Source: Bdellovibrionia bacterium (GTDB taxonomy: Bacteria; Bdellovibrionota; UBA1018). Taken from it: a DNA stretch of 42,844 bases. Below the pieces are notes generated by a model. That model was not told the origin of the DNA. It saw only the letters and a program-made list of their open reading frames with translations, and searched no databases. The position numbers and the translations under genes were made by a program. Position 1 is the stretch's first letter. Every line of letters begins with the position of its first letter. Of this stretch, positions 1-42,844 are shown in pieces. The DNA is taken from assembly GCA_045805065.1 (NCBI GenBank), contig JBJMMA010000034.1:1-42844 (forward strand), given 5' to 3'.

Positions 1-349
1 AATGGTTTGGGTACTTGGCCCGGAAGCGAGCAAAGGCTTCGGGTGGGCAGCTATCGGAAAGAGAGCAGCCTGCACGAAGGTCTGGCATGATGACTTTTCG
101 CGATGGGTTAAGGATCTTGGCGCCTTCGGCCATGAAATGGACGCCTGCAAAGAGAATCAAATCCGCTTTGCTCTTTTGAGCCGCACGAGCCAGTTCCAAG
201 CTGTCGCCTACGAAGTCGGCAATATCCTGAATATCGGGCTCTTGATAGTAATGCGCTAAAATAACAGCATTTTTCTCCTTCTTGAGGCGATCGATTTCTT
301 GAAAGAGGTCTGCCGGAAAAGAAGCTTTTAATGAAGTTGCTGTCGACAC
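1..349 (-). CDS. nadA: quinolinate synthase NadA (5' part; runs off the window)
   Basis: Not in the ORF track. My minus-strand translation from GTG at 349 (AGGAGG SD 4 nt upstream) gives [31 protein letters not shown]...[16 protein letters not shown]...[14 protein letters not shown], the NadA N-terminal motifs. Confidence 0.95.
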
Positions 350-551
350 GATGCCTCCTATTTATCTCTCCGGTTTAGGCGAATCAACTCAGATCGCTCA
401 GGCGGCTGAACGAGCACGAAGCTTTGGCACAAGCTCGGCATAGATGGAACGAGGCTCTGAAGAGGCTGAACGGCCGTTTTAACGCAATGCAGCCAGCCAG
501 CGAAAAAGAGCTGTTCTTTTGACGCCAAAACGATTTAATTAAGACAACAGC

Positions 552-605
552 CGAGGCGGCCTCGCCGCTACGCTTAAAGTCGAGGCGGCCCCGCCGCTAC
601 GCTTA
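552..605. repeat. REP-like palindromic doublet (family A, copies 1-2)
   Basis: CGAGGCGGCC(T/C)CGCCGCTACGCTTA at 552-576 and 581-605, period 29 nt. It holds a GCGGC-N3-GCCGC hairpin followed by CTAC (GTAG on the minus strand). Confidence 0.85.
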
Positions 606-626
606 TAAAGGTTTTAAAGGTCGTTT

Positions 627-1049
627 ATGGTGAAAAAAGTCGGTCGGTTCTTCAGAGGCTCCAAAAAAGATTCTGCAAAAGATTCATCTAAGTCAGCTCA
701 ATCAGGAGGAGATCGGGTGAGGATTCTCAAAAAAGGACACGCAATGCGGGTCATTTTCTTTTACCCGGGCGAAGAGGGCACCTATGTCGACAATTGCGAC
801 GTAACGCTCTACGAGAACGGCATCATTCACATTGCCTCCAATCAAGAAGAGACAACGACTCATCTTCAGAACTGCGAGATCCTCTGGCGCTTTGAAACCG
901 AAGCCGAAGATCGCGCCAATAAGCTGCGCCTTTTGAAGCCCAAGGGCGGAGAAGCTGGCGCCAAGGCAAACGACGCAAAGTCGGATGCTGACGCTCCTCA
1001 TGCTGAAAAGCCTGGCAAAGGCTCCTCGAAAAATCCGGAACTCAGGTGA
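627..1049 (+). CDS. hypothetical protein (small beta-rich core, charged low-complexity termini)
   Basis: 140-aa ORF with AAAGGT upstream. Its stop overlaps the thiB GTG (GTGA). No family recognised. Confidence 0.7.
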   Translation: MVKKVGRFFRGSKKDSAKDSSKSAQSGGDRVRILKKGHAMRVIFFYPGEEGTYVDNCDVTLYENGIIHIASNQEETTTHLQNCEILWRFETEAEDRANKLRLLKPKGGEAGAKANDAKSDADAPHAEKPGKGSSKNPELR

Positions 1050-2173
1050 GAGCTCTTCGTGCGTTTGGGGCGAGGCGGCCCTGCCGCTACGCTAAAAGCC
1101 GAGGCGGCCTCGCCGCTACGCTTACAATGATTGCGCTTTTGACGGGAACGTTAGGCGCAACACCTAACGCAGGGGCGGAGGTTTCCAAGCCTACGCTGAC
1201 TCTTTACGTTTACGATAGTTTTGTCGCCAAGGGCGGCCTGGGCTCTGAGATCTTTCCCCAGTTTGAAAAGAAATGCGGATGCGAGCTGAAGATTCTTCCG
1301 TCCGGTGACGGAGGCCAGCTTCTCACAAGACTTCAGCTCGATGCTGAGCGCGGAAAGCCCAGCGCTCAAGTCGCCGTCGGTTTGGATGAGCCGACTTTTG
1401 ATCGCGCGCGCCCCTGGCTTGAGGGTGCAACTGATTGGATTCCGCGCGGGATGCGGGATCTTCACCCGGATCTCAAACGCACGCCGGGTTTTTATCCCTT
1501 TGACTACGGATTTTTTGCATTCATGGCTGATCATCAGGCGCTGAGTGAAGCAAAGCTTTCGATGCCGAAAAAACTGACGGATCTTTTGGCGCCACAATGG
1601 AAGCGCCAGGTGATTCTGGAGGATCCGCGCACCTCGACTCCTGGCCTTGCGTTCGTGCTTTACGCCAATCAAGTTTCTGGAATGTCGGGGAAAGAGTTCT
1701 GGCCCAAGATGCGAACTCAGTGGCTTACCCTGGCCGCGGGTTGGGATAGCGCCTATGGTTTATTCTTAAGAAAAGAAGCGCCGCTGGTTTGGAGCTACAC
1801 AACGAGCCAGGCCTATCATGAAGCGCATGGAGATCCGGCAGGATCCCGCCGTTATGAGGCCGTGCTTTTTGAAGAAGGCCAACCGATCCAGATTGAAGGC
1901 GCAGCGCTTGTGAAAAACTCTTTTGCTCCGGGAGAGCAGGGGAAGAAGCAAAAAGAGCTCGCACGCCAGTTTCTGGAGTTTCTAATCTCACCTGAAGTCC
2001 AGGCTTTGGTGCCCACTCATCAGTGGATGTATCCTGCGCGAAAATCGACGCCGCTTCCTCCTGGCTTTACTCATGTTCCAAGACCTAAAAAAACCGTGCA
2101 CCTGAAAGTCAAAGCAGACGAAGTCTCCTCTGCGCTTTCCGAATGGTCTCGAGCGATCGAAGGAGCTCTCTAA
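1046..2173 (+). CDS. thiB: thiamine ABC transporter substrate-binding protein (start 1046 or 1127)
   Basis: LTLYVYDSF, FEKKCGC, PFDYGFFAF, EDPRTSTPGLAF, GWDSAYGLF, WSYTTSQAYH, QIEGAA and QWMYP are TbpA/ThiB motifs. Confidence 0.9.
   Translation: MRALRAFGARRPCRYAKSRGGLAATLTMIALLTGTLGATPNAGAEVSKPTLTLYVYDSFVAKGGLGSEIFPQFEKKCGCELKILPSGDGGQLLTRLQLDAERGKPSAQVAVGLDEPTFDRARPWLEGATDWIPRGMRDLHPDLKRTPGFYPFDYGFFAFMADHQALSEAKLSMPKKLTDLLAPQWKRQVILEDPRTSTPGLAFVLYANQVSGMSGKEFWPKMRTQWLTLAAGWDSAYGLFLRKEAPLVWSYTTSQAYHEAHGDPAGSRRYEAVLFEEGQPIQIEGAALVKNSFAPGEQGKKQKELARQFLEFLISPEVQALVPTHQWMYPARKSTPLPPGFTHVPRPKKTVHLKVKADEVSSALSEWSRAIEGAL
1071..1124. repeat. REP-like palindromic doublet (family A, copies 3-4)
   Basis: CGAGGCGGCCCTGCCGCTACGCTAA at 1071-1095 and CGAGGCGGCCTCGCCGCTACGCTTA at 1100-1124. 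Same orientation and 29-nt period as 552-605. Confidence 0.85.
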
Positions 2174-2174
2174 A

Positions 2175-3764
2175 TTGCGTCCCAATCGATTGCTGTTTGG
2201 AACCGCTGCCGCATGGGTTTGTTTGTTCTGGCTTGGATGCGTTGCGGTTCCTCTGGTGACGCTTCTTGCGCGCGTAAAAAACTGGAGCGCGCTTTGGGAT
2301 CCTTTGATTCTTCAAATCACTTATCTGACGGCCGGGCAGGCTCTGATCAGTGCCGTGATTTCTGCGGCAGTTGCCTTGCCCTTAGGGCTTTGGATCGGAT
2401 CTAGCGGTTTGGCGGAGAGGCGATGGGCGCAAGCGCTCTTAGCGCTTCCTTTTGGGGTTCCTACGGTGGTTGCAGGACTTGCGTGGGTGATTCTTTTGGG
2501 GCGCTCCGGAATTTTTGCGGGGCTCGATTGGGCCTATAGTTTCAAGGCCGTCATCCTTGCGCATGTCGTGTTCAACGTGCCGTGGATTGCGCTCTGGGTT
2601 GCGCAAGCACGCTCCTATTTGCCTGCAAGCCGACTTGAGGCTGCGCGGACGCTAGGCGCGCGCGGTGGGGCAAGCTTTAGAACAATCATCTGGCCGCAGG
2701 TCAAATGGTCCTTCTGGAGCGCGGCTTGCCAGACCTTTGTTTTCTGCGCCATGAGTTTTGCTCTGATTCTGGTGCTCGGAGGCGGGCCTCCGGTTCAGAC
2801 GCTGGAGATCGCGCTTTTTTCCCACATCCGTTTTGGAAGCCTCGACATCGATGGAGCGATTGCTTGCGCGATCTGGGAATTATTGGTCACGCTTTTGCCC
2901 TGGTGTCTGGTGGTGTATTTTCAGATGCGCGAAGAGCATGCGATCTCTCGGTCCACAAGGGAGAGAGGCCTGGAATCCTCTCGCGGCTTTTTTTTGCGAT
3001 GGCTCCCCGTGGGTGTCGCTTTGGTGTTCTTTCTTCCTTATCTTGCCGTTTTAACGACAGGACGCCACTGGGGAGAATCCGCTTACTTTCCGATCCGTGA
3101 TGAGGTCGTGCCCGCTCTATGGATCTCTTTGAAGCTCGCGCTCGCGACGGCTTTTGGCGCGCTTTTTACTTCGATCTGCGCAGTTCTTTTTATTGAGATG
3201 CTTCCGCGCCAACGTTCAAATTCTTCAAGCGCATTGCGAGGCGCGCTGCTTTTTCTCATGGGCGTGCCGAACGGGATTTCAGCGCTCGTTCTGGGGCTTG
3301 GACTTTGGCTGGCCTACGGGAAGTGGATTGATCCCTTCAGCGGAAGCTACGGCGCGATCATCGCGCTTCAGATGACGATCTTTTTTCCGATCGCGTTTCG
3401 TATTCTCTGGCCCATTGCCAGAGATCGGGATCAGAAGCTTGTTGAAGCCGCGCTCCTGATGGGCGCTTCACGCACACGCGCGTTTTTTACGGTGGAATGG
3501 TCTCGCTGGAAAGCGCCGCTTTTGAGCGCCTTTGCCATGGTCGTAGGGGCAAGCTTGGGCGAAGTGTCGGCCGTGAGTTTGTTTTACAGTGAAGATTTGA
3601 TTCCTTTACCGCTTCTTGTTTCGCGCTGGTCGGCTCAGTATCGTTTTGGAGATGCTCAGGCAGTTGCGGTGCTGTTGCTTTTTCTTTGCTCGGGAGTCAT
3701 TCTCTTAGCGTATCCCTTTGCCTATTTAGGTAAGGGGGCAGACAGGAAAATTTCCCTCCAATGA
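2175..3764 (+). CDS. thiP: thiamine ABC transporter permease
   Basis: Hydrophobic protein with two EAA loops (LEAARTLGA, VEAALLMGAS) and ILAHVVFNVP, located between thiB and an ATPase. Confidence 0.85.
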   Translation: MRPNRLLFGTAAAWVCLFWLGCVAVPLVTLLARVKNWSALWDPLILQITYLTAGQALISAVISAAVALPLGLWIGSSGLAERRWAQALLALPFGVPTVVAGLAWVILLGRSGIFAGLDWAYSFKAVILAHVVFNVPWIALWVAQARSYLPASRLEAARTLGARGGASFRTIIWPQVKWSFWSAACQTFVFCAMSFALILVLGGGPPVQTLEIALFSHIRFGSLDIDGAIACAIWELLVTLLPWCLVVYFQMREEHAISRSTRERGLESSRGFFLRWLPVGVALVFFLPYLAVLTTGRHWGESAYFPIRDEVVPALWISLKLALATAFGALFTSICAVLFIEMLPRQRSNSSSALRGALLFLMGVPNGISALVLGLGLWLAYGKWIDPFSGSYGAIIALQMTIFFPIAFRILWPIARDRDQKLVEAALLMGASRTRAFFTVEWSRWKAPLLSAFAMVVGASLGEVSAVSLFYSEDLIPLPLLVSRWSAQYRFGDAQAVAVLLLFLCSGVILLAYPFAYLGKGADRKISLQ

Positions 3765-4501
3765 CGTCCCAAAAAACTCCTATGCTTGCTGGCGCAAATC
3801 AAGAAAGCGCGAAGTCCGGGCTTCGTTTGGAAAGTCTGCGAAAACGCGTGGTGGACTCTTTTGGAGACTTCACGCTGGCGGCGGATTTTTCACTGGCTCA
3901 AGGTGAGCGCGCAGCCCTCATTGGCAAAAGCGGCATGGGAAAAACCACGCTTCTCAGGCTGATTGCTGGCCTTGAAACGCCTGATTCGGGCCGCGTTTGG
4001 ATGGGTAGCCAGGATGTGACCCCATGGACGCCCCAAAAGCGGCGAGTGGGTTTTGTCTTTCAGGAGTCGGCTCTTTTTCCTTCGCTGGATGTTTTAGGGA
4101 ATGTGATTTTCGGTCTGATCCAGTCCGGAGTATCTCGTCCGGATGCTGAAAAGCAGGGGATGGAATGGCTGGAAAAGGTAGGGCTCGCACCTAAGGCCCA
4201 TTCCCAGATCGGGATCCTATCGGGGGGCGAGGCCCAACGAGTGGCTTTTGCTCGAGCTCTGATCTGGAAACCTCAGGTCATTTTACTCGACGAGCCTTTT
4301 TCGGCTCTGGATGCGGAACTCAGGCAGGAGCTTCGCTTGCAGCTTCTCCAGCTCCATGAGCAGTGGCCTGTTCCCTTGCTTCTTGTGAGTCATGACGCAC
4401 AGGATCTAGAGGCGATCGCCAACGTTCGACTCACGCTTCAGGCTGCCACAGGCTCTTCCGAGCGAGTTGTGATGCGTGACAGCATGCGTTCGGGCGCATA
4501 A
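3761..4501 (+). CDS. thiQ: thiamine ABC transporter ATP-binding protein
   Basis: Walker A GKSGMGKT, signature LSGGEAQ, Walker B ILLDEPF; ATGA overlap with thiP. Confidence 0.85.
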   Translation: MTSQKTPMLAGANQESAKSGLRLESLRKRVVDSFGDFTLAADFSLAQGERAALIGKSGMGKTTLLRLIAGLETPDSGRVWMGSQDVTPWTPQKRRVGFVFQESALFPSLDVLGNVIFGLIQSGVSRPDAEKQGMEWLEKVGLAPKAHSQIGILSGGEAQRVAFARALIWKPQVILLDEPFSALDAELRQELRLQLLQLHEQWPVPLLLVSHDAQDLEAIANVRLTLQAATGSSERVVMRDSMRSGA

Positions 4502-4570
4502 TCCGCTTGCCGAAATGCGCCAGGATTGTCTAAAGTCGCCGAATCTAAAAAATTTGGAGGTTCAAAAGAA

Positions 4571-5896
4571 ATGTCGAAGGCACCCCAGTTTCAAAAGCTG
4601 ACCGCACCAAGCCGCGGGGAAACGATCACGATTCAGAACGGCAAGTTGAATGTGCCGAACAATCCAGTCATTCCATTCATCGAAGGCGATGGAACCGGTC
4701 CAGATATCTGGAAAGCTTCTCAGCGCGTTCTCGATGCTGCTGTTGAAAAAGCTTACGGCGGTAAGCGCAAGATCGAATGGTTCGAAGTCTACGCTGGCGA
4801 GAAGTCTTTCAACAAGTTCAACGACTGGCTGCCAGAAGACACTCTGACGGCTCTTCGTCATTATCTCGTTTCCATCAAGGGCCCTCTCACCACCCCAGTC
4901 GGTGGCGGTATTCGTTCCTTGAACGTGGCACTTCGCCAGATGCTTGACCTCTACGTCTGCTTGCGCCCAGTGCGCTGGTTCAAGGGCGTTCCTTCCCCAG
5001 TGAAGCATCCTGAGAAGGTCGATATGGCGATCTTCCGTGAGAACACCGAAGACATCTACGCTGGTATCGAATTCGAAATGGGAAGCGATGCTGCGAAGAA
5101 GATGCTCGGATTCTTGAAAGAGAATTTTCCGAAGGACTTCGCAAAAATTCGTTTCCCTGAGACCAGCGGTCTCGGCGTGAAGCCAGTTTCCAAAGAAGGC
5201 ACGGAACGTCTCGTTCGCTCTGCGATCGAATACGCTGTTGCCAACAAGCGCAAATCCGTGACGATCGTTCACAAGGGCAACATCATGAAGTTCACCGAAG
5301 GTGGATTCCGTGGTTGGGCTTATGCTCTGGCTGAGCGTGAGTTTGGCGCACAAACCTACACCTGGGAACAATGGGAAAAGACCAAGAAGGCAAGCGGTGA
5401 AGAAGCTGCAAACGCCGAACAAAAGGCAGCGCTCGCTTCTGGCAAGATCCTGATCAAGGACGCCATTGCCGACATTGCTCTTCAACAAGTTCTGACCCGT
5501 CCTGAAGAGTTTGACGTCATCGCGACGTTGAATCTCAACGGCGACTACCTCTCCGACGCTTTGGCTGCACAAGTCGGCGGCATCGGTATCGCTCCAGGCG
5601 GTAACGCAAACTACGTCACCGGCCACGCTGTTTTCGAAGCAACGCACGGCACGGCACCTAAGTACGCAAACTTGGATAAGGTCAATCCAGGCTCTGTCAT
5701 CCTCTCGGGCGAAATGATGCTTCGCTATATGGGCTGGAACGAAGCTGCTGATCTCATCATCAAGGGTATGGACGGCGCCATCGGCTCCAAGCATGTCACT
5801 TACGACTTTGCTCGCCTCATGAAGCAAGAAGGCGGAGCAGGCGTTTCGGAAGTGAAGTGCTCTGAGTTTGGTGAGCAGATCATCAAGTTCATGTAA
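4571..5896 (+). CDS. icd: NADP-dependent isocitrate dehydrogenase
   Basis: [55 protein letters not shown] at 4571 follows GGAGG. Confidence 0.97.
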
Positions 5897-5932
5897 TTCA
5901 GTCGAGCCCGTTAGGGATCGATTTTAGACTTT

Positions 5933-5974
5933 AAAACCCCCGGTTGGGCTTTGTTGCCTGGCTGGGGGTTTTTT
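5933..5974. terminator. intrinsic terminator after icd, probably bidirectional
   Basis: AAAACCCCCGGTTGGGC...GCCTGGCTGGGGGTTTTTT stem with A and T tracts, between convergent genes. Confidence 0.8.
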
Positions 5975-5982
5975 ATTGCCCC

Positions 5983-7170
5983 TTAATCTAGAGTAGGGCG
6001 CCAGGACTCCTCATGTCGGATCTGAGAATCTAATAAGTCATGAATCGCATTCTCGTCGCAATGCTCAGGATCTGTAAAAGTCTTCGACCATTTGGTCTTG
6101 AACGGATCGATGTCGATATAGTCTTTGTAGCTTTTAGAGAGTTCCTTTGGAATTTCCTGATCTGGATGATTTTTCATCCAAGCATTCCGACCCAGTGTAA
6201 TTCCAATTTGCATCTCTAGCGCAAACCAATGGACAAATTCTTTGTAAGCGCTTGCTTCCGCATTCTTGCGGACGACTCTTTGAGCCCATTCAAAAATCAG
6301 CACACGGAAATGATCATCAGGTTCATTGAGAAGTTCTTTAATGAGATGCATTGAAGGCAAATAGTTTGCATTCGGGAGAACACGGGTCGCCTGAAGGCTA
6401 ATGATGAATTGACTTGAACTTTGAAGTCCCCATTCGTGGATTTCTTTGGAGACATTGAGCAGAGGCGAACCAAAACCGGATGTCTCTGCCATCTGGATCA
6501 AATCATCTTTAACACTATCAGAAGGCTGCTTCAGCTTTGATCGAACTGCTGCACGGAAATAAAGATAAATGCCGTTTTTAGGATCATCTGAAGTAAGCTG
6601 ACTTAAAAGTCGGTAGGACTTTTTCAGCTGAAGGGCTTTTGGCTTTGGAACTCCATCTAATAGATCTCCTATATAAAGCGCGTACAGAAATTTCCGCGCG
6701 TTCATGTCTCGGGCCGGGGAATAATTAGCCAATCGACTCGGGTCGATCAATAGATCGGCAGCAGTAGTGAGTTTCCCATCTAATAGCTGAACAAGATCTT
6801 CTTTATCTAGATCATACAGCTCGTTTCTTTGAAGAAGCTGGCAGGCCTCATCCTTTGACAGAAGTTCTTTGATTTCTTGAAGTCTGATAGCTTTTTCACT
6901 CTTTAGGTAGGACCGCTCCGTCTCTATTTCTTTTTCACCTTCGAGTTTTAAAATCTCAGAGGAAGAAGTCGCGTTAGCCGAAGGGGGCGTCGTTTTCGGA
7001 GCGGCAATGCTGCGTGAAATAGGCTGAGGGGGAGCAATCCATCGTTGCCAGGCTGATTGGCTCAGTGCTCTCAGTTCCGGAAAGCCGAAAAACAGCCCGA
7101 TACAGAGCCCAATACATAGAAAGATAAAACCGGATGTGATCGCTGCAAAAATCCGGCGAGATGATTTCAT
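5983..7170 (-). CDS. hypothetical membrane-anchored helical protein
   Basis: About 395 aa, with a basic N-terminus, one hydrophobic segment and a TPR-like stretch (DPKNGIYLYFRAAV). ATG at 7170 lies 7 nt after TGcTACCCT, an extended -10-like box. Looks AT-richer than its neighbours by eye. Confidence 0.75.
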   Translation of the reverse strand: MKSSRRIFAAITSGFIFLCIGLCIGLFFGFPELRALSQSAWQRWIAPPQPISRSIAAPKTTPPSANATSSSEILKLEGEKEIETERSYLKSEKAIRLQEIKELLSKDEACQLLQRNELYDLDKEDLVQLLDGKLTTAADLLIDPSRLANYSPARDMNARKFLYALYIGDLLDGVPKPKALQLKKSYRLLSQLTSDDPKNGIYLYFRAAVRSKLKQPSDSVKDDLIQMAETSGFGSPLLNVSKEIHEWGLQSSSQFIISLQATRVLPNANYLPSMHLIKELLNEPDDHFRVLIFEWAQRVVRKNAEASAYKEFVHWFALEMQIGITLGRNAWMKNHPDQEIPKELSKSYKDYIDIDPFKTKWSKTFTDPEHCDENAIHDLLDSQIRHEESWRPTLD

Positions 7171-7263
7171 ATTCAAAAGGGTAGCATGGCGACAAAATGA
7201 CGCGCCATTTCTTCGTGCGAAGAAGCGGTGCGATAAAGTCCAAAAATCGTCCTCTCAATCCGA

Positions 7264-7316
7264 TTGACCCCATTCAAGAGGAAGCCTAAGATCCGATCGC
7301 AGGCACGGCACTTGCC
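7264..7316 (+). promoter_or_regulatory. candidate mdh promoters (sigma70 and sigma54)
   Basis: TTGACC-N17-TAAGAT at 7264-7292; AGGCACG-GCAC-TTGC (GG-N10-GC) at 7301-7315. Confidence 0.5.
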
Positions 7317-7375
7317 GCGCCGAAATTCTTCTCAAAGCCCTAACAGGTCAAATAAGTCTAAGGAGACTTCCCAAA

Positions 7376-8368
7376 ATGGCAAAAGCACCAGTACGTGTTG
7401 CAGTCACCGGCGCCGCCGGACAAATCGGTTACGCACTTCTTTTCCGCATCGCCTCCGGCGAAATGCTCGGAAAAGATCAGCCAGTCATTCTTCAGATGCT
7501 TGAGCTTCCACAAGCACAGAAGGCACTCAAGGGCGTGATGATGGAACTCGAAGACTGCGCGTTCCCTCTCCTCGCAGGAATGGTTGCATCCGATGATCCA
7601 AACGTCGCCTTCAAAGACGCAGACGTGGTTCTCCTCGTTGGCGCAAGACCACGCGGCCCAGGAATGGAGCGCAAGGATCTTCTCACCGAAAACGGCAAGA
7701 TCTTCACCGTTCAAGGCGAAGCGATTGGCAAGCATGCTAGCCCGAACGTGAAAGTTCTCGTCGTCGGCAATCCATGCAACACCAACGCATACATCGCGAT
7801 GAAGACCGCCGAGAAGTTCGGCCGCGTGAAGCCACAGAACTTCACCGCAATGCTCCGCCTCGATCACAACCGCGCTCTTTCGCAGCTTGCGAACAAGACC
7901 GGTCGTCCAGTGGCAAGCTTCAAAAAGCTCATCGTTTGGGGCAACCACAGCCCAACGATGTACCCAGACTATCGTTTCGCAACTTCGAACGGTGACTCTG
8001 TTGCAAAGCTCGCAAGCGACGAAACCTGGATGAAGGAAACCTTCATTCCTACCGTCGGCAAGCGTGGCGCAGCGATCATCGACGCTCGCGGCCTCTCTTC
8101 TGCAGCCAGCGCTGCAAACGCAGCCATCGACCACATGCACGACTGGTGGTTGGGCTCGAAGGGTGAGTGGGTCACCATGGGCGTTCCATCGGATGGCTCT
8201 TACGGCATTCCAAAGGGCGTGATCTACGGCTTCCCATGCACGACTGAGAATGGCGAATACAAGATCGTTCAAGGTCTTGAGATCGACACTTTCTCGAAGT
8301 CCAAGATGGATGCAACGCTGAAGGAGCTCGAAGAAGAGCGCTCTGCTGTTGCTTCGATGCTTGGATAA
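7376..8368 (+). CDS. mdh: malate dehydrogenase (type 2)
   Basis: [61 protein letters not shown]. Confidence 0.97.
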
Positions 8369-8410
8369 ATCGAATCGCGATCAGCGATTTGATTGTCTGT
8401 GAATCTTAAG

Positions 8411-8452
8411 AAACGCGCTTCAGGATCAAACCTGAAGCGCGTTTTGTTTTTT
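8411..8452. terminator. intrinsic terminator after mdh
   Basis: AAACGCGCTTCAGG-ATCAAA-CCTGAAGCGCGTTTTGTTTTT. Confidence 0.85.
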
Positions 8453-8523
8453 AGAAACTTCCGCTATCGCGGTTTGGAGCTGAGATTTGGTGGATGATTG
8501 ATGATCTTATCCAAAGAACCTGC

Positions 8524-9435
8524 TCATTTGATACCGCGCTGCGCAGCTTCCGCTTCCCAGCGAACTAGCATTTCGTCTTTTTCGTGATAACGAAGACTCC
8601 GCCATACAGCCAAAGCATCTTCATCTTTAGGCTACTCAGAAACTGGAAAACGGCGCACATGAAGCTTCACGCTGCGAGTAAGACCGCGCCCGAACTCCGA
8701 GAGACTTGCGATGCCTTGTTCATAAAAAATCGTCGCATCGTAAACCGCATCAAGACGATCGCCGAGTTCCTGAATCGCGGTAGCAAATCCTTTGCGCTTT
8801 GGAATCAAAGTGTGTTGCGGAACAGGATAACCCTTGGTCCGGGCGTAATCTTGCGCCTTTTTCAATTTTGAAGGTTTGATGCGAGTGCCTTCCACAAAGG
8901 ACACAAGCCAGAACGGAACTCCAAGATTTCTTAAGCGCGCAAATGTCTTTTGAATATTGGCGTAATCGGCGTACCAGTTGCGCTTCAAGAAAACGCAGCC
9001 CAGGAAATACATTCCCCAACCAATGCCAGGAATGTATTTCAGTGAATCCTTCACATACCACTTCATGTCTCCCAGACGACCTTTGCGGATCGCGAGAGTC
9101 ATGAGAATTGGGATGTCAGGCATTTGCTGGTGATTGGCGATCAGTAAGACATTTTCGCCATATGGGATTTCATCGCCAGAAAATTCAACTTGAAGCCCAA
9201 GCCATTTTTCGGCCCAAAACGTCAGAAATCCCCACCAAAGATTGGCGCACTCTCGATTGATTTTCCAAACCAGCCAGCGAGAGAAGGGGAAGAAGAGAAA
9301 GCTCAGGCACTGGATGATGTTGAAGCAGAAGAGACTTCCCATGAGGAGGATGGCCCACGCGAGGAGATCAATCCACGAGAGGAACCGGCGCAGGGGACTG
9401 CGATGATCAACAACGTATCGAATCGAGGTGTTCAC
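8524..9435 (-). CDS. lysophospholipid acyltransferase (PlsC/LPAAT/LCLAT1-like), interrupted by an in-frame TAG at 8632-8634
   Basis: NHQxxxD, KDSLKYIPGIGW, FVEGTR, HTLIPKRKGF, DAVYDAT. After the TAG the same frame reads PKDEDALAVWRSLRYHEKDEML...TGA (8524), resembling the family C-terminal W..R..EKD motif. Confidence 0.85.
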
Positions 9436-9494
9436 GATGCCCCTAATGTCCGGTTCTCTTCAAAAAAGATCAAGCCTAAGATGAGGTCCCGGGG

Positions 9495-9590
9495 CTATGC
9501 CAGGTTTTGGCTTGCCCACACACAGATCAGGCCAATGGTCAGAATAATCATGACAGGGATAGCTTGTTGGTTCGTTTGAGTGTTCCACAT
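9495..9590 (-). CDS. candidate 31-aa single-pass membrane peptide
   Basis: MWNTQTNQQAIPVMIILTIGLICVWASQNLA*. Below the ORF-track cut-off; preceded by a sigma54-like motif. Confidence 0.45.
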   Translation of the reverse strand: MWNTQTNQQAIPVMIILTIGLICVWASQNLA

Positions 9591-9604
9591 AATGCCCTAC
9601 ATAA

Positions 9605-9620
9605 AGCAAAAAGCTGTCCA
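9605..9620 (-). promoter_or_regulatory. sigma54-like -24/-12 promoter
   Basis: TGGACAGCTTTTTGCT on the minus strand (GG-N10-GC); predicted +1 near 9594. Confidence 0.45.
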
Positions 9621-9738
9621 GCGAGCGGGCACTGATTTCACACACGATTTCGATTCAAACCCTGTTCTAAATTCAGACGGTTGGTAGGGCTGGCAGGGGG
9701 TGTCCCAATTGACCCAGGTCATTTATTGATTAATCCGG

Positions 9739-9765
9739 TCAAGATTGGTCCTAAAGACGTCGAAA
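9739..9765 (+). promoter_or_regulatory. sigma28 (FliA)-like promoter
   Basis: TCAAG-N15-GTCGAAA, resembling TAAAG-N15-GCCGATA, just before the in-frame ATG at 9777. Confidence 0.4.
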
Positions 9766-9776
9766 CGATAGGGACG

Positions 9777-10802
9777 ATGGTCAAGCGTGGATGGGTCTAT
9801 CTCCGTAAAAGCCTTCTTGTTCTTGGGAAGCTCATGAGTCGAAAACCCGCGAGGTTTTTCTCTCATTCGCACCAAGCGCCACGCCTCAATGTCGGGTTAC
9901 TGAGTCTTTGTCTTCTGACTCTTGCTCCCATGCTCGCATGCCTTGGGGGAGTGATCTGGCATGAGTGGAAGGTCGCTCAAAACGCGCGGATCCAGATTCC
10001 GGTTCAGGACCAACTCAGCCAATCACAGCAATGGCAGAGTGAGCTCATGCCCTTGTTGTGTGCCATGATCTTTGCGGTTTTGGGTGTCTTCTTTCTTGCG
10101 GGTTGGATGACCCAAAGAAAGAAACAGGAATATGCCTACTTTGCTGCATTCTCGTTTCTTCAGGGAGTCGGACAGTTCTGTGCGGTCGACTGGATGCAAC
10201 AGCTCCTGGGTGCATCTTTTTTGAGCGAACTCCGAGTTGTCTTGCTGGTCTGGGAAGGTTCCCTGGCGATGCTTTTGGGTCTTGCGCTGGCGCGGACTCG
10301 AGCAAGCTGGATGGCCATGGCAGTCTTTACCACGGTGCTGGTCACATCCATGCTTCTGCTGGCGCCTTGGATCTCTCTTCCCAAGGCCACATTGGCAAAT
10401 TGGGAGAAGTACCTCTTTCAAGTCTTTGTGCCTTTGGCCTATGCGCGCGGGGCGGCTGCATGCCTGATTCAGTGGAATGTTTTGTCTCAGCGCCGCGCAT
10501 TTGCGAACCTGGGGCAGGAGATGAGCCTTCGCATCGCTCAGCGGCGTCGGGAGCTCGGAACGCTGGGGTTTGGATTCTTAACTGTCGGCGCGCTCTATGC
10601 GGCGCAGGCCCTGTTTTTTTCAAGCGCTGATGCCTGGATGCGTGTGTTCCGGCTTTCTCATCTTGTTCTTCTGATTGCCTGCTATGGTGCGGGGTGGATG
10701 CAGAATCGCTTGCGTGACGATGCTCGGCTGGTTCTGCGATTGATGCGTCATAAGAATCCTGCTGCGAATCCAGAATCTGAAAACGTAAAGAAGGCAGGTT
10801 GA
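9777..10802 (+). CDS. multi-pass membrane protein (7TM-DISM-like)
   Basis: About 8 hydrophobic segments; the KKQEYAYFAAFS segment resembles 7TMR-DISM helices. Start uncertain (9681, 9777 or 9834). Confidence 0.65.
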   Translation: MVKRGWVYLRKSLLVLGKLMSRKPARFFSHSHQAPRLNVGLLSLCLLTLAPMLACLGGVIWHEWKVAQNARIQIPVQDQLSQSQQWQSELMPLLCAMIFAVLGVFFLAGWMTQRKKQEYAYFAAFSFLQGVGQFCAVDWMQQLLGASFLSELRVVLLVWEGSLAMLLGLALARTRASWMAMAVFTTVLVTSMLLLAPWISLPKATLANWEKYLFQVFVPLAYARGAAACLIQWNVLSQRRAFANLGQEMSLRIAQRRRELGTLGFGFLTVGALYAAQALFFSSADAWMRVFRLSHLVLLIACYGAGWMQNRLRDDARLVLRLMRHKNPAANPESENVKKAG

Positions 10803-10833
10803 CCTCGTTCAAGATTTGGGGGAGGTTGAGGCT

Positions 10834-11346
10834 ATGTCTCGACCTCTCATCCGTGTGGCGCGCCCTGAAGACGACTCGGTCATTGGTGAACTTCTAATCA
10901 ATGCCTACGTCACTCAGTATGCGCGGAAGATGCCCGAAGTGGTCGTCGATGAGAATCGCAAAAAAGATCTCAGAGACGTTGCCGGAAAGCGCCGTATTGG
11001 AACCGTACTTGTCGCCGAACTCGATGGCAAAGTCGTGGGCTCAGTTACCCTTCTCAAGCCGGGGGCGCCAAGATCTGAAGCCTGGCGCGAGCAGATGGCA
11101 GATCTTCGCATGTTCGGAATCGATCTCAATTACCGCGGGCAGGGGATCGCCGACGCGCTTTTGGATGAGGCCGAGCGAATCGTGCGCGAGGATTGGAAAT
11201 GCCCGACTCTCGGGCTTCATGTGAGGCGTGGAGCGCACGGAGTTGCGGGTGTTTATATCAAGCGCGGCTTTCAGCGAGATCCTTCGGGTGATCTTGATAA
11301 ACTTCCCGAGATTTTCTTAGAGGCTTACGTAAAAACACTCTTATGA
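10834..11346 (+). CDS. GNAT family N-acetyltransferase
   Basis: IRVARPED, LVAELDGKVVGSV, YRGQGIADALL acetyl-CoA motif, YIKRGF; GAGG before ATG 10834. Confidence 0.9.
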   Translation: MSRPLIRVARPEDDSVIGELLINAYVTQYARKMPEVVVDENRKKDLRDVAGKRRIGTVLVAELDGKVVGSVTLLKPGAPRSEAWREQMADLRMFGIDLNYRGQGIADALLDEAERIVREDWKCPTLGLHVRRGAHGVAGVYIKRGFQRDPSGDLDKLPEIFLEAYVKTLL

Positions 11347-11362
11347 AGGAGAGCGGCATTGC

Positions 11363-12304
11363 ATGAAAAAGACAGTGTGGGTGGCTTTAGCAGCGGTTGT
11401 TTGCGCCAATATCTCTTTAAGCGTTGCAAATGCATCATCGATTGAAGACACGAGAAAAGCGATCTTTGAAGGTGTCGGCACTTGTGATCAGGCTGTTTTC
11501 ACGAACGATCAGTACCTGGCAGTCAGTCTTCTGCCTTTCGTTCCAAACGTGGGGCACGTGAGAGTTTATTCCCTGAAAGACCCAAGTCATGTCACCGATA
11601 TCTCCACTCACTCGCGCGTGACTGATATCAAAATCGAAGGTGATACAGCTTACGTTTTGACCGGATGGACGATCGAAGGCTGGAGCATTTCGAGCGGAAA
11701 GCAGCTCTTCCAATACGCAAGCCATCCCCAGGCATCACCTGGACTCAATCTCCGTGAGCGCGCTCAAGGTTTTGTTTTGAGCGGCAAGCGCGCTGTGATC
11801 GCTCATGGCGTTCTAGGAGTCACAGTCATCGACCTGGAATCCGGAAAAACGATCAAGACATTGCCAATGCCTACTGTCTCGGCAGCTCAGGATATTGCGC
11901 TGGTGAATGCGGATAAGGCCGTGCTTGCCATCGATAATAACGATGAGCGCCAGTTTCGCGGAATGTATCTGATGAATCTCCGCACGCTTGGATTTACGAA
12001 GCAGATCAAGATCGACAATGCGCTCCCGTCGGCAGTTCGCGTGCTCGATAACGATCGGCTGATGCTGGTCTACTACAATGCGATCTGGAAGTTCGGAAAG
12101 ACTCAGGCACTCGCAGCGACAAAGGAGCCTAGGCCTTCGCGCCGGGCTTGGCAGTTCCCTGGCCTGAACGTTGTCGACATGCAAGGCAAGGTCGCATTCG
12201 ATCAAAAGAACTTATATGCTTGTTTCAAAACCTGGGATAGTCAGACGGACGAGCGCGATTACAAGCCCATGGCGTTTGATCTGAAGGCGTTGCAACTGGA
12301 CTAG
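11363..12304 (+). CDS. exported hypothetical protein, probable beta-propeller (LVIVD-like)
   Basis: Signal peptide ending ANA-S; repeated beta motifs (VRVYSLKDPS, DIKIEGDTAYV, GVTVIDLESG). Confidence 0.7.
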   Translation: MKKTVWVALAAVVCANISLSVANASSIEDTRKAIFEGVGTCDQAVFTNDQYLAVSLLPFVPNVGHVRVYSLKDPSHVTDISTHSRVTDIKIEGDTAYVLTGWTIEGWSISSGKQLFQYASHPQASPGLNLRERAQGFVLSGKRAVIAHGVLGVTVIDLESGKTIKTLPMPTVSAAQDIALVNADKAVLAIDNNDERQFRGMYLMNLRTLGFTKQIKIDNALPSAVRVLDNDRLMLVYYNAIWKFGKTQALAATKEPRPSRRAWQFPGLNVVDMQGKVAFDQKNLYACFKTWDSQTDERDYKPMAFDLKALQLD

Positions 12305-12416
12305 GAATTAATGCATTGCGGCGTTTCTATTTTAACCATTATTTTAGATTGACCCAGGGGGGGCTTCCGATTGAAATAAGCCCCATCCATTTTAAATTCA
12401 CTGAAGGCAGGAATTA

Positions 12417-13613
12417 ATGAACATCCACGAGTATCAGGCAAAACAATTGCTCAAAAAGTTCAACGTGCGCGTCCCAGAAGGACGTCTGGTTGAGGAAGGC
12501 TCCGATGTCGCGGGCCGTGCTGAAAAAGCAGCTCTCGATCTTCAGAAAGAGCGCGGCAACTCGGTTTGGGTGGTCAAAGCTCAAATTCATGCTGGCGGTC
12601 GCGGTAAGGCTGGCGGCGTCAAGGTCTGCAAAGACATCAACGCTGTGAAGGCTGCCGCTCAAGAAATCATCGGCAAAACCCTTGTTACTCCGCAAACCGG
12701 TGAGCAAGGCAAGAAGGTCCATAAAGTCTGGATCGAAGAAGGCTCTCAAATCGCTCGCGAGCTTTACGTCGGTATCGTCACTGATCGCGCGGTTTCCCAA
12801 GTCGTCATGATGGCATCCACCGAAGGCGGCATGGAAATCGAAGAAGTCGCAGCAAAGCATCCTGAGAAAATTTTCAAAGTCGCGATCGATCCAACGACGG
12901 GTTACATGCCATTCCACGGACGCTCTTTGGCGAAGAAGCTCGGCCTCACGGCTGATCAAACCAAGCAAGCGGTCCAATTCTTCGGCGGTCTCTATCGCGC
13001 TTACATGGATCTGGATTGCTCCCAGGTCGAGATCAATCCAATGATCGTGACCGCTGACGGTAACCTGGCTGCACTCGACGCCAAGATCAACTTCGATGAC
13101 AACGCACTCTATCGTCACAAAGACATCGTTGAGATGCGTGACATTCAAGAAGAGAACGCTCAAGACGTTGAAGCCTCCAAGTATGACCTCGCTTACATCG
13201 CGCTCGACGGAAGCATCGGATGCCTCGTCAACGGTGCAGGCCTTGCGATGGCAACTCTCGACATCATCAAGCTCCACGGCGGCTCTCCAGCTAACTTCCT
13301 GGACGTCGGTGGCGGCGCTTCGAAGGAAAAAGTCACCAACGCATTCAAGATCATCCTCAAGGATCCAAAGGTGAAGGCGATTCTCGTCAACATCTTCGGC
13401 GGAATCATGAAATGCGACGTTATCGCTGAAGGCGTCATCGCTGCGGCCCGCGAGCTTTCGCTCACGGTTCCAGTCGTGGTTCGTCTCGAAGGCACGAACG
13501 TCGAGCAAGGCAAGAAGCTTCTGGCTGAATCCGGTCTCAAGCTCACGCCAGCTGATGGTTTGACGGATGCTGCAAAGAAGGCTGTTGCCGCTGCAGCTGG
13601 GAATTTGGCTTAA
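12417..13613 (+). CDS. sucC: succinyl-CoA synthetase beta subunit
   Basis: [53 protein letters not shown]. Confidence 0.97.
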
Positions 13614-13685
13614 GAGCACATTACGTCTTAGTTAGGGCACCAAAGGTGCCGACTTAACTTAGAAAGGTTTTAAAAGGTTATCGAC

Positions 13686-14558
13686 ATGTCGATATGGGTC
13701 GGAAAGAATACGAAACTACTTGTTCAAGGCATCACCGGCGCGCAAGGTCTCTTCCACGCCAAAGGCTGCCGTGATTACGGCACGAACGTCGTCGGCGGCG
13801 TGACCCCTGGTAAGGGCGGTCAAGAAGTCGAAGGCTTCAAAGTTTGGGATACGGTTGAAGAAGCCGTAAAGAACACTGGCGCCAACGCCACGATGATTTT
13901 CGTTCCACCAGCGGGCGCTGCAGACTCGATCTGCGAAGCGGCTGACGCTGGAATCGAACTCATCGTCTGCATCACCGAAGGCATTCCAGTTCGTGACATG
14001 CTGAACACGAAGCGCTACCTCGCCAGCACGAAGTCCCGCCTCGTTGGTCCAAACTGCCCAGGTGTCATCACCCCAGGCCAGTGCAAAATCGGCATTATGC
14101 CAGGCCATATTCACCTGGCTGGAAACATCGGCGTTGTGTCCCGCTCCGGAACGCTCACTTACGAAGCCGTTCATCAGCTCACTCAGCTTGGCATTGGCCA
14201 AAGCACCTGCGTGGGTATCGGCGGCGACCCGATCAACGGCACGAACTTCATCGATGTTCTCGATGCCTTCAACCGCGATCCGAACACGCACGGCGTGATC
14301 ATGATCGGTGAAATTGGTGGCTCTGCTGAAGAAGAAGCTGCTGAGTTCATCAAGCGCGAGATGAAGAAGCCTGTTGCAGGCTTCATCGGCGGCGCATCGG
14401 CACCTCCGGGCAAACGCATGGGCCACGCTGGCGCTATTATTTCAGGTGGTAAGGGTACCGCAGAGGAAAAGTTCCAGGCACTTCAGGCTGCTGGCGTGAA
14501 AATCGCTCGTAGTCCTGCAGACTTGGGCACGACTCTTGTTGCAGCTATGAAGGGCTGA
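13686..14558 (+). CDS. sucD: succinyl-CoA synthetase alpha subunit
   Basis: [35 protein letters not shown]. Confidence 0.97.
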
Positions 14559-14569
14559 TTTTGATTTAG

Positions 14570-14613
14570 GCGAGGGGTCTGTTGCTCCTTAGAACGGGCG
14601 ACAAACCTCTCGC
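14570..14613 (+). other. long intergenic hairpin between sucD and ndk
   Basis: GCGAGGGGTCTGTTGCTC pairs with GGGCGACAAACCTCTCGC (about 18 bp with G-U pairs and one mismatch); no U tract. Confidence 0.55.
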
Positions 14614-14680
14614 AATTCAATCCGAAGTGCGCTACCACGAACGGCAATCTTTGGAATATTTCTTTAAGGAGTCCAATTCA

Positions 14681-15109
14681 ATGGCAATCGAACGTACATT
14701 CTCAATCATCAAGCCGAACGCAGTCGAAAAGAACAATATCGGCGAAATCATCACCCGTTTTGAAAAGCGCGGCCTCCGTATTGCTGCTGCTAAGTTCACC
14801 CGCCTCTCCCGTGAGAAGGCTGAAGGCTTCTACATTGAGCACAAGGATCGCCCATTCTTCCAAAGCCTGGTTCATTTCATGACCAGCGGCCCAGTCCTTT
14901 TGATGTGCCTCGAAGGTGAAAACGCAGTTGCTCTCAACCGTGAAATCATGGGCGCAACCGACCCATCCAAGGCTGCTCCAGGCACGATCCGTAAGGATTT
15001 CGCTGACAGCATCGAAGCCAACGCAGTTCACGGATCTGACAGCCTGAATTCGGCTGAGCGTGAGCTTGCTTACTTCTTCGATCGCTCTGAGATCCAAAAG
15101 CGTTATTAA
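14681..15109 (+). CDS. ndk: nucleoside diphosphate kinase
   Basis: [42 protein letters not shown] before ATG 14681. Confidence 0.97.
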
Positions 15110-15133
15110 TCTCTTGATCTCGCCGGGCGAGGC

Positions 15134-16843
15134 ATGGAGACTGGTCGAATGCGGGTAGCAATCGCACAGATCGATCCTGTTGTCGGCGCGTTTGACGCCA
15201 ACGTCCGAAAAATTCAAGAAGCTTATGAACGGGCTTGCGCTGAGCAAGCCCGTTTGCTTTTGACGCCCGAGCTTGGCATTTGCGGATATCCTCCGCATGA
15301 TCTGATCGAACGCCCAGAGATGTTCGATCGCAATGAAAGAGCTCTCGAGCAGCTGGCCCAGCTCACAAAAGGCAAGTCCTGCGCTCTGATCGTAGGGCAT
15401 GTCGCAAAAAATCCTTCTGACGTCGGGCGCTCTGCTCAAAACGTTGTCAGCGTCCTTGAAGACGGGAAAGTGGTCTTCCGACAGGCCAAAACACTTCTTC
15501 CCACCTACGATGTCTTTGATGAGGCTCGCTACTTTGAGCCTGCGCGTGAGATTCATTCCTGGCCATGCGATGGCAAAACGATCTCCATCGCAATCTGCGA
15601 AGATCTTTGGTCCGAGGACCTGATCTCAGGCCGCCATCTCTATTCTGGCGATAAGCCCATTCAGACTTATTCCAAACAAAAGCCAAAGCTTTTGATTTCG
15701 CTTTCAGCAAGCCCTTACATGATCGAAAAGCGGGAGCACCGCGAAGAGATTCATTCTGAGATTGCCCGCAAAATCGGTGTGCCTTTGCTTTACGTCAACC
15801 AGGTGGGCGCAAACGATGAAGTGCTCTTTGATGGAGCCTCGTTTGCCATTGATTCACAGGGTAAGGTCGTAGGCCGTCTTCCGGCTTTCAAGAACTCCTT
15901 TGGTGTTGTGGACGTGGATCTGGAGAAGGGGAGTGTTTCTTTTGTCGCTCCCGCGCCCGCTGAGCGCGAAGATGCGCCTCCATCCGAAATTGAAGTCCTT
16001 TCTCGCGCCTTAGTTGTCGGAATTCGCGATTATTTCCAACGCACGGGTTTTAAGACGGCCATTCTTGGCCTCAGTGGCGGGATTGATTCTGCCGTTGTTG
16101 CCACACTTGCGGCCCGCGCCTTGGGGCCTAGAAATGTTCTGGGTGTGGCGATGCCAAGCCAGTATTCCTCGAGTCACAGCCTTGCGGATGCTGAAGCTCT
16201 GGCTCAACGACTGGGCATTAATTATGAGGTCAGGCCCATTAAGTTTATGAACGCCACGGTCAATCGTGAGCTTTCCGAACGCCGTGGGACGCTTGCCCCG
16301 ATTGCGCAAGAGAATCTGCAGGCGCGTCTTCGCGGCCTGATTCTCATGACGCTTTCCAATCATTACAACTCGCTGGTTTTAACGACCGGAAACAAATCAG
16401 AGCTTGCGACGGGGTATTGCACTCTTTACGGCGATATGTGCGGCGCATTGGCACCTATTGCGGATCTCTACAAGACCCGGGTCTACGAGTTGGCGCGCTA
16501 TATCAATCAAACTTGGGGAGAGCTGATCCCTGAGAGTTCCATTACAAAGCCGCCTTCAGCGGAGCTTCGCCCGGACCAGAAAGACCAGGACACGCTTCCG
16601 CCTTACGATCTGCTCGACGCGGTTTTGGAGGAATACCTCGAGAAAGGAACGCCTGTTTCTGCTCTTGAGGAAAAGTACGGCTCTCGGCTTCCAACCCAGG
16701 GTTGGGTCCGGAATATGCTAAGGCTTCTCGAAATCAATGAGTTCAAACGCCGACAGGCTGCTCCGGCCCTAAAAGTGAGCCCAAAAGCGTTTGGAATCGG
16801 AAGACGTATCCCAATTGCAAAAAACTGGGACCAGTCGAGTTAA
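15134..16843 (+). CDS. nadE: glutamine-dependent NAD+ synthetase
   Basis: Nitrilase domain (PELGICGYPP, KTLLPTYDVFDE, ICEDLW) plus synthetase domain (GLSGGIDS, ENLQARLRG, TGNKSE, PSAELRPDQKD). Confidence 0.95.
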   Translation: METGRMRVAIAQIDPVVGAFDANVRKIQEAYERACAEQARLLLTPELGICGYPPHDLIERPEMFDRNERALEQLAQLTKGKSCALIVGHVAKNPSDVGRSAQNVVSVLEDGKVVFRQAKTLLPTYDVFDEARYFEPAREIHSWPCDGKTISIAICEDLWSEDLISGRHLYSGDKPIQTYSKQKPKLLISLSASPYMIEKREHREEIHSEIARKIGVPLLYVNQVGANDEVLFDGASFAIDSQGKVVGRLPAFKNSFGVVDVDLEKGSVSFVAPAPAEREDAPPSEIEVLSRALVVGIRDYFQRTGFKTAILGLSGGIDSAVVATLAARALGPRNVLGVAMPSQYSSSHSLADAEALAQRLGINYEVRPIKFMNATVNRELSERRGTLAPIAQENLQARLRGLILMTLSNHYNSLVLTTGNKSELATGYCTLYGDMCGALAPIADLYKTRVYELARYINQTWGELIPESSITKPPSAELRPDQKDQDTLPPYDLLDAVLEEYLEKGTPVSALEEKYGSRLPTQGWVRNMLRLLEINEFKRRQAAPALKVSPKAFGIGRRIPIAKNWDQSS

Positions 16844-16937
16844 AAGTGTGTTATCTGTAGGAACGTAGCGAAAGGACAAACGCGCAAGAGTCAAGCTGGC
16901 CAAAGGCCAGCGGAGCTTTGCGCGAAAAAAAACTACA

Positions 16938-17330
16938 ATGAACGCTGATCTTAAGAAAATCGTGTCGAGAGTAAAGGATGCTCAAACCCGTCTTCAGTCT
17001 GTGCTCAATAATCAAGATTGGCCAGGCTATATGGACGAGGCACGAAAGTACGCTGAGAAGCAGGGAAGCGAAGTAAAAAAGCTTCTTTCCTCTGATCTTG
17101 GTAAGGTCAAAACCTTCATCGAACGGGAACGTAAAGAGCTTGAGCGTTTCCAGAAGCAGATCCCAGGTGAAGTGAAGAAGTTCAAAAAGCTCCTGACGCA
17201 ACAGCGCAAGGAGCTTGAAAAAATGTTGGGCAGCCTGGGCGCCCTTAACGGAAAAAAGCGCAAAACTGGCACTAAGAAGGGAACGGCTAAGAAAGCCAGC
17301 TCCCGGAAAAAGGCCGCTCCCTCAACTTGA
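16938..17330 (+). CDS. hypothetical basic amphipathic-helix protein with Lys/Ala-rich tail
   Basis: 130 aa with a heptad-like pattern and C-terminal KKRKTGTKKGTAKKASSRKKAA. Confidence 0.7.
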   Translation: MNADLKKIVSRVKDAQTRLQSVLNNQDWPGYMDEARKYAEKQGSEVKKLLSSDLGKVKTFIERERKELERFQKQIPGEVKKFKKLLTQQRKELEKMLGSLGALNGKKRKTGTKKGTAKKASSRKKAAPST

Positions 17331-17357
17331 CACCTAGGGTGACCTTCGGGTAAACCT
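17327..17357 (+). promoter_or_regulatory. candidate sigma70 promoter for infC
   Basis: TTGACA-N18-TAAACC. Confidence 0.45.
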
Positions 17358-17395
17358 GAGTGAATCAAGGAGGTTTTTAAGAACCAAATAAACGA

Positions 17396-18073
17396 ATGGC
17401 ATTTACTCCATCTAGTCCCTCGAGTCCATCAGGTCCCTCTGGTCCATCATTCCCACGCCCGCGTTTTCCACGTGGCCCGGTCCCGCACCACAATAAAGAC
17501 GAGCACAGAATCAACGAGCGTATTCGTGTTCCACAAGTGCGTCTGATCGATGAAAAAGGTAATCAAGTCGGTATCGTGCCTACGCAAGAAGCCCTTCAGA
17601 TGGCTCGCGAGCGCGGCCTTGATTTGATGGAAATTTCTCCAAACGCTCAGCCGCCTGTCTGCAAAATTTGCGACTACGGCAAATTTAAATACGAAAAGAA
17701 GAAAAAAGAGCACGAGGCCAAGAAGAAGCAAACGGTCATCAAGGTGAAGGAAATTCAGCTTCGCCCTCAGACCGAAGAGCATGACCTCGAATATAAGTTT
17801 AAGAATGTTCGCACCTTCCTTGAGGAAGGCGATAAGGCCAAGATCACCATCATGTTCCGTGGTCGTGAGATCACCTATGTGGATCAAGGCTTTAAAATCA
17901 TGAAGCAGCTTGCTGAGATGGTGAAGGACATCGCTGTTGTTGAAGCGCATCCTAAACTGGAAGGCAAGAAGCTGATCATGGTTTTGGCTCCTGCTCCGGG
18001 CGGTAAGAAGCCAGCTTCTGCTCCTAGGCCAGCTATTAAGCCAGCTACTGGGAACACGGAATCTAAAGAATAA
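17396..18073 (+). CDS. infC: translation initiation factor IF-3
   Basis: RINERIRVPQVRLI, PPVCKICDYGKFKYE, KVKEIQLRP, FRGRE; Pro/Ser-rich N-terminal extension. Confidence 0.96.
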   Translation: MAFTPSSPSSPSGPSGPSFPRPRFPRGPVPHHNKDEHRINERIRVPQVRLIDEKGNQVGIVPTQEALQMARERGLDLMEISPNAQPPVCKICDYGKFKYEKKKKEHEAKKKQTVIKVKEIQLRPQTEEHDLEYKFKNVRTFLEEGDKAKITIMFRGREITYVDQGFKIMKQLAEMVKDIAVVEAHPKLEGKKLIMVLAPAPGGKKPASAPRPAIKPATGNTESKE

Positions 18074-18291
18074 GTCCGAAAATATAATTGACTGGGTCGC
18101 TACTCGTAGAGTACGTTGCGGTCCTTGCTTACGATCGCGGCTAAGGTTTGCTTTAACGTTTGATTTAATGCTTACCTGGCCTGGTCATTTTTTAAAGTTC
18201 TGAGCCATAGCTATTGGCCTAAGTTGCAAGACTTAGCTTGTAGAATGAAACTCAGAACAGGAATGCTTTTTAGCAATTTGGGGTTAAGCTC

Positions 18292-18492
18292 ATGAAAATG
18301 AAGACAAAAAAGGCAGCTGCAAAGCGCTTTTCCTTCACTGCGACTGGAAAAGTGAAGTTCAAAAGAGCCGGTAAACGCCACAATCTCGGCCACAAAAATT
18401 CAGGCGCTAAGTTGAAGTTGCGTAGCGCTGGCTACCTCATGGAAGGCGATATTCGCCACATCGAGCGTTGCTTGCCATACGGCTCTCGTTAA
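18292..18492 (+). CDS. rpmI: 50S ribosomal protein L35
   Basis: KMKTKKAAAKRFSFTATGK...H...LPY, located between infC and rplT. Confidence 0.95.
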   Translation: MKMKTKKAAAKRFSFTATGKVKFKRAGKRHNLGHKNSGAKLKLRSAGYLMEGDIRHIERCLPYGSR

Positions 18493-18572
18493 TTTACGAG
18501 ACCTTTTTAAGTTTTACATAGTTGACTCGGCTTCATCTGAGGCCCAGTTTTCAAGCTTTTAGGAGTAGGAAA

Positions 18573-18935
18573 ATGCCTCGCGCAAAACGTGGTTTTAAAC
18601 GTCGTCGTCGTCATAATAAGGTTTTGGACAGAGCCGAAGGCTTTGTTTTAGGCCGTAAGAATAAATTCAAGCGCACTGCAGAAGCGGTTGATCGTGCATT
18701 TATGTACGCTTACCGCGATCGCCGCGCGAAAAAGCGTGACTTCCGCACCTTGTGGATCTCCCGCCTTTCTGCTGCTTCGAACGACAACAACATCAGCTAC
18801 AGCCGTTTGATTGCTGCTTTGACGAAAGCTCAAATCGGTCTCGATCGTAAGGTCCTTTCGGATATCGCGATCGCTGACCCAAAAGCTTTCTCTGCGATCG
18901 TGGACCAAGTTCGTTCACTCGCTCCAGCGGCTTAA
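18573..18935 (+). CDS. rplT: 50S ribosomal protein L20
   Basis: MPRAKRG, YAYRDRRAKKRDFRTLWISR, LDRKVLSDIA; AGGAG SD. Confidence 0.96.
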   Translation: MPRAKRGFKRRRRHNKVLDRAEGFVLGRKNKFKRTAEAVDRAFMYAYRDRRAKKRDFRTLWISRLSAASNDNNISYSRLIAALTKAQIGLDRKVLSDIAIADPKAFSAIVDQVRSLAPAA

Positions 18936-18952
18936 TCCAACTGACTGCTTTT

Positions 18953-19001
18953 GCATCGAGCTTCGTTTACCTATATTTGTAACGAAGCTCGATGCGTTTT
19001 T
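18953..19001 (+). terminator. intrinsic terminator after rplT
   Basis: GCATCGAGCTTCGTT...AACGAAGCTCGATGC followed by GTTTTT. Confidence 0.8.
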
Positions 19002-19056
19002 ACGAAAGAGTTGTGCCTCTAGCAGGTTCTGCCTTATGAGGCGCTTCTAGAGGAAT

Positions 19057-20076
19057 ATGAAAGACAAACTCGACGCAATTGGCAGTCAAGCTTTGAAAGA
19101 TCTAGAAAACGCGCAGTCGCTCGACCAGCTCGAGCAACTGCGCGTTTCTGTTTTGGGGAAGAAGGGAGCCTTGAGCGAAGTTCTCAAAGGGCTCGGTTCA
19201 CTTTCTCCCGAAGAGCGCCCGAAAATGGGTGCGATCACCAACGAATGGAAGAGCAAGATCGAGGCAGCTCTTGAGACGCGAAGGTCCGCGCTCGAAAACG
19301 CTGCTCTTGAAGCTCGTCTCCGCGAAGAGCGAATCGATACAACGATTCCATCACGCCTTCCATATCACGGCACTCTTCACATCATTCACCAGACCACGCG
19401 CCGGATGCTTCAAGTTTTTCAGCGCATGGGCTTTGATATCACCACGGGTCCTGAAGTTGAGACCGAGTTCTTGAACTTCGATGCGGTCAATATGCCTGCC
19501 GATCACCCAGCGCGTGAAATGCAGGACACGTTCTTCCTGGGACCAGGAGCGCTGCTCAGAACGCATACGTCATCAGTCCAGATGCGTGCCATGCGCGCGC
19601 AAAAACCACCGATCCGGATCATTTGTCCAGGTGCTGTGTATCGCAGCGATAGCGATGCCACGCACTCGCCGATGTTCCATCAGGTTGAGGGTCTCTGGGT
19701 CGATCAAGACGTCAAGATGAGCGATCTCAAGGGCGTGCTCGGATTTTTCGCGCGCGAGATGTTCGGAGCCGATACGCAGATTCGCCTTCGTCCAAGCTAT
19801 TTCCCATTCGTCGAGCCAGGAGCGGAAGTGGACGTGAGTTGCTTCCAGTGCCGTGGCAAGCCAAATGACAGCTGCAAGGTTTGTCGTGGCTCGGGTTGGC
19901 TTGAGATTTTGGGCGCAGGCATGGTTCATCCGCGCTTGCTTGAGATGGCAGGATACGAAGGCGTCACAGGCTTTGCTTTCGGCATCGGCATCGATCGCGT
20001 CGCCATGCTTTTGCATGATGTCCCTGATCTTCGTCTCATGTTCTCAGGCGATACTCGTTTTCTGACACAGTTTTAA
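19057..20076 (+). CDS. pheS: phenylalanyl-tRNA synthetase alpha subunit
   Basis: HPAREMQDTF, LRTHTS, DATHSPMFHQVEG, RPSYFPFVEP, GFAFGIGIDR. Confidence 0.97.
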   Translation: MKDKLDAIGSQALKDLENAQSLDQLEQLRVSVLGKKGALSEVLKGLGSLSPEERPKMGAITNEWKSKIEAALETRRSALENAALEARLREERIDTTIPSRLPYHGTLHIIHQTTRRMLQVFQRMGFDITTGPEVETEFLNFDAVNMPADHPAREMQDTFFLGPGALLRTHTSSVQMRAMRAQKPPIRIICPGAVYRSDSDATHSPMFHQVEGLWVDQDVKMSDLKGVLGFFAREMFGADTQIRLRPSYFPFVEPGAEVDVSCFQCRGKPNDSCKVCRGSGWLEILGAGMVHPRLLEMAGYEGVTGFAFGIGIDRVAMLLHDVPDLRLMFSGDTRFLTQF

Positions 20077-20088
20077 TTTTTGACTTCA

Positions 20089-20118
20089 TGACCAGGCCGG
20101 GCGTTAGCCGGGCCGAGA
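20089..20118 (+). repeat. intercistronic hairpin element (family B, copy 1)
   Basis: TGACCA-GGCCGGGC-GTTA-GCCGGGCC-GAGA, ending 24 nt before the pheT ATG. Confidence 0.85.
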
Positions 20119-20142
20119 TTTGATTAATTCGCAGAGGTTTTC

Positions 20143-22644
20143 ATGCGCGTTTCTTGGAAATGGCTTTCCGAAATGGTGGATTTGAGTGGAGTGGGCGGTC
20201 CTGCGGGACTTGCTGAGCTTCTCACTCGTCGGGGACTTGAAGTAGAGGCGATTGAACGCCAGGACCAGGGCTTTGATAAAGTCATTTCGGTTCAAATCCT
20301 GGAGCGTAATAAGCATCCAGAAGCGGACCGTCTGAGCCTTTGCAAAGTCAGCCTGGGATCCGGTGAGCCACTCGAAATCGTTTGCGGCGCTCAGAATATG
20401 AAGGCCGGAGACAAAGTCGTTCTTGCTCAAATCGGCGCGAATCTTCCGAACGGTTTGAAGATCGAGAAGAGCAAGATCCGTGGAGTCGTCTCCAACGGCA
20501 TGCTTTGCTCGGAAGAAGAGTTAAAGCTTAAGGACAAATCCGAGGGGATTTTGATTCTTCCTGCCGACGCCCCGCTTGGAAAGCCAATTGCTGAGCTTTT
20601 GGGGCGCGATGATACGATTCTGACTTTGAAACTCACGGCAAACCGCGGTGATTGCTTAAGCCATTACGGATTGGCTCGTGAACTTGCGGCAGCTTTGGGT
20701 CAGACGCCTAAAAAGCCTGAAGCTAAAGCGCTTCCGGCTGAAGGTACCTCTCCGATCTCCGTACATCTGGATGCAGCTGAGGCAGGCCCTCAGTTTTTTG
20801 GCTGCATGATCGAAGGCGTGAAAGTCGGTCCATCGCCTGATTGGGTAGTGAAGAAGCTTGAAGCTGTGGGTGGACGCTCCATCAATAACGTCGTTGATGC
20901 GACAAATCTTGTGATGTGGGAGCTTGGACAGCCTGTTCACGCTTACGATGCCGAGCGCATTGAAGGTGCGCAGATCCGCGTTCGCAATGCAGTGAAAGGC
21001 GAATCGCTTCCGCTTCTCGATGGAACAACGGTTGAGCTCGATGGCTCTGAGCTTGTGATTGCCGATGGCAAGCGCGCTGTGGGTCTGGCTGGCGTCATGG
21101 GCGGCGGTAACTCTGAAGTTCAAGATGGAACGACTCGCGTGTTCCTCGAATGCGCTGAGTTTGATCCGGTTCGCGTTCGTCGCACTTCGAAGAAGCATCT
21201 CAAGCATACGGATGCGGCTCATCGCTTTGAGCGGGGAGTGGATCCAGCAGGACAATCTTTTGCGATCGCGCGCCTTGCAAGCCTGGTTCAACAGCTTGCA
21301 GGTGGCCAGATCAAGGGCACAACCAGTGTTCAGCTTCCATCGCGCAAGACTTTGAAAAAGCGCGAAGTGAAGGTCGATCCTTCTTACTTTGAGCATTTCT
21401 TGGGCATGTCGGTCAGTCCAGCAGAGGCTGAGAAGATTCTTACGAGTCTTTCTTGCGGCGTCGCTAAGAGCGGTGACCAATGGACCGTGACGGCTCCATC
21501 CTGGCGCCTTGATTTGAATATCAAAGAAGACTTGGCTGAAGAGATCGCGCGCACGATTGGCTACGACAAGATCCGCGAAACTATGCCGGCACTGAGCTCA
21601 GCACCGCGCTCCCTTTGGGAAGGCGCGATGGGTGGCGCGACTTCGTCTTCGGGAAGTTCTGGAGCAAGCGCCTATTTGCTCATCGACAAGGCCAAGGAAG
21701 CTTTGGTTCAAGCAGGCATCTCTGAAACCTTGAACTACTCGTTTGCAAACCGTGGCTGGCTCTCCAAGTTCGGGATGAATTCATCCGTCGTTCTATTGAA
21801 CCCGATCAGCGAAGAGTACGAGGCCATGGTGCCATCACTTCTTCCTGGCTTGGTGAAGAACGCGATCGAGAACTGGCGTCATCATTTTGGCTCTGAAGCT
21901 CTGCCGGTTCGCCTCTTTGAGATCCGTCCGACCTTCCTGGCGGCAGGTGAAGTGAAGGCATCGAGCGAATACGATACCGGCGTTCAAGAGCGCTGGAAAC
22001 TCTCCTTTGTCATGTCTGGCCCACGTTATGTGAACGGACTGAGAAATGAGCAGGGCGAAGTCGACTTCTACGACATGAAAGCGGTCGTTGAGTCGGTATT
22101 GAGCTCACTGGGAGCCAAGGGAGTTCGTTTTCATCCGATGGCGGAAAGCCGTAAGGGTCCAAATCCGCTCTTTCACCCCGGTCAAAGCGTCGAAGTTTTG
22201 GCAGGAAGTGAAGTGGCGGGAGCCTTTGGTCTCATTCACCCTGGCATCGCCAAGGATCTGAAGCTTCGGGCACCGCTCTGGATTGCTGAAATCGACTGGC
22301 AAGCGATTGCCAAATTGTCACGCCCGGTGGTGAAGGCACCTTCGTTCAAGGCAATCCCGACCTTCCCATCGATGGAGCGCGATTTTGCGCTGGTCGTCAA
22401 ATCGGAAGTCTCGGCAGACAAGATTACCCAGATTGCCCTCAAGGCGGGTAAGCCATTGGCAAAGGTTGCAAAGATTTTCGATATTTATCGTGGTTCTCAG
22501 GTCGCTCAGGGGATGACAAGTGTCGCAGTGCGGGTTATCTTTTATGAAGAGGGCAGAAGCTTACAGGAATCTGAAGCTGAAGCCGCATCAGCACAGATCC
22601 TCAGCGCATGGAAAAAAGAGCTGGGGGCTGAGCTGCGGGGGTAG
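20143..22644 (+). CDS. pheT: phenylalanyl-tRNA synthetase beta subunit
   Basis: HPEADRL, IVCGAQN, IRGVVSNGMLCS, TANRGDCLS, RFERGVD, EDLAEEIAR, C-terminal RDFALVV anticodon-binding domain. Confidence 0.97.
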   Translation: MRVSWKWLSEMVDLSGVGGPAGLAELLTRRGLEVEAIERQDQGFDKVISVQILERNKHPEADRLSLCKVSLGSGEPLEIVCGAQNMKAGDKVVLAQIGANLPNGLKIEKSKIRGVVSNGMLCSEEELKLKDKSEGILILPADAPLGKPIAELLGRDDTILTLKLTANRGDCLSHYGLARELAAALGQTPKKPEAKALPAEGTSPISVHLDAAEAGPQFFGCMIEGVKVGPSPDWVVKKLEAVGGRSINNVVDATNLVMWELGQPVHAYDAERIEGAQIRVRNAVKGESLPLLDGTTVELDGSELVIADGKRAVGLAGVMGGGNSEVQDGTTRVFLECAEFDPVRVRRTSKKHLKHTDAAHRFERGVDPAGQSFAIARLASLVQQLAGGQIKGTTSVQLPSRKTLKKREVKVDPSYFEHFLGMSVSPAEAEKILTSLSCGVAKSGDQWTVTAPSWRLDLNIKEDLAEEIARTIGYDKIRETMPALSSAPRSLWEGAMGGATSSSGSSGASAYLLIDKAKEALVQAGISETLNYSFANRGWLSKFGMNSSVVLLNPISEEYEAMVPSLLPGLVKNAIENWRHHFGSEALPVRLFEIRPTFLAAGEVKASSEYDTGVQERWKLSFVMSGPRYVNGLRNEQGEVDFYDMKAVVESVLSSLGAKGVRFHPMAESRKGPNPLFHPGQSVEVLAGSEVAGAFGLIHPGIAKDLKLRAPLWIAEIDWQAIAKLSRPVVKAPSFKAIPTFPSMERDFALVVKSEVSADKITQIALKAGKPLAKVAKIFDIYRGSQVAQGMTSVAVRVIFYEEGRSLQESEAEAASAQILSAWKKELGAELRG

Positions 22645-22681
22645 GCGAGCGAGCGCGTGAGAGCGCCAGTTCGCATGTGCG

Positions 22682-22710
22682 TGACCAGGCCGGGCGTAGC
22701 CGGGCCGAGA
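22682..22710 (+). repeat. intercistronic hairpin element (family B, copy 2)
   Basis: TGACCA-GGCCGGGC-GTA-GCCGGGCC-GAGA, ending 24 nt before the ihfA GTG. Confidence 0.85.
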
Positions 22711-22734
22711 GGTTAGAAGAAAGGACTCTGAACC

Positions 22735-23088
22735 GTGGCAATGACCAAAGCGGATATCGTAGAAGCGCTTTACGAAAAGGTCGGTTTCTCCAAGAAGGAA
22801 GCAGCTGATCTTGTTGAATTAGTTTTCGACACCATCAAGGGCACCCTGGCTCAAGGCCAGAAGATCAAGATTTCCGGTTTCGGAAATTTCGTCGTTCGCG
22901 AAAAGCGTTCCCGTATCGGACGCAATCCGCAGACCGGTCAAAGCATTGAGATCAGTGCTCGTCGCGTTCTTACTTTCCGTCCATCTCAAGTGCTTCGCGC
23001 TGAAGTGAATGCAGCACTTGAAGGCAAGCCAGTGAGCGCTGAAGCGCTTCGCGCGGCACAAGCTGAAGATGACGAATCCGACGAATAA
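22735..23088 (+). CDS. ihfA: integration host factor alpha subunit
   Basis: MTKADIVE, KISGFGNFVVREK, GRNPQTG, ISARRVLTFRPSQVL; located after pheT. Confidence 0.95.
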   Translation: MAMTKADIVEALYEKVGFSKKEAADLVELVFDTIKGTLAQGQKIKISGFGNFVVREKRSRIGRNPQTGQSIEISARRVLTFRPSQVLRAEVNAALEGKPVSAEALRAAQAEDDESDE

Positions 23089-23551
23089 GACGTCCGTCTC
23101 TAAAATTGAAATTCCTGAGCGGCTCTACTTCCGCATTGGCGATGTCGCGGAGCTGCTCGGGGTGAGGCCTCATGTCCTGCGGTACTGGGAGTCGGAATTT
23201 CCTATTGTCGCGCCTCAGAAATCTGCCACGGGCCAGCGTGTATATCGTCGCTCTGACGTAGAGACGCTGGTCATGATCAAGCATCTGCTTCATGAAGAGC
23301 GTTATTCGATCGAGGGCGCGCGAAAAAGAATCCGCGAGCTCCGAAAAGAGGGCGCTCTCCGGACTTACAAACAAGAAACGGTTTCGGGGAAATCGGATGC
23401 TGAGCAGAGCTCAGATCAAATAGCGATTCAAGCCGCAACTCAAGTGGCCCCAGCTCAAGAGCCATTCCAAGTAAAAGAAGAGATTCTCTCCATGGCGAGA
23501 TCTCTATCGGCACTTGCCAGTATGCCGCTCTCAGATCTCTTTCATTTTTAA
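23069..23551 (+). CDS. MerR-family transcriptional regulator (ihfA-associated)
   Basis: IPERLYFRIGDVA...PHVLRYWESEFP...GQRVY...YSIEGAR; conserved position after ihfA. Confidence 0.9.
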   Translation: MTNPTNKTSVSKIEIPERLYFRIGDVAELLGVRPHVLRYWESEFPIVAPQKSATGQRVYRRSDVETLVMIKHLLHEERYSIEGARKRIRELRKEGALRTYKQETVSGKSDAEQSSDQIAIQAATQVAPAQEPFQVKEEILSMARSLSALASMPLSDLFHF

Positions 23552-23554
23552 TCG

Positions 23555-24544
23555 CTATTTAAAGCGTTTCGCAAGCGCATGAATGATGGGGCGAGCGAGG
23601 TTCTTTCCTAAAACTTGCTCCATCTGCGTGATGAGGCCCGGGCTTGTGACGTTGAAATCCGTCGCATAGCCTTCGATCAGATCAACCGCAGCCAGGCGCA
23701 CGCCCAAAGCGCGCAGGCGCTTGCCGATGAGAGCTGCAGCTTTTTTTTCATATGTGCCAATCGTATGGGGGGCGAGTCTGCTTCCCTGATCAATATTGAC
23801 GCGGAAGTCGTTCTTCAGCGGCAGCTTTCGTGCGCAGGCCAGAAGCTTTCCGTCCAAGAGCCAGAGGCGCGTTTCGCCCTTTGAAATGCCGGGAAGATAG
23901 CGTTGAAGGAGAACAGGGCGCTCGAAGTTTCCGGTCGCATCTTCAATTATTTTTCGAGCGCGAGCAATGCCATCTGAGCTGGTCCAGTCCAGAAGCTCCA
24001 CGCCCTTGCTTTGCGCCAGGTGAAGGGGTTTAAGAACTGTTTTCTTTTCGGCTTTTCCAAAGCGCTCGAGAGGCTCCCACTGCGATGAGACAACAGTGGG
24101 TGGAAGAAGTCCCTTGAGTAAGCCAGCCTCAAGCTTCTCATTGGCAAGCATGAGAGCGGAAACAGGATTGACGATCTCAGGGCGGCGCGCGGCGCGCGTC
24201 TCCGCTTGAACGGCAAGATGCAGAAGCTGCAAAGGATGCTGGTAAGCAAGATCCACCGGAGGATCGGTGCGGTACTGAAGGCTTTGAAAGTCGAGCGGGC
24301 TGAATGTCTTTTTATCACCCAGCTGAATGGATTCTTCGGCGCGATCCTCTCCCATGTAATCGATGGAGAAAGCATCCAGAAGAACCTGTCCGTTTTCCCA
24401 TCGAATGGAGCGGACATCGCACCAGTGATTTTCGATTCCAAATGAGAGGGCTTCCTGAGCCAGGCGCAAGCTGGTGTCACGCGCATGATCGAGCGTATCC
24501 CAGGGGTCAGTGATCCAGAGAAAGCCATGCTGTTTTTTGGACAT
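23555..24544 (-). CDS. glutathione synthetase-like ATP-grasp protein (divergent)
   Basis: TDP...DTS, RTDPPVD, VNP...NEKL, VLKPL, QRYLP...GETR and NVTSP match the GshB layout. Confidence 0.75.
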   Translation of the reverse strand: MSKKQHGFLWITDPWDTLDHARDTSLRLAQEALSFGIENHWCDVRSIRWENGQVLLDAFSIDYMGEDRAEESIQLGDKKTFSPLDFQSLQYRTDPPVDLAYQHPLQLLHLAVQAETRAARRPEIVNPVSALMLANEKLEAGLLKGLLPPTVVSSQWEPLERFGKAEKKTVLKPLHLAQSKGVELLDWTSSDGIARARKIIEDATGNFERPVLLQRYLPGISKGETRLWLLDGKLLACARKLPLKNDFRVNIDQGSRLAPHTIGTYEKKAAALIGKRLRALGVRLAAVDLIEGYATDFNVTSPGLITQMEQVLGKNLARPIIHALAKRFK

Positions 24545-24548
24545 GTTA

Positions 24549-25673
24549 CTAGCGTCCGCCGTTCGGATTGGATGGCTGCATGTCTGCAGGGGTGCCAGGT
24601 GCAGCGTTAGGTGCTGCTTGTGGAGCAGGTGCCGGAGCTGTATCTCCCATCGGAACGACGTTAGGAGAGTTCAGTGGGCCATTGATGGTGTAAGAATAGC
24701 TTCCATCGGCTTTTTTTGCAGGGCCGAGGATCGCATCCAGAAGAACGAAAGCTTTGAGCACGTTCTGCGAAAGGCTGAAGTCCGTTTTGATATTGAGCGT
24801 GCTGTAGGGGAGGTTCTTTCCGATCACTACATCGCCCGTCACATTTGCGCGAATATCATCGGTCGTGCTTCCTGGTTTGCCCAGGCGCAGTGTCTTAATG
24901 AGCGCTTTGCCGCCATTGACGTCGATATCGCCTTTGCCTTCAGACACGGTCAGTCTTGGAATGGAGAATCCGAAAAGCGTCTGTTGATCAATCACGATCT
25001 TGGAAAGGTCGAGTTTGAATTTTCCGTTCAAAGTCGTTGGAAGGCTTGTATCGCCATCGATATGACCTTCGCCGTTGGCAACGGCGGAGCCGCGAACGTT
25101 TGCCATGGCAGGAAGAACGCCCAGGCTTCCTAAATCAAGATTTGAGCAATTAAAAGAAAACGAAACGGGACCATTCGGGCCATTCATCGGCGTGCTGAAC
25201 GAAGCGTGAAGTGTTCCGCCTTTGTTCTCCACTTCAATCGTAGCTCCCATTTTTCCTAAGAACGCGGAAAGAATCGAAGGGGAGACGGAGACCTGATCGA
25301 TGTGGATCGGCTCCTGCGGAGGAGGAAAGCTCAGGGTGATGTCCTTCATCGTATACGAGACGCCAAAACCGATGGAGAGCGAGCTTTGATTTGCGTTGAG
25401 CGTGATTCCCTGTGAACTCAGCTGCGAGGAAATCATTCCCTGCACGTAATTTCGGATCTTGTCTTCAGGAAGCTTTAATAGCGTGAAGAAGAGCAAGCAA
25501 AAGGTGCCAAGCGATAACCATCCTAAGGTCTTTAGGATTCGCTTCAAGCGCGATGGCGGAGTATCGCCCGGAGGCAGGTCTGAGCCAGAGGTCTCGCCTG
25601 AAGTGCCAAACGATTGGGCTGCTAATTCCGACTCCGAACTCGGAGTGTCCATAGGTAATAAAGTGTCATCCAT
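24549..25673 (-). CDS. gspN: type II secretion system protein N-like
   Basis: One N-terminal TM segment then a beta-rich periplasmic domain; follows gspM. Confidence 0.7.
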   Translation of the reverse strand: MDDTLLPMDTPSSESELAAQSFGTSGETSGSDLPPGDTPPSRLKRILKTLGWLSLGTFCLLFFTLLKLPEDKIRNYVQGMISSQLSSQGITLNANQSSLSIGFGVSYTMKDITLSFPPPQEPIHIDQVSVSPSILSAFLGKMGATIEVENKGGTLHASFSTPMNGPNGPVSFSFNCSNLDLGSLGVLPAMANVRGSAVANGEGHIDGDTSLPTTLNGKFKLDLSKIVIDQQTLFGFSIPRLTVSEGKGDIDVNGGKALIKTLRLGKPGSTTDDIRANVTGDVVIGKNLPYSTLNIKTDFSLSQNVLKAFVLLDAILGPAKKADGSYSYTINGPLNSPNVVPMGDTAPAPAPQAAPNAAPGTPADMQPSNPNGGR

Positions 25674-25700
25674 TTGAGTCTTCTCTTCTTAATTCGAAAA

Positions 25701-26312
25701 TTATTTGGCGACCATGGCAAATGCCGAGACTGAAAGTGTCGCGTCGAGATAACCACTGCCATCAGGCTGAGTGTCAATCGTGAGGTTGCGAAGCTTCACT
25801 GGTCTTGCGCCGGATTCCAGGCTTTGGGCTAGGCGTACGGCCTGGCGAATGCTGACTTTTTTCATCGTTAGATCAAAGAGCGTCTCTTTTGCAACATCGG
25901 AGGAGGTGCCAGCTTTTGAGTCCGAGACCGTGAGATTGGTCTTTGGAATCCCGGCAGCGTTTGCAGTCGTCTCAAAATACGCAGGCCAAGGCTCGTTGGT
26001 TCCACCGCCAGCATTCAAGGACGAGTTTGCCGCTTGAAGAGTGCGAAGCTCATCGGCCGCGTTGCTCATCATGGAGAGAAGCTCGGACTTTGCCATGAGC
26101 TCCTGCTTGGTTTTGTGAACGCTCCAGTAAAAGCTGAACAAGCCGAACACGACAATCAGGACGGAAACGCCTGCTCCGGCAAATTTGAGATAAAGCCTGC
26201 TTTGAGGATCAAGCTCATCCCATTTCTCTTTGAGTTGCTGGAACCAGGTCTGGTCGTTGAGCCAGTCAGAAAGAGAATCCATCAACTGCGAAATCCGTGA
26301 TTTGTCTTCCAT
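25701..26312 (-). CDS. gspM: type II secretion system protein M-like
   Basis: WDELDPQSR, then TM, coiled coil and ferredoxin-like C-terminus; follows gspL. Confidence 0.7.
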   Translation of the reverse strand: MEDKSRISQLMDSLSDWLNDQTWFQQLKEKWDELDPQSRLYLKFAGAGVSVLIVVFGLFSFYWSVHKTKQELMAKSELLSMMSNAADELRTLQAANSSLNAGGGTNEPWPAYFETTANAAGIPKTNLTVSDSKAGTSSDVAKETLFDLTMKKVSIRQAVRLAQSLESGARPVKLRNLTIDTQPDGSGYLDATLSVSAFAMVAK

Positions 26313-26318
26313 ACTTGC

Positions 26319-27962
26319 TTACCGTGCCTCGTAGTTGGGTTTGCCGCTGAAAGTGACTTTGATCTGCCTGGTTCCGTCTGAGGCGGCAACTTCCTCGGCT
26401 TTGTCTTTTTTGAATCCAACCAGCTTTCCAGTCAGGATGCTTGAGAGCTGATCCACCTGTTGCTGATTGGCAACCGTGAAGGTGAGGGTTGCGGATTGAG
26501 GCGCGTCCGGATTGTAAGGGACTCCAGGAGCAGCACCGACTTGATATTGCATGAGATCCGTCGTGATCGATTTTGGAACCGATGTGGACAGGGTGTTCAG
26601 AAAATCCAAAGGATCATGCGGATTCGGAGCTGCAAGTTTGGCGAGTTCGCGCTGCTTGGTCAGCTCCTTATTGATCGCGTTTTTGAGCCCCGGAATGTTG
26701 TACATGTAGTTGCGAATCGCGCTTGCGGAGATTCCACCAAAGAAATCCTTCATTCGGCGCTCAAGCTGGGTGTTCGTATCCGCCAGACGTGCCTGGTAAC
26801 TTGAGGATTGAACGGCAAGGCTTAAGATCATGCATGCCGCGATGGCGCCGGCAGCCATCAAAGGCCTGCGAAGCATCTCGATATTGAGCTCTTTTTTGGT
26901 CCCTTGCTTGGCAAACTCGCCCTTGCGGAAATTGATCAGTGCCGAGCGATCCGCGCCCACCATGGAGAGCGCAACAGATGCGGCAAGAAGGAACACGGCA
27001 TCGGTGTGCTCGGAGTAGGTTACGCCTGACGTCGCAATGGAGCTCAAGGCTTGGATATTGCGAGTCGGGATTCGAAGGCTTTCATCGAGAACGCGGGTGA
27101 GGCCAGGCAGAAGAACTGTTCCGCCTGAAACAAAGATCTGATTGAGGCCACGATGGGTCAGATTCTTACAGGTGAGTTCCACCTGACGAATTTCAACAAG
27201 CAGGGTTTGAAGTGTCGCAAGCAGGGTTTCTGAGAAATCGAGCTGCTCCTGAGTGACGTCAACCTTTTGACCCACGGGAACCACGAAACCGTGATCGAGC
27301 TTTGCTTGTTCGGCCTGGTCCAGGGGGAGGTTGTACTTTTTGGCAATGGCGAAAGTCAGGTCTTTTCCACCCCAGTCAATCTCACGTGCCAGAACGGGCA
27401 TTCCGTTCCAATGAACGTAGAGTGTCGTATGCTCATGGCCGATCTGAACGAGAAGGATAGGCTCTTCCTGTTCCGCGCGGCTCAGAATGCGGGACAAAAG
27501 GGTGCGATACGCCCAGCTCTCCGTCGTGATCAGATCAGGATTGATTCCCACCGAAGACCAGGAGTCCAGGGTCCCTGCAATGTGGGTTTTAAGCGTTGCT
27601 GCCACGTGAACTTGAGTCCCTTGCTTGCTTTGGGAAACCGTCGCGTAATCGTAGACCGTTTTTTCCAATGGGAAAGGAAGGTCGTCCTCAAGCTCAAAGC
27701 CGATACTCGACTGAATCGTCTTGCGATCGCGCGTGGGGAGCTTGATGTTACGGAAAGTGACCTGACCTGCTCTCAGAGCAATAGCCACACGATCCGGCTG
27801 CTTGGGCAATGCCTGCATGAGACGAGAGAGCGCCAGAAGCAGATCCTCCCCGGAAGGGACAGGGTGCTCATGGTAGTCGTGGATCTCGTAGCGTCCAAAA
27901 GCGCTGTCGATTTCTACGGCCTTGATGCTGGTGCTTCCGACATCGATTCCAAGTATGCGCAT
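26319..27962 (-). CDS. gspL: type II secretion system protein L (PilM-like actin fold)
   Basis: ILGIDVGSTSIKAVE, FELEDDLPF, SGGT, INFRKGEF, then TM and periplasmic domain. Confidence 0.8.
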   Translation of the reverse strand: MRILGIDVGSTSIKAVEIDSAFGRYEIHDYHEHPVPSGEDLLLALSRLMQALPKQPDRVAIALRAGQVTFRNIKLPTRDRKTIQSSIGFELEDDLPFPLEKTVYDYATVSQSKQGTQVHVAATLKTHIAGTLDSWSSVGINPDLITTESWAYRTLLSRILSRAEQEEPILLVQIGHEHTTLYVHWNGMPVLAREIDWGGKDLTFAIAKKYNLPLDQAEQAKLDHGFVVPVGQKVDVTQEQLDFSETLLATLQTLLVEIRQVELTCKNLTHRGLNQIFVSGGTVLLPGLTRVLDESLRIPTRNIQALSSIATSGVTYSEHTDAVFLLAASVALSMVGADRSALINFRKGEFAKQGTKKELNIEMLRRPLMAAGAIAACMILSLAVQSSSYQARLADTNTQLERRMKDFFGGISASAIRNYMYNIPGLKNAINKELTKQRELAKLAAPNPHDPLDFLNTLSTSVPKSITTDLMQYQVGAAPGVPYNPDAPQSATLTFTVANQQQVDQLSSILTGKLVGFKKDKAEEVAASDGTRQIKVTFSGKPNYEAR

Positions 27963-27963
27963 A

Positions 27964-29415
27964 TTATAAAATTCTCATAAAATTGAGTCTCAAGCCAGTG
28001 TCAGGAGCTTGAGATTGGGTATTGTTCGGAGAAGGCGAGGCATTCGGTGTCGGATTAGGGGTGTTGCCCTGTGTCTTATTGGCATTTGCTGAAGACTTGC
28101 TGTCGTCCATGAGCGAAACCCAGGCCTCAAGCGTTCTCACGCTCTGGTTAACGGTTGCCTTGATCGTGATTTTGAACTCGGATTCTTCGGTCACGATTTG
28201 AATATTTCTCTTTTTAAACTCTTCTTTGAGTTTGTTCATCGCGTCATCACCTTTCAGGGCAGCAACGCTGTTGGAAAGGTACTTAAAGAATGAGTCAGAG
28301 TCTTTAAAGTGATTGTCTTGCTCGGGATCGTCGCGGAACTTGAAGAAGTCCGTGACTTCCTGATCCGTCAGTTGCGGAAGCATGGCCCGAAGCACAGGCT
28401 CCTGGATCGTATTGACGTTGACTCCTGGAGTGCGGCTCACGGTCAGGTTAGGCGAGAAGAGGTCAAAGAGCTGGTCATCCATGCCCGGGAGCATGTGAAG
28501 CTCGGTCACGCTGTAAAATGGCCCGCGTTTGAAATAAGTATGGTCTCCCATGCCGGATTGCTTGCGCTCGTAAGTCGGATCCACCCACGCCACCAAGGTG
28601 TCCATAAAGTCTTCGAGTCTGAAGTCACGGTACTCGTTCTGGAAGTCAGGGTCTGCGTCAAATTTGTTCTGAAGGATCGCCTGGAAATAATCCTGAAGGC
28701 TTTTCCGTGCTGCCTCCGGATCAAAGCTTGGGCTCGGGCTTGGGCTTGCCGAAGCGTTTGGATTAGGATTTGGGTTCGAACCTTGCGAAGGATCATTCGG
28801 GGTCTTTGATGGAGAAGGTGACGGCGAGGGTTGAGCTCCCTGAAATCCTGCCAGAATCATATTGAGATTCAGGCGCGAGGACTCTGAGGTGATCGCGGCA
28901 GAGTAGCTTCCTTCAAACCCTGACTCTTTCTGAAATTTGTTGATCGCTTCCTTATCGCCCAAGGACATGCCCGGAATATTCGGAATAGGGTACATGAACG
29001 GAAAGCTCCAGATCTTATCAAGATCCGAAGGCGATACTGCCGATGCTCCGCCACCGCCTTGGTTAGCCAGCAGGTTTTTGACCGTGCGATAAGCCTTCAG
29101 GCGAAGAAGCGAGAGCTTGAAGCCGCTCTTGGCAAGATAAAGCGCTTTGACCTGATCGAGTTCATCGTAAGCAAGCTTTTGATTGAGCTGTGCCACGTAA
29201 GTAAATTCCGTGACCAGAAAAGAGAGTGTGCTGACGGCTGCAATCACCATGAGTAAGGCAATGCCTTTTGAATTCTGCGCGCCAGCCATTTGAGATGTCT
29301 CGGCTTGAGAAGTGTCGGACTCGGAGCGAGTGCGCTCCAGCACGACGTTGCCGCGCCGGATATCTTCCTCGGCCATCTCAAGCAGTTTTTTCTTAAAAGC
29401 TTGAATTAAGCCCAT
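27964..29415 (-). CDS. gspK: minor pseudopilin GspK
   Basis: KG/IALLMV, ESSRLNLN, SVTELHMLPG, VNVNT; start uncertain. Confidence 0.85.
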   Translation of the reverse strand: MGLIQAFKKKLLEMAEEDIRRGNVVLERTRSESDTSQAETSQMAGAQNSKGIALLMVIAAVSTLSFLVTEFTYVAQLNQKLAYDELDQVKALYLAKSGFKLSLLRLKAYRTVKNLLANQGGGGASAVSPSDLDKIWSFPFMYPIPNIPGMSLGDKEAINKFQKESGFEGSYSAAITSESSRLNLNMILAGFQGAQPSPSPSPSKTPNDPSQGSNPNPNPNASASPSPSPSFDPEAARKSLQDYFQAILQNKFDADPDFQNEYRDFRLEDFMDTLVAWVDPTYERKQSGMGDHTYFKRGPFYSVTELHMLPGMDDQLFDLFSPNLTVSRTPGVNVNTIQEPVLRAMLPQLTDQEVTDFFKFRDDPEQDNHFKDSDSFFKYLSNSVAALKGDDAMNKLKEEFKKRNIQIVTEESEFKITIKATVNQSVRTLEAWVSLMDDSKSSANANKTQGNTPNPTPNASPSPNNTQSQAPDTGLRLNFMRIL

Positions 29416-30274
29416 TGAGTGGGATCTCCGGTTTGAATTGATAGAAGCCTGTGAAGCTCAGGCCAGTCTGGCCTTTGACTTCGATCTCGACTTGGATCAT
29501 GTCAGGCATGCGCCATCTGAAATCTTCTTTATCGCTGTCCCAGCTGGTGAAAGCCGTGAAGCTTTTGTTGTCATCCCAGCGGTAGTAAGTGAATTTGCAA
29601 GAGGTCACGCCTCGAAGCAAAGTATACCTGTGCGATTTCTCTCCCTCGCTCGTGTCGTCATTGTTAAAGACGTCAGGATTGATCTGCTTGATCAGGATAT
29701 TGGAGCCATCGACCTTGAAGCCATTGATCGGAGGTTCATTATCAGGCTCGACACCGTAAGTGACTTTGGCAAATTCTGACTCGGGCGAGTCCTTATAGAC
29801 GCGGAAGTTCGTAGCGGAAATGAAACTCATCTTGGATGAAGTTCCGATAAAACGAGCAGGTCTGAGTCCGTTCTTATCAGCAGCAGCGCTCCAGAACATG
29901 AAGCTTCGAGAAAGATCCGCGGCCGTCGCCGCTGCAATCTGGCTTTCATCAAACTTCGGAGCTTCGCGGGTGCTTCCCGAATTATCTGAACTGTTTGAGT
30001 TACCCGAGTTATCCGAAGAGCCGCTGGTTTTCTGCTTTTGCGTGCTCAGCAATAGGGTGGGCGTGTACATCATGGTGACGTCACGGTTCATGATGCCCAT
30101 GGCAAGCCGGATGCCCGTATAGAAATCGGCCTCCTGGCCCAATTCATCGCGGATCTTAAATGAGCTTGTCACGGCTTGGAAGATTCCCAGGCTGATGAAG
30201 GCCAGGATCGCCACCGTGATCATCACCTCAATCAGGGTGAATCCAGCACTCTTATTGCGAGAGTTGGAATTCAT
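29393..30274 (-). CDS. gspJ: minor pseudopilin GspJ
   Basis: AG/FTLIEVMI type IV prepilin signal; operon position. Confidence 0.8.
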   Translation of the reverse strand: MNSNSRNKSAGFTLIEVMITVAILAFISLGIFQAVTSSFKIRDELGQEADFYTGIRLAMGIMNRDVTMMYTPTLLLSTQKQKTSGSSDNSGNSNSSDNSGSTREAPKFDESQIAAATAADLSRSFMFWSAAADKNGLRPARFIGTSSKMSFISATNFRVYKDSPESEFAKVTYGVEPDNEPPINGFKVDGSNILIKQINPDVFNNDDTSEGEKSHRYTLLRGVTSCKFTYYRWDDNKSFTAFTSWDSDKEDFRWRMPDMIQVEIEVKGQTGLSFTGFYQFKPEIPLNGLNSSF

Positions 30275-30803
30275 GGTTGAGATCCACCCAGTAGGTTGTA
30301 GCGGAATAGCTCATCTCTTTTCCGCCGGTTTTGTAATAAACAGTTACGGTGACTTCACGGAGCGCCTTGGAGAGAAACTGAGTCACAAGTTTCGTGACCA
30401 GGCTGAGCATCTCGTTGGGGCCCTCTTGATTGCCGTTTTTGTTTGAAGGTGTGCCAGTGCTGGTGCTTCCACCCCCGCTCGCCATGTCGAGATTTGGAAA
30501 TTCAATTTCTTTAACGACGCGAGTCCAGCGATAGTCAGCATTGTAAGGAGCGGGGAAGGTTCCTGCGTCTTCCTTTTTGACTTCATCAAAGGACTTGCCC
30601 TGAATCTCATACTCCGTCTGGACCATTTCGTCTTTGAGGAGCATGGCAACCGTAGTGACCGAGCGCGCGCGGATGGTCGTATTGATGCTATTGGACTGAA
30701 TGCCCAAGATCGCAGCAAAGGCGATGAGCATGACGGTCACTGCAATGAGTGTCTCAAGAAGAGTGAAGCCGGATTGGTTACCGAGCAAGAGTTTATTTTC
30801 CAA
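30252..30803 (-). CDS. gspI: minor pseudopilin GspI
   Basis: SG/FTLLETLIA; probable TTG start at 30803 with GGAGG 6 nt upstream. Confidence 0.8.
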   Translation of the reverse strand: MENKLLLGNQSGFTLLETLIAVTVMLIAFAAILGIQSNSINTTIRARSVTTVAMLLKDEMVQTEYEIQGKSFDEVKKEDAGTFPAPYNADYRWTRVVKEIEFPNLDMASGGGSTSTGTPSNKNGNQEGPNEMLSLVTKLVTQFLSKALREVTVTVYYKTGGKEMSYSATTYWVDLNHEFQLSQ

Positions 30804-31425
30804 ACACTTCCTCCGGCTTGGTGTAGTGATCAAACACATCTGTGCGGCCCAAAAGGGGCGTGACGCAAAGGGAAGTGTGATGTTTGGAGCTATCGGTCAG
30901 ATGAACAATCGTTTGTTCCGTGAGACCGTTTGGAAAAATATGAGTGTAGGCGACCGTTGTCGTCTCAGTCGTTTGTGGCTCGCGAGTCTGTTCGGTGACG
31001 ACGTCTTCAAAGGCAACGCCACGAGGCAGAGACTTCTTTGATTTTGTAACCGTCTTATCCAACGAAAAAGGGGACTTATCCTCAACGAGTTTGCCACCAA
31101 AGCGGAGGCGCTTTCTGCGCTCTTCACGCTCACGGCTCTCTTTCGTTTCAAGGACAGCGCCGTTGGGACCTTCTTCGACCCAATACTGACCGTTTTTAAG
31201 GTCATAAGCCACGCGGTGAAGTTTGCCTGTAATGAGCGTCGCGTTGTAGGCCTCGCGAACCGTTGCAGCGATTTCGCGGGTAGAGGAATTCAAAGAGACC
31301 TGGAAATAACTGCTGATGCTGGGAAGAGCCATGACGGAGATCAGCGCGATCAGCGCCACGACAACCATGAGCTCAATCAGGGTAAATCCTGAGCTATGCT
31401 GGTTTGCGCGCTGATCTCTCGTCAT
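30793..31425 (-). CDS. gspH: minor pseudopilin GspH
   Basis: SG/FTLIELMVV, IFPNG motif; follows gspG. Confidence 0.8.
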   Translation of the reverse strand: MTRDQRANQHSSGFTLIELMVVVALIALISVMALPSISSYFQVSLNSSTREIAATVREAYNATLITGKLHRVAYDLKNGQYWVEEGPNGAVLETKESREREERRKRLRFGGKLVEDKSPFSLDKTVTKSKKSLPRGVAFEDVVTEQTREPQTTETTTVAYTHIFPNGLTEQTIVHLTDSSKHHTSLCVTPLLGRTDVFDHYTKPEEVFGK

Positions 31426-31446
31426 TAGAATGAAAGTCCTCTCACA

Positions 31447-31929
31447 TTACGGAGCGTCGTCAGACGAGATGTCTGCCGCATTTCCGGTGCCGCCTGGGTT
31501 GCCGTCAGAGCCGGTCGAGCGGATGACGAATTTGTTTCCATCGCTCTCATAAAGGAAGTCGCGATCCCAACCGTCTTTTGGCAAGTGACCACCGCTCACA
31601 AAGCCTTCAGAAGGGTAGTTCTTGCACTCACGACCTTGAGGAGCGTGCACAAGTGCGTCCAGGCCTTGATCGGTCGATGGATAATATCCGCAAACGCGCT
31701 TGAAGTCGTCGAGAACGGTTGCAAGCTGGCGGATCTGGTTTCTGGTCGTGCTCGCCTTGGCTTCTTCGAGCTTGCTCATGACGTTCGTTCCGACGAGCGC
31801 AGCAAGAAGACCCAGGATCGCGATGACGATCATCAGTTCGATGAGCGTAAAGCCCTTTTGTGAGGACGCTTTCAGTGCCTCAAAAAAGTTAGAGGGCTTC
31901 ATCTCTTTTGCAAGTTTGGTTTCCATCAC
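31447..31929 (-). CDS. gspG: major pseudopilin GspG
   Basis: KG/FTLIELMIV, YPSTDQGLDALV, PKDGW, STGSDGNPGGTGNAADI. Confidence 0.93.
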   Translation of the reverse strand: MMETKLAKEMKPSNFFEALKASSQKGFTLIELMIVIAILGLLAALVGTNVMSKLEEAKASTTRNQIRQLATVLDDFKRVCGYYPSTDQGLDALVHAPQGRECKNYPSEGFVSGGHLPKDGWDRDFLYESDGNKFVIRSTGSDGNPGGTGNAADISSDDAP

Positions 31930-31944
31930 TCAGGTTCTCCTTAT

Positions 31945-33168
31945 TTAACGAGTGTTGATGTTCGACATATCCATGAGCGGCATAAAGACGGCAAGAACAA
32001 TCACCGCAACTGCGCCGCCCATAACAATGATCATTAAGGGCTCAAGAAGAGAGGTCATGCTTTCAATGCGGGTATTGACCTGCTCTTCATAGATTTCAGA
32101 AATATTTTTGAACATTCCCGCGACGTCACCGGTTTTCTCACCGGTCGCGATCATATGGATCATCATCGGAGGGAATTCGCCGCTTCGCTTGAGTGGCTCC
32201 GCAATCGATTGACCTTCGGTGATGTTTTCTCGGGCATCGCCGATGGCCTGGGCGATCGGACCGCTTCCCACAAGATTTCTTGCGATGTTCATGGCCGTGA
32301 GAATCGGCACGTTACTCGCCAGAAGGGTGGCCATGGTGTTCGAAAAGCGCGTCATGGCGATCATCCGGATCAGGTTGCCAAGAACCGGAAGCTTGAGCTT
32401 GAAAGCATCCCATTTCGGGCGGCCCTTGGCAGAACTGATCCAGCGGCGAAAAAGCGCGAGCACGACAAAGGCCGTAATCAGGATGAGTGGCCACCAGGTG
32501 GTGATGACATCGCTGACGCCGATCAGGAAGACCGTCATCGGCGGCATCTTCTTGTGCATCGATTCGAAGATCTTTGCGAGCTTTGGAATGACGAAAGTGA
32601 AAATCCCCAGCATCAGGGCAAAAGAGACGACCATCATCAAGGCAGGATAGGTGGCGCCACCAACAATCTTGCTTCGAAGGCGCATCTGAGCTTCTTTAAG
32701 GTCGGCCAGACGCAAAAGGACGACGCCCAAGGTTCCTGAGCTTTCGCCGGCTTCGATCATGTTCACAAAAATCGTGTCAAACACCTTAGAGTGCTGGGCC
32801 ACAGCTTTCGCAAAGCTTGAGCCTTCGTTCACGTCCTGACGGACTTTGGAAAGAATGACTTTGAGCTTCTCGTTTTCCGTCTGATCGATCATCGCAGTGA
32901 GCGCTTCGACCAGGGGAATGTTGGCTTTCACCAGGCTTGCGAGCTGACGGGTGAGGAGCGCGATATCGCGAGTGCCCACGCGGCCGCCCATGAAGGGGAT
33001 CTGAGTTCCGCTTTGGGACTTTCCAGAGTTCTTCTCGAAAATCTGTGTGACCATCAAGCCTTGCTTTTTAAGCTTGGCTCGAGCCGCCTTTTGCGTTTCA
33101 GCCTCGACGATGCCCTTTGCGGCGCGACCGTCCAGAGCAAGCGCTTTATAGTCGTACATTGGCGCCAT
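31945..33168 (-). CDS. gspF: type II secretion inner membrane platform protein F
   Basis: TRQLASLV, NMIEAGESSG, YP motif, MIATGEKTG, LLEPLMI. Confidence 0.93.
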   Translation of the reverse strand: MAPMYDYKALALDGRAAKGIVEAETQKAARAKLKKQGLMVTQIFEKNSGKSQSGTQIPFMGGRVGTRDIALLTRQLASLVKANIPLVEALTAMIDQTENEKLKVILSKVRQDVNEGSSFAKAVAQHSKVFDTIFVNMIEAGESSGTLGVVLLRLADLKEAQMRLRSKIVGGATYPALMMVVSFALMLGIFTFVIPKLAKIFESMHKKMPPMTVFLIGVSDVITTWWPLILITAFVVLALFRRWISSAKGRPKWDAFKLKLPVLGNLIRMIAMTRFSNTMATLLASNVPILTAMNIARNLVGSGPIAQAIGDARENITEGQSIAEPLKRSGEFPPMMIHMIATGEKTGDVAGMFKNISEIYEEQVNTRIESMTSLLEPLMIIVMGGAVAVIVLAVFMPLMDMSNINTR

Positions 33169-33171
33169 CGA

Positions 33172-34899
33172 TTAAACCTCGGCGTGGGTCGCACGCATGA
33201 GTTCGTCCACCGTGGTGGCTCCGCTTAAGACTTTGGCTACGCCATCTTCGCGAAGCGTAATCATTCCTGCTTCGATTGCGGCTTTCTTGATCGAGCCGGC
33301 ATCCGTATTGCGGATGATCAGGCTTCGGATCTTGTCGTCCACGACCATGAGCTCATGAATTACAGTACGGCCAGCGTATCCGGATTGTGAGCAGCTTGGG
33401 CACCCGACAGCACGGAAGATTTTGGCACCTGCCGGAACAGACTGAAGTCCAAGCTCCTGCATTTCAAAATCAGTCAGTGTGTGAGGAACGCGGCACTTGG
33501 TGCACACGCGGCGGATCAGGCGCTGAGCGGCGATGCCCAGAACAGAGCTTGCGACCAGAAACGGCTCAACACCCATATCGATCAAACGAGTCGCGGCACC
33601 GGCCGCATCGTTGGTGTGGAGGGTGGAGAGAACCAAGTGACCGGTGAGCGATGCATTGATCGCGATTTCAGCGGTTTCCTTATCGCGAATTTCCCCGACC
33701 ATGATGATGTCCGGGTTTTGACGAAGGAAGGATCTCAAGGCGCTTGCGAAGGTGAGACCGATCTTGGAGTTCACTTGAACCTGGTTCACGCCCAGGAGCT
33801 GATATTCGACCGGATCTTCAACCGTAAGAATATTGCGCTCAGGGCTATTGAGCTTCACAAGACACGAAGAAAGAGTCGTCGATTTACCGGAGCCCGTAGG
33901 ACCGGTGACCAGGATGATTCCGTACTTGCGGAAGATCAGGCTTTCAATGAGCTTTGCGCTTTTTGGAGAAAATCCAAGCTGCTCCAGTTGAAGCGGCGTT
34001 CCCGATTGCTCAAGAATACGCATGACCAGACGCTCGCCGTAAAGAGTAGGGACCGTCGAAAGACGAAGGTCAACGTCCTTGCCGGCGATCTTGATCTTGA
34101 TACGACCGTCCTGAGGCAGGCGCTTTTCAGCAATGTCGAGCGTTCCCATAATCTTGATACGGGAAGAAATCGCGGCATGCGCTTTCTTAGGCTGACGGAT
34201 GACGTCGTAAAGGACGCCATCGACACGGAAGCGTACGACAAACTCTTTTTCGAACGGCTCGATATGAATATCGGAAGCCTTTTCTTTGACTGCGCGGAAG
34301 ATCAGCGAGTTGACGAACTTGATGACCGGAGCATCGTCCTCGGTCGCCTCAAGAATATCGATCGGGCCTTCCAAGTCGTAAGTCTCATCGAAGTTGCCTT
34401 CGATCTTCTCGACAAGATTGGCCGTATTGCGCTCGTAAACGCGATTGATCGCGTCTTGAATGCGCATGCTGGTGCTGACCACGATGCGAACCGGCTTGCC
34501 GGTGAGGACCCGCAAATCGTCCGCAATCGTTGCATTGAAAGGATCCGTGACCGCAACGACCAGAGTCTCGCCGTGAGCGGTTTGCTCGCGGGCGATCGGA
34601 AGCGTTTCTTTTGCCTTGGCGTAATTGATCGGGATGTCATTGATCAGAGTAGGGTCAATATCATTGGCCTTGAGATCTTCGACAAACGGAATGCCGATCT
34701 GGGTGCAAAGCGCGCGCATGAGCTCATGGGGAAGGATCATGTTCTTGCGAACAAGAATCTCCCCAAGAAGTCCGCCTTCTTGCTGCTGGATCTTTACGGC
34801 CTCGCTGAGCTGCTCTTGAGTCAACGAAGTGTGCCGGAGGAGGATGTCCCCGATCCGTGGTTCAGCAAGGATGGTTTGTGCGTTCACGTTTTGTGACAT
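33172..34899 (-). CDS. gspE: type II secretion ATPase E
   Basis: ASDIHIEP, EKRLPQDGR, GPTGSGKST, EDPVEY, LRQNPDIIMVGEIRD, CxxC...CxxC; the N-terminal RIGDILL...LLGEILV resembles MshEN. Confidence 0.95.
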   Translation of the reverse strand: MSQNVNAQTILAEPRIGDILLRHTSLTQEQLSEAVKIQQQEGGLLGEILVRKNMILPHELMRALCTQIGIPFVEDLKANDIDPTLINDIPINYAKAKETLPIAREQTAHGETLVVAVTDPFNATIADDLRVLTGKPVRIVVSTSMRIQDAINRVYERNTANLVEKIEGNFDETYDLEGPIDILEATEDDAPVIKFVNSLIFRAVKEKASDIHIEPFEKEFVVRFRVDGVLYDVIRQPKKAHAAISSRIKIMGTLDIAEKRLPQDGRIKIKIAGKDVDLRLSTVPTLYGERLVMRILEQSGTPLQLEQLGFSPKSAKLIESLIFRKYGIILVTGPTGSGKSTTLSSCLVKLNSPERNILTVEDPVEYQLLGVNQVQVNSKIGLTFASALRSFLRQNPDIIMVGEIRDKETAEIAINASLTGHLVLSTLHTNDAAGAATRLIDMGVEPFLVASSVLGIAAQRLIRRVCTKCRVPHTLTDFEMQELGLQSVPAGAKIFRAVGCPSCSQSGYAGRTVIHELMVVDDKIRSLIIRNTDAGSIKKAAIEAGMITLREDGVAKVLSGATTVDELMRATHAEV

Positions 34900-34923
34900 A
34901 AGTTCTATTTAAATCTCCTAATA

Positions 34924-34951
34924 TCTCGGCGGGGCTCGCCCCGCCTGGTCA
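34924..34951 (-). repeat. intercistronic hairpin element (family B, copy 3)
   Basis: Minus strand TGACCA-GGCGGGGC-GA-GCCCCGCC-GAGA, directly after the gspD stop and ending 24 nt before the gspE ATG. Confidence 0.8.
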
Positions 34952-37564
34952 TCAAGTAGCGGGAAGCACTGGCAGGCCAGGAGCTGTTCCACCACCATTG
35001 GTATTTCCGCTGCCGCTTGGGGCAGAGTTTTGAGGTGCTGCAGGAGTGACCGGCTTTGCACCTTCGGAAGGATTAGTTGGTTGAGCTTCGTCCTCATCGA
35101 TCGAGACGGAAGCTTGAGGTTTCTTGGAAAGCTCGGTTAAGTCTGGCAGACCGCGAATAATCTCATCACGTCCAGCGCGGCTTGGATCCTGTCCACCGAA
35201 CTGCTTTTCGATGAAATCGTCGCGTTCCTTCAATTTGCGATCCAGGATAGCACGAATCTTTTCGTACTGCCTTACGATTCGAGGGGTCAGGAAGATCAAA
35301 AGATTGGTTTTCTGAACCGTATTGACTCGAGAGCTGAACAACCAGCCGAGAATCGGGATGTCACCGAGCAACGGAATCTTGTTCACGGAAATCGACGTCT
35401 GGTCACGGATCAAGCCGCCGAGGACCATCGTGTCTGAGTCGCCGATGAACACGCTGCTCTTGGCTGAGCGCTCAAGTGTCCCGAACGTCTGGCTTTGGAG
35501 TGCGGAGGGGACTGATGTATTTTGGATACTGGCGATTTTAGCTTCGACATCAAGCTTGACGAAGTTCGACATCTTGTTGATCTGTGGCTTGATCTTGATC
35601 GAAAGAGGCACTGGCTCTTTCGTGAACGACGACGATACGGAGCCTTGAATCGCGGTGCTGGAAGGAACTGGAATCTTTTCCGTCTGATCAAAGGTTGCTT
35701 CCGTGTTGTCGAGCGCGATGATTTGAGGCGTTGCAAGGACGTTTGACTTGGATTCGGTCTGAATCGCGCGAATCAGCCCTTGAACATTGGATACCGTGTA
35801 CTTGGTGTTGTTAATCGTGACGTCTTGGCTTCCACCGGACTTGAATCCAAGCACAGCGCCCGTGAGAGATCCTGGATTGGTCACGGATTGGAGCAAGTCC
35901 GCATTTGGCGTCGAGAAGAGGCCAGAGACAGGGCTTGCGACGTTGGCTGAGAACTGGAATTCCTTGGTCAACGCGATTTCCATGACGATCACTTCGACAT
36001 AGACTTGATCGCGAGGAATATCGAGACGCTCGATCACGCGGCGAACCGTGCCGTAGTCGGCAGGTGAGGCGTTGACGACGAGAGAGTTCGTGGATTTATC
36101 AGGCGAGACTTTCACAGAACCTTCGAAGATGTTCTGTGAAGTCGGGTTCACGCCGGTGCCGCCGCCGATGACTGGCGAGGCAGTGCGACCTGTGCCTTGA
36201 GAGAGGCTGTTCAAGGTATTGGCGATTTGTTCCGCGTCAGCAAATTGCAGATAATAGACGTGAACTTTGCCGCCGCCGACTTGCGCAGGCTGCTTTTGAT
36301 CGAGCTTATTGACCAGAGCGCGGACTTGGCCTGCACCCTTGCTGTTAGCGTGAACGATCAGGGTGTTCGTGCGCTCGTCAGCGATGATCGTATTAATGAT
36401 ACCGCCTTCTTTGGTGCGGCGAGCGCTGAAGCCACGACCCATTCCGCCACCGCCACCAAAGCGCGGAGCGCCAGGTGCGCCGACAGGGCTTCCGCCCGTG
36501 CCCGGAATCAGGGTGTCAATGAGTTTGGAGAGTTCAGCAGCCGATGCGAACTTGACTGGAATGACTTCAATGCCTGCGTCGTAGCCTTCAACGTCCAGGA
36601 TATCGAGCATCTTGTTGAGCTTGGCAATATTGGATCCCGTATCCGTCACGATGACCGTGTTGGTTTGCTCGTAAGGAATAATGCGGGAGTTGGCGGGCAT
36701 GAAGCTGCGGAAAGTGCGGGCCACTTCTTCAGCATCAATGTACTTCAAAGGAAAGACGCGGGTGATGAGCGCGTCGGTATCCGGGGAGTAATCTCCCGTG
36801 TAAGTCTTGAGTTGCTTATCGCGGGCGTCGCGTTGACGGGCGATGCGAATATATTTGCCCGATGGGATCAGGGCAAATCCGTTCATGTCGAGAGCGGTGA
36901 GGAATGCTTTCCAGGCGTCTCCAACCGTGATCGGGGAGTTGGAGATGATCGAGATGCGGCCCTTGACGTCCTTATCGAAAATGAAGTTCTTACCGGTCAG
37001 GCGTCCCAGGGTTTTTGCGATATCCATGATATCGGCATCCGGGAAGTTGAAGTCGCTGACCAGTTCGCGTCCGCCTTCGCCGGTTTCCGCGTCGAGCTGA
37101 ATGTTGGCAATGTTCTTCTTGCTGATAACGCCCGAGCTTGTTGCGTTTCCGCCAAAGGAAACACCTTTACCAGATCCTGATGGAGCGCCTCTTTGGGAGC
37201 CTCCGTTATTGTCACCTGAAACGGCGCCGCCTGGAGGTGGGAAATTAGATGGTTGTTCACCTGGATTTCCAAAGTCGGTATCTTCCTCTTCCTCAAAGAA
37301 AGGAGGAGGATTGTTTCCACCCTGGTTTCCGAATGGACTAGGGAATGCCGGACGATTTCCCGGATTAAAGCCATTGTCCGCAGCTTGCGCGTTCTGGATC
37401 ATCAGCGCAAAGAGCGCCACAAGTCCGATGACGCTCACCAGGCTTGCCGTGATTTGAATCCAGCGGAGCTCCCGATCACTGGTAAAAGGAGCGGGTTGGG
37501 TATTGTGCTGTTGAGCGGCGGATTTCATAGGGGCTTTCCCTTCGTTCCCATTAATGAATGTCAT
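34952..37564 (-). CDS. gspD: type II secretion secretin D
   Basis: FNFPDADI, ADERTNTL, LDIPRDQVYVEV, NVLATPQI, KIPLLGDIPILGWLF, NLLIFLTPRIV. Start at 37564 or 37528. Confidence 0.95.
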   Translation of the reverse strand: MTFINGNEGKAPMKSAAQQHNTQPAPFTSDRELRWIQITASLVSVIGLVALFALMIQNAQAADNGFNPGNRPAFPSPFGNQGGNNPPPFFEEEEDTDFGNPGEQPSNFPPPGGAVSGDNNGGSQRGAPSGSGKGVSFGGNATSSGVISKKNIANIQLDAETGEGGRELVSDFNFPDADIMDIAKTLGRLTGKNFIFDKDVKGRISIISNSPITVGDAWKAFLTALDMNGFALIPSGKYIRIARQRDARDKQLKTYTGDYSPDTDALITRVFPLKYIDAEEVARTFRSFMPANSRIIPYEQTNTVIVTDTGSNIAKLNKMLDILDVEGYDAGIEVIPVKFASAAELSKLIDTLIPGTGGSPVGAPGAPRFGGGGGMGRGFSARRTKEGGIINTIIADERTNTLIVHANSKGAGQVRALVNKLDQKQPAQVGGGKVHVYYLQFADAEQIANTLNSLSQGTGRTASPVIGGGTGVNPTSQNIFEGSVKVSPDKSTNSLVVNASPADYGTVRRVIERLDIPRDQVYVEVIVMEIALTKEFQFSANVASPVSGLFSTPNADLLQSVTNPGSLTGAVLGFKSGGSQDVTINNTKYTVSNVQGLIRAIQTESKSNVLATPQIIALDNTEATFDQTEKIPVPSSTAIQGSVSSSFTKEPVPLSIKIKPQINKMSNFVKLDVEAKIASIQNTSVPSALQSQTFGTLERSAKSSVFIGDSDTMVLGGLIRDQTSISVNKIPLLGDIPILGWLFSSRVNTVQKTNLLIFLTPRIVRQYEKIRAILDRKLKERDDFIEKQFGGQDPSRAGRDEIIRGLPDLTELSKKPQASVSIDEDEAQPTNPSEGAKPVTPAAPQNSAPSGSGNTNGGGTAPGLPVLPAT

Positions 37565-38717
37565 AAGTAAGTGTTGAGGTTTTTCCGTCAGGCTTTTTCA
37601 CAGCAAGCTCCATATGGCTTGCGCCTTCTTTGAGCTTGCCAAGAAGCTCAAAGGCCTTCGCGGGATCATTGATCGGTTGTCCATCCACGCCGACAATCGT
37701 GTCACCGTTTTTCAGGCCCAATTTGTCGTAGATGCTGCCTGGGACAATCTGGAAAAGTTTGTAGCCAGCAGGAACGCCGTTCTCAAAGTTTGGAACTGCG
37801 CGAGCCTGGGTGAGGATGTTGTTGAAATCGGAGAGAGCTTTGTCGACTTCGGTACGAGCGATGTTGAATTGATTTCCGCCCACCTGCTCAATGCCAGGCC
37901 CCTTTGATGCCGTTCCGCCGCCACCGATGCTGATGCGAGTGGCAGTGGCTGGATCTTCCGGAAGATCCACAAACTCACGGCGTCCGGATTGAGTGTTGAC
38001 GAAGATGACCTTGCGAGGCTCGATCTTGAGAATGCGTGCCTTGCTTGGAATCTCCTCATCAATGCGGACAGGGTAGACCATTGAAGCAGACTTGTCCTCG
38101 ATCGTGGCGATCGAGCGCATCTCGTCGCGAAGGATCAGGGTTCCCACCAGGTTAAATGGAAGGGAAGTGCGAACTGGAGCGCCGCCCATGTCGGCAGGGC
38201 CTGATGGAGTTTCCTCGCCAGGAATGATTCCTTTGCGATTGAAGAGGTTTCTCGCGAAGATCGCGTTGTATTCTTCCAAGGATTTGGTGCGGCGAGGAAG
38301 ATTAACAGGGCGAGAGGCGCGAGTCACAGGAGGCTCAGGAATGAACCTGCCTGCCATAAGCGCTGCCACGTCTGCCAGGAAATAGCAGCAGACGATCAGC
38401 GTAAACAGCTTGCCATAAAAAGCGTAACCGCGGCTCTGAAGGCTTTGGCTGACCCATTCGACCACATTGAGAAGCTCCATGCGGCGCATGGAAGAGGTGC
38501 CTGGCTCTCCACGAACACTTGGAGTTCCAGACATGGAAATCTCTGACGTCGGATCTTCCTGCTCGGGAGTATCGAGGAGTTGCGTTTTCTGTCCTCGACG
38601 GAACTTCGCCAAAATTCTGCCGGTCTTCTCTCGCATCGAATCAGCGAATGAAGAATGAGACTCGGGCTCGAATTCGGGTGTCTCAGGAGTGTTGTTGTCG
38701 TTCTGATCGTCAGTCAC
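37551..38717 (-). CDS. gspC: type II secretion protein C (PDZ-containing)
   Basis: TM, HR domain (LVGT...ATIED) and PDZ (GYKLFQIVPGSIYDKLGLKNGD). I prefer GTG 38717 because the track's TTG 38747 lies inside a sigma54 motif. Confidence 0.88.
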   Translation of the reverse strand: MTDDQNDNNTPETPEFEPESHSSFADSMREKTGRILAKFRRGQKTQLLDTPEQEDPTSEISMSGTPSVRGEPGTSSMRRMELLNVVEWVSQSLQSRGYAFYGKLFTLIVCCYFLADVAALMAGRFIPEPPVTRASRPVNLPRRTKSLEEYNAIFARNLFNRKGIIPGEETPSGPADMGGAPVRTSLPFNLVGTLILRDEMRSIATIEDKSASMVYPVRIDEEIPSKARILKIEPRKVIFVNTQSGRREFVDLPEDPATATRISIGGGGTASKGPGIEQVGGNQFNIARTEVDKALSDFNNILTQARAVPNFENGVPAGYKLFQIVPGSIYDKLGLKNGDTIVGVDGQPINDPAKAFELLGKLKEGASHMELAVKKPDGKTSTLTYDIH

Positions 38718-38730
38718 AAGCGGCCTATGA

Positions 38731-38747
38731 CGCAAGTCAGATGCCAA
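38731..38747 (-). promoter_or_regulatory. sigma54-like promoter for the gsp operon
   Basis: TTGGCATCTGACTTGCG (TGGCA...TTGC, GG-N10-GC); predicted +1 near 38720. Confidence 0.6.
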
Positions 38748-38872
38748 GATGTTTAAGAAAAATATCCGACTGCTTCATCACGCTTCTAACAAAAAAACGT
38801 AGGGATTTCGCAAGTCAAAATTTTGGAGTAACGTAGGCTGGTAAGAGATTTTTCAATTTAGCGCGCAGCGTT

Positions 38873-38936
38873 TGACAAACTGTCATTCGGCCTTACTTTT
38901 GAACCCTGGAAGGGCGCTGGCTGTGACAATTTGTCA
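38873..38936. promoter_or_regulatory. two TGACA-N3-TGTCA operator-like palindromes
   Basis: TGACAAACTGTCA at 38873-38885 (overlaps a TTGACA -35) and TGACAATTTGTCA at 38924-38936. Confidence 0.6.
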
Positions 38937-38963
38937 GGTCGTTTACAGGAATAGGAGAATCAA

Positions 38964-40676
38964 ATGTCCACCCCACAAAACAGCTTCATGAAGTCCCTCT
39001 TCTTTGGTCAGATTCGGGAAGATTTGATTTTCCCGTATCCCCATCTTCCCGAGGATACGAAAGAGAGCCTCAAGATGGTTCTCGATTCGATCGACCGCTT
39101 TGGCAAGGACAGCGTGAAGTCCAGCGAGTGGGATGACAAAGGCGAGATGCCGCGTGAAATCGTTGCGCAGATGGCTGAGCTTGGCGTTCTAGGCCTGGCA
39201 GTTCCTGAGGATCTCGGAGGTTTGGGGCTGCCTCAATCTGGTTACGTTCGCGTGCTTCAGCAAATGGGAGCGGTCGATGCCTCGGTCGCTGTGACGATGG
39301 GCGCGCATCAAAGCATCGGCTACAAGGCGTTGCTTCTTTTCGGAAGCGACGATCAGAAGAATAAATATCTTCCGCGTCTGGCAAGCGGAGAACTCATTGC
39401 TTGCTATTGCTTGACTGAACCCGGTAGCGGCTCGGACGCGGCGTCCATCAAGACGACGGCAAAGCTCTCGGATGATGGTAAACATTACATCCTGAACGGA
39501 AACAAGCTTTGGATCACGAATGGCGGTATCGCCACTTTTGCGACCGTTTTCGCGAAGGTCGAGGACAAGCTCACATGCTTCATCATCGAGCTTCCTGCCG
39601 AAGGCTGGAATGTGGGGCCTGCCGAGCACAAGATGGGCATCCGCGCCTCTTGGACGAACGGAATTCACATGGATAGTGTAAAAATTCCAGTCGAAAACGT
39701 GGTCGGTGGCGTAGGCCAGGGCTTCAAGGTTGCCATGGGCGTTCTCAATCACGGTCGCCTGGGCCTCGCTGGGGGCTGCGTCCAAGGCGCAAAGGTTGCG
39801 ATCAAAGCGTCGGTTGAGCACGCAACCGAGCGCGTCCAGTTCAAAAAGAAGATCGGCGAGTTCGGTCTGATTCAGGAAAAAATCGGCCGCATGATGATGA
39901 ACTGCTACGCCGCTGAGAGCATGGTCTACATGACCACGTCTTTCATTGATCGCAAGGACATGGACTATTCTCTCGAGAGCGCTTGCGCGAAAGTCTTTGC
40001 CTCCGAAATGGTCTGGGAAGTTCTCGACGAGAATCTTCAGATCTGGGCAGGTCTTGGCTACATGAAGGAATATCCTTACGAGCGCTGGCTCCGCGATGCG
40101 CGTATCAACCGCATCTTTGAAGGAACGAACGAGATTCTTCGCGCCTTCATTGCTCTTTCAGGCATGCAGGGCCCAGGACAGGAACTTGCCGGCCTTGCTG
40201 AGGCCATCAAGTATCCGCTCAAGGGGCTTGGCCTAGTCAGCGATTTCGCGATCCGCAAGATCAAGCAGAACGTCATGGGCGAGAGCATCACGAAAGCGCA
40301 TCCTTCTCTGAAGAAGATGGCAGGCATGCTTGAAGAGTACTCGGTCGAGTTCTCAACTCAGGTTGAGGTTCTTCTTCGTCGCCACGGAAAGCAGATCGCG
40401 CTTCGTCAGTTCGCTCAAAAGCGCATCGCCGATATCGCGATCGACTTCTACGCGATGGCTTGCGTGCTTTCTCGCGTGACGGATGCGATCGAGAAAAAAG
40501 GCCTGGATAAGAGCCAGCTTGAACTCAATATCGCGGAAGCATTTTTCACCCGCGCCAATCGCCGCATCCGCGGTAACTTCAAAGCCATCGATCGCAACGA
40601 CGACGACAACATGAAGTTCATCGCAACCCAGGCCTACGAGCTGGGCGGATATCCGTTCGACAGCGCCCTCGATTAA
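38964..40676 (+). CDS. acyl-CoA dehydrogenase (ACAD9/VLCAD-like, long C-terminus)
   Basis: GAHQSIG, CLTEPGSGSDAAS, NGNKLWITNG, KMGIRAS, RDARINRIFEGTNEILR. Confidence 0.93.
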   Translation: MSTPQNSFMKSLFFGQIREDLIFPYPHLPEDTKESLKMVLDSIDRFGKDSVKSSEWDDKGEMPREIVAQMAELGVLGLAVPEDLGGLGLPQSGYVRVLQQMGAVDASVAVTMGAHQSIGYKALLLFGSDDQKNKYLPRLASGELIACYCLTEPGSGSDAASIKTTAKLSDDGKHYILNGNKLWITNGGIATFATVFAKVEDKLTCFIIELPAEGWNVGPAEHKMGIRASWTNGIHMDSVKIPVENVVGGVGQGFKVAMGVLNHGRLGLAGGCVQGAKVAIKASVEHATERVQFKKKIGEFGLIQEKIGRMMMNCYAAESMVYMTTSFIDRKDMDYSLESACAKVFASEMVWEVLDENLQIWAGLGYMKEYPYERWLRDARINRIFEGTNEILRAFIALSGMQGPGQELAGLAEAIKYPLKGLGLVSDFAIRKIKQNVMGESITKAHPSLKKMAGMLEEYSVEFSTQVEVLLRRHGKQIALRQFAQKRIADIAIDFYAMACVLSRVTDAIEKKGLDKSQLELNIAEAFFTRANRRIRGNFKAIDRNDDDNMKFIATQAYELGGYPFDSALD

Positions 40677-40726
40677 AAAAAGGTATGCCATACCTTTTGA
40701 TTAAAAAAGGTATGCCATACCTTTTT
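40671..40726. repeat. tandem duplicated palindrome (REP-like / bidirectional terminator)
   Basis: GATTAAAAAA(A)GGTATGCCATACCTTTT twice (40671-40698, 40699-40726); core AAAAGGTATG-C-CATACCTTTT is a perfect inverted repeat. Confidence 0.9.
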
Positions 40727-40739
40727 GTTTAGCTTTGCG

Positions 40740-41396
40740 TCATAAGAGCTCTTCGAGCGGTTGGTAAGGCCTTCGATTCTTTGGGTCAATGATGGTGTCG
40801 AACACTCTGCGCCGGAGTCTTTTCCGGATCAGGTGTTCGGCTTCCGTCGGGAATGGTTTGTTCAGCCATTGTAATTGCTCGTAGGCGTCCACGGTAGGAA
40901 GCGCTAATTCCATTCCCACGCGGGTGTAATGGATGGGAAAAGGTAAACGAGATTTTCCTAAGAGCCCGTGAAGCGTGCTGTAAGGGGAGTCTTCGACGTT
41001 CTCGCAAAGCCGAGCTTTGACCGGGTTGCGGTACACGTACTTGAGCGCGTGTCCAAAGTAGCGAGAGTTCTTGATCATAGACCAGTGATAAGGTCCGCCG
41101 AACACATGACCTGTCTGTCCGGAAATGAGATTGATTCTCTTGGATACGGACTTCATGAGTTCATGCATGGCCTTGCCCAGGTCATGCTGTGGAACAGTGA
41201 GAATCATGTGAAAATGGTTGGGCATGAGTACGAGCGCTTGGAACTCCACTTCATAAACCGTGCGTATAAAAAGACATTCTCTTCCAAGGGTTGTCCAGAC
41301 TCGATCCAGAGGAATCGCGAAGGGTTCACGTCGATTCGTTCTCGCAGTCACATGATAGGGAAGAGAGTCACAGACCTCTAAAAGCTTTCTGGGCAT
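40740..41396 (-). mobile_element. REP-associated tyrosine transposase (RAYT)-like HUH/Y1 nuclease
   Basis: YHVTARTNRREPF, LMPNHFHMIL (HUH), YVYRNPVKA (catalytic Tyr plus NP), PYST; no tnpB nearby. Confidence 0.88.
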
Positions 41397-41408
41397 TCGG
41401 CTGAGAGG

Positions 41409-41424
41409 AGCAAGGGCACGACCA
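41409..41424 (-). promoter_or_regulatory. sigma54-like promoter of the RAYT-like gene
   Basis: TGGTCGTGCCCTTGCT (GG-N10-GC); predicted +1 near 41398, ATG at 41396. Confidence 0.5.
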
Positions 41425-41460
41425 GGTTGGGAGCCGATCGTGTCTGATCAGTGATCAATC

Positions 41461-41483
41461 GACTGTCTAAACTTTAGACAGTC
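41461..41483. repeat. perfect 11-bp inverted repeat
   Basis: GACTGTCTAAA-C-TTTAGACAGTC; the TTAGACAG half-site recurs at about 41642 and 41733. Confidence 0.8.
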
Positions 41484-41725
41484 AAACAGGGCTCATTCTT
41501 TATTCAACAAGGCTTGAGTCAATTTGGCTCCAAAGACCATCCGGACTTAAGTCATTTGCTTTTGTTGAATTACACCCGAGCACTCGGCCTGGAGTTTGCT
41601 TTAACGCCGCCCGGCATGTCGATGGGACAGGGCATCAGTTTTTAGACAGTTTTTGAACGTTTGTGGCGATTTTAAGATGCCTAATAAATTCAGGAAGTTG
41701 TTGAAGGGCACGAAGTATGTATTGA

Positions 41726-41754
41726 TTGACTCTTAGACAGTTATTTGGTAGTGT
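41726..41754 (+). promoter_or_regulatory. candidate sigma70 promoter for carD
   Basis: TTGACT-N17-TAGTGT, with TTAGACAG inside the spacer. Confidence 0.45.
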
Positions 41755-41901
41755 CTCGCGGTCTAAATTTCTGCCTTTTTTGAGTTTGCCTCGGAATTCA
41801 AAGGCGGAGTGATCGATAGGTGGCTTGTTTAATGAGGACAGCATTCCCGCGCCCTCGGACTAGCCGAATTTACCCTAACGATCTTAGGAGGTTTTTACAG
41901 C

Positions 41902-42384
41902 ATGTTTAAAGTGGGAGACAATGCAGTTTACCCTGCTCACGGTGTCGCCGTAATCAAGCGTATAGAAGAGAAAGATGTCGGTGGCAAGAAAAAGAAATTC
42001 TACGTTTTGCAGGTCGTAGACAACCAAATGACGATCATGGTCCCCACCGACAATGTCGATTCGGTCGGCTTGCGCGAGATCATTTCTACTAAAGACGTCA
42101 AAGCCGTCTATGACATTTTAAAAGAGCGCAATGTGAAGATCGATCAGACGACTTGGAACCGTCGCTATCGCGAGTACATGGAAAAGATCAAAACCGGATC
42201 GATCTTTGAGATCGCCGAAGTTTTGCGGAATCTTTTCTTGTTGCGCCACAGCAAGGATCTTTCGTTTGGTGAGCGCAAGATGCTCGATCAGGCAAAGCAT
42301 CTGTTGGTGAAGGAAATCTCCCTGGCCAAAAAAGCCAAGGAAGAAGTCATCGAGCAGGAAATTCAGTCGATTTTTGCGAGCTGA
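41902..42384 (+). CDS. carD: CarD/CdnL family RNA polymerase-binding protein
   Basis: FKVGDNAVYPAHGV, VGLREII, TWNRRYREYMEKIKTGS, LSFGERKML; AGGAGG SD. Confidence 0.95.
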   Translation: MFKVGDNAVYPAHGVAVIKRIEEKDVGGKKKKFYVLQVVDNQMTIMVPTDNVDSVGLREIISTKDVKAVYDILKERNVKIDQTTWNRRYREYMEKIKTGSIFEIAEVLRNLFLLRHSKDLSFGERKMLDQAKHLLVKEISLAKKAKEEVIEQEIQSIFAS

Positions 42385-42419
42385 TCGCCATTTAGGCCAG
42401 CTTGATCAAAGTCAAAGGG

Positions 42420-42459
42420 ACGCCAGCTTTCCAAACGGGGAGCTGGCGTTTTCTTTTTT
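42420..42459 (+). terminator. intrinsic terminator after carD
   Basis: ACGCCAGCTTTCC-AAAC-GGGGAGCTGGCGT followed by TTTCTTTTTT. Confidence 0.8.
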
Positions 42460-42534
42460 GCTCCAATGCATTTGACTGTATGGGATTTCTGATAGGAACT
42501 TGGGTATAGTTTGGGACAGGGAGAGCAGACGTCT

Positions 42535-42844
42535 ATGAACTCGGGATCGATTCGTGAAATCAAGTTGACCAACACTTTAACCGGTAAGCGCGAAACGCTT
42601 TCCACGATCGAGCCTGGTAAGCTGAAAATGTATTCCTGCGGTCCCACAGTTTATGGGTTTATCCATATCGGGAACCTTCGCGCAGGTCTCGTTTCGGACA
42701 TGTTCTTTCGCTATTTCAAACGCGTGGGCTACGACGTGACTTACGTTCGTAACTACACGGACGTGGATGACAAGATCATCAATCGCGCAAAGGAAGAAGG
42801 CACCACAGCCGAGGCAGTTGCGAAGAAGTACACGCAAGAGGTCG
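42535..42844 (+). CDS. cysS: cysteinyl-tRNA synthetase (5' part; runs off the window)
   Basis: Not in the ORF track. My translation gives TNTLTGKRE...MYSCGPTVYGFIHIGNLRA...YVRNYTDVDDKIINRA. Confidence 0.96.
   Translation, partial: MNSGSIREIKLTNTLTGKRETLSTIEPGKLKMYSCGPTVYGFIHIGNLRAGLVSDMFFRYFKRVGYDVTYVRNYTDVDDKIINRAKEEGTTAEAVAKKYTQEV

Follow-up and report, generated by a model that had tools for sequence, protein, structure and literature searches.

A short hairpin repeat, probably mobile and oriented with the genes it precedes, in an uncultured Bdellovibrionota lineage

Several families of short bacterial repeats offer points of comparison for the element described here. Rickettsia palindromic elements (RPE), of about 100 to 150 bp, lie within genes, into which they are inserted in frame, while the intercistronic REP hairpins of E. 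coli stabilize the upstream mRNA or stall terminating ribosomes near the stop codon; to our knowledge, neither polarity nor an association with start codons is among the features of the latter. Insertion of the IS200/IS605 type has an orientation tied to the direction of replication. Mycobacterial MIRUs were, reportedly, originally described by Supply et al. in 1997. According to a review, MIRUs are small, apparently mobile intergenic repeats, inserted in sense at start codons and with an internal ORF that ends in an ATGA overlap with the gene (PMC12548453). REP sequences carry a GT(A/G)G head 5' of a palindrome and occur as clusters or inverted doublets of alternating orientation, known as BIME or REPIN (PMC2817692).

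We analyzed a window (the whole stretch of DNA examined, 42,844 nt) from a draft assembly of 262 contigs (genome G000), in which a sequence-only reading had pointed to near-identical hairpin elements ahead of pheT and ihfA and to a third copy in the gsp operon. The pattern TGACCAGGC-N(9-15)-GCCGAGA has exactly three matches in the window (Table 1) and none in 100 dinucleotide shuffles of it. All three copies have the sense orientation of their flanking genes and end 24 nt ahead of the next start codon. As had been claimed, copies 1 and 2 differ in the loop alone (GTTA against GTA), and the 24-nt spacers of the three copies show no sequence similarity to one another. Copy 1 lies 12 nt past the pheS stop codon and precedes the pheT ATG at 20143; copy 2 lies 37 nt past the pheT stop and precedes the ihfA GTG at 22735; copy 3 directly adjoins the gspD stop (TGA TGACC) and precedes the gspE ATG at 34899 on the minus strand. 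Three of the neighbors were assigned with NCBIfam models, namely, pheT (TIGR00472), gspE (TIGR02533), and gspD (TIGR02517). The GTG start proposed for ihfA is backed by the conservation of GTGGCRATGAC in five relatives and by the alignment of residues 1 to 94 of the GTG-started protein with residues 1 to 94 of the E. coli IHF-alpha chain 1ihf_A. Copy 2 is spanned without differences by a DNA contig of run X1 (record 8). One RNA-library contig skips 62 nt at 22656-22719 and has 25 other letters instead. The disrupted copy between infC and rpmI consists of a 5' half, ATGACCAGGCCAGG, followed by about 34 nt of foreign sequence and then by CCGCGATCGTAAG; at the orthologous site of a congeneric genome (G001), the copy is intact.

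Table 1. Positions of the element copies, their putative mini-ORFs, and the adjacent translation signals in the window
Feature	Position	Strand	Description
Disrupted antisense copy	18128..18190	-	infC-rpmI spacer; partial nhmmer match
Mini-ORF of copy 1	20088..20123	+	ATG..TGA, MTRPGVSRAEI-stop; putative, translation inferred
Copy 1	20089..20118	+	pheS-pheT spacer; TGACCAGG-CCGGGC-GTTA-GCCGGG-CCGAGA; CM match of 53.9 bits
pheT Shine-Dalgarno (AGAGG) and start	20129..20145	+	Unchanged in empty G001 site
Mini-ORF of copy 2	22681..22716	+	GTG..TAG, VTRPGVAGPRG-stop; ends 18 nt before ihfA GTG
Copy 2	22682..22710	+	pheT-ihfA spacer; pattern and CM match
ihfA Shine-Dalgarno (AAAGGA) and GTG start	22720..22737	+	Present in empty G001 site
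Mini-ORF of copy 3	34905..34952	-	MTRRGEPRRDIRRFK-stop; ATG overlaps gspD stop (TGATG)
Copy 3	34924..34951	-	gspD-gspE; perfect 7- to 8-bp stem; pattern and CM match

In the genome as a whole, the element forms a repeat family of about 50 copies at 44 loci (18 strict pattern matches, 50 nhmmer matches at E < 0.2, and 45 CM matches), with a core of 29 to 31 nt in a unit of about 35 nt. The consensus comprises (A)TGACCAG, a GC stem of eight positions, a mostly GNA loop, GAGA, and an A/T-rich tail. All 46 aligned copies have the head (A)TGACCAG, and little or no variation is seen across copies in the two unpaired flanks, TGACCAG and GAGA. A purine-purine mismatch is conserved at stem position 5 (pair 14-26: GG in 23, AG in 6, and AA in 2 of 46 copies). 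Six of the eight stem pairs show changes on both sides, 89% of stem cells are paired compared with no more than 55% after sliding of the partners, and none of 500 shuffles reached any of these measures; the elements form a genuine family whose hairpin covaries strongly. Among 59 rows, the base before TGACC is A in 42, G in 12, T in 3, and C in 2, and in the 3' flank TGA stands at +7 in 15, versus 0 to 4 at other positions. Direct tandem arrays with a period of 33 to 38 are found at C226, C236, C116, C213, and C21 and in another genome, G077, and the two genes that the sole inverted pair (C10) faces are divergent and separated by 45 nt. In an all-against-all BLAST of 400-nt flanks, the loci had only the element and its tandem neighbors in common, on which ground a longer composite "master" element was rejected.

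With gene positions taken from our own crude ORF and codon-usage caller, a co-oriented gene start was found within 30 nt of the element's 3' end at 32 of the 44 loci and an antisense one at none (0/44; binomial p = 4.7e-10), so that the fixed orientation noticed in the window extends to a very strong sense polarity across the genome. The spacing did not generalize in the same way: distances from element to start span -2 to 26 nt (four further loci have 70 to 94) and equal 24 nt at only 4 of 36 measurable loci, so a fixed 24-nt spacing holds for the three window copies only and was rejected as a rule of the family. Most copies, including two of the three in the window, lie 5' of an intact Shine-Dalgarno sequence, and the same start-proximal placement recurs in five genera. 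The antisense copies are C60_14072, the infC-rpmI remnant, and an array of 5.2 units in G077. As for the replication strand, 19 of the 44 copies lie on the G-rich one (judged from GC skew, only a proxy on draft contigs), and the skew of the window is positive throughout, yet copies of both orientations are present there, following their genes. Orientation tracks genes, not GC skew, and a replication-strand explanation was rejected for this lack of association.

Comparison with the congeneric G001 showed that copies sit at different loci in the two genomes. Out of 12 G000 loci tested, 11, with the three window loci among them, are empty in G001, and one holds a 5'-deleted remnant; the empty sites are otherwise collinear, with genes and ribosome-binding sites conserved, and the AGAGG and start codon of pheT, being unchanged there, are thus not part of the insert. 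At the orthologous pheS-pheT and pheT-ihfA junctions, the element is absent in G001, G003, G012, and G022, and at gspD-gspE it is absent in G001 (TAG-AATTTT-ATG), G012, and G022; G013 has a variant copy between pheT and ihfA, 16 nt before its GTG. For 10 of the 14 copies in G001, G000 lacks a counterpart; another 2 are shared in degenerate form, and the last 2 could be assigned to neither group. Since copies occupy different loci in the congeners and the empty sites are collinear, the element is inserted DNA and not a conserved regulator. We consider it highly likely that this is a repeat family and inserted DNA, and nearly as likely that it is no conserved regulator of pheT, ihfA, and gspE. 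The cis-acting mRNA signal that the sequence-only reading had favored for these three genes does not agree with junctions that are empty in the congener and in most outgroups, nor with copies that turn over between species. That reading had also set the element against a randomly inserted REP, which was correct in that insertion or survival is clearly nonrandom, but the element is an inserted repeat all the same.

Among 75 genomes in the GTDB family to which G000 belongs, 6 carry the element. In public genomes, matches to the exact pattern cluster in Bdellovibrionota MAG records, and viral contigs gave none. Ten single matches in high-GC genomes of other phyla, one of which (L079) has complementary arms, are regarded as chance. 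RNA-library contigs of related strains (assembled contigs, from which neither ends, strand, nor level can be read) contain element copies with other flanks. The GAGA-tail part of a 5'-deleted remnant is still beside the start at C107 in G001, and a similarly deleted remnant in the pheT-ihfA spacer of a relative (RNA-library contig) keeps the GAGA tail next to the start.

Read in sense, the element starts with an ATG or GTG overlapping TGA and has a frame of 12 codons (MTRAGEAGPRLL-stop). The putative mini-ORF of copy 1 ends 19 nt before the start of pheT, which has its own AGAGG Shine-Dalgarno, and that of copy 3 has its TAG 5 nt before the gspE ATG, with TAGAAYTTATG common to the empty G001 junction. 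Among 31 G000 loci, the mini-ORF shows a -4 ATGA overlap with the gene at 8, an in-frame fusion at 7, and a stop 0 to 10 nt before the start at 5. Across genomes the -4 geometry occurs at 11 of 46 loci (8 in G000, 2 in G001, and 1 in G077), because the unit is a single one of fixed 35-nt length. The corresponding empty sites are TAATGA for C226 and C173 and ATGA for C134_8296 and L068; judging from empty sites, insertion at the start codon is a property of a subclass (these four loci and L062), the other copies lying upstream of the Shine-Dalgarno. In a test for an open relay frame, gene starts showed no significantly nonrandom frame with respect to the NTG of the element, either overall (18/15/13; n = 46) or with spacers of up to 12 nt (12/6/4; n = 22). 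With an intact Shine-Dalgarno and a mini-ORF stop 13 to 19 nt earlier, a ribosome relay is needless at most copies, including two of the three in the window. For the start-junction subclass, the geometry is suggestive of a relay that may operate as in MIRUs. A much broader version, which we find doubtful, would make the whole family a "translation-transparent" selfish 35-nt hairpin cassette, carrying both a start (ATG over TGA) and a stop (ATGA or TAA) and aimed at stop/start junctions, where ribosomes would be relayed from the upstream gene to the mini-ORF and on to the downstream gene. Sense polarity would then be the signature of the relay, and the element an independently evolved MIRU counterpart in Bdellovibrionota, copied by an enzyme tracking the polarity of transcription or translation rather than that of replication.

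The explanation that we consider best overall, with a probability of roughly 65%, is a short, nonautonomous, strand-polar mobile repeat of one uncultured Bdellovibrionota lineage. Its copies follow a stop codon, precede the next ribosome-binding site or start, and are oriented in sense with the genes. The hairpin and its two conserved single-stranded flanks would be what a strand-specific copying enzyme recognizes. The target sites might themselves be polar (the start/stop junctions ATGA and TAATGA or purine-rich ribosome-binding leaders), and only sense insertions would leave translation intact; the sense polarity could then arise because the sites hit are polar and because only sense insertions are compatible with translation. 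This origin of the polarity, in translational compatibility or a polar target, is tentative, and we would put it slightly below even odds. The copies at pheT, ihfA, and gspE would be passengers of the mRNA rather than regulators dedicated to these genes, each adding an intercistronic hairpin with a predicted energy of about -13 to -17 kcal/mol, and individual copies may have a mild function at the RNA level.

Near-absolute sense polarity, nearness to starts, a covarying stem with nearly invariant flanks, and identical placement in five genera could also be expected of an mRNA module that functions in cis (as a translation signal, a processing site, or a hairpin stabilizing the 5' or 3' side, possibly protein bound) and was recruited to many genes and kept by selection, and the 5'-deleted remnants that retain the GAGA tail at the start suggest that this tail can join the initiation region. 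We consider such a module unlikely, given that a congener with otherwise conserved genes and ribosome-binding sites lacks the element at 11 of 12 loci, that spacing is variable and the downstream genes are functionally unrelated, and that some copies are truncated, antisense, or arranged in tandem. A DNA hairpin recognized by a recombinase would be just as likely to show covariation and conserved flanks, and there is no corresponding Rfam family: Rfam 15 yielded no match at the gathering score in the whole window, and on 20040-20170 only matches with E of at least 1.1, at 10 to 11 bits versus gathering scores of 37 to 47. Common terminators or attenuators within operons, or GC palindromes that arose by chance and share no origin, would account for stable hairpins just past stop codons (gap of 0 to 20 nt at many loci), but the identical flanks at about 50 loci, where chance predicts 0 matches and a reversed-pattern control gave 0, leave this idea a practically negligible probability. 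An intrinsic terminator was rejected, as GAGA is followed by a mixed A/T tail with no U-tract, and genes continue directly downstream. A terminator and promoter scan of 19900-22900 did not call the elements, and the promoter reading was dropped as well, since by our own inspection the -35 and -10 boxes would need a 25-nt spacer.

The short GC hairpin, its conserved mismatch, the conserved single-stranded 5' head, and the GNA triloops in 25 of 46 copies would also suit a classical REP/REPIN-type element moved as single-stranded DNA by a Y1 (HUH, RAYT-like) transposase of this genome, a reading we rate as very unlikely. Its head is TGACCAG and not GT(A/G)G, and its arrays are direct instead of the inverted doublets that define REPs (PMC2817692). 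G000 does have six PF01797 (Y1) matches, and the window protein at 40743-41396, the RAYT-like candidate, scores 72.2 bits against NF047646, a model of REP-associated tyrosine transposases, below the 80-bit cutoff. However, no copy was found within about 1.5 kb of the six Y1 loci (CM search with filters off; best E, 2.9; draft of 262 contigs), the RAYT-like genes are flanked by different hairpins of the AAAGG..CCTTT type, and the phyletic patterns disagree: the Y1 type of the window was not found in the element carriers G001, G012, and G022, and the other Y1 type occurs in 38 of the 75 family genomes, whereas the element occurs in 6. With neither adjacency nor phyletic match, a Y1/RAYT linkage was rejected, and the HUH substrate that the first reading had offered as an alternative finds Y1-type genes in the genome but no tie to them. 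An IS200/IS605-type (PATE-like) single-stranded DNA element was rejected too, orientation being independent of GC skew (19/44; skew as a proxy), unlike that of insertions of this type. A GIY-YIG nuclease was rejected as mobilizer for G000, where none of four PF01541 loci has a copy within about 1.5 kb; no mobilizing enzyme was found among the Y1/RAYT and GIY-YIG loci of G000. MITE features are absent, in that there are no terminal inverted repeats (the central stem is the only inverted repeat) and no consistent target-site duplication. Direct repeats in the flanks are weakly enriched (mean longest match of 4.43 versus 4.09 permuted; permutation maximum, 4.44), and a 6-nt flanking repeat appears in single cases only, such as ATTTAA at C114; target-site duplication was rejected for want of a consistent length or offset.

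The short mobile repeat that we prefer removes a tempting false lead, as the element is no leader, riboswitch, or processing signal conserved among pheT, ihfA, and gspE. It is a compact family whose insertion or survival is ruled by the polarity of genes rather than that of replication, with about one-quarter of the copies exactly on start codons in a MIRU-like ATGA geometry. With its clear hairpin and clean empty sites, and with few copies in a close relative, it is a tractable system for how units of about 30 nt copy and why they are oriented with genes, a question common to MIRUs. For annotation it carries a warning, since these repeats create spurious upstream ATG or GTG starts, N-terminal extensions, and mini-ORFs.

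Among known systems, intercistronic REPs of E. coli resemble the element as stable hairpins transcribed in operons, often 0 to 20 nt past a stop codon, but polarity and association with start codons are features of the element and are not known for those REPs. The likeness to RPE lies in the seven G000 loci where the ATG frame of the element is open into the gene and may add about 12 N-terminal codons (putative); in-frame fusion is nevertheless a minority outcome here, at the extreme 5' end. With the REP, BIME, and REPIN families it shares a size of 20 to 40 nt, a GC palindrome that is imperfect and shows compensatory changes, a 5' head that is single stranded and conserved, an extragenic location, tens of copies per genome, and lineage-specific families. 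It differs from them in the sequence of the head, in direct tandem arrays in place of inverted doublets or BIME mosaics, in flanking no rayt gene, and in being strictly polar to the downstream gene, hugging starts rather than gene ends. MIRUs are likewise small, apparently mobile intergenic repeats with sense insertion at start codons and possible direct tandem arrays, and the -4 geometry (8 loci in G000, 2 in G001, and 1 in G077), with empty sites that are ATGA or TAATGA junctions, adds to the resemblance. However, the two are probably unrelated in sequence and occur in different phyla, and the present unit, of about 35 nt, is far smaller and centered on a GC hairpin that covaries and keeps a mismatch. 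Most copies precede an intact Shine-Dalgarno instead of lying on the start codon, and the test for an open relay frame is not significant.

The three hairpins in the window belong to one family, a dispersed, lineage-restricted and recently inserted repeat with gene-directed polarity. The pattern TGACCAGGC-N(9-15)-GCCGAGA matches the window exactly three times (see the table below), and none of 100 dinucleotide-preserving shuffles contains a match. Inspection of the sequence bore out what the sequence-only reading had described there: the loop is the sole difference between copies 1 and 2, all three copies lie on the sense strand of their own operon, and each ends 24 nt before the next start codon, with mutually unrelated spacer sequences. 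The GTG proposed as the ihfA start also holds, as GTGGCRATGAC is kept in five relatives and the product read from it aligns end to end with Escherichia coli IHF-alpha (residues 1-94 to 1-94 of 1ihf_A). The minimum-energy RNA fold includes the hairpin in all three window copies.

Window copies of the element and Y1-like genes of the source genome
Feature	Location	Strand	Remarks
Copy 1	window, 20089-20118	+	pheS/pheT gap
Copy 2	window, 22682-22710	+	pheT/ihfA gap
Copy 3	window, 34924-34951	-	gspD/gspE gap
RAYT-like Y1 gene	window, 40743-41396	-	PF01797; NCBIfam REP-associated tyrosine transposase NF047646, 72.2 bits, below the 80-bit cut-off
Second Y1-like family	C226:9476-10078		
Second Y1-like family	C143:7321-7923		
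Second Y1-like family	C243:85-711		
Second Y1-like family	C251:16000-16488		

Genome-wide, the strict pattern was found 18 times in the source genome (G000, a 4.22-Mb draft of 262 contigs with 51.7% GC, the window being contig C34), and a profile built from 40 seed copies gave 50 matches at E<0.2, 46 with a complete core and 4 partial, which make up 44 loci once tandem neighbors are merged. The consensus consists of (A)TGACCAG, an eight-position stem, a loop (a GNA triloop in 25 of 46 copies), GAGA and then an A/T-rich tail. The copied unit is only about 30 to 40 nt long, since a comparison of the flanks of different loci found homology confined to the element itself. The stem is strongly supported by the 46-copy alignment, where stem cells were paired in 89.1% of cases compared with 77.1% in shuffles and no more than 54.9% after sliding the partners; both-sided changes were found at six of the eight pairs, and none of 500 shuffles attained any of these measures. 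Stem position 5 is a conserved purine-purine mismatch (GG in 23, AG in 6 and AA in 2 of 46), kept across subfamilies though the adjacent pairs changed in a compensatory manner. Rfam gave no match at gathering scores over the whole window and only noise at E values up to 10 around copy 1, and a promoter and terminator scan left the elements uncalled.

The polarity relative to genes is real. Gene positions come from our own rough caller, in which long open reading frames (ORFs) are scored on their codon usage; it gave 3,490 ORFs covering 86% of the genome. At 32 of 44 loci, a gene in the same orientation has its start no more than 30 nt from the 3' end of the element, while the mirror case, with the start of an opposite-strand gene no more than 30 nt from the 5' end, was found at 0 of 44 (binomial p=4.7e-10). 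At 100 nt, the same comparison gives 36 sense and 5 mirror cases. Of the fixed orientation and spacing claimed by the sequence-only reading, the sense polarity therefore stands, but the 24-nt spacing does not, as the distances from 3' end to start are -2, -2 and 0, 5 to 7 at nine loci, 8 to 26 at twenty and 70 to 94 at four. A distance of 24 is seen at four loci, three of them in the window, so the shared value is a local coincidence within the preferred range. An upstream co-oriented gene ends within 40 nt at 20 loci, with exact abutment in five of them (TAATGACC or TGATGACC). Orientation is not tied to the replication strand when local GC skew is used as its proxy: the G-rich strand holds 19 of 44 copies (6 of 50 being excluded for |skew|<0.01), and the window has positive skew throughout, its copies following their genes.

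Exceptions to the sense polarity are C60_14072, which is enclosed by a long inverted repeat and has opposite-strand genes on both sides, a disrupted copy in the infC-rpmI spacer (18128-18190) and, in G077 from the same GTDB family, a 5.2-unit array with a period of 33, a multiple of 3 (contig C25, ~40586-40755; L155:1366-1535), antisense to both of its neighbors, an acyl-CoA dehydrogenase gene and a putative lipoprotein gene. The 5' end of the putative lipoprotein ORF can also be read, through this array, as repeated SGRFHLPWSGV. The C60 copy (L023, C60:14012-14160), among the few antisense ones, sits in the loop of a ~50-nt inverted repeat, GGCTCGAGACGAGGAAGCGCCTGCAAAAAAA...TTTTTTTGCAGGCGCTGACGAAGTATTCGAGCC. 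On contig C10 (L017, 9272-9373), two divergent copies 45 nt apart face a pair of divergent genes, each copy 8 to 10 nt before its gene, and both genes begin ATGGCCACC(T/C)TAA; the congener G001 has the same gene pair without either copy.

A covariance model, as suggested from the sequence alone, recovered the repeat from 6 of the 75 genomes in the GTDB family of G000 (45 matches in G000, 13 each in G001 and G077, 10 in G013, 5 in G012 and 1 in G022), and a separate search of G001 gave 14 copies. The exact pattern was present in 5 of 41 relatives and its reversed control in 0 of 41. When one genome per prokaryotic species was scanned, 26 stretches were retrieved, 16 of them in records titled Bacteriovoracaceae, Bdellovibrionales or Oligoflexia MAGs; the other 10 are single matches in high-GC genomes of other phyla and are taken as chance. 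One of these ten, in an Actinomycetota MAG (L079), has perfectly complementary arms and is probably due to chance as well. The viral contigs searched held no exact-pattern match.

Comparison of orthologous junctions with G001 (~81 to 91% identical in pheST-ihfA) demonstrates that the element is inserted DNA with turnover. It is missing in G001 at 11 of the 12 G000 loci compared, namely, the three window copies, C134_8296, C134_12852, C10_21273, C10_9272, C10_9345, C173, the C226 array and C30 (where the alignment is gapped); at the remaining locus, C107, G001 has a 5'-deleted remnant, and the rare CACGAGA variant is common to both genomes. Conversely, G000 lacks a counterpart for 10 of the 14 copies in G001; of the others, 2 are shared but degenerate (flagellin leader and infC-rpmI spacer) and 2 could not be placed. 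The pheS-pheT and pheT-ihfA gaps are also without the element in the outgroups G022, G003 and G012, and G013 has a variant copy 16 nt before the GTG in pheT-ihfA. With so many loci empty in the congener and the spacing variable, the cis-acting mRNA element proposed earlier is unsupported. In G013 (L153, ~480-600), a different hairpin repeat, AAAAGGTGGGGACCACCTTTT, stands as a direct copy on either side of one element, suggesting that the element was inserted into a second repeat family or duplicated along with it.

For both pheT and ihfA, the Shine-Dalgarno sequence and the start already exist in the empty site and are therefore not part of the insert. Upstream of copy 2, the spacer of G000 has an extra GC-rich 37-nt segment (GCGAGCGAGCGCGTGAGAGCGCCAGTTCGCATGTGCG, 22645-22681) that is likewise missing from G001, so the insertion at pheT-ihfA was not a clean 29-nt event. 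At the gspD-gspE junction of G001 (L168), gspD ends TAG-AATTTT-ATG(gspE); TAGAACTTATG of this junction is retained in G000, with copy 3 and ~20 nt now upstream of it. The gspD stop of G000 is a new TGA at the 5' edge of copy 3, overlapping the ATG of the element, whose 15-codon frame reaches the ancestral TAG 5 nt before gspE; this TAG and the 5-6-nt spacer persist downstream of the copy (34900-34923). The low-complexity C-terminal tail of GspD is unlike between the two genomes. Public sequencing runs covering parts of the region consisted of assembled contigs only, blind to RNA ends and strand. A DNA contig of run X1 spans copy 2 without differences, and in RNA-library contigs from related strains the element has other flanks; in one RNA-library contig, 22657-22718 is replaced by 25 other letters ending GGCCCGAGATAAC, which we do not read as evidence on transcription or processing.

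Two placement classes could be distinguished. In the larger, a Shine-Dalgarno sequence that was already present follows the element after a few bases; window copies 1 and 2 fall here, as do C134_12852 and, in G001, L055 and L056. In the second, GAGA-N5 leads directly to the ATG of the gene without a separate Shine-Dalgarno sequence, and the empty sites are stop/start junctions or ATGA starts (TAATGA at C226 and C173, ATGA at C134_8296 and L068). The 3' flank has TGA at +7 in 15 of 59 rows (one of the 59, L062_2613, being a spurious regex match that was kept) versus 0 to 4 at each other position up to +32. The base preceding TGACC is A in 42, G in 12, T in 3 and C in 2 of 59, the order of start-codon usage. 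The frame read from this NTG is short, typically MTRAGEAGPRLL and a stop. Scored at 31 G000 loci, such mini-ORFs overlap the gene at -4 (ATGA) at 8 loci, a geometry that follows from a single fixed 35-nt unit, run in frame into it at 7, stop 0 to 10 nt before its start at 5 or 16 to 19 nt before it with a Shine-Dalgarno sequence between at 6, overlap it out of frame at 5 and stop early at 1. Gene-start frames relative to the NTG were 18/15/13 at 46 loci in five genomes (12/6/4 where the spacer is at most 12 nt), which gives no statistical support for retention of a relay frame. There was no consistent target-site duplication among the junctions compared; direct repeats between 5' junction and 3' flank were weakly enriched (mean longest match of 4.43, against a mean of 4.09 and a maximum of 4.44 over 500 permutations).

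An HUH substrate had been raised as the alternative to an mRNA element, and PF01797 has six matches in G000. We rejected these Y1/RAYT genes as partners, as no copy lies within ~1.5 kb of any of the six loci and their distribution over the 75 genomes is unlike that of the element; the RAYT-like genes are flanked by other hairpins, of the AAAGG..CCTTT type. None of the four GIY-YIG loci of G000 is near a copy either. In the flanks of the window RAYT-like gene (40677-40726 and 41461-41483), two tandem AAAAAGGTATGCCATACCTTTT hairpins follow its 3' end, and upstream there is a GACTGTCTAAA/TTTAGACAGTC palindrome, of which TTTAGACAGT recurs at 41641 and ~41733. Its paralogs on C111 and C152 have other hairpins of this type on their flanks, so this gene with its hairpins looks like a separate REP-like system. 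A second Y1-like family (~200 amino acids, HLH motif, no NCBIfam match) is multicopy, numbering 4 in G000, 14 in G001 and as many as 19 in G003, and occurs in 38 of the 75 genomes; such copy numbers are unusual compared to single-copy RAYTs.

The asymmetric hairpin, with its mismatch and unlike flanks, may be recognized on one strand by some enzyme. The polarity would derive from polar targets (start/stop junctions and purine-rich leaders) plus selection for the sense orientation, since a sense element would bring its own start, a frame that stays open across the hairpin and a stop that coincides with the gene start or lies close to it. Direct initiation should be impeded where a stable hairpin ends 9 nt upstream of an ATG that has no Shine-Dalgarno sequence, which makes a ribosome relay plausible for the GAGA-N5-ATG subclass. 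Copies 1 and 2 do not need a relay and are best seen as passenger hairpins in the operon mRNA.

Our literature search, with most subscription journals outside it, found no account of such repeats in Bdellovibrio-like bacteria. A review describes mycobacterial MIRUs as "mobile" repeats that insert at start codons, affect expression minimally and contain an internal ORF with -4 nt coupling (PMC12548453). A subclass of the element resembles them in its start-codon insertion, and its putative mini-ORFs would follow the same design. Classical REP/REPIN sequences are defined by a GT(A/G)G head, inverted doublets and flanking of a rayt gene (PMC2817692); by these features the element is not a member, as it has neither the head nor the doublets and flanks no rayt gene. 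Its behavior is closest to that of MIRUs and its anatomy to that of REPs, and the family belongs to neither.

Follow-up and report, generated by a model that had tools for sequence, protein, structure and literature searches.

A RAYT gene joined to its cognate REP hairpins in a Bdellovibrionia genome, with a predicted near-leaderless sigma-54 promoter

The RAYT gene and its hairpins

The window, which is the whole 42,844-nt stretch of DNA that was analysed, carries an intact minus-strand gene (40740–41396) for a 218-aa RAYT/TnpA-REP-like Y1 HUH protein, with HFH at residues 61–63 and YVYRNP at 118–123. Its neighbours are an acyl-CoA dehydrogenase (ACAD) gene and a CarD/CdnL gene, and neither TnpB nor a second IS end was found at the locus. 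In these respects, the locus is as the original prediction described it: an intact Y1/HUH protein with no TnpB and no matching IS ends. Two palindromes follow the stop codon, a sigma-54-type −24/−12 box precedes the ATG, and a third palindrome and a plus-strand promoter lie farther upstream.

The assignment of the protein was examined by profile, sequence and fold. The 218-aa protein scores 28.5 bits with the Pfam Y1_Tnp model (cut-off 23). By far the best-scoring model is NCBIfam REP_Tyr_transpos, with 72.2 bits (E = 3.9e-20), which is below its curated equivalog cut-off of 80, whereas the NCBIfam IS200 model gives 14.6 bits (E = 0.029) against a cut-off of 55. The PDB sequence match is 4er8, 'TnpArep' (E = 1.6e-8). 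An AF2 model (pLDDT 92) submitted to Foldseek also returns 4er8_A first (E = 2.4e-9), with ISDra2 and IS608 behind it at ranks 2–28. Across 18 homologues, Y120, N124 and P125 are conserved at 90% or more, and the 218-aa form has a conserved C-terminal extension. Judged by profile, sequence and fold together, the 218-aa ORF is a RAYT/TnpA-REP-like Y1 HUH protein and not an ordinary IS200/IS605 enzyme, in keeping with the original prediction.

Two palindromes had been predicted 13 nt beyond the stop codon, and both are there. The RAYT stop codon occupies 40740–40742, and the proximal palindrome, AAAAAGGTATG-C-CATACCTTTTT, ends 13 nt away (40703–40726); it is perfect and is repeated in the genome. 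The distal copy (40676–40698) reflects a 27-nt tandem duplication, has no tail of its own and abuts the ACAD stop codon (40674–40676). The two share a 23-nt exact direct repeat (40676–40698 and 40703–40725), and the copies are perfect palindromes with arms of 10 and 11 bp. A 5' tail, TGACGCAAAGCTAAAC (40727–40742, minus strand), joins the proximal hairpin to the gene, and its TGA doubles as the stop of the RAYT reading frame. We refer to this repeat as a type-C REP: a 19-nt hairpin, AAAGGTATGGCATACCTTT, preceded by a tail TGACGC..CTAnACA (written with its spacing, TGACGC-N3-5-GC.CTA.ACA).

The genome-wide count that the original prediction called for gives five copies of the 19-mer in 4.2 Mb and none of a backwards control. 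Beyond the doublet at the RAYT gene, it occurs at three further loci in this genome and in nine copies in a same-genus genome, G001; a comparison of 41 genomes detected it in this genus alone. The exact TGACGC tail is present in 11 of 14 type-C copies. At 14 of 81 homologue loci, the stop codon together with the three bases after it spells TGACGC. No type-C copy (0 of 14) carries a 5' GTAG, and the RAYT paralogues carry other hairpin types, which bears out the claim that this enzyme has its own palindrome rather than a GTAG-type REP. There are three RAYT paralogues in the genome, each with its own flanking hairpin type (40, 9 and 5 copies; controls 0). In the type-A REP, GTAG lies on the opposite strand, 3' of the hairpin, and many type-A copies form inverted pairs. 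Because the tail overlaps the stop codon, the hairpin is dispersed and the paralogues carry other hairpin types, the two palindromes are the cognate REP of the RAYT gene.

The palindromes sit exactly between the convergent ACAD and RAYT stop codons, bordered by an A-run and, at the opposite end, by a T-run, and some other type-C copies likewise adjoin the stop codons of neighbouring genes. They could on these grounds be mere bidirectional terminators for the two genes, unlinked to the enzyme. However, the identical 19-mer is found again at the three other loci here and nine times in G001, with the tail conserved on one side, the hairpin type switches with the RAYT paralogue, cassette indels stop at the hairpins, and a simple terminator scan calls neither palindrome (too few G-C pairs). 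We consider this explanation very unlikely, and the palindromes are read below as the cognate REP, alongside which a terminator role is conceivable. An Rfam search of the locus returned nothing above gathering score; weak microRNA-type matches to the palindromes are attributed to chance.

The enzyme had also been suggested to maintain the hairpin families dispersed through the window. This suggestion is not supported: the other perfect hairpins, at 8411, 15228, 37628 and 37950, are each single-copy in the genome, none is of REP type and none has a REP tail. The hairpin at 37950 has GACGC within 30 nt.

Presence, absence and mobility of the cassette

A segment of ~760 bp (40677–41440, with an uncertain right boundary at 41434–41444) is missing at the same site in G001. 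It comprises the REP doublet, the RAYT gene and ~45 nt of leader with the sigma-54 box. No RAYT match at E ≤ 1e-10 was found in G001, a 95%-complete assembly, though its nine type-C hairpins are kept. RAYT homologues are patchy, with a match in 14 of 41 related genomes. Indels relative to the congener are present at all three RAYT paralogue loci of this genome, and at the two other loci their boundaries are the outer feet of the REP hairpins. Given the ~760 bp missing at the same site in a congener and the patchy homologues, the cassette behaves as a mobile or losable unit and not as a fixed host gene. Polarising the change as insertion or deletion was attempted; synteny at the RAYT site is lost outside the genus. 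Contigs from four DNA runs, which may be from the source sample, match the window exactly, and two of the four span the 5' junction; no empty-site joint was seen in these contigs.

The original prediction favored a domesticated, host-regulated system. Three divergent paralogues, presence in 14 of 41 genomes and indels at all three loci speak against it, and the same observations contradict the single copy and vertical inheritance of domesticated RAYT Groups 2 and 3. The usual arrangement among homologues is a pair of inverted REPs, one on either side of the gene; the perfect-stem hairpin statistics miss imperfect REPs and are taken only as lower bounds. The 5' REP is absent from the window's RAYT copy, which may therefore be a truncated, immobile remnant.

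An indel between congeners with subterminal hairpins at its ends, as in IS200/IS605, might also be explained as an ordinary IS200/IS605 insertion sequence of which one end is gone. We regard this as highly improbable: the IS200 model falls far short of its cut-off, TnpA-REP is the best match by both sequence and fold, the paralogues are just 49–61% identical and so are not IS copies, and lone dispersed hairpins far outnumber gene copies.

A sigma-54-type box and the upstream palindrome

The window's sigma-54-type −24/−12 box is TGGTCGTGCCCTTGCT (41409–41424, minus strand). Setting the C of GC at −12 places the predicted +1 at 41398, leaving a 2-nt leader and no Shine-Dalgarno sequence. The box is degenerate (TGGTCG instead of TGGCAC) and scores 11.0 bits with a family-trained matrix and 5.6 bits with an independent matrix, at the family-typical −28. 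With the independent matrix, 0.014 boxes of at least this score are expected by chance in the 13 positions examined. A simple sigma-70 scan of the locus found no more promoter-like matches than in shuffled sequence.

The family as a whole affords a clearer signal. Unsupervised Gibbs sampling of 81 homologue upstream regions converged on TTGGCA[TC]-N5-TTGC[TA] in five of six restarts and put 62 of the 81 sites at the same position; loci L050 (contains N) and L110 (match begins at residue 13) were left out. The family motif, TGGCA[CT]-N5-TTGC[TA], stands at a fixed distance from the ATG, giving a predicted leader of 1–6 nt. The sigma-54 consensus is reportedly TGGCAC-N5-TTGCW. A consensus scan of 82 loci places the box at −36..−24 in 38; the remaining upstream positions gave 6 matches, the opposite strand 7 and coding sequence 0. 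The independent sigma-54 matrix, which was trained solely on sequence flanking 26 other palindromes, yields matches of at least 10 bits at the family position in 27 of 81 loci (expected, 0.0017 per locus), and SD-like tetramers occur in 1 of these 27. Several Bdellovibrio and Bacteriovorax records have a strong box. A clear box is thus found in just 27 to 38 of ~81 loci, which are related and not independent, and neither of the two other paralogues in this genome has a good box where the family places it. The sequence comparisons indicate that the RAYT family as a whole conserves a sigma-54-type box at near-leaderless distance, of which the window's box is a weak example. The predicted recurrence of a −24/−12 box at the same position in homologues is borne out at family level. 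As for the window's own promoter, the GG-N10-GC box, the predicted +1 2 nt before the ATG and the conservation in the family all stand, but this copy is weak at 5.6 bits. The data suggest that, in Bdellovibrio-like bacteria, the whole RAYT family owes its expression to an unusual sigma-54 promoter that lies almost at the start codon. The genome encodes rpoN (contig C21, 218 bits) and enhancer-binding ATPases (bEBPs; 24 PF00158 matches, 17 with E < 1e-40). Among five short bEBPs examined from the 17 strong matches, none was found to lack a DNA-binding domain and so be able to act from solution: HTH_8 is present in four, and a contig end truncates the fifth.

The TGG-N9-TTGC box might instead be the remnant of an inverted REP tail (TGGTAGCGC-N4-GCGTCA fits GG-N10-GC), retained because the transposase recognises or cuts there and not as a promoter. 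In one homologue (L012/L041), the inverted REP tail does coincide with the box, and the window's TGGTCG..GCTCC is equally near to a REP tail and to TGGCAC. Against this, in L010, L020 and L023 a distinct box (TGGCATCAGTCTTGCT, TGGCACTTTCCTTGCT) comes after a full inverted REP tail, the consensus of the family reads TGGCA[CT]..TTGC[TA] and not TGGTAG..GCGTCA, and that consensus matches the motif found independently beside 26 enhancer-like palindromes. A REP-tail origin is, in our judgment, quite improbable, and we retain the sigma-54 reading of the box.

The upstream palindrome, GACTGTCTAAA-C-TTTAGACAGTC (41461–41483), is a perfect 11-bp hairpin and a candidate enhancer, that is, a bEBP binding site. 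Its center (41472) lies 74 nt from the predicted RAYT +1, as originally described, and 49 nt from the RAYT box. It is conserved at the G001 empty site, with a compensatory outer pair. On its other side is a strong sigma-54-type promoter on the plus strand (41582–41601; 15.8 bits, predicted +1 near 41611), whose GG is 114 nt from the palindrome center. The ~180 nt that follow this promoter are non-coding and nearly identical in G001; an RNA fold of this conserved stretch (z-score 0.46) supports no defined structure. The palindrome belongs to a 19-bp family with 27 members genome-wide and the motif CTGTCTAA-N3-TTAGACAG, a candidate bEBP site, and 23 of the 27 have an outward-facing sigma-54 promoter 45–140 nt away. 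On contigs C134 and C176, bEBP genes lie next to such palindromes.

The hairpin had been assigned to the RAYT module. It is present with its perfect 11-bp stem, but does not belong to the module: it lies outside the ~760-bp segment and is kept at the G001 empty site, and no such palindrome is found upstream at the other 80 loci. Its presence at the empty site and the pairing of 23 of 27 family members with a sigma-54 promoter suggest that it is probably a resident enhancer serving the 41582 promoter; co-activation of the RAYT gene is possible. A stronger claim would be that the RAYT protein is a domesticated, host-regulated nuclease with this hairpin as its dedicated activator site. The hairpin is indeed enhancer-like, as its family pairing indicates, and its 49-nt distance from the RAYT box has the helical phase of the common 60-nt class. 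However, G001 has the hairpin without RAYT, the client promoter on the other side is stronger (15.8 versus 11.0 bits), and the gene is patchy, multi-paralogue and polymorphic between congeners. Moreover, no conserved enhancer was found in the RAYT family, with an enhancer-like palindrome upstream in just 1 of 81 loci, the window's own. A dedicated activator site is therefore unlikely, and a resident enhancer remains our preferred reading of the palindrome.

Proposed mechanism and relation to known systems

Our studies allow us to propose that the locus is probably a REPtron-type unit, a RAYT gene with a 3' cognate REP, that is mobile or losable and has a predicted sigma-54 near-leaderless promoter. 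The nuclease/transposase gene is joined at its 3' end to the cognate REP, whose tail provides the stop codon and whose hairpin is tandem-duplicated here. If it acts like its homologues, TnpA-REP of E. coli and TnpA of IS200/IS605, the enzyme would recognise the REP folded on a single DNA strand, bind it, and cut and rejoin beside it via a Tyr-DNA intermediate. Such binding and cutting would explain the spread of the hairpin to gene ends and the cassette indel boundaries observed at REP hairpins. From the observed motif and spacing, transcription from the sigma-54 promoter is predicted to start 1–6 nt before the ATG, which would yield a leaderless mRNA that stays silent without the action of an enhancer-binding ATPase. 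The cassette itself contains no enhancer; its weak box in the window lies near the resident palindrome, whose main client is likely the 41582 promoter and from which the RAYT gene may be co-activated. The cassette sits one helical turn nearer this palindrome than the common 60-nt spacing. A broader and more tentative proposal, which we hold as doubtful, is that a Bdellovibrionota RAYT/REP clade tied its nuclease gene to an enhancer-less sigma-54 promoter with a leaderless mRNA, which would keep the gene fully silent except where an enhancer-binding ATPase acts close by. REP mobilisation would on this view depend on the landing site, and in the window hairpin cutting would be coupled to the signal of a 27-site regulon.

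The timing and cause of RAYT expression are a live question in work on REP and REPIN repeats. Targeted literature searches found nothing that links RAYT to sigma-54, and the words 'promoter' and 'sigma' are absent from the main text of the comparative RAYT papers examined (0 occurrences of 'promoter' in the main text of PMC8266576). A conserved enhancer-dependent promoter, if true, would be a concrete and testable switch (which ATPase, which signal) and an unusual instance of a leaderless mRNA made from a sigma-54 promoter. Apart from the RAYT gene, the family of 19-bp palindromes probably marks out a large sigma-54 regulon in a lineage that is uncultured. The three RAYT-hairpin pairs, together with a congener whose 95%-complete assembly keeps nine type-C hairpins and yielded no close RAYT, form a natural system for repeat birth and decay.

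Enhancer-dependent sigma-54 promoters share with the box described here the invariant GG and GC 10 nt apart and a variable spacer, and the same motif adjoins enhancer-like palindromes in this genome. They differ in that the promoter here is predicted 1–6 nt before the start codon, in a cassette without its own enhancer. IS200/IS605 TnpA proteins (IS608, ISDra2) have the same fold, with hairpins at the ends of the unit and indel boundaries at hairpin feet, whereas the HMM score here is far under the cut-off, TnpB is missing and hairpins are dispersed without the gene. In the REPIN-RAYT systems of Pseudomonas and enterobacteria (Groups 2 and 3), on the account of Bertels et al. 2017 (PMC5581495), there is one paralogue per repeat type, as here, and many type-A repeats are likewise inverted pairs. 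Those groups are described there as largely single-copy and vertically inherited, in contrast to the three paralogues, patchy distribution, congener indels and low copy numbers (5–40) seen here. Compared by description, the IS-like RAYT Group 1 of the same account is nearer to the window's elements.

The closest likeness is to the REPtrons of E. coli (TnpA-REP, PDB 4ER8), S. maltophilia and Marinomonas, as set out by Corneloup et al. 2021 (PMC8266576). The Y1 HUH fold is the same and nearest to 4ER8, and the gene likewise has short palindromes beside it that recur dispersed over the genome, with inverted REPs on both sides typical of the family studied here. The small perfect palindromes resemble the Marinomonas REP, which has 10-nt arms. 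REP palindromes are described in that paper as carrying a 5' GTAG tetranucleotide, the guide sequence; type-C instead has the longer tail, TGACGC-N3-5-GC.CTA.ACA, fused to the stop codon. The 218-aa form with its conserved C-terminal extension and the sigma-54 box further distinguish the present unit from those REPtrons.

The RAYT-like protein and its palindromes

The 218-aa ORF at 40740-41396 (minus strand), which contains the motifs HFH (residues 61-63) and YVYRNP (118-123), lies between genes for an acyl-CoA dehydrogenase (570 aa; 38964-40676, plus strand) and CarD/CdnL (41902-42384, plus strand). Two perfect palindromes, copies of a 23-nt exact repeat, separate the dehydrogenase stop from the ORF: the distal copy (40676-40698) directly follows the dehydrogenase stop, and the proximal copy (40703-40726) leaves a 13-nt gap to the ORF's stop codon. 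Upstream of the ORF's ATG are a -24/-12-like box, TGGTCGTGCCCTTGCT (41424-41409, minus strand), and a perfect palindrome with 11-bp arms, the upstream hairpin (41461-41483). Re-examination of coordinates, motifs, palindromes, and box showed that the original prediction had described these elements accurately in all details.

The protein passes the Pfam Y1_Tnp cut-off (28.5 bits vs 23). Its best NCBIfam model by far is the REP-associated tyrosine transposase (72.2 bits, E 3.9e-20; curated cut-off 80), and the NCBIfam IS200/IS605 model gives 14.6 bits against a cut-off of 55. In the PDB, only E. coli TnpA-REP (4ER8, E 1.6e-8) matches the sequence significantly. An AlphaFold model built from 18 homologues (pLDDT 92, pTM 0.89) retrieves 4er8_A first in Foldseek (E 2.4e-9), followed by the ISDra2, IS200, and IS608 transposases. 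These Pfam, NCBIfam, PDB, and Foldseek results identify the protein, by sequence and modeled fold, as RAYT-like (a TnpA-REP-type Y1 HUH protein). An ordinary IS200/IS605 TnpA is very unlikely, given the low IS200 score together with TnpA-REP as the best sequence and fold match. The proposed RAYT-like HUH nuclease module is therefore borne out as to family, with nuclease activity predicted.

The window's own genome, G000 (262 contigs), encodes three RAYT paralogues: the window copy and those on contigs C111 (61% identity) and C152 (49% identity). Each is flanked by its own hairpin type of the shared form AAAGG-core-CCTTT. When at most two mismatches are allowed, type A (AAAGGAGGCGACCACCTTT, C111) has 40 copies, type B (AAAGGTCGGGACGACCTTT, C152) has 9, and type C (AAAGGTATGGCATACCTTT, window) has 5, with 0 copies of the backwards control sequences for every type. 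The hairpins carry a tail on one side only, TGACGC-N3-5-GC.CTA.ACA, the TGA of which is the RAYT stop codon in the window and C152. Over two species (the window genome and the same-genus genome G001), the exact tail is present in 11 of the 14 type-C copies, always on the same side of the asymmetric center base, and one copy has TAACGC. The tail is missing on that side in two, the distal window copy and G001:C59, the latter having it inverted on the other side. Among 41 related genomes, type C was found only in this genus (5 copies here and 9 in G001), the sole exception being one single-mismatch match in G025. Homologues are usually preceded by an inverted hairpin at a distance of 50-125 nt and followed, about 17 nt past the stop, by a tail and hairpin; tandem doublets recur among them, for example at locus L023. 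GTAG, the guide sequence in studied REPtrons according to PMC8266576, is not found 5' of the hairpin; it is present on the opposite strand, 3' of the hairpin, in many type-A copies. From this pattern, the window palindromes are assigned as the REP of the window RAYT gene. The view that the gene has its own palindrome, not a GTAG-type REP, holds, given one hairpin type per paralogue and no 5' GTAG.

Type-A REPs are often paired in inverted orientation at a spacing of 215-280 bp, their tails facing inward (e.g., C30:12014/12296, C72:15502/15725, C135:11839/12054, C159:9635/9848, C180:24902/25117, and C214:3452/3719), which look like REPIN- or MITE-like units around other sequence. The window doublet's 27-nt tandem unit (40671-40703) takes in the dehydrogenase's final two codons, GAT TAA. 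The same TCGATTAAAAA junction occurs at an unrelated type-C copy (G001:C52, near 3076) and may mark a favored target site or belong to the repeat itself.

Cassette behavior of the RAYT unit

At the G001 site, only 18-19 nt separate the dehydrogenase stop from the counterpart of window ~41440 onward; 40677 to ~41440 is therefore absent there. The absent segment holds the REP doublet, the RAYT gene, and ~45 nt of leader with the -24/-12 box. The best G001 profile match to RAYT scores 41.9 bits and no close homologue was found, but because the assembly is 95% complete, absence from G001 as a whole is not proven. The nine type-C hairpins in G001 (C6, C19, C42, C52, C59, C175, C235, C361, and C424) may be orphan repeats after enzyme loss, or the RAYT gene may be unassembled. 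At the C111 locus, G001 carries a small response-regulator-like ORF where G000 has a REP-RAYT-REP block; on sequence comparison, this difference is a replacement rather than a simple insertion. That ORF is single-domain and ~120 aa long (G001:C9:18558-18959 vs C111:8334-9192, L002 1425-2283). At both the C111 and C152 loci, homology with G001 picks up again at the outer foot of the REP hairpin. The window copy has no upstream REP and may thus be truncated. Because synteny at this site is not kept outside the genus, the G001 difference could be insertion or loss. Of 41 related genomes, 14 have a RAYT homologue at E<=1e-10. By its distribution, the RAYT unit is a cassette rather than a fixed host gene. 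A domesticated, host-regulated system, as first envisaged, fits poorly with its absence at the G001 site, its patchy occurrence, and the replaced C111 block.

The sigma-54-type box and the upstream hairpin

In 7 of 18 homologues from related genomes, the conserved MPRK start is preceded at 27-32 nt by a TGG-N9-TTGC box, which reads a perfect TGGCACTTTCCTTGCT in one; two further homologues have weaker versions. A larger set comprised the best 80 of 444 relatives from public genomes, nearly all Bdellovibrionota MAGs. In this set, which partly repeats the 18 loci and has members related to one another, a consensus scan (GG-N10-GC plus at least 8/12 matches) places the box at -36..-24 in 38/82 loci, with 6 matches in the rest of the upstream 100 nt, 7 on the opposite strand, and 0 in the first 100 coding nt. 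Gibbs sampling of 81 upstream regions with no positional prior returned TTGGCA[TC]-N5-TTGC[TA] in 5 of 6 restarts, with 62 of 81 sites at one position and high information at GG and TTGC only. To avoid circularity, an independent matrix was learned from sequence flanking 26 unrelated palindromes of the upstream-hairpin family described below; it is the same motif as that found upstream of RAYT genes. At a threshold of at least 10 bits, 27 of 81 loci have a match to this matrix within -36..-24 (expected 0.0017 per locus); 3 matches lie at other positions, and the opposite strand has 0. Predicted leaders, counting the C of GC as -12, are 1-6 nt, and SD-like tetramers occur in 1/27 loci with such a box vs 8/54 others. 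At the sequence level, these comparisons show that a -24/-12 box at near-leaderless distance is conserved in the RAYT family.

The predicted sigma54-type near-leaderless promoter thus stands, in box and spacing, for the family, but the box in the window is weak, scoring 5.6 bits with the independent matrix (chance, 0.014 over 13 positions) and 11.0 with the family-trained one, and at the family position neither of the other G000 paralogues (C111, C152) has a good box. The inverted REP tail itself fits GG-N10-GC and coincides with the box in one homologue; the two are clearly separate in three others. G000 encodes sigma-54 and ~17 strong enhancer-binding ATPases. Four short enhancer-binding proteins (C184:8281-9405, C184:19750-20814, C234:23164-24174, and C130:5140-6120) have an AAA+ domain plus HTH_8 and no N-terminal sensor domain, a PspF-like architecture.

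The upstream hairpin is not within the segment that G001 lacks; G001 retains it, with one outer pair changed from A-T to G-C. Its core, CTGTCTAA-N3-TTAGACAG, is a 19-bp palindrome with 27 sites in G000 at no more than two mismatches (e.g., C134:8173, C176:17562, C55:23967, and C245:5660). Because 23 of the 27 pair with an outward sigma-54-matrix match whose GG is 45-140 nt from the palindrome center (expected 0.046 per site), the palindrome is very probably recognized by an enhancer-binding protein that controls a large regulon. Palindrome-to-GG distances cluster near 60, 82, 93, 104, and 114 nt, a roughly helical spacing. Two sites (C134, C176) lie beside enhancer-binding protein genes, and the CTGTC half-site is reminiscent of PilR-type sites.

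The palindrome's predicted strong client in the window is a plus-strand sigma-54-type promoter at 41582-41601 (15.8 bits, 114 nt from the palindrome). It is followed by ~180 non-coding nt, nearly identical in G001, with a T-run at the end; this region (41582-41790, plus strand) is a candidate for a small RNA driven by sigma-54 or for a leader of CarD/CdnL. Its RNA fold is not significant (z-score 0.46). Two further copies of the half-site TTAGACAGT lie inside this region, at 41641 and 41732. On the side opposite this promoter, 49 nt separate the upstream hairpin from the RAYT box; no enhancer-like palindrome was found upstream of RAYT homologues at the other 80 loci. Conservation at G001's empty site, a client of its own, and absence at the 80 loci argue that the hairpin is a neighbor and not, as originally predicted, a component of the RAYT module. 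Its accidental co-activation of the RAYT gene is possible.

Proposed mechanism and relation to known REPtrons

Sequence comparison shows one hairpin type per paralogue, with a tail that supplies the stop codon, copies scattered at the ends of genes, and cassette boundaries at hairpins. By analogy with E. coli TnpA-REP and IS200/IS605, the RAYT protein would bind the folded hairpin on one strand, with Tyr-mediated cleavage and rejoining beside it. The promoter type suggests that the gene would be silent without an activating ATPase and that its mRNA would be translated leaderless.

No report of a link between RAYT and sigma-54/RpoN was found among Creative Commons full texts and bioRxiv preprints. 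The words "promoter" and "sigma" do not occur in the main text of the RAYT comparative papers PMC5581495 and PMC6006769, nor does "promoter" in that of PMC8266576. The locus is a REPtron (RAYT-REP) system, a kind already known. It differs from known examples in its REP tail, its longer protein, its IS-like population behavior, and, chiefly, its conserved sigma-54 box.
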